In this document: piece by piece, positions 1 through 64,000 of the stretch
Numbering within the stretch: the first letter of the stretch is position 1
Layout: the number at the start of each line of letters is the position of its first letter
Assembly: GCA_965204755.1 (NCBI GenBank)
Contig: OZ242011.1
Span: 1,490,266-1,554,265, forward strand
DNA length: 64,000 bases
DNA from: Candidatus Marinacidobacterium sp.
GTDB taxonomy: Bacteria; Acidobacteriota; Vicinamibacteria; Marinacidobacterales; Marinacidobacteraceae
Direction of reading: 5' to 3'
Made by a program: the position numbers and the translations under genes
The notes under the pieces: model-generated
Database searches by the model: none
What the model saw: the letters and a program-made list of their open reading frames with translations, nothing else
What the model was told of the DNA's origin: nothing

Positions 1-829
1 CGTCCGGCGGGGGCCGGAACCCGGCAGCCTCGACCACGACCTGGCGCGGCAGGCGGAGGCGCGGGGCGTCTCGCTGCGCTTTTCCGAGCCTCTCGACCCG
101 GCCGAGGCGGACATCGCGGCGGTCGGGCCGCGCGAGGCGGACGGGATCGCCGCCGAACAGCACTTCACCACCGAAGCCGCCGACCGGCTCGAAGTGCTCT
201 GGGACGAGTCCATCTTCCCCGGAGGGGGTTACGCCTACCGCATCGTGAGCGGCGGGCGGGGCATCGTGGCCGCCGCGCTCATCGGCGCGACCGACCGGCC
301 GCAGGGCAGCGGCGACGAGCGGCTGCGCCGCAGCGCCGAGTTCTTCCAGGAGCGCGACCCCATGCCGATGGAATGGGGCCCGGTGCGCTGGTCGCGGGTG
401 AACTTCTACCTCTGCGACTTCGGCCGGGCCGGGCCGCTCCTTCCCGGCGAAGCCGGCGGCCTCATCGACTACACCGCCGGGTTCGGCATCCGCACCGCCC
501 TGGTGTCCGGGCACCTGGCGGGAGTCAGCCTGGCGGAGGGGGGCGGCTACGAGGAACGCATCCGGAAGCGGTTCGGGCGGAGCGTGGCCGGGGCGATCGT
601 CACCCGGCTCTTCATCGAGCGGTTCGGGTTCGGCCCGTTCCTGGCCCTCGCCGCCCGGTCGGACTTCCGCCGGTTCGCCGCGAGGTTCGCCGGCCCGAAC
701 CTCGGCCGGGCCCTGCTCGCCCCGCTGGCCCGGCGGCGGTTCGGGCGGGCGGCCCGGTGCCACCACCTGGGTCCTTGCCGCTGGTGCCGACCGAGGCCCT
801 GGCGGCGCGAAGAGCCGGCTCCCGGTTGA
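1..829 (+). CDS. FAD-dependent oxidoreductase, C-terminal part (5' end lies outside the window)
   Basis: Frame 2 is open from position 2 with no stop. The C-terminal region (GIRTALVSGHLAG...) resembles the geranylgeranyl-reductase/FAD-oxidoreductase family. Its stop TGA (827-829) overlaps the TTG start of the next gene (TTGA). Confidence 0.55.
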   Translation, partial: VRRGPEPGSLDHDLARQAEARGVSLRFSEPLDPAEADIAAVGPREADGIAAEQHFTTEAADRLEVLWDESIFPGGGYAYRIVSGGRGIVAAALIGATDRPQGSGDERLRRSAEFFQERDPMPMEWGPVRWSRVNFYLCDFGRAGPLLPGEAGGLIDYTAGFGIRTALVSGHLAGVSLAEGGGYEERIRKRFGRSVAGAIVTRLFIERFGFGPFLALAARSDFRRFAARFAGPNLGRALLAPLARRRFGRAARCHHLGPCRWCRPRPWRREEPAPG

Positions 830-1707
830 CGCCGACTTCGCTCTCCGCCGCCGAGCGGCTCTGCCGGCGGGTGGCGCACCGCGCCGGGCCGAACTTCTCG
901 GTGGGGTTCCGGCTGCTGCCGCCGGCCAAGCGGCGCGCCGTGTACGCGGCGTACGCGTTCTGCCGTTTCGTGGACGACGAGGTGGACGAGGCCGCGGGCC
1001 GGGGAGAGCGCGGCGGGGGCATCGAAGACGCGCTCGACCGCTGGCAGCGCGAACTCGACTGCGTGTACCGGGGCGCCCCGGAGCGCCCGGTGGGGCGGGC
1101 GCTCGCCGCCGCCCTCGACCGGTTCCCGGCGCCGAAGGCGGCGTTCGAAGGCCTGATCGCCGGCTGCCGGCTCGACCTGTCCAAGACGCGGTACGCGAAC
1201 TTCGACGAGTTGCTCGAGTACTGCCGGTTGGTGGCCGGGACGATCTCCACGATCTCGCTGGCCATCTTCGGCGCGTCGGACCCGGAGGCGGCGGAGCGGG
1301 CGGGCGACCACCTCTCCACCGCGTTCCAACTCACGAATGTGCTGCGCGATGTCGGGGAAGACCTCCGGGAGCGCGACCGCATCTACCTCCCGCTCGACGA
1401 ACTCGGAAGGTTCGGAGTCGCAGAAGACGACCTTCGCCGCGGAGAGATCACGGAAGGAGTCGCCGCCCTGCTGCGATTCCAGTTGGAGCGGGCGCGCGAC
1501 TACTACCGCCGCGCCGAACCGGTTCTCGGCCTCATCGAAGAAGACGCCCGCCGCTGCGCCTGGCTGATGGGAAGGGTCTATCTCGCCGTCCTCGACCGCA
1601 TCGAAGCGAGCGGCTACGCGGTCTTCGGCCCCCGCATCGGCCTCTCCCCCGCGGCCAAACTCGCCCTGGTGGCCCGAAGCCTCCCCGCCGACCTCACCCG
1701 CTGGTGA
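826..1707 (+). CDS. Squalene/phytoene synthase family protein (head-to-head isoprenoid synthase, HpnC/HpnD/CrtB-like)
   Basis: AYAFCRFVDDEVDE is the first Asp-rich motif of this family, followed by the conserved YCRLVAGTI and FQLTNVLRDVGED regions. The TTG start at 826 overlaps the upstream stop. Confidence 0.85.
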   Translation: MTPTSLSAAERLCRRVAHRAGPNFSVGFRLLPPAKRRAVYAAYAFCRFVDDEVDEAAGRGERGGGIEDALDRWQRELDCVYRGAPERPVGRALAAALDRFPAPKAAFEGLIAGCRLDLSKTRYANFDELLEYCRLVAGTISTISLAIFGASDPEAAERAGDHLSTAFQLTNVLRDVGEDLRERDRIYLPLDELGRFGVAEDDLRRGEITEGVAALLRFQLERARDYYRRAEPVLGLIEEDARRCAWLMGRVYLAVLDRIEASGYAVFGPRIGLSPAAKLALVARSLPADLTRW

Positions 1708-1835
1708 AGGTCAGCCGGGCCGATACTTCCGGCCTCGCGTCTCGCCGGCGCAGCGCCCGGATAGTCGGCCTCGATTCCCCCGCCATACATTCGGAAGCCG
1801 CATGGCGGGCGGCGCAGCGGAGAGACGCCGTTCGT

Positions 1836-2291
1836 TCACCAAGACGATTCGACGAGGCGCTCGAGGCGGTCCGTCAGCAGTTCCCACCCGCGGCGAGCGG
1901 TCAAGTCGAGCGCGTCGAGCAGGTCGTCTCCCGAAGCGAGATCCACGGAGTGCCATTCCGCCGCGCCGGTGACCAGGTCCACTTCGACATTCACCTCGGT
2001 CGAACCGAGCGACCATTCCAACTGTGCGCCGCCGGCGAGAGTCGGATAGATGCGGGGCGGCGGCAACCGCTCCGGGTAGTCCTCGTCGAAGCGCGCCGCG
2101 AACCGGTCGAGTCCTGCCGGAGAGGGCGCCCGTCCCTGTCCGTCGAGCCAGCCGTCCCGGAGGGCGCGCAGCGCCTGCCACTGCGCGGCGACGGGAGTCG
2201 AATCGCGCGTTTCGAGGTCCGCTTCGCGGCGGCGCCCGCCCGGCCGGGACCTCCGGTTCCGCGACTCCGGAACTCCGCTTCGGTTCGCCAA
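1836..2291 (-). CDS. Hypothetical protein (start codon uncertain)
   Basis: The C-terminal ~150 codons of minus ORF 1836..3314 have protein-like composition (…AQLEWSLGSTEVNVEVDLVTGAAEWHSVDLASGDDLLDALDLTARRGWELLTDRLERLVESSW). No ATG is in frame; TTG candidates are at 2291 and 2066. Nothing else fills this 730-bp gap. Confidence 0.3.
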   Translation of the reverse strand: MANRSGVPESRNRRSRPGGRRREADLETRDSTPVAAQWQALRALRDGWLDGQGRAPSPAGLDRFAARFDEDYPERLPPPRIYPTLAGGAQLEWSLGSTEVNVEVDLVTGAAEWHSVDLASGDDLLDALDLTARRGWELLTDRLERLVESSW

Positions 2292-2435
2292 TCGATCCGC
2301 GATCGTAGCGGGAGGCGCCCCGAGCGGTGGGCGCGCAGGGTTTCGAACGACTCGACGGCCCTGCGTTCCCGAAAGCCCGCCCGGCAGTCCCGGCCGCGGC
2401 CCGCTCCCGGGTCGGCATCGGGTACCGTCCGGGCG

Positions 2436-3797
2436 ATGCTCTACCGATCGTTGAACCCCGCGACCGAGGAACTGCTGGCCGAGTTCGACACCTCGACGCC
2501 CGGCGAGATCGAGATCGCCCTGCAGAGCGCGGAGCGGGTCTTCTCGGACTGGCGGCGGACGCCGTTCGCCGAGCGGCGGCGGGTGAACGAGCGGCTCGCG
2601 GGCCTGCTCGAAGCGCAGGCGGACGACCTGGCGCGGCTCATGGCCGAGGAGATGGGGAAACCGCTGGCCCAGGGCGTGGCGGAGGCGCAGAAGTGCGCCT
2701 GGGTGGCGCGGCACTACGCGGAGACCGGGGAGAGGGCGCTTCGCCCCCGCCCGCTCGAGTCCGACGGGAGCGAGACCCGGCAGCAGTTCGAACCCCTCGG
2801 GCCGCTGTTCGCGGTCATGCCGTGGAACTTCCCGTTCTGGCAGGTCATCCGGGTGTCGGCGGCGAACTTCCTCACCGGCAACCCGATGCTGCTGAAACAC
2901 GCGCCGTCCGTCCCCCGCTGCGCGTTGCGCATCGTCCGGCTCTACGCGGAGGCCGGGGCGCCGGACGGCCTGATCGGGAACCTCTTCCTGACGAACGAAC
3001 AGGCGGCGGCCTGCATCGCCGATCCGCGGGTGCGGGCGGTGACCCTGACCGGGAGTTCCCGGGCGGGGAGCGAAGTCGCCGCGGAGGCCGGCCGCGCGCT
3101 GAAGCCGATGGTCGCCGAACTCGGCGGGAGCGATCCGTTCGTCGTTTTCGACGACGCCGACCTCGCCGAGGCGGCCGCCGCCGGCGCGGGAGCGCGGCTC
3201 ATCAACTCCGGCCAGAGTTGCATCGCCGCCAAGCGGTTCCTGGTCCAGCGGAGCGTCTTCGACGACTTCGCCGCGAAGTTCACCGAGCGCATCGCCGGCG
3301 CTCCCGTCGGGCATCCGGCGGACCCGGCCACCGAGGTCGGGCCGCTGGCCCGCGAAGACCTGCGCGACCGGCTGGAAGACCAGGTCGCCCGGTCCGTGGC
3401 CGCCGGAGCGGAAGTCCTCCAGCGCGGCGAAGCGCCCGAAGTCGGCTACTACTCCGCGACCGGCGTGCTCGGCGGCGCTCGCCCCGGCGCTCCCGCCTGG
3501 AGCGAGGAACTCTTCGGCCCGGTGGCCGTGCTCCTGCCGTTCGAGGACGAACGCCAGGCGGTCGAGATCGCGAACGCGACGCCCTACGGGCTCGGTTCCT
3601 CGCTGTGGACCTCCGACCCGGCGCGGGCGGAGCGGCTGATCCCCGAGATCGAGGCCGGCGCGGTGTTCGTGAACGGCATCACCAAGTCCGATCCGCGCGT
3701 TCCCTTCGGCGGCGCGAAGTCGTCCGGTTTCGGACGCGAGTTGGGAACCGACGGCCTCACCGAGTTCACGAACCGCAAGACCGTCTGGATCCGCTGA
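2436..3797 (+). CDS. NAD(P)+-dependent aldehyde dehydrogenase (succinate-semialdehyde dehydrogenase-like)
   Basis: ATG at 2436 (MLYRSLNPATEELLAEF). ALDH motifs are present: catalytic Cys region GQSCIAAKRF, ELGG, and the FVNGITKSDPRVPFGGAKSSGFGRE C-terminus. Confidence 0.9.
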   Translation: MLYRSLNPATEELLAEFDTSTPGEIEIALQSAERVFSDWRRTPFAERRRVNERLAGLLEAQADDLARLMAEEMGKPLAQGVAEAQKCAWVARHYAETGERALRPRPLESDGSETRQQFEPLGPLFAVMPWNFPFWQVIRVSAANFLTGNPMLLKHAPSVPRCALRIVRLYAEAGAPDGLIGNLFLTNEQAAACIADPRVRAVTLTGSSRAGSEVAAEAGRALKPMVAELGGSDPFVVFDDADLAEAAAAGAGARLINSGQSCIAAKRFLVQRSVFDDFAAKFTERIAGAPVGHPADPATEVGPLAREDLRDRLEDQVARSVAAGAEVLQRGEAPEVGYYSATGVLGGARPGAPAWSEELFGPVAVLLPFEDERQAVEIANATPYGLGSSLWTSDPARAERLIPEIEAGAVFVNGITKSDPRVPFGGAKSSGFGRELGTDGLTEFTNRKTVWIR

Positions 3798-3866
3798 GCG
3801 GCGCCGCCGCCCTTCGCCGCGCGGCGCGCCGGCGGAGCGGCTATCCCGCCGCCGGACGCCGCCGGT

Positions 3867-4556
3867 TCACAGCGGCCAGGCCTCCTGCCGCCAGGCCATG
3901 TCCCAGAACATCCACTCGTAACGGGAAGTCATGGCGAAGTGCCGGGCCATCGCCCGGCGGGCGGCGTCGCCGAGGTCTTCCGCGGTCCGGTCGGTGAGGG
4001 CCACCACCCGCTGCACCACCGCGTCGTACTCCGCGCTGCCGTAACTCTCGATCCACCGCCGGTAGAGCGGGTCGGGAGACGGCGGGCGCCCCAGCAGTTC
4101 CTTGCCGACTTCCGCGTAGATCCAGTAGCAGGGGAGCACCGCGGCGAGGCCCTCGTGGAAGGGCCGGGAGTGGACCTGCGAGAGGAAGTAGGCGGTGTAC
4201 GCCTGGTTCGTCGGCGCCGGCTGCCGGGAGAACAACTCCTCCCGGGCGCCTCCGAGTTCCTCGAGGAACGCGCCGAGTTGTTCCCGTTCGCCCTTCACGG
4301 TCTCGACGGCGTCGCCGCAGAGCGCCTCGGTGATGTCCGGGTGCGGCGCCTTGCCGCCGAGGATCGCCACCGCGCGTGCGAAGTCGTGCAGGTAGAGCGC
4401 GTCCTCGATCACATAGAAGCGGAACACCTGCCGGTCGAGCGTCCCGTCCGCGAGGCCGGCCAGGAACGGATGCCGCAGGATCTCCGAGTAGATGGGCTCG
4501 ATCCCGGCCCACAGCCGGGAAGTGAACGAATCCGGGGTCTCGGGAGCGCCGCTCAT
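3867..4556 (-). CDS. tenA: TenA/THI-4 family aminopyrimidine aminohydrolase (thiaminase II)
   Basis: 229 aa. The N-terminus FTSRLWAGIEPIYSEILRHPFLAGLADGTLDRQVFRFYVIEDALYL is typical of TenA/PqqC-like proteins. Confidence 0.8.
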   Translation of the reverse strand: MSGAPETPDSFTSRLWAGIEPIYSEILRHPFLAGLADGTLDRQVFRFYVIEDALYLHDFARAVAILGGKAPHPDITEALCGDAVETVKGEREQLGAFLEELGGAREELFSRQPAPTNQAYTAYFLSQVHSRPFHEGLAAVLPCYWIYAEVGKELLGRPPSPDPLYRRWIESYGSAEYDAVVQRVVALTDRTAEDLGDAARRAMARHFAMTSRYEWMFWDMAWRQEAWPL

Positions 4557-4580
4557 CGCGCCGGATGCTAACCCCGCTCC

Positions 4581-6110
4581 TCAGCCCAGGACCACCGGCG
4601 CCCAGAAGACGGCGAACAGGCTGGCGAGGACGGCGCCGATCAGGTTGGCGCCGATGCCGGCGCGCACCATCTGCGGGATCCGGAACTGGCCGGTGCCGAA
4701 CACGATGGCGTTCGGGGGCGTCGCCGCCGGCAACATGAACGCGCAGGAAGCGGCCACCGTGGCCGGGGCGAGCAGGGTCAGCGGGGCGATCCCCGCCGAG
4801 ACTTCGACCGCGGCCAGGATCGGCAGGATCATCGCCACCGACGCCAGGTTGGACGCGAACTCGGTGAGCAGGATCACGAAGAGCACCACGAGAACCACGA
4901 ATACCGGCAGGGGCAGCGCCGAAGCGGCGGCGAGCCGGCGGCCGAGGAACTCGGAGAGGCCGCTCACTTCGATCCCGTTCGCCAGCGCGAACCCGCCGCC
5001 GAACAGGAGCAGCACATCCCAGGGGATGGCCCGGCCCCACTCCCAATTCAGGATGCGCTCGCGCCCGGCGTCCGCGGCGCGGACCGCGGCCCCGCCGGGA
5101 GGAGGATTCCCGGGCGCCGAGGCAGAGGCCCCGGCGGGGAGGAGGAAGCAGAGGACGGTGGCGGCCATGGCGATCGTGGAGTCGGTGATCAGTTCGCCGT
5201 TCGGCACGAAGGCCGTCCAGACCGGACGGAACATCCAGGCGAGCGCGGTGCTCCCGAAGAGGACCGCCAAGCGGCGCTCCGGCGTGGAAAACGGCCCCAG
5301 GCGTTCGTATTCGGCGCGGACCGGGGCGAGGCCGCCGGGCAACTCCCGCAGCCGCAAGGGGAACGCGATACGCGTCAGCCAGAGCCAGACCGCCGGCAGG
5401 AACAGCAGGGTCAGCGGCAGCGCGAAGGCGAGCCATCTCCCGAAGCCGATGTCGATGCCGTACTCGTCGTGGGCGAACCCGGACAGGAACACATTCGGCG
5501 GCGTGCCGATGAGCGTGGCGAAGCCGCCGATGGAAGACCCGTAGGCGCAGCCGAGCATCAGGCAGACCGCGAAGGGCGAGCCGGCGGTCGCCGCCGCGAG
5601 CCCCCCGCCGGCGGCGGAACCCCCTTCCCGCGCGCGTTCCGCGGCGGCCACTTCGCGGATCACGGCGACGCCGATGGGCATCATCATCGCGGTGGTGGCG
5701 GTGTTCGAGACCCACATGGACAAGAACCCGGACGCCGCCATGAACCCCAGGACGATCCGCGCCGGCGAGCCCCCGATCGCCAGCACGATCCGCAGCGCCA
5801 GCCGCCGGTGGAGGTTCCACCGCTGCATCGCCTGCGCCAGCATGAACCCGCCGAGGAACAGGTACACCAAGTGGTTCGCGTAGGGCGCGGCGGCCTCCCC
5901 GGCGGTGGCGAGGCCGAACGCCGGCAGGAGGACCAGCGGCAGGAGCGAAGTCACCGCGAGCGGCGCGGCCTCGGTGACCCACCAGGCGGCCATCACCGCG
6001 GCCACCGCCAGCATCAGCCGCGGTTCGGAAGGAAGGCCGGGGATCGGGACCGCGGCGAGCCCGACCAGCAGGCCGAGGCCCAGGACCAGCCCGACGCGCT
6101 GCCGGGTCAT
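4581..6110 (-). CDS. DASS/SLC13-family anion:Na+ symporter (sulfate/di-tricarboxylate transporter)
   Basis: 509 aa polytopic membrane protein; MWVSNTATTAMMMPIG and the duplicated C-terminal half are characteristic of the CitT/DASS family. Confidence 0.8.
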   Translation of the reverse strand: MTRQRVGLVLGLGLLVGLAAVPIPGLPSEPRLMLAVAAVMAAWWVTEAAPLAVTSLLPLVLLPAFGLATAGEAAAPYANHLVYLFLGGFMLAQAMQRWNLHRRLALRIVLAIGGSPARIVLGFMAASGFLSMWVSNTATTAMMMPIGVAVIREVAAAERAREGGSAAGGGLAAATAGSPFAVCLMLGCAYGSSIGGFATLIGTPPNVFLSGFAHDEYGIDIGFGRWLAFALPLTLLFLPAVWLWLTRIAFPLRLRELPGGLAPVRAEYERLGPFSTPERRLAVLFGSTALAWMFRPVWTAFVPNGELITDSTIAMAATVLCFLLPAGASASAPGNPPPGGAAVRAADAGRERILNWEWGRAIPWDVLLLFGGGFALANGIEVSGLSEFLGRRLAAASALPLPVFVVLVVLFVILLTEFASNLASVAMILPILAAVEVSAGIAPLTLLAPATVAASCAFMLPAATPPNAIVFGTGQFRIPQMVRAGIGANLIGAVLASLFAVFWAPVVLG

Positions 6111-6144
6111 GCGGCGGCCCCCCGCGCCGACCGCCGACCGCCGC

Positions 6145-7491
6145 TCACTCGGATCGGAGCGCGACGATCGGGTCGAGACGGGAGGCGCGGCGGGCCGGAA
6201 TCCACCCGAAGAAGACGCCCACCGCGCCGGCGAGGAGCGCCGCCCCGACGGGGGCCGCCGCCGGAATCAGCGTCCGCCAGCCGAGCGCCCGCTCCACCCC
6301 GGAAGCCGCCGCCGCCCCCGCGGCGATGCCCAGGAGCCCGCCGAGGACCGCGAGCGCCGTCGCCTCCGCCAAGAACTGCCAGAGGACATCCCGGCGGCGG
6401 GCGCCCACCGCGAGCCGCAGCCCGATCTCGCGGGTGCGCTCCGTCACCGCGAGCAGCATCACATTCATGATGCCGACGCCGCCCACCACCAGCGAGACGC
6501 CGGCGAGGGCGCCGAGCAGCAGGGTCATCGTCGAGGTGGCCCGGTTCAGCGTGCCGACCATCTCCTCGGAGGTCATCTCGTCGAGGCGCGGCATGGAAGC
6601 GAGCACGAAGGCGGCGGCCGTGGTGTAGAGCCCCTCGGTGAGCGCCGAAGTCGCCTGCGTCCGGACCACGAAGTCGTCGGGGAGCCGACCGCTCCGGCGG
6701 AACGCGTGCGGCGCGTCGGACTCCGCCGGGGGCGCGGCGCGGGTGAGCCGGTGCCGCTCCCGCAGCAGTCGGGTCACTTCCCGGCCCACCCGCGAGGCGT
6801 CGCCGGCGCGTTCCGTCGAGATGACCACCTCCTGGAGGTGGGCCCGGCCGAGGGTCTCGGCGAGCAACGGCCAGGGGACGAGCGCGGACTCCACGAGGCG
6901 CCGGTCGGTGGTGCGGAACACGCCCACGACTTCGAACTCGCGGCCCCGGGCCGCGAACCGGCGGCCCACGGCGGAGCGTCCGGGGAACAGTTCGGCGGCC
7001 GCCGCGGCGGAGAGGAGGGCCACCGGCCGGCGCGCCTCCACGGCGTCGGCGTCGAAGTTCTCCCCCTCGACCAGGGAGAGCCGCCAGATCCGGGCGGCGG
7101 CTTCGGAAACGCCGCGCACCGGGGCGAAGAAGTCGCCGAGGTCGGAAGCGAGCGCGGCCCGGTCCTCGACGACCGGGCTGACCGAAGCCACCTGGTCGAG
7201 CGCCCCGATCGCCTCCGCGTCGGCGACGGAGAGCGTGTCGGCGCGCCCGAACCCGGAGGGGATGTTCACGGCGTCGCCCCCCCGGATGTAGTTCCCGGCG
7301 CGGACGACCACGATGTTCGTGCCCGCCGACCGCACATCGTCCCGGACCGCCGCGCGGGCGCCGGTTCCGAGCGCGGCCATGGTGATCACCGAGGCCACGC
7401 CGATCACCAACCCGACGAGCGCGAGCCCGGTGCGCAGCGGGTTCGCCCGAAGCGCCGCGGCGGCGGTCCGGAACGGGAGGGGCGCTTCCAC
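6145..7491 (-). CDS. ABC transporter permease, MacB/FtsX-like
   Basis: 448 aa. It has an N-terminal TM helix, a large periplasmic domain and a C-terminal FtsX 4-TM block (…ERTREIGLRLAVGARRRDVLWQFLAEA…). No ATPase gene is adjacent. Confidence 0.85.
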   Translation of the reverse strand: MEAPLPFRTAAAALRANPLRTGLALVGLVIGVASVITMAALGTGARAAVRDDVRSAGTNIVVVRAGNYIRGGDAVNIPSGFGRADTLSVADAEAIGALDQVASVSPVVEDRAALASDLGDFFAPVRGVSEAAARIWRLSLVEGENFDADAVEARRPVALLSAAAAAELFPGRSAVGRRFAARGREFEVVGVFRTTDRRLVESALVPWPLLAETLGRAHLQEVVISTERAGDASRVGREVTRLLRERHRLTRAAPPAESDAPHAFRRSGRLPDDFVVRTQATSALTEGLYTTAAAFVLASMPRLDEMTSEEMVGTLNRATSTMTLLLGALAGVSLVVGGVGIMNVMLLAVTERTREIGLRLAVGARRRDVLWQFLAEATALAVLGGLLGIAAGAAAASGVERALGWRTLIPAAAPVGAALLAGAVGVFFGWIPARRASRLDPIVALRSE

Positions 7492-7599
7492 GGGCGCGGA
7501 GTCTATGGGCGGCCGTCCCGTGTCTCCCCGCGGTCTCCCCGGCGGGCGGGCGGACGGAGCGGCGCCGCCGACCCCGCCCGGTATCCTGCTCTCCTCGTC

Positions 7600-8076
7600 G
7601 TGCGGCTGCTCCGGTTCGTCGCGCTCCTGAGCGGCGTTTACGACCTGCTGCTCGGCGGCGCGCTCCTGTTCGCCCTCGACGAAACCGTCCGGCTGCTCGG
7701 GGTTCCTCCTCCCCGGTTCCCGCTCAACGCGAACCTGAACGGGCTGTTCGCGCTGGCGGTGGGCGCCGGCTACTTCGCGGTCCTCCCGGCGCCGGAGCGC
7801 GGGCGGTTCTACCTGTGGATCATGGGGCCGTTCCTGAAGGGCGGAGGGGCGGTGCTCTTCGCGCTGGACTTCGCGCTCCGGGGCTCTCCGGCGGTCTTCC
7901 TGCTGTTCGCGGCCAGCGACGGCGCGCTCGCCGCGCTCACCGCATTCGCGCTCACGCGGCGGCCGGAGCCGGCGCCGCCCGCTAGGGCCGGCGAGGTCGG
8001 GACCGCCCGCGAAGCGCGGGACTCCGGGCCGGCGGCAGCGGACGAAGAGGACGAGAGGGCGGCGGCCCTAAACTGA
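7600..8076 (+). CDS. Hypothetical small membrane protein
   Basis: The tail of the long frame-1 ORF (5905..8076) is membrane-like (RLLRFVALLSGVYDLLLGGALLFALDE…AVLFALDFALRGSPAVFLLFAASDGALAALTAF) and contrasts with the Arg/Gly-rich junk upstream. The GTG at 7600 is the first plausible start. Confidence 0.4.
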   Translation: MRLLRFVALLSGVYDLLLGGALLFALDETVRLLGVPPPRFPLNANLNGLFALAVGAGYFAVLPAPERGRFYLWIMGPFLKGGGAVLFALDFALRGSPAVFLLFAASDGALAALTAFALTRRPEPAPPARAGEVGTAREARDSGPAAADEEDERAAALN

Positions 8077-8098
8077 CCCCTCCCGGACACCGTTTCCC

Positions 8099-8830
8099 TT
8101 GGATCAACTGGATCTGTTTCGCCGGCTCGCGCGGGCCCGCGACGACGATCCCGCGTGGCGCGACCTGCTGGAACTGTGTCTGTCGCAGGTGCGCCGGACG
8201 CTCTGGTTCCGGAACTGGATGCCGCGGGAAAACAGCCGGGCCTTCGTGGCGGACATCGCGCAGGAAGTCCTGTTGCGGCTGGTCGCGGAGGATCGGCGCC
8301 GGCTGGATCGGCTGGTGGCGCTCGGCAGCATCGCGCTCCAGTTGTACCTGCGCCGGATGGTGGAGAACGCGGTCTGCGACCAACTCCGCGCCGACATGGT
8401 GCGGATCAAACTCGAGGACGCGCTGGCGTTCGACGACCTTCCGCCGCATCTCGACGAGGCGCTCCACCAGGCGCTCGCGACGAACACCGAGGAGAACCCG
8501 GACGCGGACCTGAGCGCCCGGGAGGTCCGGGAAGTCGTCGAGCGGGCGCTGCGCGCGGTCGCCCCGCCCGGGCCGGAGCGGTCGTTCTACCGGCAACTCT
8601 TCCAACTCTATTTCGTGGAGGGCCGGAGCACGCCGCAGATCGCCCGGATGCCGACGGTTCCGCTCAGCCCTTCCGGTGTCCGCCGGCGCATCGCCCACCT
8701 GCGGGAGATCCTGCAGGCGGCCTTCGACGGCGAACCGCTCCACGGACTGGTCGTGGGCCGCGCCCGGTCGCGCGCCCGCTCCGCGGCCCGCCACCAGCCG
8801 CGCCGAGGCAGCCGGGACCGCCACCGGTAG
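8099..8830 (+). CDS. RNA polymerase sigma factor, sigma-70/ECF-like
   Basis: A region 2-like segment (…ADIAQEVLLRLV…) and a region 4 HTH (LYFVEGRSTPQIARM…VRRRIAHLREILQ). The start is a TTG at 8099. Confidence 0.65.
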   Translation: MDQLDLFRRLARARDDDPAWRDLLELCLSQVRRTLWFRNWMPRENSRAFVADIAQEVLLRLVAEDRRRLDRLVALGSIALQLYLRRMVENAVCDQLRADMVRIKLEDALAFDDLPPHLDEALHQALATNTEENPDADLSAREVREVVERALRAVAPPGPERSFYRQLFQLYFVEGRSTPQIARMPTVPLSPSGVRRRIAHLREILQAAFDGEPLHGLVVGRARSRARSAARHQPRRGSRDRHR

Positions 8831-8887
8831 CCTCGGCGGGGCGGCGGCCGGGACGCGGCCGTCGGAAGACCGCCGGCCGCCGCGAGG

Positions 8888-10234
8888 TCAGCGTCCGGAG
8901 GCGAGGCCGAGCAGCAAGTCCATCACATTCGTGCCCGTCGGGCCCGTGACGAGGAGGTCCCCGGTGGCCCCGAAGAGCGACCCGGAGTCGTTCCGCCGGA
9001 GCGTCTCCGCCGGGTCGAACCCGGCCCGGCGGGCGCGGTCGGCGCTGCCGCCGTCGGCGAACGCCCCGGCGGCGTCGGTCGGCCCGTCCGTGCCGTCCGT
9101 GCCGGCGGCGAGGATCGCCGCCCCCGGCGTCCCGGCGAGTCGGCCGGCGGCGGCCAGGGCGAATTCCTGGCAGCGCCCGCCGCGCCCGCCGCCCCGGACG
9201 CGGAGGGTCAGTTCCCCGCCGCCCACCAGCGCCGCCCGGCGTCCCGCCTCCCGCAGTTCCAACAGGCGGTCGGCGAACCGCCGCGCCGCCGGGTGGAGGT
9301 CCCCCGTCAGGTCGCGACCGAAGACTTCCACTTCGTAGCCGAGGTCGGCGGCGGCCCGCCCGGCGGCGTCCAGCGCGCGCCGGTTCGAGGCCAGGATGCG
9401 GTGTGGAAGCGGCCGATCCGCGCTCTTCGGGGTCTCGGGAACGCGGCCGGCCGCCCCTTCGACGAGCCGAGCGAGCACGGAGGCCGGAACGCGGCTCTCG
9501 AGATCGAATTCCCGGAGGACGCCGAGCGCTTCCCCGAAGGTGGTCGGGTCGGGGGTCGCCGGCCCGGAACCGATGGAAGCGAGCGAGTCGCCGACCACAT
9601 CGGAGATCAGGAGCGCGCCGGCGCGGCCCGGCGGGAGGAGCGGCAGCAACTGTCCGCCCTTGACCGCGGAGATGTGCTTCCGGACGGTGTTCATCCGGTG
9701 GATGTCCGCGCCGCTCTTCAGCAGCAGGGAGTTCACCTCCGACTTCTCTTCCAAGGTGATCCCGGGCACGGGTGCGGCGAGCAGCGCCGACGCCCCCCCG
9801 GTGAGCAGGAGGAGCGCCCGCCCCCGCCGCCCGGCGGCGCGGAGGTCGGCGAGCAGCCGCCCGGTGGCTTCGGCGGAGTCCCGGTCCGGGACCGGATGCC
9901 CCGCTTCTTCGACCGTGACCCCCGGGATTTCCAGCCGGTGGCCGCGCTTGACGATGATCCGCCCCCGGAGCGGCTCGCCGGCGAGCCGGGCCGCCGCCGC
10001 CCGTCCGAGCGCCGCCGCCGCCTTCCCGGCCCCGAGCAGGAGCAGCGGCCCTTCCCCCGGCGCCGCCGCCGGGAGCAGCGCCTGCCCCCGGAACCGCCAC
10101 CCGGTCCCGCGGCTGCCGCGGAGGTCCCGTTCGAGGATCGCGCCCGGTTCGGAGTCGGCGAGCCCGGCGCGGAAGATCGCCTCGAGGTCCCGCCGCAGCG
10201 CCGCCGGCGGCGCGCTCGTCCCCGGCGGGCTCAC
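8888..10234 (-). CDS. Glycerate kinase (GckA/TtuD, MOFRL family)
   Basis: 448 aa; motifs LLLLGAGKAA, VKRGH, LLTGGASALL and AGTDGTDGPTDAAGA are typical of glycerate 2-kinase/hydroxypyruvate reductase-type MOFRL proteins. Confidence 0.85.
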   Translation of the reverse strand: MSPPGTSAPPAALRRDLEAIFRAGLADSEPGAILERDLRGSRGTGWRFRGQALLPAAAPGEGPLLLLGAGKAAAALGRAAAARLAGEPLRGRIIVKRGHRLEIPGVTVEEAGHPVPDRDSAEATGRLLADLRAAGRRGRALLLLTGGASALLAAPVPGITLEEKSEVNSLLLKSGADIHRMNTVRKHISAVKGGQLLPLLPPGRAGALLISDVVGDSLASIGSGPATPDPTTFGEALGVLREFDLESRVPASVLARLVEGAAGRVPETPKSADRPLPHRILASNRRALDAAGRAAADLGYEVEVFGRDLTGDLHPAARRFADRLLELREAGRRAALVGGGELTLRVRGGGRGGRCQEFALAAAGRLAGTPGAAILAAGTDGTDGPTDAAGAFADGGSADRARRAGFDPAETLRRNDSGSLFGATGDLLVTGPTGTNVMDLLLGLASGR

Positions 10235-10401
10235 TGCGCCTTACAGTTTCCGGATGCCGGCCGGGGAGGAGTCGCGAAACCCCACCCGGCGGCACATCGT
10301 TCTGGCATTCGCGCCGATCGCCTTGGCGCTCCTCGCGCTCGCCGGACTCCTCCTCTTCCATTGGTGGAAGGCCTGAGTTCCGGACGGCGCCACTCGCCTC
10401 C

Positions 10402-10410
10402 AAGGAGAAG
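10402..10410 (+). promoter_or_regulatory. Shine-Dalgarno sequence (AAGGAGAAG) for the AIM24-family gene
   Basis: AAGGAG lies 8-10 nt upstream of the ATG at 10418. Confidence 0.5.
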
Positions 10411-10417
10411 AACACGC

Positions 10418-11419
10418 ATGGCGGACAGGCAATGGTATGTGGCGGAAGCCGGGCGGACGCTCGGCCCGTTCCCGGCTTCCGAAGTCGCCCGGGGGATCCA
10501 CTCCGGCCGGTGGACGAGACAGACGCAGGTCTGCCCGGAGGGCGGGACCGACTGGAAGCCGGCGGCCGCCCATCCCGAACTCTCCGGCGGCGCGCTCGGC
10601 GGCGGAGCGCCCCGGCCCCCGGCCCCGACGCGGATGCACGAGGTGGACTACGAGGTCTTCGGCGAGGAGATGCAGTTCGTGGAGATCGAACTCGACCCCG
10701 CCGAAGGGGCGATCGCCGAAGCCGGGGCGATGATGTTCATGGACGCCGGCATCGAGATGCAGACCATCTTCGGGGACGGCGGCGAGAGCGGGTTCATGGG
10801 CAAACTGCTCGGCGCCGGGAAGCGGCTGCTCACCGGCGAGAGCCTGTTCATGACCGAGTTCGTGAACCAGCGGGGCGGCGGCAAACAGCGGGTGGCCTTC
10901 GCCTCGCCCTATCCGGGGAAGATCCTGCCGGTGCAGTTGTCCGAACTGGGCGGGAAACTCATCGCCCAGAAGGACGCCTTCCTGTGCGCGGCGAAGGGCG
11001 TGTCGCTCGGCATCCACTTCCAGAAGAAGATCGGCACCGCGCTCTTCGGCGGCGAGGGCTTCATCATGCAGTCGCTCGAGGGCGACGGGCTGGCGTTCCT
11101 CCACGCCGGCGGGACGATCGTGCGGAAGGAGTTGGCGGCGGGGGAGAACCTGCGGGTGGACACCGGCTGCCTGGTGGCGCTCGCGCCCTCCGTCCACTAC
11201 GACATCCAGTTCGTGGGCGGGATCAAGTCCGCCATCTTCGGCGGCGAAGGGTTCTTCTTCGCCAGCCTCACCGGGCCCGGCTGGGTCTGGCTGCAGTCGC
11301 TCCCGTTCAGCCGGCTCGCCGGACGGATCCACCAGGCGGCGCCCCAGACCGGCGGCGGCGGCAAGGGCGAAGGCTCGCTGCTGGGCCGCCTCTCCGGCGT
11401 CGGCTGGGACGGGAGTTGA
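10418..11419 (+). CDS. TIGR00266/AIM24-family protein with N-terminal DUF4339 (GYF-like) domain
   Basis: ATG at 10418 is preceded by an RBS. MADRQWYVAEAGRTLGPF is the DUF4339 signature. The C-terminal part has the AIM24 pattern (…GESLFMTEF…GGEGFIMQSLEGDGLAFLHAGGTIV…GEGFFFASLTGPGWVWLQS). Confidence 0.85.
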   Translation: MADRQWYVAEAGRTLGPFPASEVARGIHSGRWTRQTQVCPEGGTDWKPAAAHPELSGGALGGGAPRPPAPTRMHEVDYEVFGEEMQFVEIELDPAEGAIAEAGAMMFMDAGIEMQTIFGDGGESGFMGKLLGAGKRLLTGESLFMTEFVNQRGGGKQRVAFASPYPGKILPVQLSELGGKLIAQKDAFLCAAKGVSLGIHFQKKIGTALFGGEGFIMQSLEGDGLAFLHAGGTIVRKELAAGENLRVDTGCLVALAPSVHYDIQFVGGIKSAIFGGEGFFFASLTGPGWVWLQSLPFSRLAGRIHQAAPQTGGGGKGEGSLLGRLSGVGWDGS

Positions 11420-11982
11420 CCCCGGTGGAGGCAGCCGCCTCCGGGAACGGCGCCGGGCCCTCGCCGGCCGCCGCCCGGTTCCTCGCCGGGTTCGACTGGG
11501 CCGGGTGGGAGCCGGACGAACTCGCCACGCTGCTGTTCATCGTGCGCGGCGGCCGGGTGCTGCTCATCGAGAAGCACCGCGGCCTGGGCGAGGGGAAGAT
11601 CAACGGCCCCGGCGGACGCATCGAACCGGGAGAGACCGCCGAGGCTGCCGCGGTCCGCGAGGTCGAGGAGGAGGTCCTGGTGCGTCCGACCGGCGTCCGC
11701 CGGATGGGCGAGTTGCGCTTCCAGTTCACGAGCGGCCACGCCATCGGCGTCGAGGTCTTCCGCGCCGACGACTGCGTCGGCGAGCCGGGCCCTACGGCGG
11801 AGGCCACCCCGTTCTGGGCGGACCTCGACGCCATCCCCTACGACCGCATGTGGGAAGACGACGCCGTCTGGCTCCCGTTCCTCCTCCGCGGCGAACCCTT
11901 CTCCGGCCGATTCGTCTTCGACGAGGACCGGATGCTGGAGAGCCGCCTCGAACCGAGCCCCGCCGCGCCCTCCGCCGGCTGA
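11416..11982 (+). CDS. NUDIX hydrolase (MutT-like)
   Basis: Nudix box GGRIEPGETAEAAAVREVEEEVLV. The TTG/GTG start at 11416-11425 overlaps the upstream stop. Confidence 0.85.
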   Translation: MTPVEAAASGNGAGPSPAAARFLAGFDWAGWEPDELATLLFIVRGGRVLLIEKHRGLGEGKINGPGGRIEPGETAEAAAVREVEEEVLVRPTGVRRMGELRFQFTSGHAIGVEVFRADDCVGEPGPTAEATPFWADLDAIPYDRMWEDDAVWLPFLLRGEPFSGRFVFDEDRMLESRLEPSPAAPSAG

Positions 11983-12070
11983 CGCCTCCCGCTGTCCGTC
12001 CGCCCGGCGTCCGGAACGGCTCGCCGCGCGGTTGAAGTCGGGCCGTGAAAGTGCGAAATTCGCGTTCGAG

Positions 12071-12889
12071 ATGCGAGCATGGGCGCCGAGGGCGGCTCTC
12101 GCGGTCGTCGTCGTCGGTCTGGTTGCTCTGGTCGTGGCGACCGCCCTTCGCAACCGGGCACCCGACGCCCCGGTTGCGGCGCCGGCTCCCGCCGACGACG
12201 CAGCCGGCGGGGACGACGCTCACGGTTCCGGGACCGGAGACGCCGATTCAGCCGAGCCCGACGACAGCCCGGAAGGCCGGCTGGTCGCGGCGGCGCTCGA
12301 CGGTGACGCCGCCGGCGTCGCCGCGCTCCTTGCGCAAGGCGTCTCGCCGCGAGCCAGGGACCGCGAGGGACGCGGCGCTCTTCACCGGGCCGCCGAGTCG
12401 GGGTCCGTGGAGACTCTCGACTTGCTGATCGAAGCCGGCGCCGAAGTGGACGGCTTGGACGGACAGGGCTTCACGCCGTTCGTGGCGGCCGCTTTCGCCG
12501 GGGCGCTTCCCACCGGGCTGCGCCTGCTGGCGCTCGGCGCCGATGTGGACGGGCAACGGGAGCCGCACTTCGTGACCGCCTTGGAGCAGGCCATGGCGGG
12601 ATGGCGCGCCGTGGACGGCACCGAAGCGATAAGCGAGGACCGGAGGCGTTTCGTGGAGGCCCTCTTCGAGGCCGGCGCGAACCCGAACCTCCAGAGCGTC
12701 ATGGGGCCACCCATCCGGTTCCTGCCGTGGTTCTTCGAAGACGAGGCCTTGGTGAACATGTTCTTCGACCACGGGGCAAGGCTCGACGACACGCCGCAAC
12801 TCTGGGTGTTCGAACGCCGGCCCGGACCGATCGGCCAACGGATCGCCGAAGCGGTTCGCGCCGCCAGGCAGCGGGCCTCCGAGCCATAG
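12071..12889 (+). CDS. Ankyrin-repeat protein with N-terminal membrane anchor/signal
   Basis: ATG at 12071; a hydrophobic N-terminus (AALAVVVVGLVALVVATAL) is followed by at least three ankyrin-like repeats (…GRGALHRAAESGSVETLDLLIEAGAEVD…). Confidence 0.7.
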   Translation: MRAWAPRAALAVVVVGLVALVVATALRNRAPDAPVAAPAPADDAAGGDDAHGSGTGDADSAEPDDSPEGRLVAAALDGDAAGVAALLAQGVSPRARDREGRGALHRAAESGSVETLDLLIEAGAEVDGLDGQGFTPFVAAAFAGALPTGLRLLALGADVDGQREPHFVTALEQAMAGWRAVDGTEAISEDRRRFVEALFEAGANPNLQSVMGPPIRFLPWFFEDEALVNMFFDHGARLDDTPQLWVFERRPGPIGQRIAEAVRAARQRASEP

Positions 12890-13006
12890 GCGTCCGCTTC
12901 GCCGGCTGTCGCCTCTCCGGCAGGGCTCACCGGGCGCTGCGGTGCGCCGCCGACCTCGAAAGGTCGTTTTCTCGGCGGCGGCGCCCGCCCCGCGCTCCGC
13001 GCCGGG

Positions 13007-15373
13007 GTGATCGGCCACTTCGCGGCGGCGGGCCGGGCCCTCGTCCGGGCCGGCAGCCGCGCGGCCGTTCCGGCGAGCGTGCTCGCGCTCGCGGTCGCCG
13101 CCGGTCAGACGGTCGTCGTCATCCGGGAGGCAGTTCTTTCGCGGCCGCTTCCCTACCCGGACGCGCAGGCGCTCGTTCGGATCGAAGCAGCCCGGAGTCC
13201 CGACGACCCGCGCGCAGCGGCCGGCTTCGGTGATCTCGTCACCATCCACGAAGCGGAGTTGCTGCGGCAGCACGCCTCCTCCGTGGCGGGCTTCGCCGCC
13301 TGGAGCGACACTTGGGCGACGGTCGGCAGCGAGTCGGGCCGTCCGGTTCGGGTCGTTCGCGCCTATCCGGGCCTGCTCGCCGCATTGGGCGTCCACCCTT
13401 CCTCGGGCGCCTCGTTCGCTCCCGAGCACTACGAGGCCGACCCGGAGCAGCCACCGGCGGTTCTGCTCGGTCACCGCCTCTGGAGGCGACTCGGCGGCTC
13501 CCCGGAGAACCCCGTACCGGAACTCACGCTGAACGGGACGCCGACACCGGTCTCGGGGGTCATGCCGGCGGGTTTTTTCTTCCCCGATCCGGACGCGGCC
13601 GCCTGGGTCCCGACCCGGGAACTTCGACCCTCGCGCCAGAACCGGGGATCCGCCCAACGACTCGTCGGGAGGCTCGCTCCGGGCGCATCACCTGCGGCGG
13701 CTTCCTCGGAACTGACCGCCATCCTGCAGAGCGGCGGCAACCTGCGCCCGGACGAGAGCGTCCGGGTGACCCGCCTGGCCGATGTGGTGACGGCGGGCGT
13801 CCGGCCGGCGCTCGACCTGCTCCTGTGGGGCGCGCTCCTGCTGACGCTGGCCGCCTCGGTCAGCATGACCGCCCTCCGCATGTCGGCGATGCTCGCGGAA
13901 CGCGTCGCCGCGGCGACGCGGCGGGCGCTCGGCGCTTCGTCGGGAGACGAACTGCGCCGCGCGCTTTCGCGGGTCGTCGTCCAAGCCGTATTCGTCGGCG
14001 CGGCGGCCAGTCTGGTCGCGTTCTGGCTCATTTCCGCGGCGCGCCGGTTCGCCGGCGCCGTGCCTTTCTCGGAATCGTGGGGCCTCACGCCGGCCGGCGT
14101 CGGCCTCGGGTTCGCCCTGGCGCTCGTCGCGGTGGCCATTTCCGAGACACCGGCCGTGTTCGCGGCGCTGCGCCACCCGCCGCGGCTGGTGGGGGCGCAG
14201 CCGCTCACTCCGGGAACCGGGGCGCTCGCGTCCTCCTACCTCGCCTTCGGAACTCTTGCTTCGACGGCGATGCTCATCGCGGCGGGGGCGTTCAGCGCTC
14301 GGGCCTTCGATCTCGTACGGGGCCTCGGCGGCTATTCCGCGGAGGGGTTGGCGCAACTCACCGTGGACTTCGGCGGTACGACTCGGCCGCCGTCCCACGA
14401 CGAAAAGGCCGCGGCGCTGAAGCGCGCCGCCGACCGCCTCCGCGCCCTCCCGGGCGTGGTGGAAGTCGGTTACGCGGACGCCCTCCCCGACGCCATGGGC
14501 CGGGTGAATTTCGAGAGTTTCGAGCCCGGCGCCGCCGCCTTCACGGAGATCCGGGCGAGCCCTCGACTGCTCCAGACCCTCGGGCTCGAAGTACTTCGGG
14601 GACGCGGGCTCCTCGAGACGGACGACCCGCCGGCGGAAACGGTCGCCGTGCTGTCGCGCTCCCTGGCGCTGCGGCAGGGCGGCGATCCGATGAACCGGAT
14701 GATCGGGTCGAGGGGCTCCGAGGCGCGCGCCGTCGGCGTCACGGCGGATGTGCTGCGCTTTCCCGCCGAGGCGGCGCCGCCCGCGGCGTACATCCCGTTC
14801 GCCGAGCCGCCGATCGCCGCGATGCCGGCGCCGCGCGCCGAGATCGTGGTCCGGTTCGACCGCGCCGTTCGCGAGGCGGACGCCGCCGCGCTCGCGCGGG
14901 AAGTCGCCTCGGCCGCCCCGGCGCTCCGAATCCTGCGCGCCGAATCCGTGCGAGATCGCCGCGCCCGTCTGCTCGGCGGCAATGTCCTCGCTGCGGCGCT
15001 GGTGGCGCTCTTCGCGGCGGTTTCGGCGCTCTTGGCAGTCGTGGGCGCGGTGGGTCTGGTGGTCGAGACCGCGGCCCGGCGAGTCCGGCGCCTCGCGATC
15101 CTCCAGGCCGTGGGCGCCCCGCCGGACGCCGTCGTCCGGGCCGCCGCCGGCCGCAGCGGGTGGGCGTCCGGGGTCGGCGTCGGTTTGGGGGTCGCCGGCG
15201 GGTGGGTGCTCCTGCGGGTCGTGGGGAGCCGGATCGCCTGGGTGGAGACCGGGGACTGGACGCTCTACGCCGGGCCGGCCGCGCTCATGGGGCTCGCCCT
15301 GCTCGCCGCGTGCGCCGCGACCGGGCTCCGGGCGCTTCGCGCCAACCCTTGGGCGGCGCTTCGTTCGTTGTAA
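13007..15373 (+). CDS. ABC transporter permease, ADOP family (duplicated MacB/FtsX-like)
   Basis: 788 aa with two MacB-periplasmic plus FtsX modules. The GTG start at 13007 precedes a typical N-terminal helix. Confidence 0.85.
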   Translation: MIGHFAAAGRALVRAGSRAAVPASVLALAVAAGQTVVVIREAVLSRPLPYPDAQALVRIEAARSPDDPRAAAGFGDLVTIHEAELLRQHASSVAGFAAWSDTWATVGSESGRPVRVVRAYPGLLAALGVHPSSGASFAPEHYEADPEQPPAVLLGHRLWRRLGGSPENPVPELTLNGTPTPVSGVMPAGFFFPDPDAAAWVPTRELRPSRQNRGSAQRLVGRLAPGASPAAASSELTAILQSGGNLRPDESVRVTRLADVVTAGVRPALDLLLWGALLLTLAASVSMTALRMSAMLAERVAAATRRALGASSGDELRRALSRVVVQAVFVGAAASLVAFWLISAARRFAGAVPFSESWGLTPAGVGLGFALALVAVAISETPAVFAALRHPPRLVGAQPLTPGTGALASSYLAFGTLASTAMLIAAGAFSARAFDLVRGLGGYSAEGLAQLTVDFGGTTRPPSHDEKAAALKRAADRLRALPGVVEVGYADALPDAMGRVNFESFEPGAAAFTEIRASPRLLQTLGLEVLRGRGLLETDDPPAETVAVLSRSLALRQGGDPMNRMIGSRGSEARAVGVTADVLRFPAEAAPPAAYIPFAEPPIAAMPAPRAEIVVRFDRAVREADAAALAREVASAAPALRILRAESVRDRRARLLGGNVLAAALVALFAAVSALLAVVGAVGLVVETAARRVRRLAILQAVGAPPDAVVRAAAGRSGWASGVGVGLGVAGGWVLLRVVGSRIAWVETGDWTLYAGPAALMGLALLAACAATGLRALRANPWAALRSL

Positions 15374-15413
15374 CCCAGCGCCGCCCGTTAGGGCCTCGGC
15401 GTTCTCCCGGCGG

Positions 15414-18400
15414 TTACCCGGTCTTCTGCGAGCGGGCCGGGGCCACCGGCTCCGCGCCGGCGTCGGTGAGTTGGCGGTTCAGGTCGTCGAGGCGGGGGCC
15501 GAGGGCGGTGTCCAACTGCTCCAGGTGGGCGTCGAGTTCGCCGGAGAGTTCCTCGAAGACGGCGTAGGCGCCGTCGGTGGGTTTGGCGTCGCCGGTTTCC
15601 ACGCTGCGGCGGAGGGAGGCGAGGCGGTTGTTCAGCCGGATCGGGAAGTTCAGAGGATCCTGGTTGCTGCGGTTCTTGGTCTGGTAGAGCGCTTCCTCGA
15701 TCTCGGTGAGGTCGGCGGTGAGTTCGCCGCCGGCTTCCAGCACGCCCCGGTCGCTGGTTCCTTCGAGGCGTTCCTCCAACCGGGCGCGGACCTCGCGGAT
15801 GCGGATCACCGCCTCATTCGCCGAGGTGGTGCGGTCGCGGATCCGGCTGGCCAACTCGAACTGCTCCACCAGGTCGGCGGTGCTCACGCCCTCGAGCCGC
15901 GGATCGGCGATCAGGGTGAGCGTCGTCGTCTCGGTGACGCCGGCGGCTTCCACGCTGACTTCGTAGTCGCCCGGAGGCGCCTTGGGGCCGCTGGTGGCGC
16001 GGGCGCTCCAGAGGATCATTCCCTCGAACTCCGCCGCGCCCCGGTAGCGGCCGTTCCAGACGAAACGGTTCAGCCCGCCGGCGGTCGTCGGCGACGAAGA
16101 ACGGCGGGAGCGGAACCAGGAAAAGTCCGGCTCGGCTTCCCAGTCCGGTTCGGTTCCTTCGAAGCGGTCCACCAGGTTGCCCGATGCATCGTGGATCTCG
16201 ACGGTGACTTTCTCCGCTTCCGAAGCGAGGTGGTACTGGATCACCGCGTCCTGGACGCCGCGCACCGCCCGCCCGGGTTCGAAGACGGTCAGGGCGGCGT
16301 TTTCCGTGTCCGCCGCGAGTTGGCGCAGCGGTTCGATGTCGTCGAGGATCCAGAACCCGCGTCCGTGGGTGCCGAGCACCACATCGCTCCCCTTCACCAC
16401 GAGGTCGCGTATGGGCGTGTCCGGCAGGTTCTGCTGGAGCGCCTGCCAACGATCCCCGTCGTTTAGCGATACATAGGCGCCGTGCTCCGTTCCGAGGAAC
16501 AGGAGTCCTTGGCGCACCGGGTCTTCGCGCACCGCGCGGGCGAAGTGGCCGGGGGCGATTCCGTCCACGATCTTCGTCCAGGTGGCGCCGTAGTCGGTCG
16601 TGCGGAAGACATACGGTTCGCGGTCGTCCACCTGGTACCGGTTCGCCGCGACGAACGCGGTCCCCGGACGGTGGGACGATTCTTCGATGATGCTCACCCG
16701 GCTGAACTTCGGCAGGTCCGGCGGAGTGATCTCGGTCCAGGCGGCGCCGTGGTCGCGGGTGAGGTGGAGGCGGCCGTCGTCGGAGCCGACCCAAATCGTG
16801 TCGATGTCGTGCTGCGACGGAGCGGCGGCGAAGATCGTCGCGTAGATCTCCGGCCCGTTCATGTCCATGGTGATGAGGCCGCCGGTCTCGCCGAGCGTCT
16901 CCGGGTCGGCGTAGGTGAGGTCGGGGCTGATCTTCGTCCACGACTGCCCGTCGTTCGTCGTCATGTACAGGAATTGCGAACTGGTGTAGAGCCGGTTCTC
17001 GTCGAGGGGCGAGAACACGATCGGGAAAGTCCACTGCCAGCGGTCGGGAAGCGCGCTCGCCGGTTCGCCGGAGAAGAACCGCGGATAGACCTGGATGTCC
17101 CGGATCTGTCCGTTCGCGCGGTTGTAGCGGGTCAGCAGCGCTCCCTGGCTGCCGGCGTAGAACACATCCAGGTTCGACGGGTGCTGGGTGATGTAGCCGC
17201 TCTCGCCGCCGCCGGCCGCGTAGTACCAACGGCTGCCCGGCCCCCGCGCCTGCATGTGGTCCCAACCCTCGCTGGGAACGCAGATCGTGGAGTTGTCCTG
17301 CTGCGCCCCGCATACATGGTAGGGAAAGTCGTTCGTGACATTCACATGGTACAACTGCGTGGTCGAATACGCCTGACCGGTCCAGGTGTCGCCGCCGTTG
17401 ACGGAGACATTGCCGCCGCCGTCGTTCGAGTTGCACATGCGCATCGGATCGTTCGGGTCGATCCAGAGGTCGTGCTGGTCTCCGTGCGGCGGACGAATGA
17501 CATGGTCGAAGGTCTCGCCGCCGTCGTCCGAACGGTAGAAGCCGGTATTCAGCGCATACACCCGTTCCGGATCCACCGGGTCGGCATACACCCGCGAGTA
17601 GTAGAAGGCGCGCTGGCGCAGTTTCCGCTCGTTGTTCGTGAGGCGCCAGGTGGCGCCCCGGTCGTCGGAGCGGAACACGCCGCCTTCGGGCGCTTCCACG
17701 ATGGCCCATACCCGGTCCGGATTCGCCGGCGAAACGGTCACGCCGATCTTTCCGATCGGGCCGGCCGGCATTCCCGGGTTCTCCGTGAGTTCGGTCCAGG
17801 TGTCTCCGCCGTCGTCGGAGCGGTAGAGCCCGGAATCGGGGCCGCCGCCCCACATCTTCCAGGCCTTCCGGTACACCTGCCACAGGGTGGCGTAGAGCAC
17901 CTGCGGATTCGTCCGGTCGATGATGAGGTCGGCTGCGCCGGCTTTCGGGCTCGCGAAGAGGATCCGCTCCCAGGTGTTCCCGCCGTCCGTCGAGCGGAAG
18001 ACGCCGCGTTCCTCGTTGTCGCCGTAGGGATGGCCGAGGGCGGCCACATACACGATGTCCGGATTCACCGGATGGATGCGGATCCGGGCGACCGCCTGGG
18101 TGTCCGCGAGGCCCACATGCCGCCAGGTCTTCCCGCCGTCGCCGCTGCGATAGACGCCGTCGCCCTGGGTGATGCTGCCGCGCAACTGCGTTTCACCTCC
18201 GCCGATGAAGACGATGTCCGGGTTGGTCTCCGCCACCGCGACCGCGCCGATCGAGGAACTCGAGATCTGGCCGTCGGTCACCGGGAACCAGGTGGTTCCC
18301 GAGTCGAGGGTCTTCCACAACCCCCCGCCGGTCGCGCCGAAGTAGTACTCGTGGCGGCGCCCCGGGCTGCCGGAGCAGCCGAGGGACCGTCCGCCGCGCA

Positions 18401-18605
18401 GCGGGCCGATGTTGCGCCACTGCATCGGGCGGAGGAAGGACTCGTCGAGCGTGAGGTCGGCGGCCCCGTCCTGCGCGGCGGCGCCCGGCGCGGCGAAGGC
18501 CGGCGCGAGGAGCGCGGTCAGCGAAGTCGCGAGGGCGGTCGAAGTGCGCCGGAGGGACCGGCGGGCGGGATGCGGCCGGGATTTCGACCTGCGAAGAATG
18601 GACAT
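15414..18605 (-). CDS. Secreted BNR/Asp-box repeat glycosyl-hydrolase-like protein (sortilin/VPS10 / GH74-like beta-propeller)
   Basis: 1063 aa with a signal peptide (…AFAAPGAAAQDG) and many S-x-D-x-G-x-T-W Asp-box repeats (SGDGGKTW, STDGGNTW, SDDGGDTW, SDDRGATW, SNDGGG…, TNDGQSW, TRDHGAAW, TTDYGATW). Confidence 0.9.
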   Translation of the reverse strand: MSILRRSKSRPHPARRSLRRTSTALATSLTALLAPAFAAPGAAAQDGAADLTLDESFLRPMQWRNIGPLRGGRSLGCSGSPGRRHEYYFGATGGGLWKTLDSGTTWFPVTDGQISSSSIGAVAVAETNPDIVFIGGGETQLRGSITQGDGVYRSGDGGKTWRHVGLADTQAVARIRIHPVNPDIVYVAALGHPYGDNEERGVFRSTDGGNTWERILFASPKAGAADLIIDRTNPQVLYATLWQVYRKAWKMWGGGPDSGLYRSDDGGDTWTELTENPGMPAGPIGKIGVTVSPANPDRVWAIVEAPEGGVFRSDDRGATWRLTNNERKLRQRAFYYSRVYADPVDPERVYALNTGFYRSDDGGETFDHVIRPPHGDQHDLWIDPNDPMRMCNSNDGGGNVSVNGGDTWTGQAYSTTQLYHVNVTNDFPYHVCGAQQDNSTICVPSEGWDHMQARGPGSRWYYAAGGGESGYITQHPSNLDVFYAGSQGALLTRYNRANGQIRDIQVYPRFFSGEPASALPDRWQWTFPIVFSPLDENRLYTSSQFLYMTTNDGQSWTKISPDLTYADPETLGETGGLITMDMNGPEIYATIFAAAPSQHDIDTIWVGSDDGRLHLTRDHGAAWTEITPPDLPKFSRVSIIEESSHRPGTAFVAANRYQVDDREPYVFRTTDYGATWTKIVDGIAPGHFARAVREDPVRQGLLFLGTEHGAYVSLNDGDRWQALQQNLPDTPIRDLVVKGSDVVLGTHGRGFWILDDIEPLRQLAADTENAALTVFEPGRAVRGVQDAVIQYHLASEAEKVTVEIHDASGNLVDRFEGTEPDWEAEPDFSWFRSRRSSSPTTAGGLNRFVWNGRYRGAAEFEGMILWSARATSGPKAPPGDYEVSVEAAGVTETTTLTLIADPRLEGVSTADLVEQFELASRIRDRTTSANEAVIRIREVRARLEERLEGTSDRGVLEAGGELTADLTEIEEALYQTKNRSNQDPLNFPIRLNNRLASLRRSVETGDAKPTDGAYAVFEELSGELDAHLEQLDTALGPRLDDLNRQLTDAGAEPVAPARSQKTG

Positions 18606-18893
18606 GGCGGAACTCCTTTCGGTAAGCGGAAGTCCGGCGAGCGGAATCGGAGCGAACGGGAAAGCATATGAAACGCGCCGCCCCGGGGCGCGGCGCGCCG
18701 GCGAAGCGCCGACCGGGCAGGAGTGCGGGGAGGGGCCTTCCCACGAAAGAAGGCGGGGGGGTCGCGCCGCGATTCGCGCCGCCGGCCCGCAGGAAGAGCG
18801 TCCAGTCAGCGAACCGGACGGGGACTTCGCGCGCTCCGGTCGAGGAGCGGAGGGCGGGGCCCCCTCGACGGGCTGTTAGCATTTTCGCCACCG

Positions 18894-19166
18894 ATGGCCA
18901 ACCGCTCCCGTCAGACCTTCCTCAAGCGGCGGAAGGAGAAGGAACGGGCCGCCCGCCAGAAGGCCAAGGAGATGCGCCGCCGGGAGCGCGCGCTCGAACG
19001 GGCCTCCGAAGGTCCCCGGCCGACCGGCGCCGACCGGGACATCGAGGGCATCGTCGCCGGTCCGCAGGAACCGGTGTGGAAGATGGCCGGCGTCCTCACC
19101 GACGACGAGATCGACGAGATCGAGGCCGCCGAAGAAGCGGCCCGCCAGGAAGAGGCGAAGCGATAG
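18894..19166 (+). CDS. Hypothetical small charged (Lys/Arg/Glu-rich) protein
   Basis: ATG at 18894 (MANRSRQTFLKRRKEKERAARQKAKEMRRRERALE…DDEIDEIEAAEEAARQEEAKR), 90 aa. The upstream part of ORF 18723 is junk-like. Confidence 0.45.
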   Translation: MANRSRQTFLKRRKEKERAARQKAKEMRRRERALERASEGPRPTGADRDIEGIVAGPQEPVWKMAGVLTDDEIDEIEAAEEAARQEEAKR

Positions 19167-19288
19167 GAACCGGCGGGGTCGGGGCTCCCCCGGCTTTCGG
19201 AAACCGGTCCTTCCGCCCGCGCGGACTCAGGTGCGCGGGCCCGAGGCCGGCGCCGCCCCCCTTTTCGGAGCGGCGCCGGCGGGCCGGG

Positions 19289-19960
19289 TCAGCGCCCGCT
19301 GCCGCGGCGGCCCCGGCGGTCGTTCCGCTCGACGAGTTTCGACCGCTGCTCCTCGGTGAGCAGCGCGCGCATCCGCTCCCGATCCGTCCGGCGGCGGAGC
19401 GCCTGTTCCGCCTCGAGGACGCCGACAGCGGCGCCGAGTTCCTTCACTTCGTCCGGGGAGCGGTTCTCGTCCCCGACCGCGCGGGCGAGTTCCCGGCGGG
19501 CGTCCGCGAGAGCGCGCCGACCGTCGCGCCGCTCGTCGGCGAGGTCACGGAAGAGGGTCCGCAACCCGTCCCGTTGCGCCTCGGTCAACTCGAGTTCCTC
19601 GGCGAGGCGGGGAGAGAGCAGCGCGCGGCCGCCGGAGTACCCGTATGCGCCTCGGCGGTCGCGGAACCGGCGCTCCACCCGCGCGCGGCGGCGGTCGCGG
19701 TTCCCCTCGCGCCGGGCGCGCTCCCGGTCGCGGCGGGCTTGGACGCGACCCTGCGCTTCGGCCGGGGCGCGGACCGTGGACGACGGCGAGGCTTCGGCCT
19801 CCGAAGGGCCGGCGGCGGCCGTCGCCGGAGCCGGGCTTTCCGCCCGCGCGGCGGCGCCGGCCACGGTGAGGGCGGCGAACGCCGCAGCGGCGGCGAGCAG
19901 GAACGAGCGGCTCCGAACCGCGCGGCGGGCGGCCGAAACGGAGTTCCGGGTGTTCGTCAT
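19289..19960 (-). CDS. Periplasmic Spy/CpxP-family (LTxxQ motif) stress protein
   Basis: Signal peptide plus two LTxxQ-type motifs (LELTEAQRDGL, LLTEEQRSKL) in a helical Arg/Glu-rich protein. Confidence 0.65.
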   Translation of the reverse strand: MTNTRNSVSAARRAVRSRSFLLAAAAAFAALTVAGAAARAESPAPATAAAGPSEAEASPSSTVRAPAEAQGRVQARRDRERARREGNRDRRRARVERRFRDRRGAYGYSGGRALLSPRLAEELELTEAQRDGLRTLFRDLADERRDGRRALADARRELARAVGDENRSPDEVKELGAAVGVLEAEQALRRRTDRERMRALLTEEQRSKLVERNDRRGRRGSGR

Positions 19961-20118
19961 GAGTCTTCCTCCTGACGGGAAATGGCCTCGCAGCCGATCC
20001 GCGGGCCCGCGGCCGGATTTGCAAGTGAAATGCCACCCGGCGGCCGGGATGCCGCCGGGCGAGAAGCGCTCCGGAGTGATAGCCTCACCGGTTTCGCGGG
20101 CGTCCGGCCGAGGCGGTG

Positions 20119-20195
20119 GGCGGGGTAGCTCAGTCGGTTAGAGCGGAGGACTCATAACCCTCAGGTCGGCGGTTCGAGTCCGCCCCCCGCTACCA
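20119..20195 (+). tRNA. tRNA-Met (anticodon CAT), CCA encoded
   Basis: Cloverleaf: acceptor GGCGGGG/CCCCGCT, D-arm GCTC-AGTCGGTTA-GAGC, anticodon loop CTCATAA, T-arm GGCGG-TTCGAGT-CCGCC, discriminator A plus CCA. It lacks the three consecutive G-C pairs of an initiator, so it is elongator-type or Ile2-like. Confidence 0.9.
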
Positions 20196-20281
20196 CCCCG
20201 TTCGGCGCGACGCGGCGCCCCCGGAAGATCCCCGGCGCCGGCGCCGCCGGCCGCCACCGGCCGTCCCGAGGCCAAATCCCC

Positions 20282-20611
20282 ATGCGCACCAAGCGAACCT
20301 TCAAGATCAAGGCCCGGCGCGATGTGTCCTGTCCCGAGACCTACGCGAACTTCTGCGAGGCCACCCATTCCCCCTTCGACCTGACGCTCACCTTCTGCTG
20401 CCTCTCCGGCATCCAGCCCGAAGATGTGACCGAGACCGGGGAGGGCGGGGACGGCGTGGTGTACGCGGACCCGAAGACCCGGATCGTCCTTCCCTTCCGG
20501 ATCGTGCCGGCGCTCATCAAGATGCTGGAGACCCAGATGCGGGCCGTCGAGGAGGGCGAGGAGGAAGAACCGTCGGGTCTGCAGCAGGCGGATTTCCCGG
20601 TCGTCCACTGA
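20282..20611 (+). CDS. DUF3467-family protein
   Basis: ETYANFCEATHSPFDLTLTF matches the DUF3467 core pattern (Y-x-N…HS…EF-x-LDF); acidic C-terminus. Confidence 0.6.
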   Translation: MRTKRTFKIKARRDVSCPETYANFCEATHSPFDLTLTFCCLSGIQPEDVTETGEGGDGVVYADPKTRIVLPFRIVPALIKMLETQMRAVEEGEEEEPSGLQQADFPVVH

Positions 20612-20777
20612 CTTGGGCCCGGATGACTTGGGCCCGGACAGGCCGTCGAGCCGGAGAGTGCCGACCAGAACGACCCGAACCACGCGCGCGCCCCGCCCCG
20701 CGGGTCGGAGCGAACGCGAGCGGAGCCTCGAACGGATCCAGGCGGCGCGGGTGACCCTCGCCGCCCGCTCGCTGTGG

Positions 20778-21110
20778 ATGAAGCGGGCGAGCGTCGCCGG
20801 AGTGGTGGTCCCGGTCGGCGTCGGCGCGCTTCAGGAGTGGCCGCTCCTGCAACTGCTCGCGATCCCGGCGGCGCTCCTCTGCTGGTGGCGCGACGCCGGG
20901 ATCACCCGCGCCGACCGCCGGCTCGACCGGCTCTACGAAGCGGTTACCGAGGGCGCGGTTCCGCCCCCGTCCACCGGGGAAGAGGAGGAGGCCGCCGACA
21001 GCCTGCCCGAGCCGGCGGACGCCCTCCGCAGCGCGTTGCTCTCAGGCCCCGGAGTCAGCCTCCACCTGCTGATGATCGGGATGGCCGTCTTCTTCAACCT
21101 CCTCGGCTGA
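20778..21110 (+). CDS. Hypothetical membrane protein
   Basis: ATG at 20778 (MKRASVAGVVVPVGVGALQEW…); two predicted TM helices. Its convergent overlap with the Trm112-like gene weakens the call. Confidence 0.3.
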   Translation: MKRASVAGVVVPVGVGALQEWPLLQLLAIPAALLCWWRDAGITRADRRLDRLYEAVTEGAVPPPSTGEEEEAADSLPEPADALRSALLSGPGVSLHLLMIGMAVFFNLLG

Positions 21111-21431
21111 GCCGACCGGCGCCGGGGCGCCGGAATCCCCGGCCTCTCCGGCGGCGCCCGCCGACTCGTCGGCGCCGTCCGCCAAGGGCAACGCGAGCCG
21201 CTCGCCGATCAGCATGATGGGGATCCCGTTGCGGACCGGATAGAGACAGGCGCCGTCCTCGCGCACCAGGCCGCCTTCGATCTCTTCGCCGACCGGCTCC
21301 CCGTCCCGGTTTCGGGCCGTCCCGCCGCGAATCGCCGTATTCACCTCGGCGACGAGCGCTTCGGGCGCTTCGCCCACCGGCTGGTGGGACTCCGGACAGC
21401 AGAGGATCTCGAGCAGTTCGGGATGGATCAT
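21042..21431 (-). CDS. Trm112/UPF0434 (DUF343) family protein
   Basis: MIHPELLEILCCPESHQPV…ACLYPVRNGIPIMLIGE is the Trm112p-like zinc-ribbon signature. The low-complexity C-terminal tail may be over-extended. Confidence 0.65.
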   Translation of the reverse strand: MIHPELLEILCCPESHQPVGEAPEALVAEVNTAIRGGTARNRDGEPVGEEIEGGLVREDGACLYPVRNGIPIMLIGERLALPLADGADESAGAAGEAGDSGAPAPVGSAEEVEEDGHPDHQQVEADSGA

Positions 21432-21486
21432 CGCGGACTTCGGAGAGTCGGACCGGGAGAGTCGGGACGGCGGGACGGGACGGCGG

Positions 21487-21572
21487 TGCCGGAGGAGGGG
21501 CTCGAACCCTCACGACCACTAAGGATCTCGGGATTTTGAGTCCCGCGCGTCTGCCGATTCCGCCACTCCGGC
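21487..21572 (-). tRNA. tRNA-Leu (anticodon CAA), CCA not encoded
   Basis: Minus-strand GCCGGAG-TG-GCGGAATCGGCAGACGC-G-CGGGA-CTCAAAA-TCCCG-long variable arm-GAGGG-TTCGAGC-CCCTC-CTCCGGC-A; the long variable arm is typical of Leu. Confidence 0.9.
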
Positions 21573-21782
21573 GAGGGCCGCCGCTCGCGCCGTCCCGTCC
21601 GGGGGCGGGCAGTGTAAACGCTCGGCAGGCGGCGCGTTCGGGCGCTCTCTCGACCGGCTCGGGGCCGCCCCGCGCCCGGCCGGCGCGTTTTTCGATGCGT
21701 TTTCGGCGGGAAAATGTGGTAGAATTCGGGAATTCGGGCGTTGAACCCGTTGTTTTTTCAACCGGAGCGTCGTTGAGGGCCC

Positions 21783-22409
21783 ATGCAGTTCGAAGTCGGT
21801 GACAAGGTGATCTACCCGAACCAGGGAATCAGCATCGTGGAGGGAATCGAGAGCGCCGACGGAGTTTCGGGCACTTGTTTCTACCGCCTGCGCCTGCTCG
21901 AGAAGTCCACGCTGGTGATGGTGCCCGTGGAGAAAGTGGGGGAAGTGGGACTCCGGCGGATCATGACCGACGGCGATGTCGAGGCGGTCCTCGATGTGCT
22001 CGAACACGGTGAAGTGGACGAGCAGTTGAACTGGAAGACCCGGTACAAGGACAACTCCGACCGGATGAAGAGCGGTTCGCCGGTGGAAGTCGCCGGGGTG
22101 CTCAAGGGTCTCTACTACCTGAGCGAGCGGAAGACGCTCTCCTTTCGGGAGAAGCGGATGCTCGACCGCGCCCACCAGTTGACGGTCACCGAGGTCGCGG
22201 AAGTGGCCGGCCAGTCGGTGGAGGAAGTGGAGAACAAGGTGTTCGACGCGCTCCGCCGCAGCCGCAACGGCGCGACCGGCCGGGACGACGCCGACGACGG
22301 CCACCCCCGGGCGACGAGCGTCGTCCCCCGCCCGGTGCGGAGGCGGCGCAAGGGGCGGAGCGTGGAAGGCGGCCGCTGCACGGTCTCCATCTCGATCAAC
22401 CGCTACTGA
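21783..22409 (+). CDS. carD: CarD-family transcriptional regulator (CdnL)
   Basis: MQFEVGDKVIYPNQGISIVEGIE… is the CarD_CdnL_TRCF RNAP-interacting domain; 208 aa. Confidence 0.9.
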   Translation: MQFEVGDKVIYPNQGISIVEGIESADGVSGTCFYRLRLLEKSTLVMVPVEKVGEVGLRRIMTDGDVEAVLDVLEHGEVDEQLNWKTRYKDNSDRMKSGSPVEVAGVLKGLYYLSERKTLSFREKRMLDRAHQLTVTEVAEVAGQSVEEVENKVFDALRRSRNGATGRDDADDGHPRATSVVPRPVRRRRKGRSVEGGRCTVSISINRY

Positions 22410-22450
22410 ATCCCCCGCGCCGGCGCCCGCCGAGTACGCCTTCGCGCTCC

Positions 22451-23203
22451 GTGGGCCGGCGCTCCCCCTTCGCTGCGCTTCGCGCCCTCCTCGGGACCGC
22501 CGGCGTGGCGGTGGCGCTGCCGCTGATGCTGGTGGCGGCGCTGGCGGCGATCCCGCTCGGCGACCGGCTCAGCGGCCGGAGGCGGCTCGGCTACGAGTTC
22601 GGGCGGCTGATCATGCAGGTCTGCTGGCGGATCACCGGCATCCGCATCCGGGAGACGGCGCGCGAGCGGATCGAACCGCTCCGGCCGCGGGTGTACATGA
22701 CGAACCACACCTCGCTCCTCGACATGCCGGCGATCCTGGCGCTGCTGCCCGGCCAGAACACGACGCTCATCAAGAAGGAGGCGTTCCGGGTGCCGCTGGT
22801 GGGGTCGGCGTTCCGCGCGGTGGGGTTCGTGCCGGTGGACCGGACGAATCCGACCGCCGCGCGCCGCAGTTTGGAGCGCGCCGTGGACGCGATTCGGGAG
22901 GGGCACTCGCTGGTGATCGCCCCGGAAGGAACGCGGAGCCGCGACGGGAAGGTCGGGCCCTTCAAGACCGGCGGCTTCCGGATCGCGGTGGCCGCCGGCG
23001 CCCCGATCGCGCCGATCACCGTGACCGGCGCGCGGGAGCGGCTGGTCCCGGGTTCGAAACTCGTCCGCCCCGGCTTCATCCGGGTGCGCTACCACGAACC
23101 GGTGCCCACCGACGGCATCGAGCCCGGGGACCGCGGGGCAGTGGCGGCGCTGGTCACCCAGGTGCGGGAGACCATCTCCGCGGGCCTTCCGGCGAGCGCG
23201 TGA
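22451..23203 (+). CDS. plsC: 1-acyl-sn-glycerol-3-phosphate acyltransferase
   Basis: Acyltransferase motifs NHTSLLD (H-x4-D) and APEGTRS; N-terminal TM segment. Confidence 0.85.
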   Translation: MGRRSPFAALRALLGTAGVAVALPLMLVAALAAIPLGDRLSGRRRLGYEFGRLIMQVCWRITGIRIRETARERIEPLRPRVYMTNHTSLLDMPAILALLPGQNTTLIKKEAFRVPLVGSAFRAVGFVPVDRTNPTAARRSLERAVDAIREGHSLVIAPEGTRSRDGKVGPFKTGGFRIAVAAGAPIAPITVTGARERLVPGSKLVRPGFIRVRYHEPVPTDGIEPGDRGAVAALVTQVRETISAGLPASA

Positions 23204-23370
23204 ACGCCGCCGGCCCGCCGACGCCGGGGTCTCCCCGGACTTCCCACGGGCCGTTCGGCGAGCGACACTTCCCGCCGCCCGGTCCCTTCCGGTTCCTCGT
23301 CCGGTAACCGCCGCGCCGCCGTTCCGGCGGCCTCCACCTGTTCCTCCACCGCGCTTAGGGAGCGTTCTAC

Positions 23371-24987
23371 TTGACCCACCTCACGACGGAACACCTCGGT
23401 TTCGCCCGAAGCCGCCACGACCTCTCCACTTCCGGGATCCGCTACCCGCGGCGGGTGCTGTGGAACCTGTCCACGGCGGCGCTCACCCAGGAGGCCGTCT
23501 TCCGCGGGGAGGCGACGCTGGCCCACGGCGGCCCCATCGTGGTGCGCACCGGCGAGTTCACCGGCCGGTCGCCCAAGGACAAGTACATCGTCGAGGAGCC
23601 GAACACGAGCGGCGAGGTGTGGTGGGGCCCCCACAACCAGCCGTTCTCGCGCGAGCAGTACGACCGGCTCCGCTGGCGGCTCACCGCCTACATGCAGAAC
23701 CGGGAGTTGTTCGTCCAGGACTGCTTCGCCGGCGCCGACCCCGAGTTCCGGCTGCCGCTGCGCGTGATCACCACCACGGCGTGGCAGAGCCTGTTCGCCC
23801 GCAACATGTTCATCCGGACGCGCGACGAAACCCGGCTGACCGAGCACGAACCGCAGTTCACGGTCATCGCCGCGCCCAGTTTCCGCGCCGCGCCCGACCA
23901 GGACGGCACCCGGTCCGAAGTCTTCGTGATCGTGAACTTCGAGCGCCGGGAGATCCTCATCGGCGGCACCGCCTACGCCGGCGAAATCAAGAAGTCCGTC
24001 TTCTCGGTGATGAACTGGCTGCTGCCGGAACGCGGCGTCCTGCCGATGCACTGCTCGGCGAACTACGGCGCCGACGAGGACGACCTCGCCATCTTCTTCG
24101 GCCTCTCGGGCACCGGGAAGACCACGCTCTCCGCCGACCGGGGCCGCACGCTGGTCGGCGACGACGAACACGGGTGGGGCGAGAACGGCGTCTTCAACTT
24201 CGAGGGCGGCTGCTACGCGAAGGTCATCCGGCTGTCCCGCGAAGGGGAACCGGAGATCCACGCCACGACGCGCCGCTTCGGAACCATCCTGGAGAATGTG
24301 AAGGTGCGGGAGGAGACCCGGCGCCTCGACCTCGACAGCGCCGAGTTCACCGAGAACACGCGGGCGTCCTACCCGGTCACCCACATCCCGAGCGCCTCCC
24401 GAACCGGTTGCGGCGGGCAGCCGCGGGTGGTCCTGATGCTGACTGCGGACGCCTTCGGCGTGCTCCCGCCCATCTCCCGGCTCACCCCGGAGCAGGCGCG
24501 CTACCACTTCGTGTCCGGCTACACCGCGAAGGTCGCCGGCACCGAGCGCGGCGTCAGCGAGCCGCAGGCGACCTTCAGCGCCTGCTTCGGCGCGCCGTTC
24601 ATGACCCGCCGACCGGAGGCGTACGCGGAACTCCTCGGCCGCCGCCTCGAGGAGCGCCAGGTGAAGTGCTACCTGGTGAACACCGGCTGGACCGGCGGCC
24701 CCTGCGGCGCCTCCCCGCGGATGCCGCTGGCGCTGACCCGCGCGCTGGTGCGCGCCGCCCTCGACGGCTCGCTCGAGAAGACCGAGTTCCGACGGGAGCC
24801 GATCTTCGGGCTGCAGATCCCGAAGGAATGCCCCGGAGCCCCGCCGGAGATCCTCGATCCCGGTCGGAGTTGGCAGGACCCGGACGCCTACGGGCGCCAG
24901 GCGCGGAAACTCCTCGGCATGTTCGAGGAGAACACCGAGAAACTCGGCCCGGCCGCCGGTTCGTTCGCCGCCGCGGCGGCGGCCTGA
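23371..24987 (+). CDS. pckA: Phosphoenolpyruvate carboxykinase (ATP)
   Basis: 538 aa; GLSGTGKTTLS P-loop/kinase-1a and …RSPKDKYIV… motifs of ATP-PEPCK. The TTG start has an AGGGAG SD 9 nt upstream. Confidence 0.95.
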   Translation: MTHLTTEHLGFARSRHDLSTSGIRYPRRVLWNLSTAALTQEAVFRGEATLAHGGPIVVRTGEFTGRSPKDKYIVEEPNTSGEVWWGPHNQPFSREQYDRLRWRLTAYMQNRELFVQDCFAGADPEFRLPLRVITTTAWQSLFARNMFIRTRDETRLTEHEPQFTVIAAPSFRAAPDQDGTRSEVFVIVNFERREILIGGTAYAGEIKKSVFSVMNWLLPERGVLPMHCSANYGADEDDLAIFFGLSGTGKTTLSADRGRTLVGDDEHGWGENGVFNFEGGCYAKVIRLSREGEPEIHATTRRFGTILENVKVREETRRLDLDSAEFTENTRASYPVTHIPSASRTGCGGQPRVVLMLTADAFGVLPPISRLTPEQARYHFVSGYTAKVAGTERGVSEPQATFSACFGAPFMTRRPEAYAELLGRRLEERQVKCYLVNTGWTGGPCGASPRMPLALTRALVRAALDGSLEKTEFRREPIFGLQIPKECPGAPPEILDPGRSWQDPDAYGRQARKLLGMFEENTEKLGPAAGSFAAAAAA

Positions 24988-24995
24988 CGGCGGCG

Positions 24996-25754
24996 TTGCC
25001 GGCAGCGTCGCCGACCGACCGCCGGACGCTGGTTCTGCTCCGCCACGGCGAAAGCGTCTGGAACCGGGAGAACCGGTTCACCGGCTGGACCGATGTCCCG
25101 CTCGCCGACACCGGCCGGGAGCAGGCCCGCCGCGCCGGCGACCTGCTGGTCGAGGCGGGGATCGTCCCGGCCACCGCCCACACCTCGCGCCTCCGCCGGG
25201 CGGAGGACACCCTGAGCGAGGTGATGGCCCGGGCCCGGTGGGAGGCGGTCCCCGTCCGCCGGGCCTGGGAACTCAACGAGCGCCACTACGGCGTCCTCCA
25301 GGGCGAGGACAAGGCGGAGACAGAGCGCCGCTACGGCCGGGAGCAGACGAGGCGCTGGCGCCGGAGTTACGCCGACGGCCCTCCCCCGGTGGACCGCGCC
25401 GACCCCCGCCACCCGGCGCAGGATCCGCGGTACCGAGAAGTCCCGCCGGAGGCCCTCCCGGCCGGCGAGTCCCTGCGGGACACCGCGGAGCGCGTCCTCC
25501 CCTACTGGGAGCGGGCGATCCTCCCCGACCTCGACCTCGGCCCGGTGCTGGTCGCCGCCCACGGCAACAGCCTCCGGGCGCTGGTGATGCGCCTCGAAGC
25601 CCTGTCCCCGGAGGAGATCGAACACCGCAACATCCCCACCGGGATCCCCTTGGTCCTGACGCTGGACGGGGCCTCTCGCGCGGTCGAGCGCCGCTACCTG
25701 GCCTCCGAGGCCGAACTCGACCGGGGCATCACCTTGGCGGCGCATCGCCCGTAG
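24996..25754 (+). CDS. gpmA: 2,3-bisphosphoglycerate-dependent phosphoglycerate mutase
   Basis: LVLLRHGESVWNRENRFTGWTDVPL is the canonical dPGM N-terminal motif. The start is assigned to TTG 24996 just after the pckA stop and is uncertain by a few codons. Confidence 0.9.
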   Translation: MPAASPTDRRTLVLLRHGESVWNRENRFTGWTDVPLADTGREQARRAGDLLVEAGIVPATAHTSRLRRAEDTLSEVMARARWEAVPVRRAWELNERHYGVLQGEDKAETERRYGREQTRRWRRSYADGPPPVDRADPRHPAQDPRYREVPPEALPAGESLRDTAERVLPYWERAILPDLDLGPVLVAAHGNSLRALVMRLEALSPEEIEHRNIPTGIPLVLTLDGASRAVERRYLASEAELDRGITLAAHRP

Positions 25755-25815
25755 AATTGCGTCCGTTCCGAGCGAGGGCGCCGCGCGGCCCCGTTTCCGG
25801 AACAGCCCCTCCGAC

Positions 25816-27725
25816 ATGAAGAAGAACCGCTCGAACCGGCAGTGGCGGTGGGAAACCGTCGACCCGAATGTGGGCGCTGCCGGCGGCGCCTTCGCGAAGG
25901 TGTTTCGCAACCTGGAGGAGAAGAAGCCCGGCTTTCTGGAGGAAGGCGCTCCGGGGTTGAACGCTTACCTGATGGCTCGAGAGGTCATCCAGAACGCATG
26001 GGACGCCGCCCTCGAGTTGCGGAAACCTGCCCCCCCCCCCCCCCCGCAAAAAGTCTTCCAGATTTCTACATCCAGTTCGACTTTCGTGTGCTGAGCGGTT
26101 CGGAAAAGAAGTCGCTCATCGCCACACTGGACTTGGGCGGGCATGTCGAGCGGCTTTCGCAACTCGAACGACAGACGATCGGTCTCGATGACGATCTCTG
26201 TCTGGATCATCTCGAGAGCAACGAACCGCTCCCGGTTCTCGTCATCGAGGAGACGGCAACGACCGGGATGTTCGGGCCGTGGAAGGGCGCCAAGTCGAAA
26301 CTCTTCAAGGCTCTCGCCGCCCTCGGCATCCAAGGCAAGGACGATGCGGATGCCGGGGGTGCCTTCGGTTTCGGCAAGGCGGGCCTGATTCGCGGTTCGG
26401 CCCCGCGGATCGTGGTGGCCTACACCTGCTTCCGGGAACAGATGGACGATCCAGGAGTTACCCGTCGCCTCTTGGGAATCACCTATTGGGACGCACATTC
26501 ACTGGACGACCGAGACTTCACCGGAATGGCGCGTTGGGACACGAACTCCGATGAGCCGCGACCGTTCGAGAACGACGAGGCGGACGGTATCGCCGAGGAA
26601 CTGGGGCTGAGGCTTCGCCACCCGGACAACGACGAGGACTTCGGCACTTCGTTCTTGATCCTGCAACCCACCGTCGATCCGGGGAGGCTGGAGACCGCGA
26701 TCAACCGCTCTTGGTGGCCGGCGCTGGAAGACACGACGCTCGGCTTCCAGGCAGCGATCCGGCCGCCCGGCGAAGACGCGCGTTCTCCGCGACCGCAACA
26801 GGACGCCGACCTGCAGCCCTTCGTCCGTGCTTATCGGCAGGCGACCTCCACCGCAAAGTTCATCGGCAAAGTTCCCAACCTCCACTCTTTTGATATCTGG
26901 GACTCGTCCCGACTACTGGGAAAACTCGTACTGGTCACCGACCCGGACGGTTGGTCGTTCCAGGACCCGAGTTCGTCATCGGATGAGAGTCTCGTCGCGC
27001 TGATGCGCAACACGCGGATGGTCGTGGAATATCGAAAGTTGGGGTTCCGGGAGACCACTCCGATCGTTCGCGGCGTCTTCGTGGCGGACGACGGCGTGAG
27101 CGGTCTTCTCCGGGAAACGGAACCCGTCGGGCACGATGCTTGGTATTCGGGTGGTGACGAGAACGATGCCAGCGAAGAGGCTCGTGCTGTCGCAGACTGC
27201 ATCCTGAAGAAAATCAAGGATCGCGTTCGCAAGGTTCGCAAGGACTTGGCGCCGCCCGCACCGAAACCGGAGTTCGTGAGGCTCCCGGAGTTCGACCGCA
27301 TCATGCGGCGCATCTTGGGCGGCGAGGGCCGAAAACAGGGGCCGACCGCGCAGAGGCGTTTCGTACGGTTGGATGGAATCGAGAGCGAGCCCGAGATCGT
27401 TGGCCACGGGCTCATCCGTACCACCGGGTCCGCGCAGTTCGGTCTGAGCGAAAATTTTCCGGTGTCCCGCCCCGGCGCACGCGTTGCCATCCAAGTCCGT
27501 TTCGTGGTACTCGAGGACGGTCAGGCCCGCGGCGCCAATAGCGTCCCGGTCGCAGTCGCGCCTCCCGATGGCTTCGAAGTCGCCGACGACGCCGATCCCC
27601 ACCGCTTCACGGGCTGGTTGGCTCGCGGCGACGAACACGGCTTCTCCTTCCAAACGGATCCTTACGACGAGGATTGGACCGGTCGGCTCTACATCGAGGC
27701 CGAATTCCTTTCCGAGGACTCTTGA
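25816..27725 (+). CDS. GHKL (Bergerat-fold, MORC/MutL-like) ATPase-domain protein, first gene of an R-M-like island; interrupted by a frameshift at the poly-C tract
   Basis: Segment 1 (25816..26094, frame 1) carries the N-box YLMAREVIQNAWDA. Segment 2 (25842..27725, frame 3) carries a G1-like box (VIEETATTGMFGP) and a G2 box (GGAFGFGKAGL, cf. MORC G-x-FG-x-G-x-K). The frames join only if the 16-C tract gains 1 nt or loses 2. GC is lower (~58-60%) than the flanks. Confidence 0.75.
26030..26045 (+). repeat. Homopolymeric C16 tract inside the GHKL ATPase gene
   Basis: Counted directly: c at 26030 through c at 26045. It is translated as PAPPPPPQ in the upstream frame and is out of frame with the downstream ATPase core. 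Confidence 0.9.
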
Positions 27726-28711
27726 ATCGAGAACGCAAGACCGTACGCCCGTTTCGGGGCGTAGCGCCGTCGCTGACCAGAGCCCTGCGGAATGCGGTTC
27801 TTCGGTTCGGAGAGAAACAGGTCACCGCGGGCGCTCGCCTCCAGTGGGACGACTTCGAGACCTACCGAGACCAAGACATTTTGCTGGAGTGGAGCGCGGA
27901 CGACGAGTCTCCGACCTTCTTGTCCGGGCTGAAACAAGGCTGCCGCGAGTCCGGTCTGCCTCCCGACAGTCTGGCTCTCGTCGTCACGGCCACCAGCCGG
28001 TATCTCGGTATCGTGGATGTCCTCTTCAACTGTCCTCTGGACGACTTGGATGAACTCGAACCTGCCCTTGACCTTCGGGCCGAGAAAACCGACGCGGCGG
28101 CTTGGAGGACATGTGTCCGAGGTTGCCGGGTGGACGCGTATCTCCTGCTCGCCCGCAAACTGGAAGAACGGCCTCTTCGCCCCTGGAGGAAGGGAGTGTG
28201 GCTGTCGAGGGCGAGTTTCACGGTAGCGACAGACTACACGGAGAGTCTGTTTCGACCGAGGAAACTGGACGACAAACAGCGGAAGCGATTTCAACTCTCG
28301 GTTCAGGCGCTCCGCTATGTCCATCTTCCGGAACCCGTCTGGGAGGAATATGACCCCGAAGAGCCGCCGGAGGTGTACTTGGACGCCGAGATCATGGCGC
28401 AGATCGCGGCGAAGCCGAAAGCGCTGCCGAGCCGCCTGGCCCAAGCGGAACTCGCCTATGTGTTCCTGCGTGGCGTCCTCACCGATGCTCACATGAACCG
28501 AAAGCAGTGGCGCGGGCGCATGTGGCGGGACATCGCGAACACACTGCTCGGCAAGGCCCTTCGCGCCATCGCCGGGAAGAACGCGCCCGTCGCCGAGTGC
28601 GCTCGATGGATGGACAGACTCGGCAGTGACGGTGGCTTGGAGGGTGTCGTGTCGGAGTGCGAGGGCGTCACCGAAATTCGCGCTCTTCTTCGCGACGCGT
28701 TTCGGGAGTAG
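27722..28711 (+). CDS. Hypothetical protein (island gene 2), no recognisable family
   Basis: ORF 27674..28711. A TTG at 27722 overlaps the upstream TGA (TTGA), suggesting translational coupling. Coherent non-repetitive composition; 329 aa. Confidence 0.6.
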   Translation: MNRERKTVRPFRGVAPSLTRALRNAVLRFGEKQVTAGARLQWDDFETYRDQDILLEWSADDESPTFLSGLKQGCRESGLPPDSLALVVTATSRYLGIVDVLFNCPLDDLDELEPALDLRAEKTDAAAWRTCVRGCRVDAYLLLARKLEERPLRPWRKGVWLSRASFTVATDYTESLFRPRKLDDKQRKRFQLSVQALRYVHLPEPVWEEYDPEEPPEVYLDAEIMAQIAAKPKALPSRLAQAELAYVFLRGVLTDAHMNRKQWRGRMWRDIANTLLGKALRAIAGKNAPVAECARWMDRLGSDGGLEGVVSECEGVTEIRALLRDAFRE

Positions 28712-28716
28712 CCACG

Positions 28717-29439
28717 ATGCGATACAAGACACTCCCGCTCCAGGAGTGTCGGCGTTTCGCCCGCGAGCGACTCGCGGGAGAGACGCCGGACATCGGTACG
28801 GGCGTTGTCTTCGCCGGAGCCGGCGAAGACCTCGACATAAAGCCGATCCGCAAGGCCGCCAAGAAGATCGTCCGTCTCGTCGACGACAAGGCGAAGGATC
28901 GGGATCGAATCGAGGGGAAGGCCGCTGTTCTCCTCTACGACGGCCTTGCCGGAGTCCCGGTCGACGCACTCGACGATCCGGGTTTCTGGCGCTACCTGAG
29001 TGTCGGATTGGCGTTTTGGGGCTTCATCGCCTGGAGGGAGCACCGCGCACTGCAGAAGGGCGACAACTTCCTCAAGTATGTCGACGGGAAGAAGGCGACC
29101 GAGTGTGTCCTTCCGCGCATGTACATGCGCGTGTTGGCGCTCGGCGCCCGGGACGACCCGAAGGGACAGTTCCGGGAACTGGCTACGGCGCTTCCGGCCG
29201 CGACGGACTTCTGGCGGAGTCATGTGGTCCGGGTGCAGACCGCGGCGTCGCCGGCCGTCGTTCGGGCGTTCGCGCGAATGCAAAAAGAGAGGCGTCTCAA
29301 CACCGACGATCTCCGGGAGTTCGCGAAGGACATTTCCAAGATCCGTTCGACGGTCGTTTTGAGCATCTACAACGACGAGGAAGCCGACATCTTCATCCGA
29401 GACCTTCGCGCGAAGTTCGACCGCCGGAAGGCCGGATAG
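28717..29439 (+). CDS. Hypothetical protein (island gene 3), no recognisable family; weak PD-(D/E)xK-like motif
   Basis: ATG at 28717 (MRYKTLPLQECRRF…), 6 nt after the gene-2 stop. The N-terminal TPD…(14 aa)…EDLDIK has the spacing of a PD-(D/E)xK nuclease motif, but this is speculative. 240 aa. Confidence 0.6.
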   Translation: MRYKTLPLQECRRFARERLAGETPDIGTGVVFAGAGEDLDIKPIRKAAKKIVRLVDDKAKDRDRIEGKAAVLLYDGLAGVPVDALDDPGFWRYLSVGLAFWGFIAWREHRALQKGDNFLKYVDGKKATECVLPRMYMRVLALGARDDPKGQFRELATALPAATDFWRSHVVRVQTAASPAVVRAFARMQKERRLNTDDLREFAKDISKIRSTVVLSIYNDEEADIFIRDLRAKFDRRKAG

Positions 29440-30806
29440 TGAGTCTTGCCGGCGCCGCCCGGCAGTCCCGTGTGGTTGCCGCGAAGGGAACGCTTCGGGA
29501 GGATTATCGGCACAACGGGAGTGTCCGGCACTCGCTCGCGCTCGGCGCGCGACGGGGCCTGAGCGCCGATCTGGGAGAGCCGGAGAGCGCCCCTCGCTGC
29601 AGCGGCGATCCCAAGGGCGAGTGGTGGCGCGCCTATCTCCGCGGCCGCCGACCGGTCACAGCGAACCCGAGCGGGAAGACCCTGCGCATCGCCGACCTGT
29701 TCTGCGGGGCCGGGGGACTCGCGCTCGGGGTTCGCCAGTTGTGCGACGAAGCCGGTCTCGAGCCGGTCTGGGAGTTCATCGCCGACCGAGACGACGGCGC
29801 GGTGGCGGTGTACGCGGGGAACCACCCGGTGCGGCGGGTCTCGAGGGAATCGGTGTCCGACCTGCTGGACTACCGGGTGCGGCGGCGGTCGAGCGGGGCC
29901 GAGTTCGTCTATGAATCGGAGTTCCTCGACCCCGAGTTGCGCAAGGCGGTGCGCGGCGTGGACCTGGTGATGGCCGGGCCGCCGTGCGAGGGGCATTCGA
30001 ACCTGAACAACCACACGCGCCGGGACGACCGGCGGAACCACCTCTATCTCGCGGTTCCGGCGTTCGCGGTCGCTGCGGGGGCGCGGATGGTGCTCATCGA
30101 GAATGTGCCCGCGGTGGAGAACGACCGCAGCGGAGTGGTCGAGGCGGCGCGTAACCTGTTGGAGGCTGCCGGTTATTCCGTCGAAACCGGCGTCCTCGCC
30201 GCCGACGCCATGGGATGGCCGCAGACGCGGCGGCGGTTCTTCCTGGTGGCTCACCGTTCCCGCGCGCCAGTGCCGTTCGCGGCGATCCGTGAGGGTCTCG
30301 CCGACGATGCTCCGCGCCCGCTCTGGTGGGCCATCGAGGACCTGGAGGAGACCGGCGGCGACGATCCGCTGCATCGCGTGGGGGAACTCAGCGAGGAGAA
30401 CCGCGCTCGTATCGCGTGGCTGTTCGACAACGACGCTCACGAACTCGACCTCTCCGAACGGCCGGCCTGCCACCGGGACGGCACGACCTACTCGGCGGTG
30501 TACGGGCGTATGCACCGGGACCAGCCCGCGCCGACGATCACGACCGGTTTCCTGACACCGGGCCGCGGCCGGTTCGTGCATCCGACCCGGCGACGGACGC
30601 TGACCCCGCGCGAAGCGGCCCGGCTGCAGGGTTTTCCCGACACCTACCGGTTCGCTCCGGAGGCCGACCGAGTCCCCACCCGGTCGCAACTCGCGAAGTG
30701 GATCGGGGACGCGGTGCCCATGCCGCTCGGCTACGCCGCGGCGCTCTCCCTGCTCGCCCCCGAGTTGGGCCGGGCGAGCCCGCGACGGAAACCGCAGCAC
30801 GCGTGA
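29439..30806 (+). CDS. dcm: DNA (cytosine-5)-methyltransferase, Dcm-like
   Basis: Motif I LRIADLFCGAGGLALG, PC motif GPPCEGHS, ENV motif LIENVPAV, motif VIII QTRRRFFLVA, motif X TPREAARLQGFPDTYRF. The GTG start overlaps the upstream TAG; ~70-aa N-terminal extension. Confidence 0.9.
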   Translation: MSLAGAARQSRVVAAKGTLREDYRHNGSVRHSLALGARRGLSADLGEPESAPRCSGDPKGEWWRAYLRGRRPVTANPSGKTLRIADLFCGAGGLALGVRQLCDEAGLEPVWEFIADRDDGAVAVYAGNHPVRRVSRESVSDLLDYRVRRRSSGAEFVYESEFLDPELRKAVRGVDLVMAGPPCEGHSNLNNHTRRDDRRNHLYLAVPAFAVAAGARMVLIENVPAVENDRSGVVEAARNLLEAAGYSVETGVLAADAMGWPQTRRRFFLVAHRSRAPVPFAAIREGLADDAPRPLWWAIEDLEETGGDDPLHRVGELSEENRARIAWLFDNDAHELDLSERPACHRDGTTYSAVYGRMHRDQPAPTITTGFLTPGRGRFVHPTRRRTLTPREAARLQGFPDTYRFAPEADRVPTRSQLAKWIGDAVPMPLGYAAALSLLAPELGRASPRRKPQHA

Positions 30807-31245
30807 CCGGCGCCGGCGCCGGGCCGGCGCGGGAGGAGTCGGTCCCGGAGTCCGTTCGGCGGCGGATGCGGAATACGCCGCGGCGGGATACGCCGTTCGA
30901 GGTCGCGGTGCGGAAGCAGGCGTACGCGTTGGGCCTGCGCTATCGCGTGGACTGCGGCGTTCCCGGAGTGACCCGGGGACGGCCCGACCTGGTATTCAGC
31001 GGACGCCGGGTGGCCGTGTTCCTCGACGGCTGCTCTGGCACTCCTGCCCGATCCACCGCTCGGCCCCGGCCACGAACCGCGAGTGGTGGGCCGCCAAACT
31101 GCGGGCGAACGCCGACCGCGACGAACGCCACCGCCGGGAACTCGAGGACGCCGGATGGACCGTCCTCCGCTTCTGGGAACACGAAGATCCCGCAACCGTC
31201 GCCGCCGAAATCGCCGCCGCGGTTCGCGGGTCCCAACCGGGCTGA
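30803..31245 (+). pseudogene. vsr: Very-short-patch-repair endonuclease (Vsr), frameshifted
   Basis: GTG at 30803 overlaps the dcm stop (GTGA), as in E. coli dcm-vsr. The N-part reads …ALGLRYRVDCGVPGVTRGRPDLVFSGRRVAVFLDGC. After ~31034 the conserved FWHSCPIHRSAPATNREWWAAKLRANADRDERHRRELEDAGWTVLRFWEHED continues in frame 1, which is consistent with one missing T (tgcTtctgg→tgctctgg). Confidence 0.75.
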
Positions 31246-31299
31246 CGGGCCGCAACCGGCCCCGCATGAGTTACTGACCCGGCGGGCGCCGGGTCGAGG

Positions 31300-31334
31300 G
31301 CGCGCCCCGGGGCCGGGGAGACCCCGGGGCGCGC
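31300..31334. terminator. Perfect 13-bp GC inverted repeat (gcgcgccccgggg-N9-ccccggggcgcgc), putative bidirectional terminator
   Basis: It lies between the convergent vsr (+) and flotillin (−) stops. There is no U-tract, which is common in high-GC taxa. Confidence 0.4.
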
Positions 31335-31340
31335 GGGTGC

Positions 31341-32660
31341 TCAGTGGCCGCTGTGGCCGAGGGGGCCGCGGGCGGAACCGCGCTTGGCTCCCCGTTCCGC
31401 TTCGCCTGCCGCCGGCGGGCCGTCGCTGTCCTTCCTGTCGGAGGAGAGGAGCGCCGGGACATCCACGCCGGTGGCGGTCTTCAACTGCTCGAGGAAGGCC
31501 GCGACGGAACCGGTGAGGCCGCGCACATGGCTCGGCACGCCGCCGCCGTCGCCGTTGTCCACCACCGTGAGCCGCTCCACATGGAGGTTGTCGTGGAGGA
31601 CATGGGTGACCTTGTCGATCAGGTGCGGGAGCATCTGGAGCAGCATGATCTCCCGTGCGGTCTCGTCGGTCCACTGCATCTTGATCTGCTCGATCGCGGC
31701 GGCGGTGGCCTTACCGTTCTCGCGGATCTTCGAGGCGGCGCCCTCGGCGGCGAGGATCTTGGCCCGGCTCGCCGCTTCGGCGGGAATGACCGTGTTCGCC
31801 TGTTCCCGCTTCTGGTTGCGCTCGACCCGGATGTCTTCGAGTTCGCTCTGCTGGCGGGCGCGGGAGATGGCCCGGGCGACCTCCGCGACCTCTTCCGCCT
31901 CGTTCGACTTGGCGGAGCGCTCGGCGCGGCGCATGCGGACTTCGTGCTCGGCGTCCACGATGGCCTGCTCGGCCTCGGTCTCCGCCACCACCGCGCTGCG
32001 CTTGGCTTCGGCGGCCACGCTGCGCGCCTCGGCGTCCGCGGTCGCTTCCTTCTTGAGGGCGTCACGCCGGACTTCCGCGCTCTTCTGCCGTCCGATGGCT
32101 TCGAGGTAGCCCTCGGAGTCGGAGAGGTGCTGGATCTTGAAGGTGTCGAGCACCAGCCCGAGGCGGCCGAAGTCGGTCTGCGCCGCCTCGGAGGCGGAGT
32201 CGGCCACGGCGAGGCGCTCGGCGTTCGCCGCTTCCGGCGTCCGGGTGGCGAGCACGCCGCGGAGGCTGCCTTCGAGCGTCTGCCGCGCCACGGTCTGGAT
32301 CTCGTGTTCGCTCTTGCCGAGGAAACGCTCGACCGCCTGGTCGAGGCCGCCGCCGACTTCGCCGGACACCTTGACCGTGGCGAGGCCTTCGACATCCAGC
32401 GAGATCATGCCGGCGGAGAGCGCCTTCTGGACCTTCACTTCGATCGGGATCGTGTTCAGCGAGATGCGGGACACGGTCTCGATGAGCGGCCGGCGGAAGC
32501 CGCGGCCCCCGCGAATCACCCGGAACCCGCGCTTGCGGCCGGAGAAGATCACCGCTTCGTTCGGCGCGCAGACGACGACATGGCTGCGGATGAAGATGAT
32601 GAACGCCATGACGGCGGTGGCCCCGAGGGCGATGATGATTCCGATGGTTCCTGGAGTCAT
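31341..32660 (-). CDS. Flotillin-like SPFH/band-7 protein (YqiK/FloA-type)
   Basis: N-terminal TM helix, SPFH domain and a long Ala/Glu-rich coiled-coil; 439 aa. Confidence 0.85.
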   Translation of the reverse strand: MTPGTIGIIIALGATAVMAFIIFIRSHVVVCAPNEAVIFSGRKRGFRVIRGGRGFRRPLIETVSRISLNTIPIEVKVQKALSAGMISLDVEGLATVKVSGEVGGGLDQAVERFLGKSEHEIQTVARQTLEGSLRGVLATRTPEAANAERLAVADSASEAAQTDFGRLGLVLDTFKIQHLSDSEGYLEAIGRQKSAEVRRDALKKEATADAEARSVAAEAKRSAVVAETEAEQAIVDAEHEVRMRRAERSAKSNEAEEVAEVARAISRARQQSELEDIRVERNQKREQANTVIPAEAASRAKILAAEGAASKIRENGKATAAAIEQIKMQWTDETAREIMLLQMLPHLIDKVTHVLHDNLHVERLTVVDNGDGGGVPSHVRGLTGSVAAFLEQLKTATGVDVPALLSSDRKDSDGPPAAGEAERGAKRGSARGPLGHSGH

Positions 32661-32720
32661 GAAAACCTCTTCGAAGTCGGCGGCGGGCGGGTCGGTTGTC
32701 CGGCGCCGGCGGATCCTCTG

Positions 32721-34136
32721 CTAGCAGTCGTAGTAGAGCGCGAATTCCGCCGGGTGCGGGCGCTGGTCCATGTAGGCGAGTTCGTTGGCTCGCTTGTACC
32801 GGATCCAGGTGTCCACCACATCCGGCGTGAACACGCCGCCGCGCAGCAGGTAGTCGTGGTCGTCCTCCAACGCGCGGAGGGCGGCCTTGAGCGTGGGCGG
32901 CGTGTCCTTGATCTTGCGCTGTTCGTCTTCCGGCAGTTCGTAGATGTCCCGGTCAACCGGGTCGGGCGGCATCGTCTTGTTGAAGATGCCGTCGAGGCCG
33001 GCCATCAGCATGGCGGAAAACGCCAGGTAAGGATTGGCGCTCGGGTCCGGACACCGGAATTCCACGCGCTTCGCGGCCGGCGCCTGCGAATACATCGGGA
33101 TCCGGATCGCGGCGGACCGGTTCCGCTGCGAGTACACCAACTTGATCGGCGCCTCGAACCCGGGCACCAGCCGGCGGTAGGAATTCGCGGTGGGGCAGGC
33201 GAAGGCGAGCAGCGAGCCGGCGTGCTCCAGCAGGCCGCCGATGAACCAAAGCCCCATCTCGGAGAGACCGGCGTAGCCGTCGCGGTCGTAGAAGAGGTTC
33301 TTCCCGTCGCGCCACAGGCTGAGGTGGCAGTGCATCCCGGAGCCGTTGTCGCCGAACAGCGGTTTGGGCATGAAGGTGGCGGTGCGCCCGCAGTCGTTCG
33401 CCGTGTTCCGCACCGTGTGCTTGAACTTCATCAGCGCATCGGACATGCGGGTCAGCGGCTCGTACTTCAGGCCGATCTCGCACTGCCCGCCGCTTCCCAC
33501 TTCCTGGTGGTGGAGTTCGGCGTCCACGCCGCAGAGGCGCAGGTTCGAGATCATCTGCGACCGGATGTCCTGGTAGGGATCCGTCGGCGGCATCCGGAAG
33601 TACGCTTCCTTGAGGCCCGGCTTGTGGGCCAGGTTCGGCTTCTCGTCCCGCCCGGTGTTCCACCCGCCCCAGGCGGAATCCACCCGGTAGAACGCCTCGT
33701 TGACCGTCTGGTCGAAACGGGCGTCGTCGAAAATGTAGAACTCGGCCTCCGGGCCGACATAGCAGGTGTCGGCGAGGCCGGAAGTGTTCAGGTAGCGGGT
33801 GGCCTTCTCGGCGATGTGGCGGGGATCGCGGGAATAGAGTTCGAGAGTGACCGGATCCTTGACATTGCAGATGAACACCATCGTCGGATCCTTGTAGAAG
33901 GGATCCACGAACAGGGTGTCCGGGTCGGGGCGCAGCAGCATGTCGCTGTCTTCGATGCTCTGGAAGCCGCGCACCGAGGAGCCGTCGAAGCCCACGCCCT
34001 TGACGAACATGTCCTCCTCGAAGGCTTCCACCGCGTAGGTGATGTGCCGCCAACTGCCGAGGAGGTCCGCGAAGCGGAAGTCCACGAACCGGATGTCCCG
34101 GTCCGAGATCATGCGGCGGACTTGGCGCAGCGACAT
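32721..34136 (-). CDS. glnA: Glutamine synthetase type I
   Basis: 471 aa; GS motifs …DIRFVDFRFAD…, …KPLFGDNGSGMHCHLSLW… (ATP-binding) and …NSYRRLVPGFEAP…, plus an adenylylation-site region. Confidence 0.95.
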   Translation of the reverse strand: MSLRQVRRMISDRDIRFVDFRFADLLGSWRHITYAVEAFEEDMFVKGVGFDGSSVRGFQSIEDSDMLLRPDPDTLFVDPFYKDPTMVFICNVKDPVTLELYSRDPRHIAEKATRYLNTSGLADTCYVGPEAEFYIFDDARFDQTVNEAFYRVDSAWGGWNTGRDEKPNLAHKPGLKEAYFRMPPTDPYQDIRSQMISNLRLCGVDAELHHQEVGSGGQCEIGLKYEPLTRMSDALMKFKHTVRNTANDCGRTATFMPKPLFGDNGSGMHCHLSLWRDGKNLFYDRDGYAGLSEMGLWFIGGLLEHAGSLLAFACPTANSYRRLVPGFEAPIKLVYSQRNRSAAIRIPMYSQAPAAKRVEFRCPDPSANPYLAFSAMLMAGLDGIFNKTMPPDPVDRDIYELPEDEQRKIKDTPPTLKAALRALEDDHDYLLRGGVFTPDVVDTWIRYKRANELAYMDQRPHPAEFALYYDC

Positions 34137-34145
34137 GGAGCGCCC

Positions 34146-34487
34146 CTAGCCGATCGCCTGCGAGCCGCGGTCCCCGGTGCGGATGCGGACGCAGTCGTGG
34201 AGGTCGGTGATCAGGATCTTGCCGTCGCCCGCCTTGCCGGTCTGGGCGCCGCGAAGGATGGCGCTCACCGTCCGCTCCACGAAGTCCTCGTTGACCGCCA
34301 CATCCACGCGGACGCGCTTCAGGACATCCACCTGCGTCTGGATGCCCCGGAACTGGGCTTCGTAGCCCTTCTGGGTGCCGTGGCCGACGCCGGCGGTGAT
34401 GGAGAACTTGCCGACCTGGGCGGCGAACAACTCTTCTTGCACCTTCGGCAGGACTTCGGGCTGGATCAGCGCGGTAATCAGTTTCAT
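34146..34487 (-). CDS. glnB: Nitrogen regulatory protein P-II (GlnB/GlnK)
   Basis: MKLITALIQPEVLPKVQEEL…, T-loop RGAQTGKAGDGKI, 113 aa. Its position between amtB and glnA suggests GlnK-type function. Confidence 0.95.
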   Translation of the reverse strand: MKLITALIQPEVLPKVQEELFAAQVGKFSITAGVGHGTQKGYEAQFRGIQTQVDVLKRVRVDVAVNEDFVERTVSAILRGAQTGKAGDGKILITDLHDCVRIRTGDRGSQAIG

Positions 34488-34518
34488 GGAGCAGCCACTC
34501 GCAGAGGTTGGGGCGCGG

Positions 34519-35910
34519 TCAGGAGGACAGGATCTGGAAGCCCGTGTAGGACTCCATGCCGTGTTCGTTCTCGTCGAGGCCGCGGATCTCTTCCTGGCGC
34601 GAGACCCTCAGGCCGAAGAGCGACTTGATGGTCAAGAAGACGAGTCCCATGGAAATGGCGACGAACAGGCCGGTGGAGAAAGTGCCGAGCGCCTGGATTC
34701 CCAACTGCTCGAAGCCGCCGCCGTAGAAGAGGCCTTCGCGGGCGAGGCCGAGGGACTCCCGCCCCCACAGGCCGACGGCGAGCGTGCCCCAGATGCCGCA
34801 GGCGCCGTGCACCGGGAACGCGCCGCAGGGATCGTCCACCTTGACTGCGTCGAGGAACTTGACCGCGAGCACGACCACGAAGCCGCCGGCGGCGCCGATC
34901 CAGATCGAGGCCGACGGACTCACGACCGCGCAGGGCGCGGTGACGGAGACCAGTCCGGCGAGGGCGCCGTTCATCGTGAAGAACAGGTCGGGCTTGCCGA
35001 ACACGATCCAGGAGATCAGGGTGGTGGTCACCGCCCCGGACGCCGCGGCGAGGTTCGTGTTCACCGCGATCAACGAGATCGCCTCGCCGTCGCCGACCGC
35101 GAGGTTCGACCCGGCGTTGAAGCCGAACCAGCCGAACCAGAGGATGAAGACGCCGAGGGAGGCCAGCGGCACCGAGTGCCCGGGAATCGCGTTGGCCTTG
35201 CCGTCCGGGGTGAACCGGCCGAGGCGGGGCCCCAGGATCCAGGCGCCGACGAACGCGGTGGCGCCGCCGGTCAGGTGGACGACGGTGGAGCCGGCGAAGT
35301 CGAAGAAGTCGAGTTGGGCGAGCCAGCCGCCGCCCCAGGTCCAGTGGCCGACGACCGGATAGACGAACGCGGAAATGATGAAGGAGTAGGCCAGGTAGGC
35401 GGTGAACTTCATCCGTTCCGCCATGCCGCCGGCGACGATCGTGGCGGCGGCCCCGCAGAAGGCGGCCTGGAAGAGCCAGAAGGCCCACAGGGGCACATCG
35501 GCGGCGGACTCGGCGCCGATCAGGAGGAACCCGCTGGTGCCGAAGAACGCGTTCCCCTCGGAGAACATCAGCGCGTAGCCGAAGATGAAGAACCCGAGCG
35601 ACGCCAAGCAGTAGTCGAGGAAGTTCTTCGTGAGGATGTTCGAGGTGTTCTTCGCCCGGATGAAGCCCGCCTCGAGCATCCCGAACCCGCACTGCATCAG
35701 GAACACGAGGAACGCGGACAGCAACACGAACAGCGTGTCGAGGCCGACCGCATGCGCGGCGGGACCGCCTTCCTGGGCGGAGGCCGGCTCCGCGGCGAAG
35801 AGGGCGGCGAAGAGGCCGAGGGCGAGAGCCGGGCCGAGGCGGAGGCGCCGCCTTCGCGCCGCCGCGCGGTCGGAAGACCGGAACGCCGAAGAGAGAAATC
35901 GCCCGATCAT
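34519..35910 (-). CDS. amtB: Ammonium transporter
   Basis: ATG at 35910 (MIGRFLSS…); Amt/MEP signature regions (…DFAGSTVVHLTGGATAFVGAWILGPR…, …GFNAGS…); 463 aa with an N-terminal signal. Confidence 0.9.
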   Translation of the reverse strand: MIGRFLSSAFRSSDRAAARRRRLRLGPALALGLFAALFAAEPASAQEGGPAAHAVGLDTLFVLLSAFLVFLMQCGFGMLEAGFIRAKNTSNILTKNFLDYCLASLGFFIFGYALMFSEGNAFFGTSGFLLIGAESAADVPLWAFWLFQAAFCGAAATIVAGGMAERMKFTAYLAYSFIISAFVYPVVGHWTWGGGWLAQLDFFDFAGSTVVHLTGGATAFVGAWILGPRLGRFTPDGKANAIPGHSVPLASLGVFILWFGWFGFNAGSNLAVGDGEAISLIAVNTNLAAASGAVTTTLISWIVFGKPDLFFTMNGALAGLVSVTAPCAVVSPSASIWIGAAGGFVVVLAVKFLDAVKVDDPCGAFPVHGACGIWGTLAVGLWGRESLGLAREGLFYGGGFEQLGIQALGTFSTGLFVAISMGLVFLTIKSLFGLRVSRQEEIRGLDENEHGMESYTGFQILSS

Positions 35911-36446
35911 GGAAGAAAGAGTTCCTGCTGAGTTGGCCGCGGGGCGCTGTCGAACATCCGGAGCATCCATTGGAGGGGGGTTGATGGAATCGGTTCCCGG
36001 CGGAGGCGGGCGCCGAACCGCGTCGCGCCCGGCCGCCGCCTGCACGGGGAGGTTCACCGTCCCGTCAGCGAACGCCGTTTCCCGGCGCGCCGCGGAAACG
36101 GAGCCGCGAAGGGCCGAAAGGAATTTCGGCCGCCCGTCGGGCTCCCGGCGGGGCGGGCAATAGTACGGACGCAGCCGGGCGGGAGTCAATACACAAATTC
36201 GCGCGGGGTCGGTCGGGCGCGGGCGCCGACGACGAACCCTCCGCTCGACGGGCCGAGCGGGTCGGCCGCGGGCGGCGCTCGCCGGGAGGGCGGCCCGGGG
36301 GACGGGGCGGACCGCCCGTGGAGAAAGTCCGGCCGGGAGCGCCGGGCAGGGCGGAGCGCCGGGTAGAGCGGAGCGCCGCGCGAAGGAGTGCGGGGAGGGG
36401 GTTCCCCTGCCCGCGGGCCGCTGACGCGGCCGGTTGCGCAACCGAA

Positions 36447-36823
36447 TGGTGGAGGCGGCGGGAATCGAACCCGCGTCCGAAAGCCTTCCACAGCGACCTC
36501 TACATGCTTAGCCGCGTCGTGGCGGGGAACTGCGCCCGAGGGCGCGCTCCCCTTTTCGCCTCCGCGCCGCATCGACCCGGCGAGTCGCGGCGTGGACGCT
36601 ATCCCTGGGGTTTCGCCGCCGGCGCGGGAGAACCGTCGGCTGAGCCCGCCTCGTCGTCGCCCCTTCCCGCCCGGCAGGCGTGGTCAGGAGGGGCGTGACG
36701 GCCTAAGCCGCCAGAGCCAGTTCAGTGTTGTTGGCTTGTGTGTGGTTTCCACCGTTCGCGAGAGGTGGACCCTCGGCATGCAATCGCTGCTTCCTGTACC
36801 TTCGTCGAACCCAGTACGCCCCC
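36447..36823 (-). ncRNA. ssrA: tmRNA (ssrA)
   Basis: The 3' end …GGACGCGGGTTCGATTCCCGCCGCCTCCACCA is the tRNA-like T-arm plus CCA. The 5' GGGGGCG pairs with the 3' CGCCUCC, including the G3·U70 alanine identity pair. An internal tag ORF GCC AAC AAC ACU GAA CUG GCU CUG GCG GCU UAG encodes ANNTELALAA. Confidence 0.85.
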
Positions 36824-36906
36824 TCCTTTTCGGTGAGATCTTCCGGTGAGTTCCGGGTGGCCCGGCGCGGGATGCGCCGGGCGAACGGCTACCATTCTAG
36901 CAGCCC

Positions 36907-39213
36907 GTGACGACACTCCGGTGCCGCAGAGGCGGGAAGGCTCTCGCATCCGCGGGGCGGAGCCGTCGGCGGTTTGCGTTCTTCGCCGGCGCCCTCCCGG
37001 TCGTTCTCGCGGCCATCCTGCTGTTCCGGCCGGGTTTCGGCGCGCCGCCGGGCCCGGACGCCGTCCCCCCGATCGCCTGGGCGGAACTCGAGACCCCGCC
37101 GGCCGACTTGGCGGCGGTCCACCGGGCGAGCCGGATCGAGAACGCGGGGGCGCGGCGAACGGCGCTCCAAGCGATCGCCGACGACGAGGCGCTCGCCGCC
37201 CGGACCCGGGCCGCCGCATCGTTCCGTCTCGGCCGCGACGCCCTCCGTCGGGGGCGCTGGACGGAGGCCGCCGAGCGGCTGGGCGCGCCGGAACTCGCCC
37301 GGAGCGAACTCGCCGCCGACGCCATGCACCTCCTCGCGGCCAACCTGCCCGGGGCGAAGCGCGACGAAGCCATCGCCCGCCTCGAGACGCTGCTCGCGGA
37401 GCATCCGGACTACCGCAAGACGCCCGCGGTCCGGCTGCTGCTCGGTCAGCGGCTCGCCGCGGCCGGCCGCCGGGAGGACGCCCTGCCCCACTTCGCGGCG
37501 GCGGCGGAGGGCGGGGCCGACCTCCGGGGGGACGCGCTCGCCGCGCAGGCGGCGGCGCTCGAGCGGCTGGGCCGGTTCGAGGACGCGGTCCGCGCGCTGG
37601 AGACCCTCTACTACGACCTGCCGACCCATGCGGAGTCGCTGAATGCCGGACGCCGCCTGACCCGGCTCTACCGCGGTCCGAACGCGGCGTCTCCCCCGCC
37701 GGAGGAGCGGTACCCGCGGGCGATGGCCCGCGCCGCCGGGTTCGCCTCGGCCGGGAACCACCGCCGGGCCCACGAGAACTACCGGGAGATCGCCCGCCGC
37801 TTCTCTTCGGTGGCGGACACGGAACTGGTCCGCCTCCGGATCGGGATCTCGGAGTTCCATCGGGGCCGGCTCAGCGCCTCCCTCCGGACGCTCGCCCGGA
37901 TCACCCGGGAGGACCTGCGTCCGGCGGCGCTCTACTACCGGGGCGAGTCCCTCCGGCGCTTGGAGCGGCTGACCACGCAGAGCCGGATCCTCGAGGAACT
38001 GCTGGAACTCGAGACCGAGCACCCCTACGGGGCGCGGGCCCTCTACAGTCTGGCCCGCGCCCGGCTGGCGGAGAACGACCGGGAGGCCGCGGTTCCCTAC
38101 CTCCGGCGGCTGGCCGCCGGCTACCCGCATTCCGGTCACGCGGTGTTCGCGGTCTGGCACGACCTGTGGGACCTCTACCGGAACGGGGACTTCGAGCGGA
38201 CCGCGCCGGCCTTCGAGCGGGCCGCCCGCGAGCACCCCGGGGACTTCCGCGCCGGGCAGTTCCTGTACTTTTCCGGGCGGGCGGGGGAACGGCTCGACCG
38301 GGGCCGCGAGGCCGCCGAGCGCTATCGCGAGGTGGTCCTCGGCTACCGGAACTCGTTCTACGGGCGGCGGGCGGCGGACCGGCTCGCGGCGTCCTCGCTG
38401 GCCGAGCCGACCGTGGAGAACCCGATCACGGAGCGGGGGCTGCTCCTCGACCGGTTCCGCGTCCGCCGAACCCGGGAAGCCGCCCTCGTGGCGGAACTCC
38501 ACGCCGCCGGGGCCTCGGACCGGGCCCGCGAAGCGGCAGCGGCCGCGGCGGGCGCCGGAGAACCGGACGACGCGGCGTTCGGGGCGATGGAGGCGTGGCT
38601 GCTGGCGCGCGAGGGGAAGAATGTGCCCTCGATCCAGGCGATGCGCCGGGCGGCGCCGTTCTTCACCTCGGCCGCCGGCGACCTGCTCCCGGACGAGTAT
38701 TGGCGGCTGCTCTACCCGCTCCGCTACATCGAAGGCGTGAAGGAGCAGTCGGCGCGCCGGAACCTGGATCCGTTCCTGGTGGCCGGGCTCATCCGGCAGG
38801 AGTCGGCCTTCGCGCCGCGGACCCGGTCCCCGGTGGGCGCCCGCGGTCTCATGCAGATCATGCCCGGCACCGGGCGCGCGCTGGCCCGGGTCGAGGGGCT
38901 GCGCTGGCGGCTCTCCGGGCTCTACGACCCCGGAGTGAACATCCGGTTCGGCACCCGCTACCTGCGGCAGTTGCTGGACGAATTCGGCGGGCGGCGGGAC
39001 TACGCGCTCGCCGGCTACAACGCCGGGCCGCACCGGGTGCGCAATTGGACCGGGATGGACCTGGAGATCGCCTCCGAGCGGTTCATCGAGGAGATCCCCT
39101 TCACCGAGACCCGGAACTATGTGAAGTTGATCCTGCGGAACGAGATGCTCTACCGGCGCCTCTACCCGGAACTGGCGGACCCTCCGGCCGAGGCGGCGCC
39201 CGACCGCGGATGA
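36907..39213 (+). CDS. Soluble lytic murein transglycosylase (Slt family) with superhelical TPR-like N-domain
   Basis: The C-terminal SLT catalytic domain has ES…GLMQIMPGT…AGYNAGP motifs. 768 aa, GTG start, N-terminal hydrophobic segment. Confidence 0.85.
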   Translation: MTTLRCRRGGKALASAGRSRRRFAFFAGALPVVLAAILLFRPGFGAPPGPDAVPPIAWAELETPPADLAAVHRASRIENAGARRTALQAIADDEALAARTRAAASFRLGRDALRRGRWTEAAERLGAPELARSELAADAMHLLAANLPGAKRDEAIARLETLLAEHPDYRKTPAVRLLLGQRLAAAGRREDALPHFAAAAEGGADLRGDALAAQAAALERLGRFEDAVRALETLYYDLPTHAESLNAGRRLTRLYRGPNAASPPPEERYPRAMARAAGFASAGNHRRAHENYREIARRFSSVADTELVRLRIGISEFHRGRLSASLRTLARITREDLRPAALYYRGESLRRLERLTTQSRILEELLELETEHPYGARALYSLARARLAENDREAAVPYLRRLAAGYPHSGHAVFAVWHDLWDLYRNGDFERTAPAFERAAREHPGDFRAGQFLYFSGRAGERLDRGREAAERYREVVLGYRNSFYGRRAADRLAASSLAEPTVENPITERGLLLDRFRVRRTREAALVAELHAAGASDRAREAAAAAAGAGEPDDAAFGAMEAWLLAREGKNVPSIQAMRRAAPFFTSAAGDLLPDEYWRLLYPLRYIEGVKEQSARRNLDPFLVAGLIRQESAFAPRTRSPVGARGLMQIMPGTGRALARVEGLRWRLSGLYDPGVNIRFGTRYLRQLLDEFGGRRDYALAGYNAGPHRVRNWTGMDLEIASERFIEEIPFTETRNYVKLILRNEMLYRRLYPELADPPAEAAPDRG

Positions 39214-41552
39214 AGGCGCCTGGAGAGGCGAAGGAGGCAGGCGCGGCAGGGGCCCACGGCGGCGCGGCGGGCGCGGGGCGGCCGCCCGGGCCGGGCGCCG
39301 GCCGCGCGGCGGGGATCCTGGCGGCGGCGCTCGCGGCGGCGGGAATCGCCGCGGCGCCCGGGATCGCCGCGGAGGAGCGGCCCGCCGGGAGCGGCGGGGC
39401 CGAGGGCGGGCGACCGGCCCGGGGTGAGCGGCCCGCCGAAGGCGGCGGACCGAGCGAAGGCCGCCGGCGCGCCGGGATCGGCCGCCTCTTCGAGGGTCGG
39501 GCGGCGGCGACCACCGGTTCCTCGTCCCGCCTCGTCGAGCGCCCCGGCGCCGAGGAGCACGCCGCAGCCCGGCAACGGCTCGACGCCGGCGACTTCGCCG
39601 GGGCGGTCGAATCGGCCTTCGACGCGCTGCTCCGCTCCCGGGAGTTCGCGCCGGAGGATTGGGGCGGCGAAGCGCCGGAGGGGAACCTCGTGCTCGACGA
39701 CTTCGCCGGAGCGGCGGCCGCCGCCTACCGGGCAGCCCGCCAAGCCTACCGGGCGACGCTCGCTGCCGCCCTGGCCGGCGCGGGCGACTTCGCCGGGGCG
39801 GAGGCCGAATATCGCCGGCTGATCGCGCTCGACCCCCGGTCGGAACACCTCGCGAGACTCGCGGACCTCCCCGGCGTCGCGCCGGAGGAGCGGGTCCGGC
39901 TGCTCCTCCGCGCCTGGGCCGCTGCGCCGGCGGCGGAGCGCGGGGCGGCCCTCGAACGCCTCCGGGAGAGCGGCGCCTTCCGCACCGCGAACGGACTCGC
40001 CGCCGCCCTCGACCGGTTCCGCTTCGACGATCCGGACGCCTTCCGCGGCCGCCCGCCGGAAGGGCTGGAGTTGAGATCGACCCCGTTCCCGCCGCTGACG
40101 ATCGCGGTCGAAGGGGGCGCGTACTCCACCGGGAGGTCCTTCGGCGAAGGCCGCTCGCTGCTCCTCTACTTCCCCGGACGCGGCTGTCCCCGCTGCGGGG
40201 AGTTGATCGGCGACCTCCAGGTCGTTCTCCGGGAACGCCGGGTGGATGTGGTCTTCGCCGCGCAGGACGCGGAACTGCCGCTGCTCCGCCGGGCGGCCGA
40301 ACTCACCGGCGCGGGCCTCTTCCAGCCGGAGCCGCACACCGCCGCCGGCCGTTCGGCGCTCACGCCGCGTCCGGTCGCCCATGTGGCCCGGCGGGCGGCG
40401 CTCGACTTCCGACCGGGCCGCGATGCGGAGGAAACCCTCTGGCTCGCCGCCCGGGGCGGGCTGAGTGTCCTTCGCGCCCGGCTCGGCGACGGGGATTCGC
40501 CGCGGCGGCTGGTGGCCGCCCTGTTCGACTTCCTCGACGATTCGCCGGTCGCCGGCCGCCCGGAACCGCTTTCCTCGGCGCCCGCGGACTCCGACTCCCC
40601 CGAGTCGCTGATCGAGGCGCTCCGCCGGCTCGAGGCCGGCGGGGAGCCGCTCGCCGACCTCGAACGGGCGCTCCTCGGGAGCGTGCGGAGCCGGGTGCGG
40701 CAGGAAGCGGAACCGGCGGAATTCGCGCGCCGGTTGCTGGCGTCCGCCGCCGGGCTTCGCGGGAGTACCGGAACCAAATTGCGCCTCCTCGGGGCGATGG
40801 CCCCCGAGTTCGGGACGCGGTCGCTGGAAGCCGCGCAGGCCCGCGACGCGCTGGTGATCGGGCCGGCCTCCGGCGGCAGGGTCGCCGTCGCCGTCGGAAG
40901 CGGGGCGGGCGAGGGTTGGACGGCGGCGCTGCGCGAGTACGAGAGGTACGGCGGCGGCCGGCGGGTCCTCGCGGTGACGACCCGGGAGGTCCCGGGCGGC
41001 GGCCCGGGAATCGTTCGGGCCCTCGACCTGTTCGCCGGGCGGGTCGGGAGGGCGGCGGCGCGGGAGGACGGATTCGCGTTCTCCTGGCGCGAAGGCCCCG
41101 ACCGGACGAGTTGCGCGGCCTGGGGGCCGCCGACCGGCCCGCTGGAGCGGCTCTGCCCGGCCCAAATCGGCCCCGCAGGCGAAATCCTCGTCCGAACGCC
41201 GCAACTGGTCGCCTTCCCCGGCGAGAGCGATCCGCCGGCGGGCGGGCCGGAGACGCTCCTGCGGGCCGACGGCGGCGCAGACGCGCCGGAAGCGGCGCTT
41301 CTCGGCGCCGGCCGGGAGGCGGCCGCCGCCGGGGATCTCGCCGCCGCCGAGACCGCGTTCCGGGGGGCGCTCGAAGCTATCGGGCCGGGTTCCCCGGTGG
41401 ATGCGGCGGCGGTCCGCTACGACCTGGCCGTCGTCCGGGCCGCCCGCGGGGAGCGGGACGAAGCGCTCGCGAGGTTGCTCGCGCTCGGGGACGCTTCCTT
41501 CCCGGCGACGCTCGAACAGGCCGTCGCCCGGCTCTACCGGGAAGGCCGGTAG
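39210..41552 (+). CDS. Hypothetical secreted Ala/Arg/Gly-rich protein with a CxxC (GRGCPRCG) motif
   Basis: The ATG at 39210 overlaps the slt stop (ATGA). It has an N-terminal signal-like AAGILAAALAAAGIAAAPG. Composition is low-complexity but the frame is consistent and there is no competing gene. Confidence 0.5.
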   Translation: MKAPGEAKEAGAAGAHGGAAGAGRPPGPGAGRAAGILAAALAAAGIAAAPGIAAEERPAGSGGAEGGRPARGERPAEGGGPSEGRRRAGIGRLFEGRAAATTGSSSRLVERPGAEEHAAARQRLDAGDFAGAVESAFDALLRSREFAPEDWGGEAPEGNLVLDDFAGAAAAAYRAARQAYRATLAAALAGAGDFAGAEAEYRRLIALDPRSEHLARLADLPGVAPEERVRLLLRAWAAAPAAERGAALERLRESGAFRTANGLAAALDRFRFDDPDAFRGRPPEGLELRSTPFPPLTIAVEGGAYSTGRSFGEGRSLLLYFPGRGCPRCGELIGDLQVVLRERRVDVVFAAQDAELPLLRRAAELTGAGLFQPEPHTAAGRSALTPRPVAHVARRAALDFRPGRDAEETLWLAARGGLSVLRARLGDGDSPRRLVAALFDFLDDSPVAGRPEPLSSAPADSDSPESLIEALRRLEAGGEPLADLERALLGSVRSRVRQEAEPAEFARRLLASAAGLRGSTGTKLRLLGAMAPEFGTRSLEAAQARDALVIGPASGGRVAVAVGSGAGEGWTAALREYERYGGGRRVLAVTTREVPGGGPGIVRALDLFAGRVGRAAAREDGFAFSWREGPDRTSCAAWGPPTGPLERLCPAQIGPAGEILVRTPQLVAFPGESDPPAGGPETLLRADGGADAPEAALLGAGREAAAAGDLAAAETAFRGALEAIGPGSPVDAAAVRYDLAVVRAARGERDEALARLLALGDASFPATLEQAVARLYREGR

Positions 41553-41594
41553 GGAAAGCCCGGCCCGCGCCCCCTCGGCCAGGGGGCGGCGACC

Positions 41595-42686
41595 TCAGTC
41601 GGGCGCGGCGAAGACGGCGCGGAGGGCGGCGGCCGCCGGGCGGACGGTCTCCGGGGTCGCCCAGCCCAAGTGGCCGATGCGGAGGACTTTCCCCGCGAGG
41701 CGCCCGAGGCCGCCGGCGAGCGTGACGCCGTGTTCCTCCCGGAGGCGCGCCGCCGCCGCCGGCCAGTCCGTTTCCGGGGGCAGGTAGGCGGCGGTGACCG
41801 TCGGGGACGCCCACTCCTCGGGGGCGACCGCCTCCAGGCCGGCGCCGGCGATGGCCCGGCGGGCCTCCGCCGCCGCGGCCCGGTGCCGGCGGAAGACGGC
41901 TTCCCGGCCCTCTTCGAGCAGGAGCGCGGCGCCGGCTTCGAGCGCGTGGAACACCGGGAGCGCCGGGGTGAACGGCAGGGTGCCCCGGTTGCGGGCTTCG
42001 CGGTAGCGGGCGAAGTCGAAGTAGAAGCGCGGGAGCCGCGCTTCGGCCTCCCGGGCCTCGGCGCGGGGGGAGGTCCAGACCATCGCCGCCCCGGGAGGAA
42101 GCCCCCAAGCCTTCTGCGACGCCGTGAACACCACATCGAAGTCGTCCACCGCGAGCGGCGCGGCGCCGAGGCTCGACACCGCGTCCACGAGCGCCAGCGC
42201 CCCGCTGAATTCGCGGACGACCCGGAGGAGGGCGTCCACCGGGTGCAGGACGCCGGTGGAGGTCTCGGAGTGCGTGAGCAGCACCGCCTTCGTCCCGGGT
42301 TCCGCGCGGAGCGCCCGGCGCAGGGCCTCCGGGTCCGCCGGACGGCCCCACTCCGTCTCCAGCGACCGGCACTCCAGGCCGAAGGCCCGCGCCACGCCCA
42401 GGAACCGCTCGGCGAACTGGCCTCCCCCGAGACCGAGGACCCGGTCCCCGGGAGAGAGGTGGTTGGCGAGCGACGCCTCCATCGCCCCGGTGCCGGAAGC
42501 GGTCAGCAGCAGCGGCGGGCGCGCGGTTCCGAGGTACTGCCGCAGCGACTCGGAGATCCGCTCGAGCAACGCCCGCATCTCCGGCCCCCGGTAGTTCATC
42601 GCCGGGCGGGTCATCGCCCGTTCCACCGCCGGGTGGACCGGGGTGGGCCCGGGAACGAGGAGCGCCGGCGGGTCTCCCCGGCTCAC
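41595..42686 (-). CDS. Class V aminotransferase (serine-pyruvate/alanine-glyoxylate aminotransferase-like)
   Basis: 363 aa; …LLTASGTGAMEA… and PLP-lysine region FDVVFTASQKAWGLPPG. Confidence 0.85.
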   Translation of the reverse strand: MSRGDPPALLVPGPTPVHPAVERAMTRPAMNYRGPEMRALLERISESLRQYLGTARPPLLLTASGTGAMEASLANHLSPGDRVLGLGGGQFAERFLGVARAFGLECRSLETEWGRPADPEALRRALRAEPGTKAVLLTHSETSTGVLHPVDALLRVVREFSGALALVDAVSSLGAAPLAVDDFDVVFTASQKAWGLPPGAAMVWTSPRAEAREAEARLPRFYFDFARYREARNRGTLPFTPALPVFHALEAGAALLLEEGREAVFRRHRAAAAEARRAIAGAGLEAVAPEEWASPTVTAAYLPPETDWPAAAARLREEHGVTLAGGLGRLAGKVLRIGHLGWATPETVRPAAAALRAVFAAPD

Positions 42687-44239
42687 ATCGTCAGGATCGC
42701 GGCGAAGAGGACCACCGAGCGGAAGAAGTGGCCGAGGCGCAGGTTCTCGTTCGGGCTGTGCTGGTTGTTGTCGTGGTTCACCGTCGGGATCATGAGCGCC
42801 GGAACGCCGAGCGCCTCCACGAAGGGCGCGATGGGAACGGTGCCGCCGCTGGTGCGCTTCCGCACCGGCGCTTCGCCGGCGGCCTCCGCGAGGGCCTCGA
42901 CCGGACGCGCGGCGACCGGGTGGTCGAGCGGGGTGCGGAAGGCGTTGGTCCCGGCCCGCCGGGTCAGGCGGACCAGCCGCGGGTGCTGCCGCCGGTCGTC
43001 TTCCGAGGGTTCCCGGTCGAGGACGACATAGCCGGCGGACTCGATGAAGCCCCGGACCAGGTCGAACATCCGGTCGGCGGGGGTCTCGGCCACCAGCCGG
43101 ACATCCAGCGCCGCGGTGGCGGTCGCCGGAACGATCGTCCGCGCCTCGGCCCCCACCCAGGCGCTTTCCAGCCCGCGCACATTGAGCGACGGGAACTGGA
43201 TCGCTTCCTGGAGCGACTCTCCCACCCGGTCGGCCTCGGCGAAGCCGAGGGCGCGGCGGAGCGCCGGGAGGTCGTCCGGGACGGCCTCGAGCGCCGCCCG
43301 CTCCTCCGGGGTGAACTCGATCCCGTCGTAGAAGCCGGGGATGAGGACGCGCCCGTCCGGGCCCTTCATCGAGGCCAGGAGTTGCGCCAACCGGACCGCC
43401 GGGTTCGGCGCCCAGTTCCCGTAATGGCCGCTGTGGAGCGGGACGCGCGGGCCGTACACGATGAGTTCGAGCGGCAGGATGCCCCGGGCGCCGAAACTGA
43501 CCGTGGGGCGGCCGCTCTGGTGGAGCGGGCCGTCGAGGATCAGCATCGCGTCGGCGGCGAACCGGCCGCGGTAGCGGTCGATGGCCGGGACCAGGTTCGG
43601 CGACCCGGCCTCTTCCTCGCCGTCGAGGACGACCTTGAGATGGCTGGAGACGCCGATACCGGCGGATTCCAGCGCGTCCAGCGCTCCCAGGAAGGCGATG
43701 ATCGGGGCGCTGTCGTCGGCGACCGATCGGGCGTAGATGCGGTCGTCCGGGGAGAACACCTCGCTCGCCTCGAGGTCGAGCCGTTCCGCCCCGTCTTCGA
43801 GGGCGCCGGAGCGCAGGATCGGCCGGAAGGGGTCCTCCTGCGCCCAGCGCGACGGGTCCACCGGCTGCCCGTCGTAGTGGAAATAGACGAGGAGCGTCCG
43901 CTCGGCGCCCGGCGCCGGCCGCTCCCCGAAGACCAGCGGGTTGCCGTCGGTCTCCAGCAGTTCGGCGGCGAAGCCCCGCCGGGCGAAGCCGTCGCGCAGC
44001 CGCTCCGCCTTTCGCCGGATGTTCTCCCGGTCCGCCGCCACCGAAGGGATGGAAACGACCTCGACCAGTTCGCGGACGAGTTCCGCCTGGCGGGCCTCGG
44101 TGAACGCTTCGACGGTCTCGCGGAGGTCCTGCGCGGCCGCGGCGGATGCGAAGGCGAGAAGCGCCGCGGCGACCGGGACAGGGAGGAGGGCCGGGAGCGC
44201 CGCCCGGCGGCGGTCGCGAGTCCCGGCCGGGGCGCTCAA
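42683..44239 (-). CDS. M20-family metallopeptidase (ArgE/DapE/CPG2-like dipeptidase), secreted
   Basis: The TTG start at 44239 gives a signal peptide (…ALLAFASAAAAQD). M20 metal-binding regions (…YFHYDGQPVD…, …DDSAPIIAF…, …GEEEAGS…) and a C-terminal HSPNE motif. The start overlaps the upstream gene's stop. Confidence 0.85.
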   Translation of the reverse strand: MSAPAGTRDRRRAALPALLPVPVAAALLAFASAAAAQDLRETVEAFTEARQAELVRELVEVVSIPSVAADRENIRRKAERLRDGFARRGFAAELLETDGNPLVFGERPAPGAERTLLVYFHYDGQPVDPSRWAQEDPFRPILRSGALEDGAERLDLEASEVFSPDDRIYARSVADDSAPIIAFLGALDALESAGIGVSSHLKVVLDGEEEAGSPNLVPAIDRYRGRFAADAMLILDGPLHQSGRPTVSFGARGILPLELIVYGPRVPLHSGHYGNWAPNPAVRLAQLLASMKGPDGRVLIPGFYDGIEFTPEERAALEAVPDDLPALRRALGFAEADRVGESLQEAIQFPSLNVRGLESAWVGAEARTIVPATATAALDVRLVAETPADRMFDLVRGFIESAGYVVLDREPSEDDRRQHPRLVRLTRRAGTNAFRTPLDHPVAARPVEALAEAAGEAPVRKRTSGGTVPIAPFVEALGVPALMIPTVNHDNNQHSPNENLRLGHFFRSVVLFAAILTM

Positions 44240-45324
44240 TTGGGGAGCCCGGGCCCCCGGTCCGTGATCTCGCTGTCCGGTGGGACGCCGAGGAGACTGC
44301 GGTCGAGGGAGAACTCGTAGATCGTGTTCGAGGTCGCCACCGCCAGGAGGCCCTTGTGGTCGAGCGCCACCCCGACCACCGGCGGCCCCGCGATGATCCG
44401 GCGGGCGCCGGCGGGGGAGAACAGGAACACGCCGGCGTCGCCGGCCAAGCCCTCGGCGACGAAGCAGCGGTCCCGTTCGTCGAAGGCGATCCCCTGCGGC
44501 CGACCGAAGCCGCAGTGCACCCGGCAGGGCTGGCCGCCCGGCCCGAATTCCACGATCTGGTCGCGGGAGGAGAGGGTCGGGCCGGCGACGAACAGGCCTC
44601 CTGCCGAGTTGAACGCCAGGTGGTACGCCGAAATCGAGGGGCGGAGATGCGAGAACACCTCGACCTGGCCGTCGGGGCCGTCCACCTGGTACAGCGTGCC
44701 GTCCCGGTCGCCGATCAGCAGCCGGCCGTCGGGGGCGAAGGTGATTCCGGTGGCGCAGCCGAGTTCCTCGGCGAACACCTGGAACGACTCCGAGTCGTCC
44801 ATCCGGTACACCCGGCCGTCCTCGCGCGACGAGACATAGAGCGTGTCGTCCGGGCCCCAGGCCAGGCCGGTGGGGTTGACGATGCCTTCGCCGAGCGGTT
44901 CCGGCTCCCGGCGGCGGCGGAGCCGGTAGATCGGGTTGGGGACGCGCTCCGAGCGGCGGCCGCTGAAGGTGGCGTAGAGGATGCCCCGCCGGTCGAAGAC
45001 CGGGTTCGCCACCATGTCGAGGTCCTCGGCGAAGGCGCGGCCGATCGCCACCGGGAAGGGGTCGGTTTCCCGGCCCCCCACGGCGACGCGGATCTCTTCC
45101 CCGGCCCCCGGGGGCACGCGAACCCCGATCCGGGTGGAGGAAACCCGGCACACATGGGCTTCCTGCTCGCCGAAGAACACGCGGAGCCGGGACGCTTGGT
45201 CCACGGCGAAACCGCGGCCGCCGATGTCCAGCCGGCCGCCCGGGATCGCATGACGCGGCCAGACCCGCTCCACCGCCAGCCGCCGCCGGGGCCGCCGCTC
45301 CGTATCGGTGGCGGCGGGAGGCAT
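44236..45324 (-). CDS. NHL-repeat/SMP-30-gluconolactonase-like beta-propeller protein
   Basis: 362 aa with repeated …GLAWGPDDTLYVSS…, …GITFAPDGRLLIGD…, …HLAFNSAGGLFVAG… blades. It is translationally coupled to the M20 gene. Confidence 0.75.
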   Translation of the reverse strand: MPPAATDTERRPRRRLAVERVWPRHAIPGGRLDIGGRGFAVDQASRLRVFFGEQEAHVCRVSSTRIGVRVPPGAGEEIRVAVGGRETDPFPVAIGRAFAEDLDMVANPVFDRRGILYATFSGRRSERVPNPIYRLRRRREPEPLGEGIVNPTGLAWGPDDTLYVSSREDGRVYRMDDSESFQVFAEELGCATGITFAPDGRLLIGDRDGTLYQVDGPDGQVEVFSHLRPSISAYHLAFNSAGGLFVAGPTLSSRDQIVEFGPGGQPCRVHCGFGRPQGIAFDERDRCFVAEGLAGDAGVFLFSPAGARRIIAGPPVVGVALDHKGLLAVATSNTIYEFSLDRSLLGVPPDSEITDRGPGLPN

Positions 45325-45554
45325 GGGCGAGTCGGGAGGTTAGCAGCCGGTCGGCGGGCGCCGAGGCGCCTTCGACGCGGAGCCGGGTGGCCGGGATTCC
45401 CCACTGATCCCCTACTTCGGCGAGCGGCTCGCGCTGTGGAAAACTCACCGGCTTCCCGAAGGGGCCACCGATCACCGAACCGAATGGGACCGCCGGCAGC
45501 GCCGACCGGGGAAGCGTCTCCGGCGGGCCGCCGACCGGGCCCGGGCGCCCGCCG

Positions 45555-46046
45555 ATCGCGGTCATCGGCGGCAGCAGCGCTTCCGACGCCGTCCTCGCGC
45601 TCGCCGAAGCCGTCGGGCGGGAGATCGCCGCGTCCGGGTCTCCGCTCGTCTGCGGGGGGCTGGGCGGGGTGATGGAGGCCGCCTGCCGGGGCGCGGAGGC
45701 CGCCGGGGGGCTCACCATCGGGTTGCTGCCGGGAAGCGACCCGCGCGCGGCGAACCCGCATGTCCGGGTTCCGCTTGCGACCGGTCTCGGCCACTTCCGC
45801 AACTTCCTGGTGGTTCACGCCGCCGCCGGGGTGGTCGCGTTGCCGGGCGCCGCCGGGACGCTCTCCGAAGCGGCGATGGCCCGGACGCTCGGCCGGCCGC
45901 TGGTGGCGCTGGGAGACGCCTCCGCGGCGTCCGTTCCCGGCGCCCGGCGGGCGGGTTCGGCGCGGGAGGCCGTCTCGCTGGCGCTGCGGCTCGTCGAGGA
46001 GGGTTCGACCGAGGTTCCGGCGGCGCGCGAGGACTTCGACCGATGA
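45555..46046 (+). CDS. TIGR00725/LOG-like Rossmann-fold protein (start unresolved)
   Basis: The conserved N-terminus PIAVIGGSSASDAVLALAEAVGREIAASGSPLVCGGLGGVMEAACRGA begins in frame 3 right after an in-frame TGA at 45405, with no ATG/GTG/TTG before the IAVIGG motif. An ATG at 45484 sits in frame 1. The TGA stop overlaps the mfd start. Confidence 0.7.
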   Translation: MAVIGGSSASDAVLALAEAVGREIAASGSPLVCGGLGGVMEAACRGAEAAGGLTIGLLPGSDPRAANPHVRVPLATGLGHFRNFLVVHAAAGVVALPGAAGTLSEAAMARTLGRPLVALGDASAASVPGARRAGSAREAVSLALRLVEEGSTEVPAAREDFDR

Positions 46047-49000
46047 ACGCGCCGCCGCGCCCGCCGGGGTTCGAGGCGCTCTTCGACGCAGTGGCGCGGC
46101 GGCGGGAGGCCGGCGTCCGGGAAGTCGTCCGGCTCTCCGGCCCGGCCCGGCTGGCGGTGGCGGCGGCCTGGGCGGCGCTCGGCCAGCGGCCGCTGGCGCT
46201 CTTCCTGCCCGGCGATCCGGAACTGCTCCCCGCCTCCGCCGACTTGGAGACGCTGCTGCGCGCCTTCGGCGTCTCCCGCCCGGTGCTTCGGCTTCCCGGC
46301 GTCGCGGTGAACCCGTACGGGGGCGGCTCGCCGCATCCGGAGGCGCTGGCGCTCCGCGCGGAGGCGCTCGCCTCGCTGGCGTCCGGCGGCGCCGACGGGG
46401 CGCCTCCGCCGGTGGTCGTCGCCTCGGCCGCCGGGGCGCTCGCCCGCACGGCCGCGCCTGACCGGATCGCCGCCGCCGGGATCCGACTGGCGCGCGGAGG
46501 CTCGGGTTCGCCGATCGGGATCGCCCGGCGGCTGGCCGACGCCGGCTACCGGCACGAGAACCCGGTCGGGTCGCCCGGGGACTTCGCCCGCCGGGGCGGC
46601 ATCCTCGATGTGTTCCCGGTGCGCCGGAGACTGCCGGTGCGCGTCGAGTTCGCCTTCGACGAAGTCGAAGACCTGCGGGAGTTCGAAGTGGACACCCAGC
46701 GAAGCGGCGACCACCTGGAGCGGCCCGCCGAACTCCGGGTCCCGCCGGCGTGGGAGTGGATCGGCGCGAACCCGCCGGCCGGCCCGGAAGAGCCGCATCC
46801 GGCGTTCTCCTCGCCGGGTAAGGCCGGCTTCCGGAGCGGCCTCGCGGAGTACTTGGAGGGCGCGGACCTCCTCCTCGCCGACCCGGAGCGGTTCCGGGAA
46901 GCCGCCGAGGGGGAGACCCTGCGGATCGCGGAATCACATTCGTCCGCCGGGCGCCGGCGTCCGGTCGGCGCGGCGGCGCCGGAGGAGTTGCTCTCCGACC
47001 ACGAGGAACTGCTCGACCATCTCGATCGGCGGCCGCCGGCCGGCGCGGTGCGGCTCCGCGCGCTCGATCCGCCGGCGAGGCGGCGGCGGGCGCCGGAGGG
47101 AGCGTTCCCCGCCGAGGAGATCGCGTCCCGGCCGGCGGAGTCCTACGCCCGCCGCCCGGCGGAACTCTTCGAGAGTCTGACCCGGCCGGCGCCGGCGGGG
47201 GCCGCGGCGCATGTGTTCGCCCCCGGGGAGGGCGCCGCCGCCCGGTTCCGGGAACGCGCCGCGCAGGCGGGCGCCCGGGTTTCCGACGACGAGAGCGGGG
47301 TCGGCGTCGGGGTCGAAGCGCCGCCGCGGGTCTTCACGCACTCCGGCCGGTTGAGCGCCGGGTTCGAGATGCCCGGCATCGCGCTCCGCGTGGTGAGCGC
47401 CGCCGCTCTCCTGGGCGCCCCGCCCCGCGCGCGCCCCGCCCGTTCTTCCCGGACCCGGAGTTTCTTCTCCGACTTCCGCGACCTGAAACCCGGAGACCCG
47501 GTGGTCCACGCCGACCACGGGGTGGGCCGGTTCGTCCGGATCACCCGGCTGGACTCCGGCGAGGGCGCGCCGGAACTCGTGGAGATCCAGTACGCCAAGG
47601 GGGCGCGGCTCTTCGTGCCGGTGGACCGGCTGGACCTGCTCGACCGCTACAGCGCCGGCGGCGACGGGGCCGCGCCGCCGCTCGACCGGCTGGGGGGCGG
47701 CGCCTGGGGACGGCGGCGGAAGCGGGTGGCCCGGGCGCTCCGGGACATCGCCGACGACCTCATCCGGTTGTACGCCGAGCGGCGCGAGACTCCGGGGCAC
47801 GCGTTCGCGCAGGACACGCCGGGGCTCGGCGAATTCGAGGACGGCTTCGAGTGGGAGGAGACCGAAGACCAGGCGCGGGCGATCCGGGAGGTCTTCGCCG
47901 ACATGGAGTCCCCGGCGCCGATGGACCGGCTGCTCGCCGGCGATGTGGGTTTCGGCAAGACGGAAGTGGCGCTCCGGGCGGCGTTCAAGGCCGCGATGGA
48001 CGGCAAACAGGCGGCGATCCTGGCGCCGACGACGGTGCTCGCCGCGCAGCACGCCCGGGTGTTCGCCGAGCGGTTCCGCCCCTTCCCGATCCGGGTGGAA
48101 CTGCTCTCCCGGTTCCGCGCGCCGAAGCAGCAGCGCGAGACCGCCGCCGGGCTCCGGAGCGGGGCGGTGGACATCGTCATCGGGACGCATCGGCTCCTGT
48201 CGAAGGATGTGGAGTTCCGCGACCTGGGCCTGCTGGTGGTGGACGAGGAGCAGCGCTTCGGGGTGGCGGCCAAGGAGCGGCTCAAGCGGCTGGCCTCCGG
48301 GGTGGACCATCTCGCCCTGACCGCGACCCCGATCCCCCGGACGCTGAACATGTCGCTCGCCGGCATCCGCGACCTCTCGGTCATCGAGACCGCGCCCCGG
48401 GACCGCATGGCCATCCACACCGAGGTCCGGCCGTTCGACCCGCCGTTGATCGCCGAGGCCATCCGGCACGAGATGGCGCGGGACGGGCAGGTGTACTTCG
48501 TCCACAACCGGATCGGGTCGCTGGACGCGATGGCCGCCTGGCTCGGCGACCTGACGCCGGAAGCGAAGATCCTCACCGCGCACGGAAAGATGCCGGAGGC
48601 GGCGCTCGAGCGGACGATCCTCCGCTTCCAGAACGGGGAGGCCGACATCCTGCTGGCGACCACGATCATCGAGAACGGTCTCGACCTGCCCCGGGTGAAC
48701 ACCCTGCTGGTGAACCGGGCGGAGACTTTCGGCCTGTCGCAGTTGTACCAAATCCGCGGCCGGGTGGGGCGCTCCTCGCGGAGGGCGTACGCCTACCTGC
48801 TGACGCCGCCGGGAGGCCCGGTCCCGGAACGGGCGGAGCCCCGGCTCCGGGCGCTGCGCGAGTTCAGCGAACTCGGGGCCGGCTTCCGCATCGCGGCGCT
48901 CGACCTGGAGTTGCGCGGAGCGGGGAACCTGCTCGGAGCGGCGCAGCACGGCCACCTCGAAGCGGTCGGCTTCGACCTCTACCATCGGCTGCTCGAAGAG

Positions 49001-49489
49001 GCGGTGGCCGAAGCGCGCGGAACGCCGAAGCGCGGCCGCTGCTCCATGAACCTGAAATTCCAGTTGCGGATCCCGGACGCCTACATCGAAGAGGAGCGGC
49101 AGCGGATGTGGCTCTACAAGCGGTGCTCGTCGGCGGCTTCGGAGGAGGATCTCTCCCGGCTGACCTCGGAGGCGCGCGACCGGTTCGGGCCGCCGCCGGA
49201 GGAGGTCTCGCTCCTGTTCCGGCATGTGGGCCTGCGCCTCCGGGCCGAGGCTCTCGGCTACGCGGGAATCCACCGGGAGAGCGGGCGGGACGGCGGCGCC
49301 CTCCGCTTCGACTCCGCCGGAGAAGAAGGCGCGGCCGGCGGGTTCCGGGCGCCGCTGCCGGCGGCATCCGACCCGGCGGCGGTGCTCGACTCGCTGGAGA
49401 CCGCGCTTTCGGCGGTGGAAGCGGTCCGCGCCGGAGCGCCGCCTCCCCCGCCGACCCCCGCGGTCGCCGCCGCGGCAGCGGGAACATGA
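46043..49489 (+). CDS. mfd: Transcription-repair coupling factor
   Basis: 1148 aa; SF2 helicase motifs GDVGFGKTEVALRAAF (Walker A), VVDEEQRFGV (DEEQ), the TRG motif region and a C-terminal TRCF domain. Confidence 0.95.
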   Translation: MNAPPRPPGFEALFDAVARRREAGVREVVRLSGPARLAVAAAWAALGQRPLALFLPGDPELLPASADLETLLRAFGVSRPVLRLPGVAVNPYGGGSPHPEALALRAEALASLASGGADGAPPPVVVASAAGALARTAAPDRIAAAGIRLARGGSGSPIGIARRLADAGYRHENPVGSPGDFARRGGILDVFPVRRRLPVRVEFAFDEVEDLREFEVDTQRSGDHLERPAELRVPPAWEWIGANPPAGPEEPHPAFSSPGKAGFRSGLAEYLEGADLLLADPERFREAAEGETLRIAESHSSAGRRRPVGAAAPEELLSDHEELLDHLDRRPPAGAVRLRALDPPARRRRAPEGAFPAEEIASRPAESYARRPAELFESLTRPAPAGAAAHVFAPGEGAAARFRERAAQAGARVSDDESGVGVGVEAPPRVFTHSGRLSAGFEMPGIALRVVSAAALLGAPPRARPARSSRTRSFFSDFRDLKPGDPVVHADHGVGRFVRITRLDSGEGAPELVEIQYAKGARLFVPVDRLDLLDRYSAGGDGAAPPLDRLGGGAWGRRRKRVARALRDIADDLIRLYAERRETPGHAFAQDTPGLGEFEDGFEWEETEDQARAIREVFADMESPAPMDRLLAGDVGFGKTEVALRAAFKAAMDGKQAAILAPTTVLAAQHARVFAERFRPFPIRVELLSRFRAPKQQRETAAGLRSGAVDIVIGTHRLLSKDVEFRDLGLLVVDEEQRFGVAAKERLKRLASGVDHLALTATPIPRTLNMSLAGIRDLSVIETAPRDRMAIHTEVRPFDPPLIAEAIRHEMARDGQVYFVHNRIGSLDAMAAWLGDLTPEAKILTAHGKMPEAALERTILRFQNGEADILLATTIIENGLDLPRVNTLLVNRAETFGLSQLYQIRGRVGRSSRRAYAYLLTPPGGPVPERAEPRLRALREFSELGAGFRIAALDLELRGAGNLLGAAQHGHLEAVGFDLYHRLLEEAVAEARGTPKRGRCSMNLKFQLRIPDAYIEEERQRMWLYKRCSSAASEEDLSRLTSEARDRFGPPPEEVSLLFRHVGLRLRAEALGYAGIHRESGRDGGALRFDSAGEEGAAGGFRAPLPAASDPAAVLDSLETALSAVEAVRAGAPPPPPTPAVAAAAAGT

Positions 49490-50481
49490 CTCCTCGGCGG
49501 CGCGCGCGCGTTCCCGCGGCGGCCCTCTTCGCCCTCCTGTTCGCCCTGTTCGGCCTGTTCGCCCTGTCGGCCGGATGCGGGTTCGTCGCCGACCCGGACG
49601 GGCGTCCGGTCCTGAGCATCGGCGACCGGGACTACACCCACGCCGAGTTCGACGAGTTCGTGACCGCCCGGACCGCGCTGGGCATTCCCGTCGACGCCGC
49701 CCTGCTCAGCGTGCTGTTCGACGAGTTCGTGCGGGAGCAGTTGTTCCTGATCGCCGCCGACGACGCCGGGATCGAGGTCTCCGCGATGCGGGTGGCGGCG
49801 GAAGTGAGCGCCCTAGAACGGCTGCCCGGCGCCGGCCCGGGCGGAGGGGAAGCGGCCGCCGACGAGCCGGCCCCCGCGGGTCCGCCCCCGGTCGCGCGCC
49901 GGCAGGTGCGCAACCGGCTGCGGATCGAACGCCTGCTGGAAACCGAGTTGCTCGGCGACCTGGCGCCGTCGGACGAGGCGGCGCTGCTGGAGTTCGAGAG
50001 CGGGCTCCCGTTCTATTCCCGCCCGGAAACGGTGTCGCTCTCCGAGCGGGCGTTCGAGGACCGCGAAGAGGCGGAGGCCGCGCTCGCCGAGATCCGGGCG
50101 GCGGCTTCGGAAACGGAGGACGGAGGGGAACCGGGGGCGGAGGGACCGTCGGCGCCGGAAGGTTTCGCCGCCATCGGCGCCTTCCGGCGCGGCGAGTTGC
50201 CGGAAGCGGTGGGTGAAGTCGTCTTCGAACTGGAGGCCGGCGACGCGACGGAGGTCATCGAGACCGCTACCGGTTTCCGCATCTACCGGGTCGAAGAACA
50301 CCAGCCGGGCGGCCGGCTGGAGTTCGAGGAAGTCGAGGAAGTGGTGCAGTTGACCGTGCTGCGGCGGGAAGCGGATGCCCGCATCGCCGCCTTCCTCGAA
50401 GACCTGCGCGCCCGGCACCCGGTGGAAGTCCACGCCGCCCGGCTCCGCTTCCCCTATGTCGGCCTCCTCGCCGAACCCTGA
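49486..50481 (+). CDS. SurA-N-domain/parvulin-type peptidyl-prolyl isomerase, secreted
   Basis: The ATG at 49486 overlaps the mfd stop. Signal peptide (AALFALLFALFGLFALSAGC) and a C-terminal PpiC-like region (…GEVVFELEAGDATEVIETATGFRIYRVEE). Confidence 0.7.
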   Translation: MTPRRRARVPAAALFALLFALFGLFALSAGCGFVADPDGRPVLSIGDRDYTHAEFDEFVTARTALGIPVDAALLSVLFDEFVREQLFLIAADDAGIEVSAMRVAAEVSALERLPGAGPGGGEAAADEPAPAGPPPVARRQVRNRLRIERLLETELLGDLAPSDEAALLEFESGLPFYSRPETVSLSERAFEDREEAEAALAEIRAAASETEDGGEPGAEGPSAPEGFAAIGAFRRGELPEAVGEVVFELEAGDATEVIETATGFRIYRVEEHQPGGRLEFEEVEEVVQLTVLRREADARIAAFLEDLRARHPVEVHAARLRFPYVGLLAEP

Positions 50482-50526
50482 CCGGCCGAAGATCCTCCGA
50501 CCGAACCCGTTTCCCCGCTCTCTACA

Positions 50527-51621
50527 ATGCCTTCGCGCCCGATGACTCCCCCGCTGCCCCGCCTGCTGACCCGCCCCCTGACCCACCTGCCGCCACTCCC
50601 GAAGTTCCGACTCTCGGCGCCGTCCGCGGGGCCCCGGCGCTTCGCCCCGGCGCTGGCCGCCGCCGCGCTCGCCCTCGCGGCCGCGGCCGCCTCCGCCCAG
50701 GAGACGCCCCCTCCGGGGCCGGAGGTGGTGGACCGGGTGGTGGCGCTGGTGAACGGGGACATGATCACGCTCAGCGAACTCGAGCGGCAGGTCACCGTCC
50801 AGTCCGAGCGGCTCGGCGTCCCCGAAGACGATCCGGCGCTGGCGGCGGAGTTCCGCTCGCGCATCCTCCAGGGGATGGTGGACAACGCCCTCATCCTGCA
50901 ACTGGCGGAAGAACGCGGCCTCCGGGTTCCCGACCGCTACTTCGACGACTGGAAGGAGCAGACGATCAAGGAGATGAACCTGCCCGACGAGGCGGAGTTC
51001 ATCCGCCAGGTGGAACTGCAGGGGACGAACCTCGAAGAACTGAAGAAGCAGTTCTTCGAAGGCGTGCTCATCCAGGAGATCCGCCGGCAGGACATCGAGG
51101 AGCGGGTGCGGATCAGCGAGCCGGAGATCGAGCAGCGCTACCGCGAGAATGTGGACGAGTTCGTCACGCCGCCCAAGGTCCGCCTCAACGAGATCGTGAT
51201 CCACATCGGGGAAGCGGGAGAGGCGGACGCCCGCTCGCGCATCGAGGAGGCGAAACGGCTCGTCGCTTCCGGGAACGCGTTCTCGGAAGTCGCCGGCGTG
51301 CGCTCCGAATCCGCCTCCGCGGAGAGCGGCGGCGCGCTCGGGCTCTTCGAACTCGGCGAGTTGGACGAAACCTTCCGGACCGTGGTGGAGAGCCTCGAGA
51401 CCGGCGGGGTGTCGGACCCGATCCGCCTCGGCGACTCGTTCTACCTGCTCGGCGTGGAGGAACGGACCGAGGAGACCACCACGCCGCTCGACGAGGTGCG
51501 CAACCAGATCGCGGAATCGCTCTACGCCGAGAAGATGGAGACCGAGATGGCCGCCTTCGTGGAGAACCTGCGCAAGAACGCGATCGTCGAAATCCGGCTC
51601 GAGGACTCGCCGTCGCCCTGA
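50527..51621 (+). CDS. SurA-family peptidyl-prolyl cis-trans isomerase (chaperone)
   Basis: Signal peptide, a SurA N-domain (…VVALVNGDMITLSELERQ…) and a PpiC domain (…SESGGALGLFELGELDETFRTVVESLETGGVSDPIRLGDSFYLLGVEE). Confidence 0.8.
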   Translation: MPSRPMTPPLPRLLTRPLTHLPPLPKFRLSAPSAGPRRFAPALAAAALALAAAAASAQETPPPGPEVVDRVVALVNGDMITLSELERQVTVQSERLGVPEDDPALAAEFRSRILQGMVDNALILQLAEERGLRVPDRYFDDWKEQTIKEMNLPDEAEFIRQVELQGTNLEELKKQFFEGVLIQEIRRQDIEERVRISEPEIEQRYRENVDEFVTPPKVRLNEIVIHIGEAGEADARSRIEEAKRLVASGNAFSEVAGVRSESASAESGGALGLFELGELDETFRTVVESLETGGVSDPIRLGDSFYLLGVEERTEETTTPLDEVRNQIAESLYAEKMETEMAAFVENLRKNAIVEIRLEDSPSP

Positions 51622-51669
51622 TCCGCCCTCCGGTGGGCGAAGCCGCCCGGGAGGCGGGGCCGCCGGCGC

Positions 51670-52710
51670 TCAGCCTCCCCGGGTGTGCATCTCGAGGTGC
51701 GGGTTCTCCTCGAGCGCCTTCCGGCCGAGCAGCGCCGTCCGATCGGCGAGCGCTGCCCGCTCTTCGGCCCCGCGGGCGTCCCGGGCGGCCCACTCGCCGA
51801 GGATGAGCGCCTCGAGGGCGTCCGCGTCCGCGCCGGCGCGGAGCGGCGCCCGCAGGTCCCGGCCGGAGGCGGCGTAGAGGCAGTCGAACCACCTCCCGTC
51901 GGCGGTCAGCCGGCTCCGGTCGCAGGCGCGGCAGAAGGGCTCGGTGACCGAGGCGATGGTCCCGAACACCCGACCGTCGGGAATCCGGTAGCGCCGCGCC
52001 GGCGCCGCCGGGTCGCCGTCCGGGACGGACTCCGGGGCGCCGTAGCGCGAGGCCATGGCGCTGCGGATCTCGGCGGCGGAGACCACCCGGTCGGCGCTCC
52101 ACTCGGTCGCGCCGCCCACATCCATGTACTCGATGAACCGGACTTCGGCGCCCTGCTCCGAGGCGAACTCGAAGAGGTCGGTCAACTCGTCCTCGTTCAC
52201 GCCGCGCATCACCACCGTGTCCAGTTTCAGCGGGGCGAGACCGGCGGCGCCGGCGGCGGCGATCCCGGCCCGAACCCGGTCGAGGCCGTCGCGGCGGGTC
52301 AGGGCGCGGAAGCGGTCGGGGCGCAGCGTGTCCAGACTCACGGTGATCCGGGAGAGGCCCGCCGCGGCGAGCGCCCCCGCCGCCGGCGCGAGCAGCAGCC
52401 CGTTGGTGGTGAGCGCGAGGTCCTCGACGAGTTCCAGCGCGGCCAGCCGTTCCAAGAGTTCCGGGAGGTGGGGACGGATCAGCGGCTCCCCGCCGGTGAT
52501 CCGGAGGCGGCGGACCCCGAGCGCCGCGAACCGTTCGGTCAGGAAGACCGTCTCCTCGAAGGAGAGGAGGTCCCGGCGCGGCAGCCAGCGGTAGGTCTCC
52601 TCCGGCATGCAGTAGTGGCAGCGGAGGTTGCAGCGGTCGGTGACCGAGAGCCGGAGGCTCCGCAGCGGGCGCCCGAACCGGTCGAGGGCGGCGGAGGCGG
52701 GAGGGGGCAT
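51670..52710 (-). CDS. moaA: GTP 3',8-cyclase (molybdenum cofactor biosynthesis protein A)
   Basis: Radical-SAM CNLRCHYCMP motif, GGEPL and the C-terminal second Fe-S cluster CRACDRSRLTADGRWFDC. Confidence 0.9.
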   Translation of the reverse strand: MPPPASAALDRFGRPLRSLRLSVTDRCNLRCHYCMPEETYRWLPRRDLLSFEETVFLTERFAALGVRRLRITGGEPLIRPHLPELLERLAALELVEDLALTTNGLLLAPAAGALAAAGLSRITVSLDTLRPDRFRALTRRDGLDRVRAGIAAAGAAGLAPLKLDTVVMRGVNEDELTDLFEFASEQGAEVRFIEYMDVGGATEWSADRVVSAAEIRSAMASRYGAPESVPDGDPAAPARRYRIPDGRVFGTIASVTEPFCRACDRSRLTADGRWFDCLYAASGRDLRAPLRAGADADALEALILGEWAARDARGAEERAALADRTALLGRKALEENPHLEMHTRGG

Positions 52711-52732
52711 CGCCGGGACCGGGCGCCGCCGG

Positions 52733-53572
52733 TCAGTTCACCGAGAGCAGTTCGATCTCGAACAACAGCGTGGCGAAGCCGGGAATGCTGCTGCCCCGCC
52801 CGGCGTCGCCGTACGCCAGGTCGTGCGGGATCACCAGCCGGCGCCGGCCGCCGACCCGCATCCCGGCCACCCCCCGGTTCCACCCGGCGATGACCCCGCC
52901 GGCGCCGGTGTTTCCCAAGGTGAAGGAGAACGGCTCGTCCGCGCCGGCGCTGTCGAACTGCTCGCCGCGGCGGTCTTCGGCGAGCGGGGCGTAGAGCCAG
53001 CCGGTGTAGGTCACGGAGAGCGACGCCCCCTCCGTCGCTTCCTCGCCGGTTCCCTCCTCCAGGTCGGTCTGCCCGTAGGGGACCGGGTCGGCGAAGAGCA
53101 ACTCGAATTCGACCAGCAGGTGCGCGTTCGCCGGGACGCTGGCGGTGCCGTCGGCGCCCCAACCCCGATCCGGCGGAATCACGATCCGCCGCCGGCCGCC
53201 GACCCGCATCCCGGCGACCCCGGCATCCACCCCGGCGATCGTCTGGCCGGCGCCGAGCCGGAAGACGATGGGATCCTCGGCGGTGGCCACGCCGAATTCC
53301 CGCCCGCGGTTGTCGTCCGCGTCCTCGTCATAGACCCAGCCCTGGTAGGCGCCGGCGACCAGGTCGCCGTCGGACGCCTCCCGGCCGTCCCCCTCCTCCA
53401 GATCGGTCGCGCTGAACGGGAGGTCCAGCGCCGGAGGAGCGGGATCGGGCGTCGTCGGCGAGTCGCCTCCGCAGGCGGCGAGGAGCGCCGAGGGCAGGAA
53501 CGCCGCAGCGAGCGCGCGGCCGAACGGGGGGCGGCGCGGGAGCGGGAGTCGGGGCATCTGTTTCCGATTCAC
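52733..53572 (-). CDS. FKBP-type peptidyl-prolyl isomerase with two tandem FKBP domains, lipoprotein signal
   Basis: Lipobox (…LLAACGG); two copies of …GW(V/L)Y…G…FDS…F.LG….IAG(W/V)….GMRVGGRRR(I/L)VIP…AYG…G…IP…A.L.FE.EL. Confidence 0.85.
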   Translation of the reverse strand: MNRKQMPRLPLPRRPPFGRALAAAFLPSALLAACGGDSPTTPDPAPPALDLPFSATDLEEGDGREASDGDLVAGAYQGWVYDEDADDNRGREFGVATAEDPIVFRLGAGQTIAGVDAGVAGMRVGGRRRIVIPPDRGWGADGTASVPANAHLLVEFELLFADPVPYGQTDLEEGTGEEATEGASLSVTYTGWLYAPLAEDRRGEQFDSAGADEPFSFTLGNTGAGGVIAGWNRGVAGMRVGGRRRLVIPHDLAYGDAGRGSSIPGFATLLFEIELLSVN

Positions 53573-53772
53573 TGGGGGTTCAACGGGATTCGATCACGAA
53601 CGCGGGAGGAACCCGCCCGGACGGGCGGCGGCGACCCGGCCTTCGGCGAAGACCGTCCCACCGGGGACGGCGCCGCGGTGACAGCCCGCCGCAGACGACG
53701 CCGGCCGCGGCGACGACTGCGGCCGCGGCGGGGGAGAGAAAAAGACCGGTCTCGGGAACCGGACGGAGGGGC

Positions 53773-54114
53773 TCAGCCGGCGAGGAGGGACTCCAGTTTG
53801 GCGGCCAGTTTGTCCTTCGTCTGCACGCCGATCACCTGACCGACGACCTCCCCGTTCCGGAAGAAGAGCAGCGTCGGGATGGACCGCACCTTGTAGTTCT
53901 CTGCGATCCGGGGCTGGTCGTCGATGTTCACCTTGCCGACGACCGCGCGCCCGTGGAAGTCCTCCGCGAGTTCCGCGATCGTGGGCGCGATCATCCGGCA
54001 GGGCCCGCACCACTCGGCCCAGAAGTCCACGAGACTCGGCTGGCTGCCCTGCACCACCGAGTCGAAGTTGGCGTCCGTCAGTTCGACGGCCTGTTTGCCG
54101 TTGCCTTCAGCCAT
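53773..54114 (-). CDS. trxA: Thioredoxin
   Basis: WCGPC active site, 113 aa from the ATG at 54114. The ORF also allows a GTG at 54129. Confidence 0.9.
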   Translation of the reverse strand: MAEGNGKQAVELTDANFDSVVQGSQPSLVDFWAEWCGPCRMIAPTIAELAEDFHGRAVVGKVNIDDQPRIAENYKVRSIPTLLFFRNGEVVGQVIGVQTKDKLAAKLESLLAG

Positions 54115-54246
54115 GAGTTCTCGTTCCACTCCGTTGAAGCGGCGCCTGCCGATGGCGGCGGCGCCGGGAAAACGCCGATTTTAGCAGCGGGACGAGGTTT
54201 CCCCGCCGCGGCCGCGGGCCGCCTCCGCCCGCCGGGGAGGCCGAGA

Positions 54247-55233
54247 ATGGGATACTTGACGCCGGTACCGGCGCGAAAACCACCCCCGCTACGAGCGGAC
54301 GACAGCACTTTGGACTTCCACCATCACGACCACTCGCACGGCCACGCGCACGGGAAAAAGCCGTCGCAGCGGGCGCTGCTGGCGGCGATCGCGTGCACGC
54401 TGACCATCGCGCTGGCGGAGTTCGTCGGCGGATGGATGGCGAACAGCCTGGCGCTCCAGGGCGACGCCGGGCACATGTTGAGCGACACGGCGGCGCTGGG
54501 CGTGTCCTTGTTCGCCGCCTGGCTCGCCACCCGCCCGCTGACGGCGCGCCGCACCTTCGGCCTCCACCGGGCCGAAGTGCTGGCCGCCCTGCTGAACGCG
54601 CTGCTGCTGCTCGGCATCGCCGGCTGGGTGGCGCTCCGGGCGTTCGGCCGGGTCGGGCACCATGTCCACATCTCGGCGCTCCCGGTGCTGGTGATCGCCA
54701 TCATCGGGCTCATCGTCAACCTGATCGCGCTCCGGCTGCTCGGGCACCACCAGCACAGCAACCTGAACATCCGCGGCGCGTTCCTCCATGTGCTCGGGGA
54801 CACGCTGGGTTCGGCGGGAGTGATCGCCTCGGCCATCGTCATCTACTTCACCGACTGGACGCCGATCGACGCGCTGGTCTCGCTGGGGATCGCCGCGCTG
54901 CTCGTCCTCTCCGGAGTCCGGCTGCTGCGCGACAGCGTCTCGGTGCTCATGCTGGCCACGCCGTCCGATGTGGACGCCGGCGAAGTGGAGGCCAGCCTGC
55001 GCGCGGTTCCCGGCATCCGGGGGATCCACGACCTCCACATCTGGACGGTGAACAGCGGTTTCGTTTCCTTCAGTTGCCACGCGGAGATCGAGGAAGACGC
55101 CGTGCCCGACCGGATCCTCCGGCGGGCGACCGATCTCCTCCGGGAGAAGTTCGGGATCCGCCATGTGACGATCCAGCCGGAAGCCGGACCGGTGCACTCC
55201 GAGAGCGACGCCTGCCGGATCGTGGCCACCTGA
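54247..55233 (+). CDS. czcD: Cation diffusion facilitator (Zn/Co/Cd efflux) transporter
   Basis: His-rich N-terminus (HHHDHSHGHAHG), six TMs with HxxxD metal-site motifs (HMLSDTAA, HVLGDTLG) and a C-terminal cytoplasmic domain. Confidence 0.9.
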   Translation: MGYLTPVPARKPPPLRADDSTLDFHHHDHSHGHAHGKKPSQRALLAAIACTLTIALAEFVGGWMANSLALQGDAGHMLSDTAALGVSLFAAWLATRPLTARRTFGLHRAEVLAALLNALLLLGIAGWVALRAFGRVGHHVHISALPVLVIAIIGLIVNLIALRLLGHHQHSNLNIRGAFLHVLGDTLGSAGVIASAIVIYFTDWTPIDALVSLGIAALLVLSGVRLLRDSVSVLMLATPSDVDAGEVEASLRAVPGIRGIHDLHIWTVNSGFVSFSCHAEIEEDAVPDRILRRATDLLREKFGIRHVTIQPEAGPVHSESDACRIVAT

Positions 55234-55313
55234 CGGCCCGTGGCAAAGGCGCTCCGGCGCGAACCCGTGAGGGGCGTTTCGGGCCCCCGCCGGCCCGCCC
55301 CGCCGAGGCGCCG

Positions 55314-57833
55314 ATGACCCCGCGGCGAGGGTCGCTGACCGGCGGCGCCGCCGCCTTCGCGCTGCTCGCGGCGCTCGGGAGCCCGGTGGCGCCCGCCCTC
55401 GCGCAGATGAGCCCGCTGCGTTTCCCGCCGGTCGCCGGCGGCCAGATCCGGATCGAGAACTACCTGGTCCCGCGGGTGACTTCCTGGCCGGCCTACCCGG
55501 CGTGGTCTCCGGACGGCAGCGAGATCGCCTTCGCCCTCGACGGGCGCCTGTGGGCCGTTCCGGCGGACGGCGGCGAAGCGCGGCAACTCACCGGCGGCCC
55601 GACCGACCCGGCCCCGGCGTACGACTTCGAGCCGGACTGGACGCCGGACGGGGAGTTCGTCGTCTTCTCCCGCGACCTCGACGGCAACCTCGACATCTGG
55701 CGGATCGCCGCCGCGGGAACCGGCGGCGGCGCGGCGCCGACCCGGCTCACCGACGACCCGGCGATGGACTTCCACCCGCGGGCCGGCGAAGGCGGCCGGG
55801 TTCTCTACTCCTCGGCCGGCGGCGGCGACTTCGACATCCGCGAGATCGGGCTCGAGGACGGCGAAGACCGCCTCCGCTGGGGCGGCGGCTCCAACGAGAT
55901 CCAGCCGGACCCGGGGCCGGGCGCCGGCGAGGACGCGTTCTTCGTCGCCGTCTCCTCGCGGTCGGACGCCCCCGGAACGGGCGGGATCTTCCGGGTGGAG
56001 GGGCCGGACGACGCCCGGGAACTCCACTTGGAGGAAACCACCTTCCGCACGCGGCCGGCCGTCTCCCCGGACGGCAAGACGATCGCCTTCGCCTCCGACA
56101 TCCGCGGGACCTACGACCTGTTCCTGCTGTCGTCCGAGGGCGGGATGCCGTTCCGGCTGACTCGGGATAACGATGCAGACGAGCGCGAACCCGCCTGGTC
56201 GCCGGACGGCTCGCGCATCGCGTACGCGACGAACCGGGGCCGCGAGCCGGAACTCCGGACGATCGGCGTCGAGGGCGGCGGTTCCCGGCGCCTGGCCATC
56301 CCGGGCCTTCGCCGGGCCGGCCCGGAGTGGGGGAGGCTGCGGGTCGAGAGCGACCTTCCGGCGCGGGCGACCGTGCTCGGCGCCGACGGCCGGGCCCACG
56401 CCCCGCGCGGCGCCTTCCGGCGCATCGTCTCCTACACCGAGACCCACTACTTCCACACCGCCGGGAGTTTCGAGGTCGAACTCCCGCCCGGCCGGGCCGT
56501 CGTCCGGCTGAAGCGCGGCGTCGAGTTCCGGCCGTTCCAACGGGAAGTCGAGATCCGTTCCGGCGAAGCGGCGGCGCTGGAAGTGCGCCTCGAACGGTTC
56601 GCGAACTCCGGCGAAGCGGGCTGGCATTCCGGGGACACCCATGTCCACGACCTCCACGCCGGCGACCTGCAGATCACTCCGGCGGACCTGGTGGCGCAGG
56701 CGGAAGCCGAGGCGGTGGAGGTGGTCCACGCGCTCATCCATGTGGACGGGAGCCGCACCATGGGCGACCCCGCCCGGTTCGTCCCCGGCGCCCACCCGGC
56801 GTCTTCGGGCGGCGTGCTGCTCCGCTACGGGCAGGAGTACCGGATGCCCTTCGGGCACCGCACCTTCCTGAATCCCGAGCGGCTGTTCTACCCGCTGGCC
56901 ACCGGGGTGCCCGGAACCGCCCGCGCCGCCCCCTTCCCGCCGCTCTTCGAGTACATCCGCCGGATCCGCGCCGAGCAGGGCGACCACCTCGTGGTGGGAA
57001 TGCCGCACCCCTACTTCGGCTATCTCGCCGCCGGGGAACCGTTCACCGGCGCCTCTCCTTCGGAGATCCCGGTGGATGCGGCCCTCGGGGTGGTGGACTT
57101 CTTCGACCTGAACTGCATCCCCAGTTCCGAGGCGGGCGCGGCGGCGATCTACGCCCGGCTGCTGAACGCCGGGTTCCGGCTCGCGGCCGCCGGGGGTTCC
57201 GACACTTTCTCGGACACCTCCCGCGACCCCCCGCTCGGTACCGGCCGCACCTACGCGCGGGTGGAGGGGGAGTTGACCGTCGAGAAGTGGGACCGGGCGC
57301 TGAAGGCCGGGCGCAGTTACTCGACGAACGGGCCGCTGCTCGAACTCGCGGTGGACGGCGCCGGAATGGGCGAGGAAGTCCGCCGCCCGGCCGGGGCGGC
57401 GCTGCCGGTGGCAGCCCGCGCCGTTTCCGCCGTCCCGATGGAGCGGCTGACGGTGCTCGTGAACGGGCAGCCGTGGCTGGAGGCCGTCGGGAACCCCGAC
57501 GCCGACCCGGTCGCCGACTCACCCTTCGAGTTGGAAGCGCGCGGCGAACTCGAACTCCCGGAGAGCGCCTGGATCGCCGTCCGCGTGGACGGCCCGAAAT
57601 CGGTATGGACGACCGACAGCGCCCTCTTCGCCCACTCCACCCCGGTGTACGCCGTCATCGGCGGCCGCCCGATCGTGGTGGAGAGCGACCGGGCCTACCT
57701 GGAGCGGATGATCGTGGACTTCGGGGAGGCGATGGAGCGTCGCGATGACTGGCGAAACGAGGAGCAGCGCCGCCTGGTCCTCGCCGGCGTCACCGAAGCC
57801 CTCGAACGAATCCGCTCCGCCGCGCGCCGATAG
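55314..57833 (+). CDS. Secreted fusion protein: TolB-like WD40 beta-propeller + CehA/McbA (PHP-like) metallohydrolase domain
   Basis: Signal peptide, then TolB-like repeats (…YPAWSPDGSEIAF…, …PDWTPDGEFVVFSRD…, …RPAVSPDGKTIAFAS…, …EPAWSPDGSRIAYAT…), then WHSGDTHVHD… metal-binding His cluster. Confidence 0.8.
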   Translation: MTPRRGSLTGGAAAFALLAALGSPVAPALAQMSPLRFPPVAGGQIRIENYLVPRVTSWPAYPAWSPDGSEIAFALDGRLWAVPADGGEARQLTGGPTDPAPAYDFEPDWTPDGEFVVFSRDLDGNLDIWRIAAAGTGGGAAPTRLTDDPAMDFHPRAGEGGRVLYSSAGGGDFDIREIGLEDGEDRLRWGGGSNEIQPDPGPGAGEDAFFVAVSSRSDAPGTGGIFRVEGPDDARELHLEETTFRTRPAVSPDGKTIAFASDIRGTYDLFLLSSEGGMPFRLTRDNDADEREPAWSPDGSRIAYATNRGREPELRTIGVEGGGSRRLAIPGLRRAGPEWGRLRVESDLPARATVLGADGRAHAPRGAFRRIVSYTETHYFHTAGSFEVELPPGRAVVRLKRGVEFRPFQREVEIRSGEAAALEVRLERFANSGEAGWHSGDTHVHDLHAGDLQITPADLVAQAEAEAVEVVHALIHVDGSRTMGDPARFVPGAHPASSGGVLLRYGQEYRMPFGHRTFLNPERLFYPLATGVPGTARAAPFPPLFEYIRRIRAEQGDHLVVGMPHPYFGYLAAGEPFTGASPSEIPVDAALGVVDFFDLNCIPSSEAGAAAIYARLLNAGFRLAAAGGSDTFSDTSRDPPLGTGRTYARVEGELTVEKWDRALKAGRSYSTNGPLLELAVDGAGMGEEVRRPAGAALPVAARAVSAVPMERLTVLVNGQPWLEAVGNPDADPVADSPFELEARGELELPESAWIAVRVDGPKSVWTTDSALFAHSTPVYAVIGGRPIVVESDRAYLERMIVDFGEAMERRDDWRNEEQRRLVLAGVTEALERIRSAARR

Positions 57834-58231
57834 CGACTCTCGAATTCAAGCGGGGCGGGACTGCGCCTGGTAGTCCCATGGGGTCGCACGACGGCGTTTC
57901 GAAGCACCGCCCCACCCGGCTTGAAGCCGAGCGTTCCCTCTGTCGGGCTTGCCAAGCATCCCTCACTCACGAAGAGGTGTCGGATGGGATGCGACCCTTG
58001 GCCGGGAATGTAGCGCGAGAACGCCCCCGAAGCACTCCACCGGCGTCAGTCGGCTCCGGCGGCGACGGACCTGACCTCGCGGCGCTCTCGGACGGGAGGA
58101 ACCAGTGGCGGTCGTCCCCGATTTCCGAAAGGCGGGGGCTGCCCGGCGCTTCTCGGTGCGGCGAACGATCCGTTCCTTCGGGTGGCCCGAAAGAACGAGC
58201 GCGGCGCTGACGCCTATCGCGTCCGGTCCGG

Positions 58232-59257
58232 TCAGATGACAACTTGGCGCAACCGCCGGACGGCCGCTTCGTAGAACTCCGGGACGATTTCGGCGCTGAA
58301 GCATCGTCTGTCGAGAACGGCGGACGAGAGCGCGGCCGGACAGAGTCCTCCGAACGGCTCCCAAACGACATCCCCCGGATCGGTGCTGGCCTCGATGGCG
58401 ATTCGGATGAGCGCCACCGGCTTCTGGCTGCCGTGGAGGCTCCGGTACTTCCACTTCATTCGAGAGCGAACGCCGCGGAGGCGTTCCCGCCCGGAAACCT
58501 GGGGATGGCGCCAGACATTCGTGATACCGACGGAGCAGCGGAACTTCGCGCGCATCCGCGTCCAGTCGGCGGCGGTGAGCGGCTCTCGACCGTCGAGACT
58601 GAAGTACGGCCGACCCTTCGGATCGCCGTTCTCGTTCGCATGGCGAACGAGGCGCGCAAACAGGCGCGGGGGCGGGTGGTACCAGTGATGGTCGGCGGTC
58701 AGGTACTTGCGCGTGGCGGCGCTCGACACCCCGCAGGCGTCGTTGGCGGCGCGGTAGGGAAGACCGGTGCGCCTCCACTCCGCCCGGAGCCAGTCCTGCG
58801 CGGAAACCCGTCCCCCGGGCGCGGCGAAGCGAGCCGGCAGCACGTACTGCGCGCACGCTTCGGTGACCACCGGAAACTTGCGAAGCGTCGCCGTGTTGCA
58901 ATTGCCGGCGACATGACCGAGCCCCTTGTCCCAGATGTGGCACGAGCGGTATTCCCAACCGTACTCCGCGAGCACCGGATGCACCGTCGCCCAGCCGAGT
59001 TCGGTATTCCAAAACCACAGGGTCGTCTCCGGGCTCGAGCCGGCGGTCCATTCGCGAATGTGAGGCCGATACCACTCGGCGAGGCCGCGCGCGTCCGGGA
59101 GATCGCCGGGGAACCCGCCGACGCCGTACGGCCCGTCCACGATCACGCACACCGGTGTCGGCCAAGTGGCGTACAGTCCTTCGGCGGGCGCGAAATGGAT
59201 CGCTACGCCGCCTCGTCGAAACGAGTCTGCCGCCGGCGACGCGGGCGGGTGCTCCAC
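58232..59257 (-). CDS. Beta-class DNA methyltransferase (N6-adenine or N4-cytosine; pfam N6_N4_Mtase-like), solitary
   Basis: Motif IV-like VIVDGPYGV is N-terminal, then a (S/H)xQKP motif (SLHGSQKPVALIRIAIE), then motif I (VVWEPFGGLCPAA). This beta-class order fits a small Type II/orphan MTase. The GTG start is at 59257; GC (~62%) is lower than the flanks. Confidence 0.8.
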   Translation of the reverse strand: MEHPPASPAADSFRRGGVAIHFAPAEGLYATWPTPVCVIVDGPYGVGGFPGDLPDARGLAEWYRPHIREWTAGSSPETTLWFWNTELGWATVHPVLAEYGWEYRSCHIWDKGLGHVAGNCNTATLRKFPVVTEACAQYVLPARFAAPGGRVSAQDWLRAEWRRTGLPYRAANDACGVSSAATRKYLTADHHWYHPPPRLFARLVRHANENGDPKGRPYFSLDGREPLTAADWTRMRAKFRCSVGITNVWRHPQVSGRERLRGVRSRMKWKYRSLHGSQKPVALIRIAIEASTDPGDVVWEPFGGLCPAALSSAVLDRRCFSAEIVPEFYEAAVRRLRQVVI

Positions 59258-59290
59258 GCCGACAATTCTGCGCGTTCGGTAGGACAGGAA

Positions 59291-60838
59291 ATGTCGCGGG
59301 CCGGCCGACCCGGGGCCGATCGGGTTCGGAGGCGAAACGGCGAACGCCGCCCCTTCGCCGGAGGGGGGGATACGGCGACGCGGCCACTCCTGAGACCGGA
59401 GCGTTCGGCCGAGGTCGTCGTCGTCGGGGCCGGGCCGGCGGGGGCGCTGGCGGCGCGGCAGTTGGCTCGGTTCGGGGTCGAGGTCGTCCTCGTCCATCGG
59501 GCTCGGCGGCAGCAGCGGGCGGAGAGTCTGGGGGCTTCCGCGGCGCGGCTGCTCGGCTCCTACGGGCTGGAACTGCCGGAGTCGGTGTTCTCGCCGCGTC
59601 CCTCCGACCACTTCGTGTTCTGGGGCGGACGCGAGGATCGGGTGGCCGCCCAGCCGGAGGATCCCGGGCGATTCGGCGAGGGGCAGCGACTGGTCTGGCG
59701 CGGCGCGCTCGACGAGTGGGCGCTCGCGGAGGCGAAGCGCGCCGGCGCGATCGTCCTGGAGGGGTCCGCGGCGCCGGCGGACGATGCGGCGCGACGGGGC
59801 GGGGGAGTCGTCCGGGTGCGGGAGAGCGCAGGGCGCGCGTTCCGGATCGAGGCGCGGGCGGTCGTGGACGCCAGCGGGCGGAGCGGGGCCTTCACCGGCG
59901 CGAGGCGCATCCGGCCCGACTTCCGGACGACCGCCCTGACCGCGCACTTCGCGGGGAGCGAAGCGCGGGGGACTTCCGTGGTCTCGTTCCCGGACGGGTG
60001 GATCTGGAGCGCGCCGCTGCCGGACGGACGACGGGAGGTGACGGCGCTGGTGGACGCGGAGGCCGCCGCGGGGAACGCCGAGGGCTGCTTCCACGCGGCG
60101 GCGGCCTCGGCGGCGGCAGCGGCCCCGGGAGTGCGGCGCTTCCTCTCCGGTTCGCAGATGGCGGCGGTCCGCGCTGCGGACGCCACGCCCTATGTGTCGG
60201 GAGCGGCGCCGCCGGAGAGGGCGAGCGCGACCGTCTTGGCGGTGGGGGACGCGTCGAGCGCGCTCGACCCGTTGACCGGGCTCGGGGTCCTGAAGGCGAT
60301 GGACTCCGGGCTGACCGGGGCGGTCGCGCTCCGGACGGCGCTCGCCCGTCCGGAGGACGCCGCGCTCGCGCTGGCCTTCCACGCCGACAAGGAGCGCGGG
60401 CTCGCCGCCGGGAGCGCGGAGCGGATCGCCGGCTTCTACGCCGAGGAGCGGCGGTTCGCCGACCGCCCGTTCTGGCGCCGCCGCGCCGGGACGCCTCCGT
60501 CGCCGTCCCCGCCGCCCGCGCCGCCGAGTCCGGAGACCCCGCTCCATCCGGCGAAGGATGCGCGGATCGAGACGCGGGGGGTGCTCGAAGGCGACTGGAT
60601 CGTTCCCGCGGAAGTCGTCGTCCGGCCGGGCCGCCACCGGCCGGCGCATCGCGTCGGGGGCGCGCCGCTCGCGCCCCTGTTCCGGGGCGCCGAAGGAGGG
60701 GCCACCGCCGCCGAACTGGCGCGGCGAGTCCCGGGGACCGGCGCTTCCGGGATTCGGGCGGTCGGCTGGCTCGTCCGGGAGGGGTTCCTCGCCCCGGAGC
60801 GGGGCGGTCAGCCTCCCCGCCGCGAACGCTCCGACTGA
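59291..60838 (+). CDS. FAD-dependent oxidoreductase (geranylgeranyl-reductase/flavin-halogenase-like)
   Basis: Rossmann VVVVGAGPAGALAARQLARFGVEVVLV, DASG motif (VVDASGRSGAF) and GWIWSAPL resembling the WxWxIP halogenase motif. The first ~40 aa are Arg-rich and the start is uncertain. Confidence 0.7.
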   Translation: MSRAGRPGADRVRRRNGERRPFAGGGDTATRPLLRPERSAEVVVVGAGPAGALAARQLARFGVEVVLVHRARRQQRAESLGASAARLLGSYGLELPESVFSPRPSDHFVFWGGREDRVAAQPEDPGRFGEGQRLVWRGALDEWALAEAKRAGAIVLEGSAAPADDAARRGGGVVRVRESAGRAFRIEARAVVDASGRSGAFTGARRIRPDFRTTALTAHFAGSEARGTSVVSFPDGWIWSAPLPDGRREVTALVDAEAAAGNAEGCFHAAAASAAAAAPGVRRFLSGSQMAAVRAADATPYVSGAAPPERASATVLAVGDASSALDPLTGLGVLKAMDSGLTGAVALRTALARPEDAALALAFHADKERGLAAGSAERIAGFYAEERRFADRPFWRRRAGTPPSPSPPPAPPSPETPLHPAKDARIETRGVLEGDWIVPAEVVVRPGRHRPAHRVGGAPLAPLFRGAEGGATAAELARRVPGTGASGIRAVGWLVREGFLAPERGGQPPRRERSD

Positions 60839-60841
60839 CCG

Positions 60842-62074
60842 CTACGCCGAGCAGCCGCGGGCGGCGACCGGCCAGACCGCCTCGACCACCCCGCCGCGGA
60901 CGGCGTACATCCGGTCGTAGAGATTCACCACCGGGTCGCAGTGGGAGACGATGAGTTCGAGTCGGTCGCCGACCCGGTAGGTGCGGCTGGGATCCTCGTA
61001 GCGGAGCGTCCCGAACTCGTCGGAGCCGGAGGTGTAGGTCATCCCGGTCTCGCCCTTCACGATCGCCCAGGGCCGGTTGATCGTGCACGCCTTCGCCCCG
61101 GCGTCGGTGGTGGCGCGGCCTTCGTACTGGGCGTTCAGCACCGTCGCCAGGACCGTGAGCGACGGCCGGAAGTCGGTGTACGCCTCCGGGTCGGACTCGC
61201 CGCCGATGGCCAGGTACTGGGCGTCCATGAAGACATAACTCCCGGCCTGCACATCGGTGAAGCCGGGCGTCCCGTGGTCGATGTTGTAGGTGCCCGTGCC
61301 GCCGCCGCTGAAGATGCCGGTGTCGAGCCCTGACGCCTCCATCCGCTCGCAGGTTTCGGCGGCCGCCGCCAGCCGCCCGAGCGTCTGTTCGCGCCGCTTC
61401 TCGAAGCCGTGGACATGCTGCGAACCGCCGTCGTAGCAGAGCAGGCCGCGCAGCCGAAGCCCCGGCAGCCGGTCCACCAGCCGGGCCAGCGCGAGCGCCG
61501 GGTCGCCCGGCGTGATTCCCGTGCGGTGGCCGCCGGGGTCCACATCCACCACCACCTCGGCGGTAACGCCGGCGGCCCCGGCCGCCTCGGAAAGCATCCG
61601 GGCGTTGTCCTCGGTGTCGGTGGCCTGGATGAACGACGGGTTCCGCTTCGCGAGCCCCATGGCGCGCCGGATCTTGTAGGGGGTCACATTGCTGGTGGTC
61701 ATCAGCAGCGGCCCGATCCCGTGGTCGTGGAGCGCCTGCGCCTCGCTGACCTTCGCCACCGAGATGCCGAGCGCGCCGGAGTCGAGTTGCATCCGGGCGA
61801 TCGCCGGGCACTTGTGGGTCTTGGCGTGCGGCCGCACGGCGATCCCGTTGGCGGTCACCGTCCGCTGCATGACCGCGAGGTTGGCTTCGAGGGCGTCGAG
61901 GTCCACGAGCAGCGCCGGGGTGTCCAGGTCGTGGACGGCCATCCCGTACTCCGGGGCCTCCGGGGTGGCGGCGGCGGGGTGCGGCGTTCGGGCGCCGGCG
62001 GCGGCGCTCGGGCCGAGCGCGGCCGCTCCGGCGGCGCCCAGGAAAACACGGCGGGACATCGAGTTCTCGGTCAT
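60842..62074 (-). CDS. DSD1-family PLP-dependent enzyme (D-serine deaminase/D-threonine aldolase-like, alanine-racemase fold) with Tat signal
   Basis: Twin-arginine motif SRRVFLGAAGAAALG; PLP-lysine region RPHAKTHKCPAIA; C-terminal domain typical of DSD1. Confidence 0.8.
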   Translation of the reverse strand: MTENSMSRRVFLGAAGAAALGPSAAAGARTPHPAAATPEAPEYGMAVHDLDTPALLVDLDALEANLAVMQRTVTANGIAVRPHAKTHKCPAIARMQLDSGALGISVAKVSEAQALHDHGIGPLLMTTSNVTPYKIRRAMGLAKRNPSFIQATDTEDNARMLSEAAGAAGVTAEVVVDVDPGGHRTGITPGDPALALARLVDRLPGLRLRGLLCYDGGSQHVHGFEKRREQTLGRLAAAAETCERMEASGLDTGIFSGGGTGTYNIDHGTPGFTDVQAGSYVFMDAQYLAIGGESDPEAYTDFRPSLTVLATVLNAQYEGRATTDAGAKACTINRPWAIVKGETGMTYTSGSDEFGTLRYEDPSRTYRVGDRLELIVSHCDPVVNLYDRMYAVRGGVVEAVWPVAARGCSA

Positions 62075-62375
62075 GCGGAGTTTGTATCAGACCCGCGGAG
62101 GCGGGGGCCGCCTCGGTGCCGCACCGCTCGGCGCTCCCCGTTGTCCGCCGGAGGGGGGCGTCGCCGGCCGCGCGCGGGCCCCGGTCGGGCGGCTCCGCTC
62201 CCGCCCCGGCCGCTGCCCATCGGGCTCTCCGCACCATCGGGCCTCCCCCGCCTAGAATCCGTCCCGCCACCCGGCGATGGGTTCCCTCCCCCCTCGGGGC
62301 GCTCCTGCGCACCGCGCCCCCTTCCCGCCCGACTTCCGGCCGTCCCGCCGGGCTTAGGCCCCTCTACACCGCCCC

Positions 62376-64000
<1,625 letters not shown>

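Follow-up and report, generated by a model that had tools for sequence, protein, structure and literature searches.

MORC-type ATPases were predicted in 2008 to act in bacterial restriction-modification (R-M) systems, and R-M-like operons holding a MORC or paraMORC ATPase together with a cytosine methylase and Vsr were described in the same work (PMC2292703). In most of the MORC/paraMORC operons described there, an SF2 helicase is encoded as well, and so is a nuclease that can be recognised as such (RE fold, HNH or HKD). An ExxxH motif at the end of the S5 domain is typical of paraMORC2, and the motif GhXhhpXXRhl is specific to MORCs and unites the prokaryotic and eukaryotic proteins (PMC2292703). 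For VcSduA, a GHKL-Shedu protein belonging to paraMORC3, mutations showed that phage defence requires the GHKL ATPase (PMC12137116).

Here we have analysed a five-gene block whose first gene encodes an ATPase of this general kind and carries a long homopolymer. Such tracts are a known property of phase-variable restriction genes. Type III mod/res and Type I hsd genes vary through homopolymer or repeat tracts in Haemophilus, Neisseria, Helicobacter and Campylobacter, and a G tract is present in pglX of the Streptomyces Pgl/BREX system. So far, contingency-locus phase variation has been known chiefly from pathogens adapted to a host, and from Streptomyces Pgl.

The block was found by ORF analysis at the predicted place in the window, by which we mean the whole 64 kb stretch of DNA that was analysed. 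All five genes are co-oriented, in the order G1-G2-G3-dcm-vsr:

25816..27725, + strand: G1, MORC-like GHKL+S5 ATPase with a C-terminal beta-sandwich (ORFs, AlphaFold, Foldseek, PADLOC)
26030..26045, + strand: homopolymer of 16 C within G1, a proposed hypermutable on/off switch, encoding a poly-Pro loop when in frame
27722..28711, + strand: G2, 329-aa orphan-family protein, always between G1 and G3
28717..29439, + strand: G3, 240-aa DUF6339 protein, all-helical (PF19866, AlphaFold)
29439..30806, + strand: dcm, C5 cytosine DNA methyltransferase of 455 aa, the proposed self-marking arm (profile searches)
30803..31245, + strand: vsr, very-short-patch repair endonuclease gene, disrupted by a 1-nt deletion after 31033

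The tight junctions of the original prediction were recovered, except that the gap between G2 and G3 is 5 nt and not 6. G1 and G2 meet in TTGA, within which lies the TTG start codon of G2, and G2 homologues share the N-terminus MNRER... with the protein started at this TTG. The TAG stop of G3 and the GTG start of dcm overlap by 1 nt (one G), and dcm and vsr are joined by GTGA. Two genes are broken in the window, G1 by the 16-C run and vsr by one missing T. The GC content of G1-G3 is 62.5-63.2%, about 9 points under the genome, while dcm and vsr have 71-73% and the window mean is 71.9%. The lower GC claimed for the first three genes therefore holds, although not at the 58-60% given earlier. Lower GC and flanks common to no other lineage agree with the proposal that the block is foreign. 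Around the cassette lie mostly housekeeping genes rather than defence islands, and the reported absence of an integrase was reproduced within ~10 kb using Pfam on the sister contig L001.

Of 67 independent genome loci, 58 keep the arrangement G1>G2>G3>dcm, co-oriented and tightly spaced; they come from Acidobacteriota, Acidimicrobiia, Chloroflexota, Gemmatimonadota and other groups, many of them from MAGs of sponge symbionts. Conservation of order and orientation across phyla supports the view that the genes form a single unit. It also answers the objection that genes 2 and 3 might occur elsewhere apart from their GHKL and Dcm partners, which is not so in this clade. A Dcm homologue follows G3 in every locus with sequence available. 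The chromosomal context differs at each locus, the sole recurring neighbour being vsr, which 28 of the 67 loci have no more than 10 kb away from the cassette. Remnant loci have kept G3/dcm(/vsr) and lost G1/G2; this resembles the decay of R-M systems and was therefore counted for an R-M-like reading. On Rhizobiaceae plasmids, distant relatives have no annotated dcm adjoining, so the G1-G2-G3 core appears to have no strict need for the methylase. We conclude that G1-G2-G3-dcm is a real, horizontally mobile four-gene cassette, often accompanied by vsr.

With the C run set to 17, G1 encodes 636 aa, and the AlphaFold model of this protein has a pLDDT of 81.7. The best structural matches of the model include MORC3, SMCHD1, MORC2 and also MutL, and Foldseek further matched it to Topo VI-B (6e-8) and HtpG (5e-7). 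The overall fold is that expected of the GHKL superfamily, a Bergerat domain followed by an S5/transducer domain. The key residues of the predicted N box (EVIQNAWDA) and G2 box (GGAFGFGKAGL) are invariant in 32 homologues: E56, N60 and D63 of the N box (ExxxNxxD), located on model helix 48-69, and G181, G182, G185, G187 and K188 of the G2 box (GxxGxG, ATP lid). A TRAP1 N box profile matched G1 weakly (E 0.28). Model confidence is low in the ATP lid region 171-183, as is common for flexible lids. At the position of the G1 box, where DxGxG is expected, the same 32 homologues have an invariant E146 followed by xxxxG151-M152-x-G154, and this position fits the end of strand 139-147. Since an invariant Glu replaces the adenine-contacting Asp and the spacer is one residue longer, ATP binding by G1 is not assured. 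E436-P437-x-x-H440-D441 (ExxxH), just past helix 426-434 at the end of the S5 region, is likewise invariant in the family. None of the Pfam HATPase models, HATPase_c_3 included, matched any of the 32 members, and the label 'MORC-like' is therefore given by structure only. As modelled, G1 is a GHKL+S5 ATPase nearest to MORC3/SMCHD1, and the GHKL identity proposed for gene 1 is upheld by the two invariant boxes and by the structural matches.

The two middle proteins had been described as unrecognisable. For G2 this stands: the family has 526 clusters at 50% identity, nearly all stand-alone proteins of ~330 aa, and no match was found in Pfam, NCBIfam, PADLOC, PHROGs or PDB sequences. G3, on the other hand, is a DUF6339 protein, and some of its homologues match the PADLOC model PDC-M33C. 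PF19866 is precomputed for all listed G3 homologues, and the direct scan of the window G3 is weak (6e-4). The G3 model has a pLDDT of 92.2, and the invariant residues include many Arg, Asp and aromatics. Searches of Pfam, NCBIfam, PADLOC and PDB sequences detected no PD-(D/E)xK, HNH, PLD or SF2 helicase domain in G1-G3, and the structure search gave no match to a nuclease fold for the G3 or G1 model. The suggestion that genes 2 and 3 supply a nuclease is thus not supported, G3 being all-helical and G2 matching nothing in the sequence searches.

Dcm is recognised by Pfam PF00145 (DNA_methylase, 7e-38), TIGR00675 (1e-30, above cutoff) and PADLOC DruM/MTase_II (3e-84). Once the sequence is repaired, and only then, Vsr matches TIGR00632 (5e-35) and Pfam Vsr (1e-16). 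The window reads TGCTCTGG where nine near-identical contigs (L001-L003 and L073-L078) read TGCTTCTGG, and with this T the gene is intact in all nine and encodes 147 aa. Both identities were correctly predicted, each family scoring above its cutoff, whereas the frameshift in the window vsr had been missed.

G1 had been treated as a single ORF, and its frame break as a defect in need of repair. In fact the 16-C run shifts the frame, the in-frame counts for the window gene being 14, 17 or 20 C, and the run belongs to a recurrent class of hypermutable homopolymers that is the most informative feature of the locus. It is one of two G/C runs of at least 8 nt in the window, where ~0.007 runs of at least 16 nt are expected, and it encodes a loop (residues 73-77) with pLDDT below 50 in the AlphaFold model. 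In ~99% identical contigs its length is 14, 16, 19, 22, 25 and 25 C, and the 14-C contig has an intact G1 of 635 aa. Furthermore, G or C runs of 8-32 nt were found in G1 of ~20 species at three loop positions, at both homologous and non-homologous sites and in both C and G versions. Of these runs, six keep the reading frame and 14 break it, close to the 1:2 expected under drifting run length; homopolymer lengths in assemblies are error-prone, so that individual on/off calls are uncertain. Runs of at least 10 nt number 18 in G1, 0 in G2-G5 and 8 elsewhere, G1 making up 10.5% of the bases (binomial p 1.5e-12), and dcm has no such run in any locus examined. Additionally, G1 carries four independent IS insertions.

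These recurrent, length-polymorphic G/C runs in G1 are the new result of this work. Run enrichment and IS insertions together make G1 the preferred target of inactivation among the cassette genes. Pure (CCC)n/(GGG)n tracts at three G1 sites, but at none in the neighbouring four genes, argue that mutability is under selection rather than the encoded residues, and the four IS insertions that occur besides the runs argue for selection to silence G1. Phase variation of G1 by slippery runs is probable in many bacteria. Long homopolymers also recur outside the cassette, in favour of this reading: the second one of the window, 34 G, lies within a Type III-like N6/N4 methylase gene, and a 23-G run is present inside another methylase gene at locus L033.

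We read the block as a horizontally mobile R-M-like defence cassette of the MORC/paraMORC kind, with Dcm self-marking and a phase-variable ATPase, and give this reading a probability of roughly 0.55. Dcm would constitutively methylate a short cytosine motif on the host chromosome, and Vsr, where present, would repair the T:G mismatches that arise from deamination of 5-methylcytosine. ATP binding would lead to a G1 dimer, like in other GHKL+S5 ATPases, and a complex of G1, G2 and G3 would engage DNA that lacks the Dcm mark and block or destroy it. The dangerous component would be G1, with its expression set by the long G/C homopolymer in a surface loop. Slipped-strand mispairing would change the run length and shift the frame, so that restriction is heritably switched off or on while methylation stays on; as methylation stays on throughout, switching back on would not be lethal. 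In this genome G1 would be in the off phase (16 C), together with a frameshifted vsr. A more specific version, which we hold only tentatively and consider rather doubtful, is restriction without a nuclease, where G1 as a MORC-like clamp would with G2/G3 topologically silence or block Dcm-unmarked DNA, and convergent homopolymer switches at three loops would provide bet-hedged heritable immunity. Bacteria would then have a counterpart to the MORC/SMCHD1 silencing of eukaryotes.

An unlikely alternative to a heritable switch is that the run is a tolerated poly-Pro/poly-Gly linker with frameshifts miscalled in sequencing or assembly, or that RNA polymerase slippage yields a share of in-frame mRNA at any DNA length and makes it an expression attenuator. 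Bacterial RNA polymerases are known to slip on long homopolymers, and the runs lie in low-confidence, insertion-tolerant surface loops. Several short-read contigs break at the run, odd sequence is present upstream of it in L002 and L076, and two contigs of one long-read sample both have 25 C. Against this, the window and L001 differ by only four indels over 20.4 kb, of which the run is one and the other three are single-base changes, one each in runs of 6/7 C and 3/4 C and one in a TT pair. Confinement of the pure tracts to three sites of one gene, in C and G versions and never in its four neighbours, is likewise hard to reconcile with a mere linker, and the IS insertions in G1 act in the same, silencing direction.

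Decay rather than switching would explain the out-of-frame state of G1 at 16 C, and also a 1-nt vsr deletion that is not in a homopolymer and is shared by none of the nine sister contigs; the clear decay to G3/dcm remnants at other loci points the same way. On that account G1 and vsr would be pseudogenes, with only Dcm (perhaps also G2/G3) active and no current defence role. We regard it as improbable here, because apart from the run G1 has no stop or indel against the sister strains, one of which keeps it intact, the frame returns with a slip of ±1/2 nt, none of G2, G3 and dcm is broken, and loss of vsr leaves restriction enabled. Quite improbable, too, is a function other than immunity, either a module for chromatin or repair (two accessory proteins and a MORC-like clamp that would read or organise Dcm-methylated DNA, for example in gene silencing or in mismatch processing with Vsr) or a selfish methylase-linked addiction module. 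The best structural matches of G1 are indeed chromatin-compaction and repair ATPases, no nuclease was found in the searches run, and housekeeping flanks and vsr linkage would suit such a module. The patchy cross-phylum spread, varied contexts and lower GC fit a mobile conflict system instead, costly restriction genes typically show such repeated silencing of a single component through slippery runs and IS elements, and G1 and G3 match a defence-candidate model set.

If the defence reading is right, a compact cassette of four genes without helicase or recognisable nuclease, present in hundreds of sequence clusters, offers a clean system to ask what a MORC-like clamp does to unmethylated DNA, and bears on a possible descent of eukaryotic MORC/SMCHD1 silencing from such a mechanism. 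That homopolymers recur in G1 marks this gene as the component that is costly and decisive. Contingency-locus phase variation would be extended to high-GC, uncultured Acidobacteriota, Acidimicrobiia and Chloroflexota and to sponge symbionts. In annotation pipelines, G1 will be called a pseudogene in about two thirds of the genomes and the system will be missed.

Among catalogued systems the nearest is PDC-M33, a phage-defence candidate of PADLOC-DB v2.0.0, to which the matches are weak and partial. PDC-M33A matched G1 in 32 of 32 homologues (best 1e-17), the window G1 over residues 136-201 only (4e-8), and PDC-M33C matched 17 of 28 G3 homologues at E up to 0.1 (best 9e-6) but not the window G3. 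The PADLOC check proposed earlier thus gave matches for all G1 homologues and for part of the G3 homologues, and none of 21 G2 homologues matched a PDC-M33 model at E up to 0.1. The A-B-C order of PDC-M33 agrees with that of a G1-like gene, a 298-aa gene and a DUF6339 gene on Agrobacterium and Rhizobium plasmids. We found no paper on PDC-M33 by name, and no experimental test of it or of the cassette family in the literature consulted. The cassette looks like a catalogued yet uncharacterised kind, a Dcm-linked relative of PDC-M33. With these matches, and with the class of MORC/paraMORC ATPase, methylase and Vsr known since 2008 (PMC2292703), the arrangement is not the wholly undescribed variant it was thought it might be.

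Like the MORC/paraMORC operons (PMC2292703), the block combines a GHKL+S5 ATPase, a cytosine methylase and a Vsr-family endonuclease, and is mobile and sporadic. The invariant ExxxH of G1 is shared with paraMORC2 (PMC2292703), to which G1 is compared here by this motif. Unlike most of those operons, the cassette has G2 and DUF6339 in place of an SF2 helicase and a recognisable nuclease, and its ATPase is not matched by HATPase_c_3. The HEF_HK / Response_reg_2 system (PMC8011034, Bellieny-Rabelo et al. 2021) also has a paraMORC-related GHKL protein with a small partner, a C5 methyltransferase and often vsr, but its methylase lies upstream and G1, G2 and G3 match none of its families. VcSduA, which acts as one protein alone, carries at its C-terminus a PD-(D/E)xK DUF4263 nuclease (PMC12137116); G1 has no such domain and ends in a beta-sandwich. 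Measured against Type I-III R-M systems, a cognate methyltransferase is present in the operon and no recognisable endonuclease or translocase was detected by the searches run. BREX/Pgl shares methylation-based self-marking, large ATPases and the lack of a known nuclease, but its N6-adenine methylase, PglZ and BrxC/L are all absent from the cassette. With phase-variable R-M genes the cassette shares a long G/C homopolymer in a candidate defence gene, polymorphic in length between near-identical strains and in mixed frames, and the same window has the 34-G run in a Type III-like methylase gene. It differs from them in that the run, a putative switch, is in the MORC-like ATPase and never in the cassette methylase, and in that runs of C as well as of G arose at three different loops, in uncultured bacteria (many of them sponge-associated) that belong to several high-GC phyla.

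Five co-oriented reading frames at 25816-31245 of the window encode a MORC-like GHKL ATPase (G1), an orphan 329-aa protein (G2), a DUF6339 protein (G3), a C5 cytosine methylase (dcm) and a very-short-patch repair endonuclease (vsr). The junctions between them are the following:

27725, + strand, end of the G1 stop codon TGA (ORF analysis)
27722, + strand, start of G2, the TTG within TTGA, overlapping the end of G1
28717, + strand, start of G3, 5 nt beyond G2
29439, + strand, GTG start of dcm, with one base in common with the TAG stop of G3
30803, + strand, GTG start of vsr, overlapping the TGA of dcm

These positions bear out the original prediction that the five genes, with their coupled junctions, form a genuine operon, with two corrections: G1 and vsr are frame-disrupted in the window, and the GC content of the first three genes is 62.5-63.2% and not ~58-60%. 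The gap between G2 and G3, given there as 6 nt, is 5 nt. The values for dcm and vsr are 71-73%, and for the whole window 71.9%. Upstream of the island lie pckA and gpmA, downstream of it flotillin, glnA, P-II and amt. The claimed absence of an integrase held, as neither an integrase nor a transposase was found within ~10 kb of the island. A search of the island for direct repeats at its flanks, for sites resembling att and for internal terminators or promoters gave nothing above chance. The other three of the five genes are intact in the window.

A G3 profile search with one genome per species gave 67 loci, onto which profiles of all five proteins were mapped. The order G1, G2, G3, dcm (the cassette) was found on one strand in 58 of these, with median gaps of ~30 nt, and ~165 nt ahead of dcm, and the other loci are either truncated by contig ends or remnants with G3/dcm but without G1/G2. 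Within the clade, genes 2 and 3 thus keep the partners whose absence had been named as evidence against the prediction; distant relatives are without an annotated dcm nearby. The loci come from Vicinamibacteria and Thermoanaerobaculia (Acidobacteriota), from many Acidimicrobiia, and from Chloroflexota, Gemmatimonadota and other groups; sponge-symbiont MAGs (Poriferisodalis, Poriferisocius, Spongiisociaceae) make up a large share of the hosts. None of the loci in other lineages shares the flanking genes of the window (gpmA / flotillin synteny). A further conserved flank partner (nuclease, helicase or integrase) was rejected, since the sole recurring flank family is vsr. Clustering of the ±5 kb flanks placed it in 22 of 64 loci, and profile mapping at most 10 kb from the cassette in 28 of 67 loci, 13 of these directly downstream on the same strand. 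The conserved order, the unshared flanks and the recurrence of vsr alone mark the unit as a mobile module of four genes, with Vsr as an optional addition.

Some Acidimicrobiia carry a second, diverged G1-G2-G3 copy beside the first (L032:13881-17486, - strand; L034:12130-15922, - strand; L069:2637-6157), whose orientation is reversed in L032 and L034. Two paralogous cassettes can therefore adjoin, with one dcm region in common.

What the analysis adds to the original prediction is a set of homopolymers that are recurrent, convergent, polymorphic between strains and confined to the gene of the ATPase. In the window, a run of 16 C at 26030-26045 shifts the frame of G1, whereas a single protein of 635-637 aa would result from 14, 17 or 20 C. 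The window holds only two G/C runs of at least 8 nt, this one and a run of 34 G in a methylase gene, and the chance expectation for runs of at least 16 nt is ~0.007. Over 64 non-redundant loci (1.24 Mb), runs of at least 10 nt were counted 18 times in G1, which covers 10.5% of the bases, 0 times in the four genes from G2 to vsr and 8 times elsewhere (binomial p 1.5e-12). The G1 runs cluster at three protein positions, every one a loop (L numbers are cassette loci in other genomes):

Run site 1, directly after the N-box helix: C in the window, L004, L009, L010, L021, L022 and L027; G in L059 and L062
Run site 2, profile position ~110-133: G in L005, L013, L015 and L019
Run site 3, position ~314: G in L035, L047, L048, L051, L054, L056 and L060

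Additionally, a 47-C run opening contig L040 may belong to the site at ~314, its placement inside G1 not being established.

Six of the G1 runs keep the reading frame (L004 with 32 C, L019, L022, L027, L035 and L060) and fourteen break it, which is close to the 1:2 predicted under drifting length. Contigs ~99% identical to the window have runs of 14, 16, 19, 22, 25 and 25 C, where single run lengths read from assemblies are unreliable. G1 is called as a single ORF of 635 aa in the 14-C contig, and three more contigs of the same identity start within the run. A two-colour-chemistry poly-G artefact was rejected, since the runs are found within long contigs and also within complete chromosomes, where they occupy conserved positions of the protein, and since the in-frame runs encode Pro/Gly stretches present in database proteins.

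Unrelated or odd sequence is joined upstream of the poly-C in two short-read scaffolds (L002:1-272 and L076:~2280-2330). These joins probably arose by misassembly across the homopolymer and call for caution on run lengths in such records. Extra C runs of 10-21 nt, intergenic or at gene ends, were seen near the cassette (L008:16619-16675; L010:14310; L012:12980; L027:12290; L041:8081), that of L041 immediately upstream of a degraded G1 and that of L027 immediately downstream of dcm.

Four different IS elements interrupt G1 (L006:6685-7747, L014:7606-8826, L020:6500-7933 and L053:6754-8541). Their transposase ORFs belong to distinct families and the host MAGs are unrelated; no IS insertions were seen in G2, G3 or dcm. 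It is G1, never dcm, that is repeatedly silenced, whether by IS elements or by slippery runs, which were acquired independently at three sites.

The second long run of the window lies in another modification gene:

62376-64000, + strand, Type III-like N6/N4 DNA methyltransferase gene (Pfam N6_N4_Mtase 1.4e-26; motifs DPPYN and FAGSG)

The 34-G run inside it (63696-63729) is out of frame, 32 or 35 G being in frame, and a plausible C-terminus (GTFSYFRLGKP...) continues in a different frame past the run. From its sequence, this R-M gene appears to be another contingency locus of the window genome, the second beside G1. In L033, a Dehalococcoidia MAG, a DNA methylase gene ~3 kb downstream of the cassette has a 23-G run (L033:15323-15345) that separates its HEAT-repeat domain from its N6_N4_Mtase domain.

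The disruption of vsr in the window is of another kind. One T is missing after 31033 (31033-31034; TGCTCTGG vs TGCTTCTGG), which splits an otherwise perfect Vsr, and the repaired gene matches TIGR00632 at 5e-35. The T is present and Vsr intact (147 aa) in 9 of 9 related contigs covering the site (L001-L003, L073-L078). The deletion, TT to T with no long homopolymer, is seen in the window only, among ten related sequences. A generally poor assembly was rejected as the cause, as the window differs from L001 over 20.4 kb by merely four indels, namely the G1 run, the vsr T and two outside the island that fall between the called genes of L001. With so few indels the loss may be a real recent pseudogenisation; the frameshift reflects a true mutation of recent date or else a rare error.

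A G1 model (AlphaFold2, 32-sequence alignment; pLDDT 81.7, pTM 0.71) gave Foldseek matches to Topo VI-B, HtpG and TRAP1 with E-values from 6e-8 to 1e-6. The N box (E56, N60, D63) and the G2 box (G181 G182 xx G185 x G187 K188) are invariant in the 32 homologues. The original reading of the block as an operon with a MORC-like GHKL ATPase and a Dcm/Vsr arm is upheld. The G1-box Asp is replaced by an invariant Glu (E146) with a spacer one residue longer, and with this Glu, ATP binding by G1 is unproven. The S5 region terminates in an invariant E436-x-x-x-H440; a motif of the E-x-x-x-H type at the S5 end is given as typical of paraMORC2 (PMC2292703). The C-terminus has a helical linker and then, at 517-631, a beta-sandwich similar to binding domains of the Ig-like type. 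Pfam HATPase models matched none of the 32 members, and the PDB sequence-profile search with G1 gave just a non-significant TRAP1 N-box match.

An exhaustive profile search found 526 clusters of the G2 family at 50% identity, almost all stand-alone and ~330 aa long; a search among them for fusions to known domains gave essentially stand-alone proteins and one of 797 aa. The window G2 and its homologues had no match in Pfam, NCBIfam, PADLOC, PHROGs or PDB sequence profiles. G3 is a DUF6339 protein in which numerous Arg, Asp, His and aromatic positions are invariant; nothing useful came from PDB sequence-profile searches with G2 and G3. Pfam, NCBIfam, PADLOC and PHROGs searched with G1-G3, singly and across 32, 21, 74 and 28 homologues, returned only PDC-M33A/C and a weak match to DUF6339. 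No recognisable nuclease was found in the cassette with domain libraries and PDB sequence profiles on G1-G3, and the suggestion that genes 2 and 3 act as the nuclease is without support.

Several features fit an R-M-like system in which Dcm would mark self: tight coupling of the genes, a Dcm that is obligatory and a Vsr that is frequent, mobility, the match to a defence candidate, and a decay in which G1/G2 are lost first and the methylase is kept. The silencing of G1 is the pattern expected if an activity that is costly or endangers the cell itself depends on G1, and if turning G1 off and on is safe only as long as methylation lasts. As other GHKL+S5 proteins suggest, ATP would make G1 a dimer that clamps or loops DNA, and the recognition or effector step would be supplied by G2 and G3. 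We favour phase variation, with G1 apparently in its off phase in the window genome, as read from its frame. A chromatin, repair or addiction module rather than immunity is the least probable of the alternatives; the repair gene vsr and the lack of a recognised nuclease may be set on its side, the match to a phage-defence candidate on the other.

Two further readings, both unlikely and to a similar degree, concern G1 and the island. The runs, lying in loops and of uncertain length, could be a tolerated linker with miscalled lengths, or an attenuator acting via transcriptional slippage; against this count the C and G runs at three sites of one gene and the IS insertions in the same gene. The island could also be a decaying remnant in the window genome, with two of its genes frame-disrupted, one of them by a deletion that the related contigs lack; against this counts the single G1 ORF in one of those contigs. 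The G1 homopolymers are a concrete, testable handle on the workings of bacterial MORC-like systems.

PDC-M33A, a component of a PADLOC phage-defence candidate, was matched by 32 of 32 G1 homologues (best 1e-17) and PDC-M33C by 17 of 28 G3 homologues (best 9e-6); G2 homologues had no match in PADLOC. Literature searches on DUF6339, PDC-M33 and Poriferisodalis found no paper mentioning them, and one on phase variation in sponge symbionts found nothing relevant. Iyer et al. (PMC2292703) have described R-M-like operons in which MORC/paraMORC ATPases accompany cytosine methylases and Vsr, as a rule together with SF2 helicases and nucleases, and Bellieny-Rabelo et al. (PMC8011034) another GHKL/C5-MTase/Vsr arrangement. 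A GHKL-Shedu protein of the paraMORC3 type has been shown to protect against phages (PMC12137116). Given the PDC-M33 matches and the described operons, the suggestion of an undescribed variant stands in part: the class is already known from computation and its candidate catalogued but untested, and neither the clade linked to Dcm nor the pair of partner proteins has been characterised.

Follow-up and report, generated by a model that had tools for sequence, protein, structure and literature searches.

Does the run of 16 cytosines (C16) that divides the first gene of a defense-type cassette between two reading frames act as a phase-variation switch, or is it an assembly error? These two options were put forward in a first-pass annotation of the 64-kb stretch of DNA analyzed here as a whole (the window). 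According to our analysis, C16 is probably a simple-sequence tract that is genuine and hypermutable; it lies in the 5' coding region of gene A, a member of a conserved, translationally coupled cassette.

The tract and the split reading frame

The 16 consecutive C lie between ...GGAAACCTG and GCAAAAAG... (Table 1). The N-box MAREVIQNAWDAA (25972-26010) is located in frame 1 of gene A, and the G1-like box IEETATTGMFGPW (26244-26282) and the G2 box GGAFGFGKAGL (26355-26387) are located in frame 3. The frame-1 ORF reads through the N-box and the tract (PAPPPPPQ) and ends after 92 aa; the stop falls 16 codons past the tract, so that the product lacks everything except the N-box. Downstream of the tract, frame 3 remains open up to the end of the gene. 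Addition of one C (C17) gives a protein of 636 aa and removal of two (C14) a protein of 635 aa, while translation of each length showed that tracts other than 2 mod 3 lead to a stop at aa 92 or at aa 124-125. The run itself, the assignment of the boxes to frames 1 and 3, and the fusion to ~636 aa by a gain of 1 nt or a loss of 2 nt had all been claimed in the first-pass annotation and were borne out by the sequence and by the translations of both frames. The premature stop forms part of a GTGCTGA sequence together with a GTG of the downstream frame (26088-26090), at which gene callers begin a 545-aa remnant; a P0001 protein of this remnant type begins with MLSGSEKK.

Homopolymers longer than 7 nt are represented in the window only by C16 and a G34 run (63696-63729), and 0.09 C/G runs of at least 12 nt are expected per dinucleotide-preserving shuffle. 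The C16 run is thus far beyond chance. Codon preference is no explanation for its purity either, as CCG accounts for 62% of proline codons in the window's genome and CCC for only 27%. The G34 run, likewise found in a restriction-modification (R-M) gene (Type III mod), likewise varies in length between assemblies, and was counted on the side of a switch.

The scan of 25.5-31.6 kb for promoters and terminators gave no signal above shuffles. Two opposite-strand ORFs crossing the tract (25729-26049 and 25965-26498) were rejected, having no GC3 signature. A two-color poly-G artifact and a chimeric join were also rejected, because the sequences on either side are parts of one gene and the alignment with homologous proteins continues through the site.

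Table 1. Features of the gene A cassette in the window.
Feature	Position	Strand	Remarks
Gene A, 5' part (frame 1)	25816..26029	+	from start ATG 25816 to the last base before the tract; by translation
C16 homopolymer	26030..26045	+	codes for a poly-proline loop; putative hypervariable switch, in frame when length mod 3 = 2 (14, 17, 20 ... 35)
Gene A, 3' part (frame 3)	26046..27725	+	G1-like box, G2 box, Hsp90-like middle domain, C-terminal beta-sandwich
Premature TGA in the C16 (OFF) frame	26092..26094	+	by translation
Gene B, 329 aa	27722..28711	+	no known family; TTG start overlaps the gene A stop (TTGA)
Gene C, 240 aa, DUF6339-like	28717..29439	+	Pfam PF19866, E 6e-4, under the gathering score
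Gene D, C-5 cytosine DNA methyltransferase (Dcm type)	29439..30806	+	PF00145, E 3e-37; TIGR00675; PADLOC DruM/MTase_II; GTG start overlaps the gene C stop
Vsr very-short-patch repair endonuclease gene	30803..31245	+	frameshifted in the window

The gene A protein

More than 380 homologues of about 635 aa align with the repaired gene A protein, covering 98-100% of its length. Motif I (N-box, E-x3-N-x2-D-A) is present as REVIQNAWDAA, with E56, Q59, N60, D63 and A65 invariant in a family alignment of 25 sequences. Motif II (G1 box, D-x-G-x-G) takes the variant form IEETATTGMFG without the canonical Asp (E145, G150, M151 and G153 invariant in the same 25 sequences), and motif III (G2 box, G-x-x-G-x-G) is present as GGAFGFGKAG (G180, G181, G184, G186 and K187 invariant, same alignment). 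The AlphaFold model has a pLDDT of 78.5; in it, the N-box helix (H48-69) is followed by the tract-encoded loop of aa 70-82, with a pLDDT of about 57. This loop is a length-tolerant poly-proline segment that joins the ATP-binding N-box helix to the first beta-strand.

The top nine matches of a Foldseek search against the PDB were HtpG, Hsp90 and TRAP1 structures (E 7e-7 to 8e-5, probability 1.00), at low TM-scores of 0.21-0.36. This fold match and the motifs support the earlier designation of the product as a GHKL ATPase. The repaired 636-aa protein had no match among Pfam and NCBIfam profiles, HATPase_c and HATPase_c_3 included, and a PDB sequence-profile search returned only TRAP1, suggestive in the N-box region, though at a non-significant E of 0.8.

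Partner genes of the cassette

Gene A is the first gene of the cassette and is followed by gene B, gene C (DUF6339), the Dcm methylase gene and vsr. The order A-B-(C)-Dcm is kept across phyla, with Dcm downstream of A and B in most of 80 loci. The model of the gene B product combines a beta-sandwich with a helical bundle, and the fold search returned only generic beta-sandwich matches. The conspecific orthologue of gene C carries the PF19866 annotation. The Vsr gene of the window has a 1-nt deletion at 31034 (TT-to-T) relative to the intact conspecific copy (L001), which matches PF03852 with E 5.5e-17.

For genes B and C, no helicase or nuclease was found by profile matching, and no PADLOC profile matched either of them. 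Compared with a classical R-M system, the cassette has the methyltransferase, and the searches run recognized no endonuclease in it. We infer that the cassette may nevertheless have the 'restriction arm' of which the first-pass annotation spoke; profile searches of genes A to C and the fold search for gene B recognized no nuclease or other effector. No relevant paper emerged from a literature search on DUF6339, PDC-M33 or phase variation in sponge symbionts.

Tract length among close relatives

In seven conspecific loci that share 96.6-99.4% identity and have the same flanks, tract lengths were 14, 16, 25, 25, 28, 35 and 35 nt. Alleles C14, C35 and C14GC20 were ON (gene A intact), and alleles C16, C25 (twice) and C5AC22 were OFF; in several pairs the tract was the sole indel. 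Sister-species tracts were C20 (ON), C25 (OFF) and an interrupted run of 32 nt (ON), the C20 and C25 alleles being 99.4% identical and showing no gap other than the tract. At the DNA level, gene A was intact if and only if tract length mod 3 equaled 2, in every allele examined. The same mixture was seen in gene calls: one 90% cluster contained proteins of 635 and 642 aa together with split calls of 92/95/96 + 545 aa, and in clusters P0009 and P0022 the poly-proline site was likewise called ON in some members and OFF in others. The polymorphism seen is one between assemblies. An exact-flank scan of JGI metagenome contigs found no further tract alleles.

The presence of the same run at 14 to 35 nt in related strains, with the gene either intact or broken, argues for a genuine slippage-driven switch over assembly error alone. 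The phase-variation reading is well supported by these sequence comparisons. As for the two options of the first-pass annotation, the comparison strongly favors a truly hypervariable tract, but the exact count of 16 is not established; the length in the window, and hence its OFF state, is putative, as given by the assembly consensus.

Errors in long-read consensus arise mainly at long homopolymers, which was counted in favor of a miscount. In that case C17 or C14, both in frame, would be the dominant allele of the organism, with the split introduced during basecalling or polishing; this would bear on the state of this one allele only and be compatible with variability elsewhere. Consistent with this, each of the three frameshifts found in the window (C16, G34 in mod and the TT-to-T change in Vsr) lacks one base relative to the intact frame. 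In addition, three different contigs of HiFi sample ERZ25070167, representing two strains and the sister species, all had exactly C25, which hints at polishing cross-talk. However, the spread of lengths over independent assemblies goes well past a one- or two-base error, and both OFF and ON alleles were found in short-read scaffold assemblies as well as in metaMDBG-style contigs. Besides the tract, comparison with a 98.7% identical relative revealed one uncompensated coding indel in 13.9 kb, so the window assembly is not riddled with indels. A miscount as the source of the split is doubtful.

A further explanation is that tract length tunes the dose of the ATPase instead of switching it in a binary manner, with RNA polymerase slippage or ribosomal frameshifting on the C run mixing the frames at any DNA length, and with a run of 4 to 11 prolines also slowing translation. 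Transcriptional slippage on long homopolymers, with rescue of indels, is documented in general and was counted for this explanation. Tracts of 25-35 nt far exceed the need of a simple switch, and all four conspecific OFF alleles share one frame, the stop of which lies in GTGCTGA together with the correct-frame GTG. Such attenuation is nevertheless unlikely, given a mod 3 rule that holds strictly in the DNA of all these alleles.

Tracts across the wider family

The wider survey covered 80 loci from GTDB species-representative genomes, a set to which the window's own genome does not belong. Of 25 homopolymers of at least 9 nt in these loci, 20 were inside gene A (binomial P 1.3e-12). They occurred in at least eight separate clades and at three positions, each a coil loop in the predicted model, and consisted of C or G on the coding strand. 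Eight of the 20 were in frame, and the other 12 were out of frame precisely at the run. In orthologues at 52-77% identity the tract stays a pure homopolymer; its retention in close orthologues (77%, 66% and 52% identity) leaves a conserved switch unrefuted by the condition set in the first-pass annotation, under which orthologues without any homopolymer at this linker would speak against it. More distant lineages have acquired tracts independently. We see about even chances that this is an uncharacterized defense-type cassette, distributed across Acidobacteriota, Actinomycetota and other uncultured lineages, in which homopolymer switches of up to 35 nt arose convergently in at least eight lineages and affect three surface loops of the ATPase.

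Gene A was also broken by insertions of 1-3.5 kb (L027, L038, L051, L062, L071, L072) or frameshifted away from any run (L033, L050, L052, L054, L070, L077, L081). Losses of these two kinds in many genomes indicate that plain decay occurs in the family, and they fit an explanation by neutral decay, according to which these symbiont genomes are losing the cassette, the linker tolerates a poly-C that is simply prone to mutation, and OFF alleles represent pseudogenes at an early stage and not one state of a reversible switch. The frameshifted Vsr of the same operon in the window also agrees with decay, as does the proportion of ON alleles (3/7 conspecific loci and 8/20 species representatives), which differs little from the one third that random lengths would give. 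In contrast, the OFF alleles had no secondary lesions: their downstream frame of 559 codons was intact, without extra stops or indels. The dN/dS ratio among alleles was 0.15-0.40, OFF-OFF pairs included, at small counts of 2 to 34 substitutions per pair. Preservation of a pure tract across the 52-77% identity orthologues despite the preference for CCG, repeated origin at three loops, and the 20/25 enrichment in gene A also argue against decay, which makes it an improbable explanation of the tract.

Runs of at least 15 G can in principle form intramolecular quadruplexes, and the tracts are long, but a structural element (a G-quadruplex on the G-rich template of G16 or longer, or an i-motif on the C strand) modulating transcription or replication independently of frame is highly improbable, as the tracts are C or G on the coding strand at three different positions, always lie in protein loops, and set frame status exactly by their length, all of which indicates a role in the coding frame.

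Proposed mechanism and significance

Under the phase-variation reading, slipped-strand mispairing at replication would alter tract length at high frequency, and frequent changes in length would lead to a population containing both ON and OFF cells. These cells would differ in a costly methylation-linked defense or restriction-like activity, in which the ATPase may act together with B and C against DNA without the Dcm mark. In the OFF state, a loss of translational coupling may also lower the expression of the genes that follow.

It is textbook knowledge that repeats drive phase variation of R-M genes, but most known cases come from a few cultured, host-adapted pathogens. The logic would here be the same, operating in uncultured, very GC-rich bacteria, on a gene family without an assigned function, and repeatedly at three positions. 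If true, contingency-locus control of immunity would be a general strategy of high-GC animal symbionts and not the specialty of a few pathogens, and the ATPase would be marked as a costly component that cells must silence. The data strongly hint at the Hsp90-like ATPase as the component that is active and costly in a methylation-linked defense system. The natural series of ON and OFF alleles could be used in tests of ATPase function. For annotation there is a practical warning: in these genomes, 'frameshifted pseudogenes' at long G/C runs in defense genes may be live switches that pipelines discard.

Comparison with known systems

The gene A protein shares with Hsp90, HtpG and TRAP1 the layout of N-box helix, variable loop and first beta-strand, and the weak TRAP1 profile alignment falls exactly there; the N-terminal and middle domains align across about 500 columns. 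However, identity is only 10-13% with TM-scores of 0.2-0.36, the C-terminus is a beta-sandwich in place of the Hsp90 dimerization domain, and the operon context is that of a defense island.

MORC and paraMORC proteins are GHKL ATPases of prokaryotic R-M systems (Iyer, Abhiman and Aravind 2008, PMC2292703). As in those systems, a GHKL ATPase with conserved ATP-binding motifs is found beside a DNA methylase (PF00145) and Vsr (PF03852), in a cassette with a sporadic distribution across phyla. In contrast to them, the best folds for gene A are Hsp90/HtpG and not MutL/MORC, with no HATPase_c-type Pfam match. No superfamily II helicase or RE-fold nuclease was present among the profile and fold matches of the cassette, and the partners of gene A are a beta-sandwich/helical protein and a DUF6339 protein.

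VcSduA is a Shedu-type defense protein with an N-terminal GHKL ATPase domain (PMC12137116). The likeness lies in the use of a GHKL ATPase for phage defense, with proposed control of an effector as the VcSduA feature. VcSduA differs in being a single protein, fused to a DUF4263 PD-(D/E)xK nuclease, without a methylase partner and without a repeat tract. The PADLOC candidate system PDC-M33 is similar in profile length (627), and PDC-M33A gave partial but significant matches to gene A family members (E 4e-8 to 9e-13), although these cover short stretches only and genes B and C match no PADLOC profile. For the repaired gene A protein, the PDC-M33A match was weak and partial.

The tract resembles those of phase-variable R-M genes under homopolymer or simple-repeat control, such as the Type III mod phasevarions (Atack et al.). 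In both cases, the length of an intragenic repeat sets the reading frame, close strains are polymorphic in length, the defense locus is linked to a methylase, and a genome may carry more than one tract (here C16 and G34 in mod). The cassette differs in that gene A encodes an uncharacterized Hsp90-like ATPase and not a methylase, a specificity subunit or a recognized endonuclease, and in its tracts of up to 25-35 nt, which are here read from assemblies. Unlike the classic host-adapted pathogens, the relatives carrying this cassette are uncultured high-GC bacteria, several of them with sponge-associated names according to their record titles.

C16 Tract and Reading Frames

The first-pass annotation had described a GHKL ATPase gene (gene A) split between two frames by a C16 run that a change of +1 or −2 nt would repair, and the ORFs confirm this as written. 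The frame-1 product terminates after 92 aa, and frame 3 is open from 5′ of the tract through 27725. Addition of one C gives a 636-aa protein and removal of two C a 635-aa protein, the frame of gene A tracking tract length. The TGA stop of the broken (OFF) frame overlaps an in-frame GTG of the correct frame, at which gene callers begin a 545-aa remnant.

Features discussed here, in window positions
Feature	Position	Description
14-nt repeat unit	21442–21470	Intergenic, GGAGAGTCGGACGG-like, upstream of CarD-like gene
Frame-1 ORF of gene A	ATG 25816 to TGA 26092–26094	MKKNRSNRQW...MAREVIQNAWDAALELRKPAPPPPPQ
C16 tract	26030–26045	16 consecutive C between ...GGAAACCTG and GCAAAAAG...
GTG/TGA overlap	26088–26094	GTGCTGA
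Gene B	TTG 27722 to 28711	
Gene C	28717–29439	Weakly DUF6339
Dcm-type C5 methyltransferase gene	GTG 29439 to 30806	PF00145, E 3e-37
Vsr gene	30803–31245	
Vsr 1-nt deletion	31034	CTGCTTCTGG to CTGC-TCTGG
Type III mod gene	GTG 62376 to past window end	DNA methyltransferase; PF01555; PADLOC MTase_III, E 3e-117
G34 tract	63696–63729	Inside Type III mod gene
Proper downstream frame of mod	From 63731	TFSYFRLGKPMRKE...

Within the 64-kb window, no homopolymer other than C16 and G34 exceeds 7 nt; the expectation for C/G 12-mers is 0.09 per dinucleotide-preserving shuffle. CCG makes up 62% of the window's proline codons and CCC 27%, so the pure C run is not a product of codon preference.

The repaired protein matched no Pfam or NCBIfam entry, and more than 380 database proteins of ~635 aa match it over 98–100% of its length. 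An alignment of 25 sequences showed invariant residues in the GHKL N-box (E56, Q59, N60, D63, A65), a variant G1 box (E145, G150, M151, G153) and the G2 box (G180, G181, G184, G186, K187). Searched against the PDB with Foldseek, the AlphaFold model of the protein (pLDDT 78.5, pTM 0.69) has HtpG, Hsp90 and TRAP1 as its nine best matches (E 7e-7 to 8e-5), with alignments of ~500 columns and low TM-scores (0.21–0.36); C-terminal to the Hsp90-like part lies a beta-sandwich. The invariant motifs and fold matches thus bear out the GHKL ATPase identity, with Hsp90-like as the more precise assignment. The tract-encoded loop (aa 70–82, pLDDT ~57), which in the model links the N-box helix to the first beta-strand, tolerates 4 to 11 prolines.

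Tract Length among Close Relatives

The 90%-identity cluster containing the window protein has 13 members, called either full length (635 and 642 aa) or split (92, 95 or 96 aa, with a 545-aa second part). Seven conspecific loci, 96.6–99.4% identical over ~6.6 kb and with identical tract flanks, were compared. Gene A is intact (ON) with C14 (L001), C35 (L002) and C14GC20 (35 nt, L003), and OFF with C16 (window), C25 (L084 and L085) and C5AC22 (28 nt, L086); it is intact if and only if tract length mod 3 equals 2. The tract is the sole gap between the window and L084 or L085. All four conspecific OFF alleles (16, 25, 25 and 28 nt) fall in the same frame, a number too small to indicate preference. 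In the sister species, which has 77% protein identity and carries the locus at the same chromosomal site, C20 and an interrupted 32-nt tract are ON and C25 is OFF; the tract is the one gap between the C20 and C25 alleles, whose identity is 99.4%. Two further clusters (P0009 and P0022) contain in-frame proteins alongside calls whose out-of-frame N-termini enter poly-proline.

Of the two explanations first offered, switch or assembly error, the comparative evidence leaves phase variation well supported. Ordinary decay of gene A is a real competing process: insertions, and frameshifts not located at a run, also inactivate members of the family. The OFF alleles carry no second lesion, and dN/dS among alleles is 0.15–0.40, OFF-OFF pairs included, although counts are small.

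Under phase variation, slipped-strand mispairing would alter tract length at a high rate, and the length changes would leave ON and OFF cells together in one population. The ATPase may be the costly or self-toxic part of a Dcm-linked defence activity. The early stop may lower expression of coupled downstream genes, and the GTG/TGA overlap could permit re-initiation, leaving B, C and Dcm translationally coupled. If transcription slips on runs of this length, the OFF state could be leaky, which would make such slippage a rival to the switch or a modifier of it.

As an alternative, assembly error now extends no further than the precise tract count in this single assembly. Homopolymer length is a weak point of long-read metagenome assemblies, and contig names such as ctg394261_187.90x_l suggest assemblies of this kind. 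Each of the three frameshifts seen in the window, at C16, at G34 and at the Vsr TT-to-T change, falls one base short of an intact frame, so the OFF state of gene A here is probable, not certain. Exactly C25 is reported in three contigs of one long-read metagenome, ENA ERZ25070167 (L084:2434–2458, L085:2434–2458 and L088:773–797), representing two strains (56x and 188x coverage) and the sister species (69x). This shared length may come from cross-talk, in polishing or read mapping, between flanks that are nearly identical, and not from three independent measurements.

Homopolymers across the Gene A Family

A survey of 80 species-representative loci (990 kb) placed 20 of 25 homopolymers ≥9 nt within gene A, which makes up ~15% of the sequence (binomial P 1.3e-12). 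Family tracts occupy three positions, each of which is coil in the model. Site 1 is the linker that follows the N-box, as in the window, and carries C32 (L004), C12 (L005), C24 (L013), C17 (L014, L024), C9 (L025), C21 (L061), G15 (L047) and G10 (L049). Site 2, ~150 nt beyond, carries G11 (L008), G15 (L029), G16 (L048) and G8 (L055). Site 3, near codon 320, carries G8 to G19 (L026, L039, L057, L060, L063, L068, L073 and L083). Eight family tracts keep the reading frame, and 12 break it precisely at the run. Carriers fall into at least eight clades in a neighbour-joining tree, with tract-less sisters interspersed. No tract was found in gene A members of the cultured organisms Mycobacterium, Aeromicrobium, Massilia and Trinickia; several related records bear sponge-associated names (for example Candidatus Poriferisodalis, Poriferisocius and Spongiisociaceae).

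Gene A is interrupted by ~1.2–3.5 kb insertions in six species representatives (L027, L038, L051, L062, L071 and L072). These inserts are candidate mobile elements and a candidate second, irreversible route of inactivation. Outside gene A, a C15 run lies near the 5′ end of a large ORF (L012:2007–2021; stop-to-stop 1952–3418, 489 codons), a C18 run immediately upstream of a degraded gene A (L056:5932–5949), and shorter runs 3′ of Dcm/Vsr genes (L013:11233–11242, L017:11842–11852).

Genomic Setting and Second Tract

Genes downstream of gene A each overlap or abut the preceding gene. The order A, B, ~0.9 kb gap, Dcm recurs in most of the 80 species-representative loci, from several phyla, often with Vsr close by. 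The five-gene cassette (~25.8–31.3 kb) has a GC content of 63–65% against 72–75% in the surrounding genome, and is flanked by housekeeping genes, PEPCK and histidine phosphatase upstream and SPFH and glnA downstream. Conspecifics carry it at the same site, between histidine phosphatase and SPFH/glnA; in the sister species the histidine phosphatase side was observed. Low GC and a fixed site fit an old island gained by horizontal transfer.

Relative to the intact copy in L001, whose locus is 98.7% identical, the Vsr deletion divides the FLDGCFWH motif between two frames. Its site is not a long homopolymer, and it could be a real pseudogene mutation or an assembly error. The window and L001 also differ in copy number of the intergenic 14-nt unit (28-nt gap), a small tandem-repeat polymorphism with a further 1-nt indel nearby.

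In the Type III mod gene, one base separates the upstream frame from the proper downstream frame, and G35 or G32 would repair it. A conspecific assembly has 8 glycines versus 11 at this tract and is likewise out of frame. The G34 run is a candidate second contingency locus within the same 64 kb.

Comparison with Known Systems

Classical contingency loci use the mechanism proposed for the gene A tract; Type III mod genes are a phase-variable example, 17.4% of them carrying repeats (PMC5909438). MORC and paraMORC GHKL ATPases were linked by Iyer et al. to methylases, Vsr, helicases and nucleases in R-M systems (PMC2292703), a genomic context similar to that of the gene A cassette. Unlike these, gene A has no HATPase_c profile match and a fold nearest Hsp90, and its cassette has no helicase or recognised nuclease. 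The PADLOC candidate PDC-M33 resembles it only in part: the PDC-M33A profile matches gene A partially, and the partner genes have no match. In the library searched, no paper mentioned DUF6339 or PDC-M33, and none was found on phase variation in sponge symbionts. The proposed switch is of a type already known; its unusual features are that the gene it targets is uncharacterised, that tracts arose independently more than once at three loops, how long these tracts are, and the kind of organism involved.
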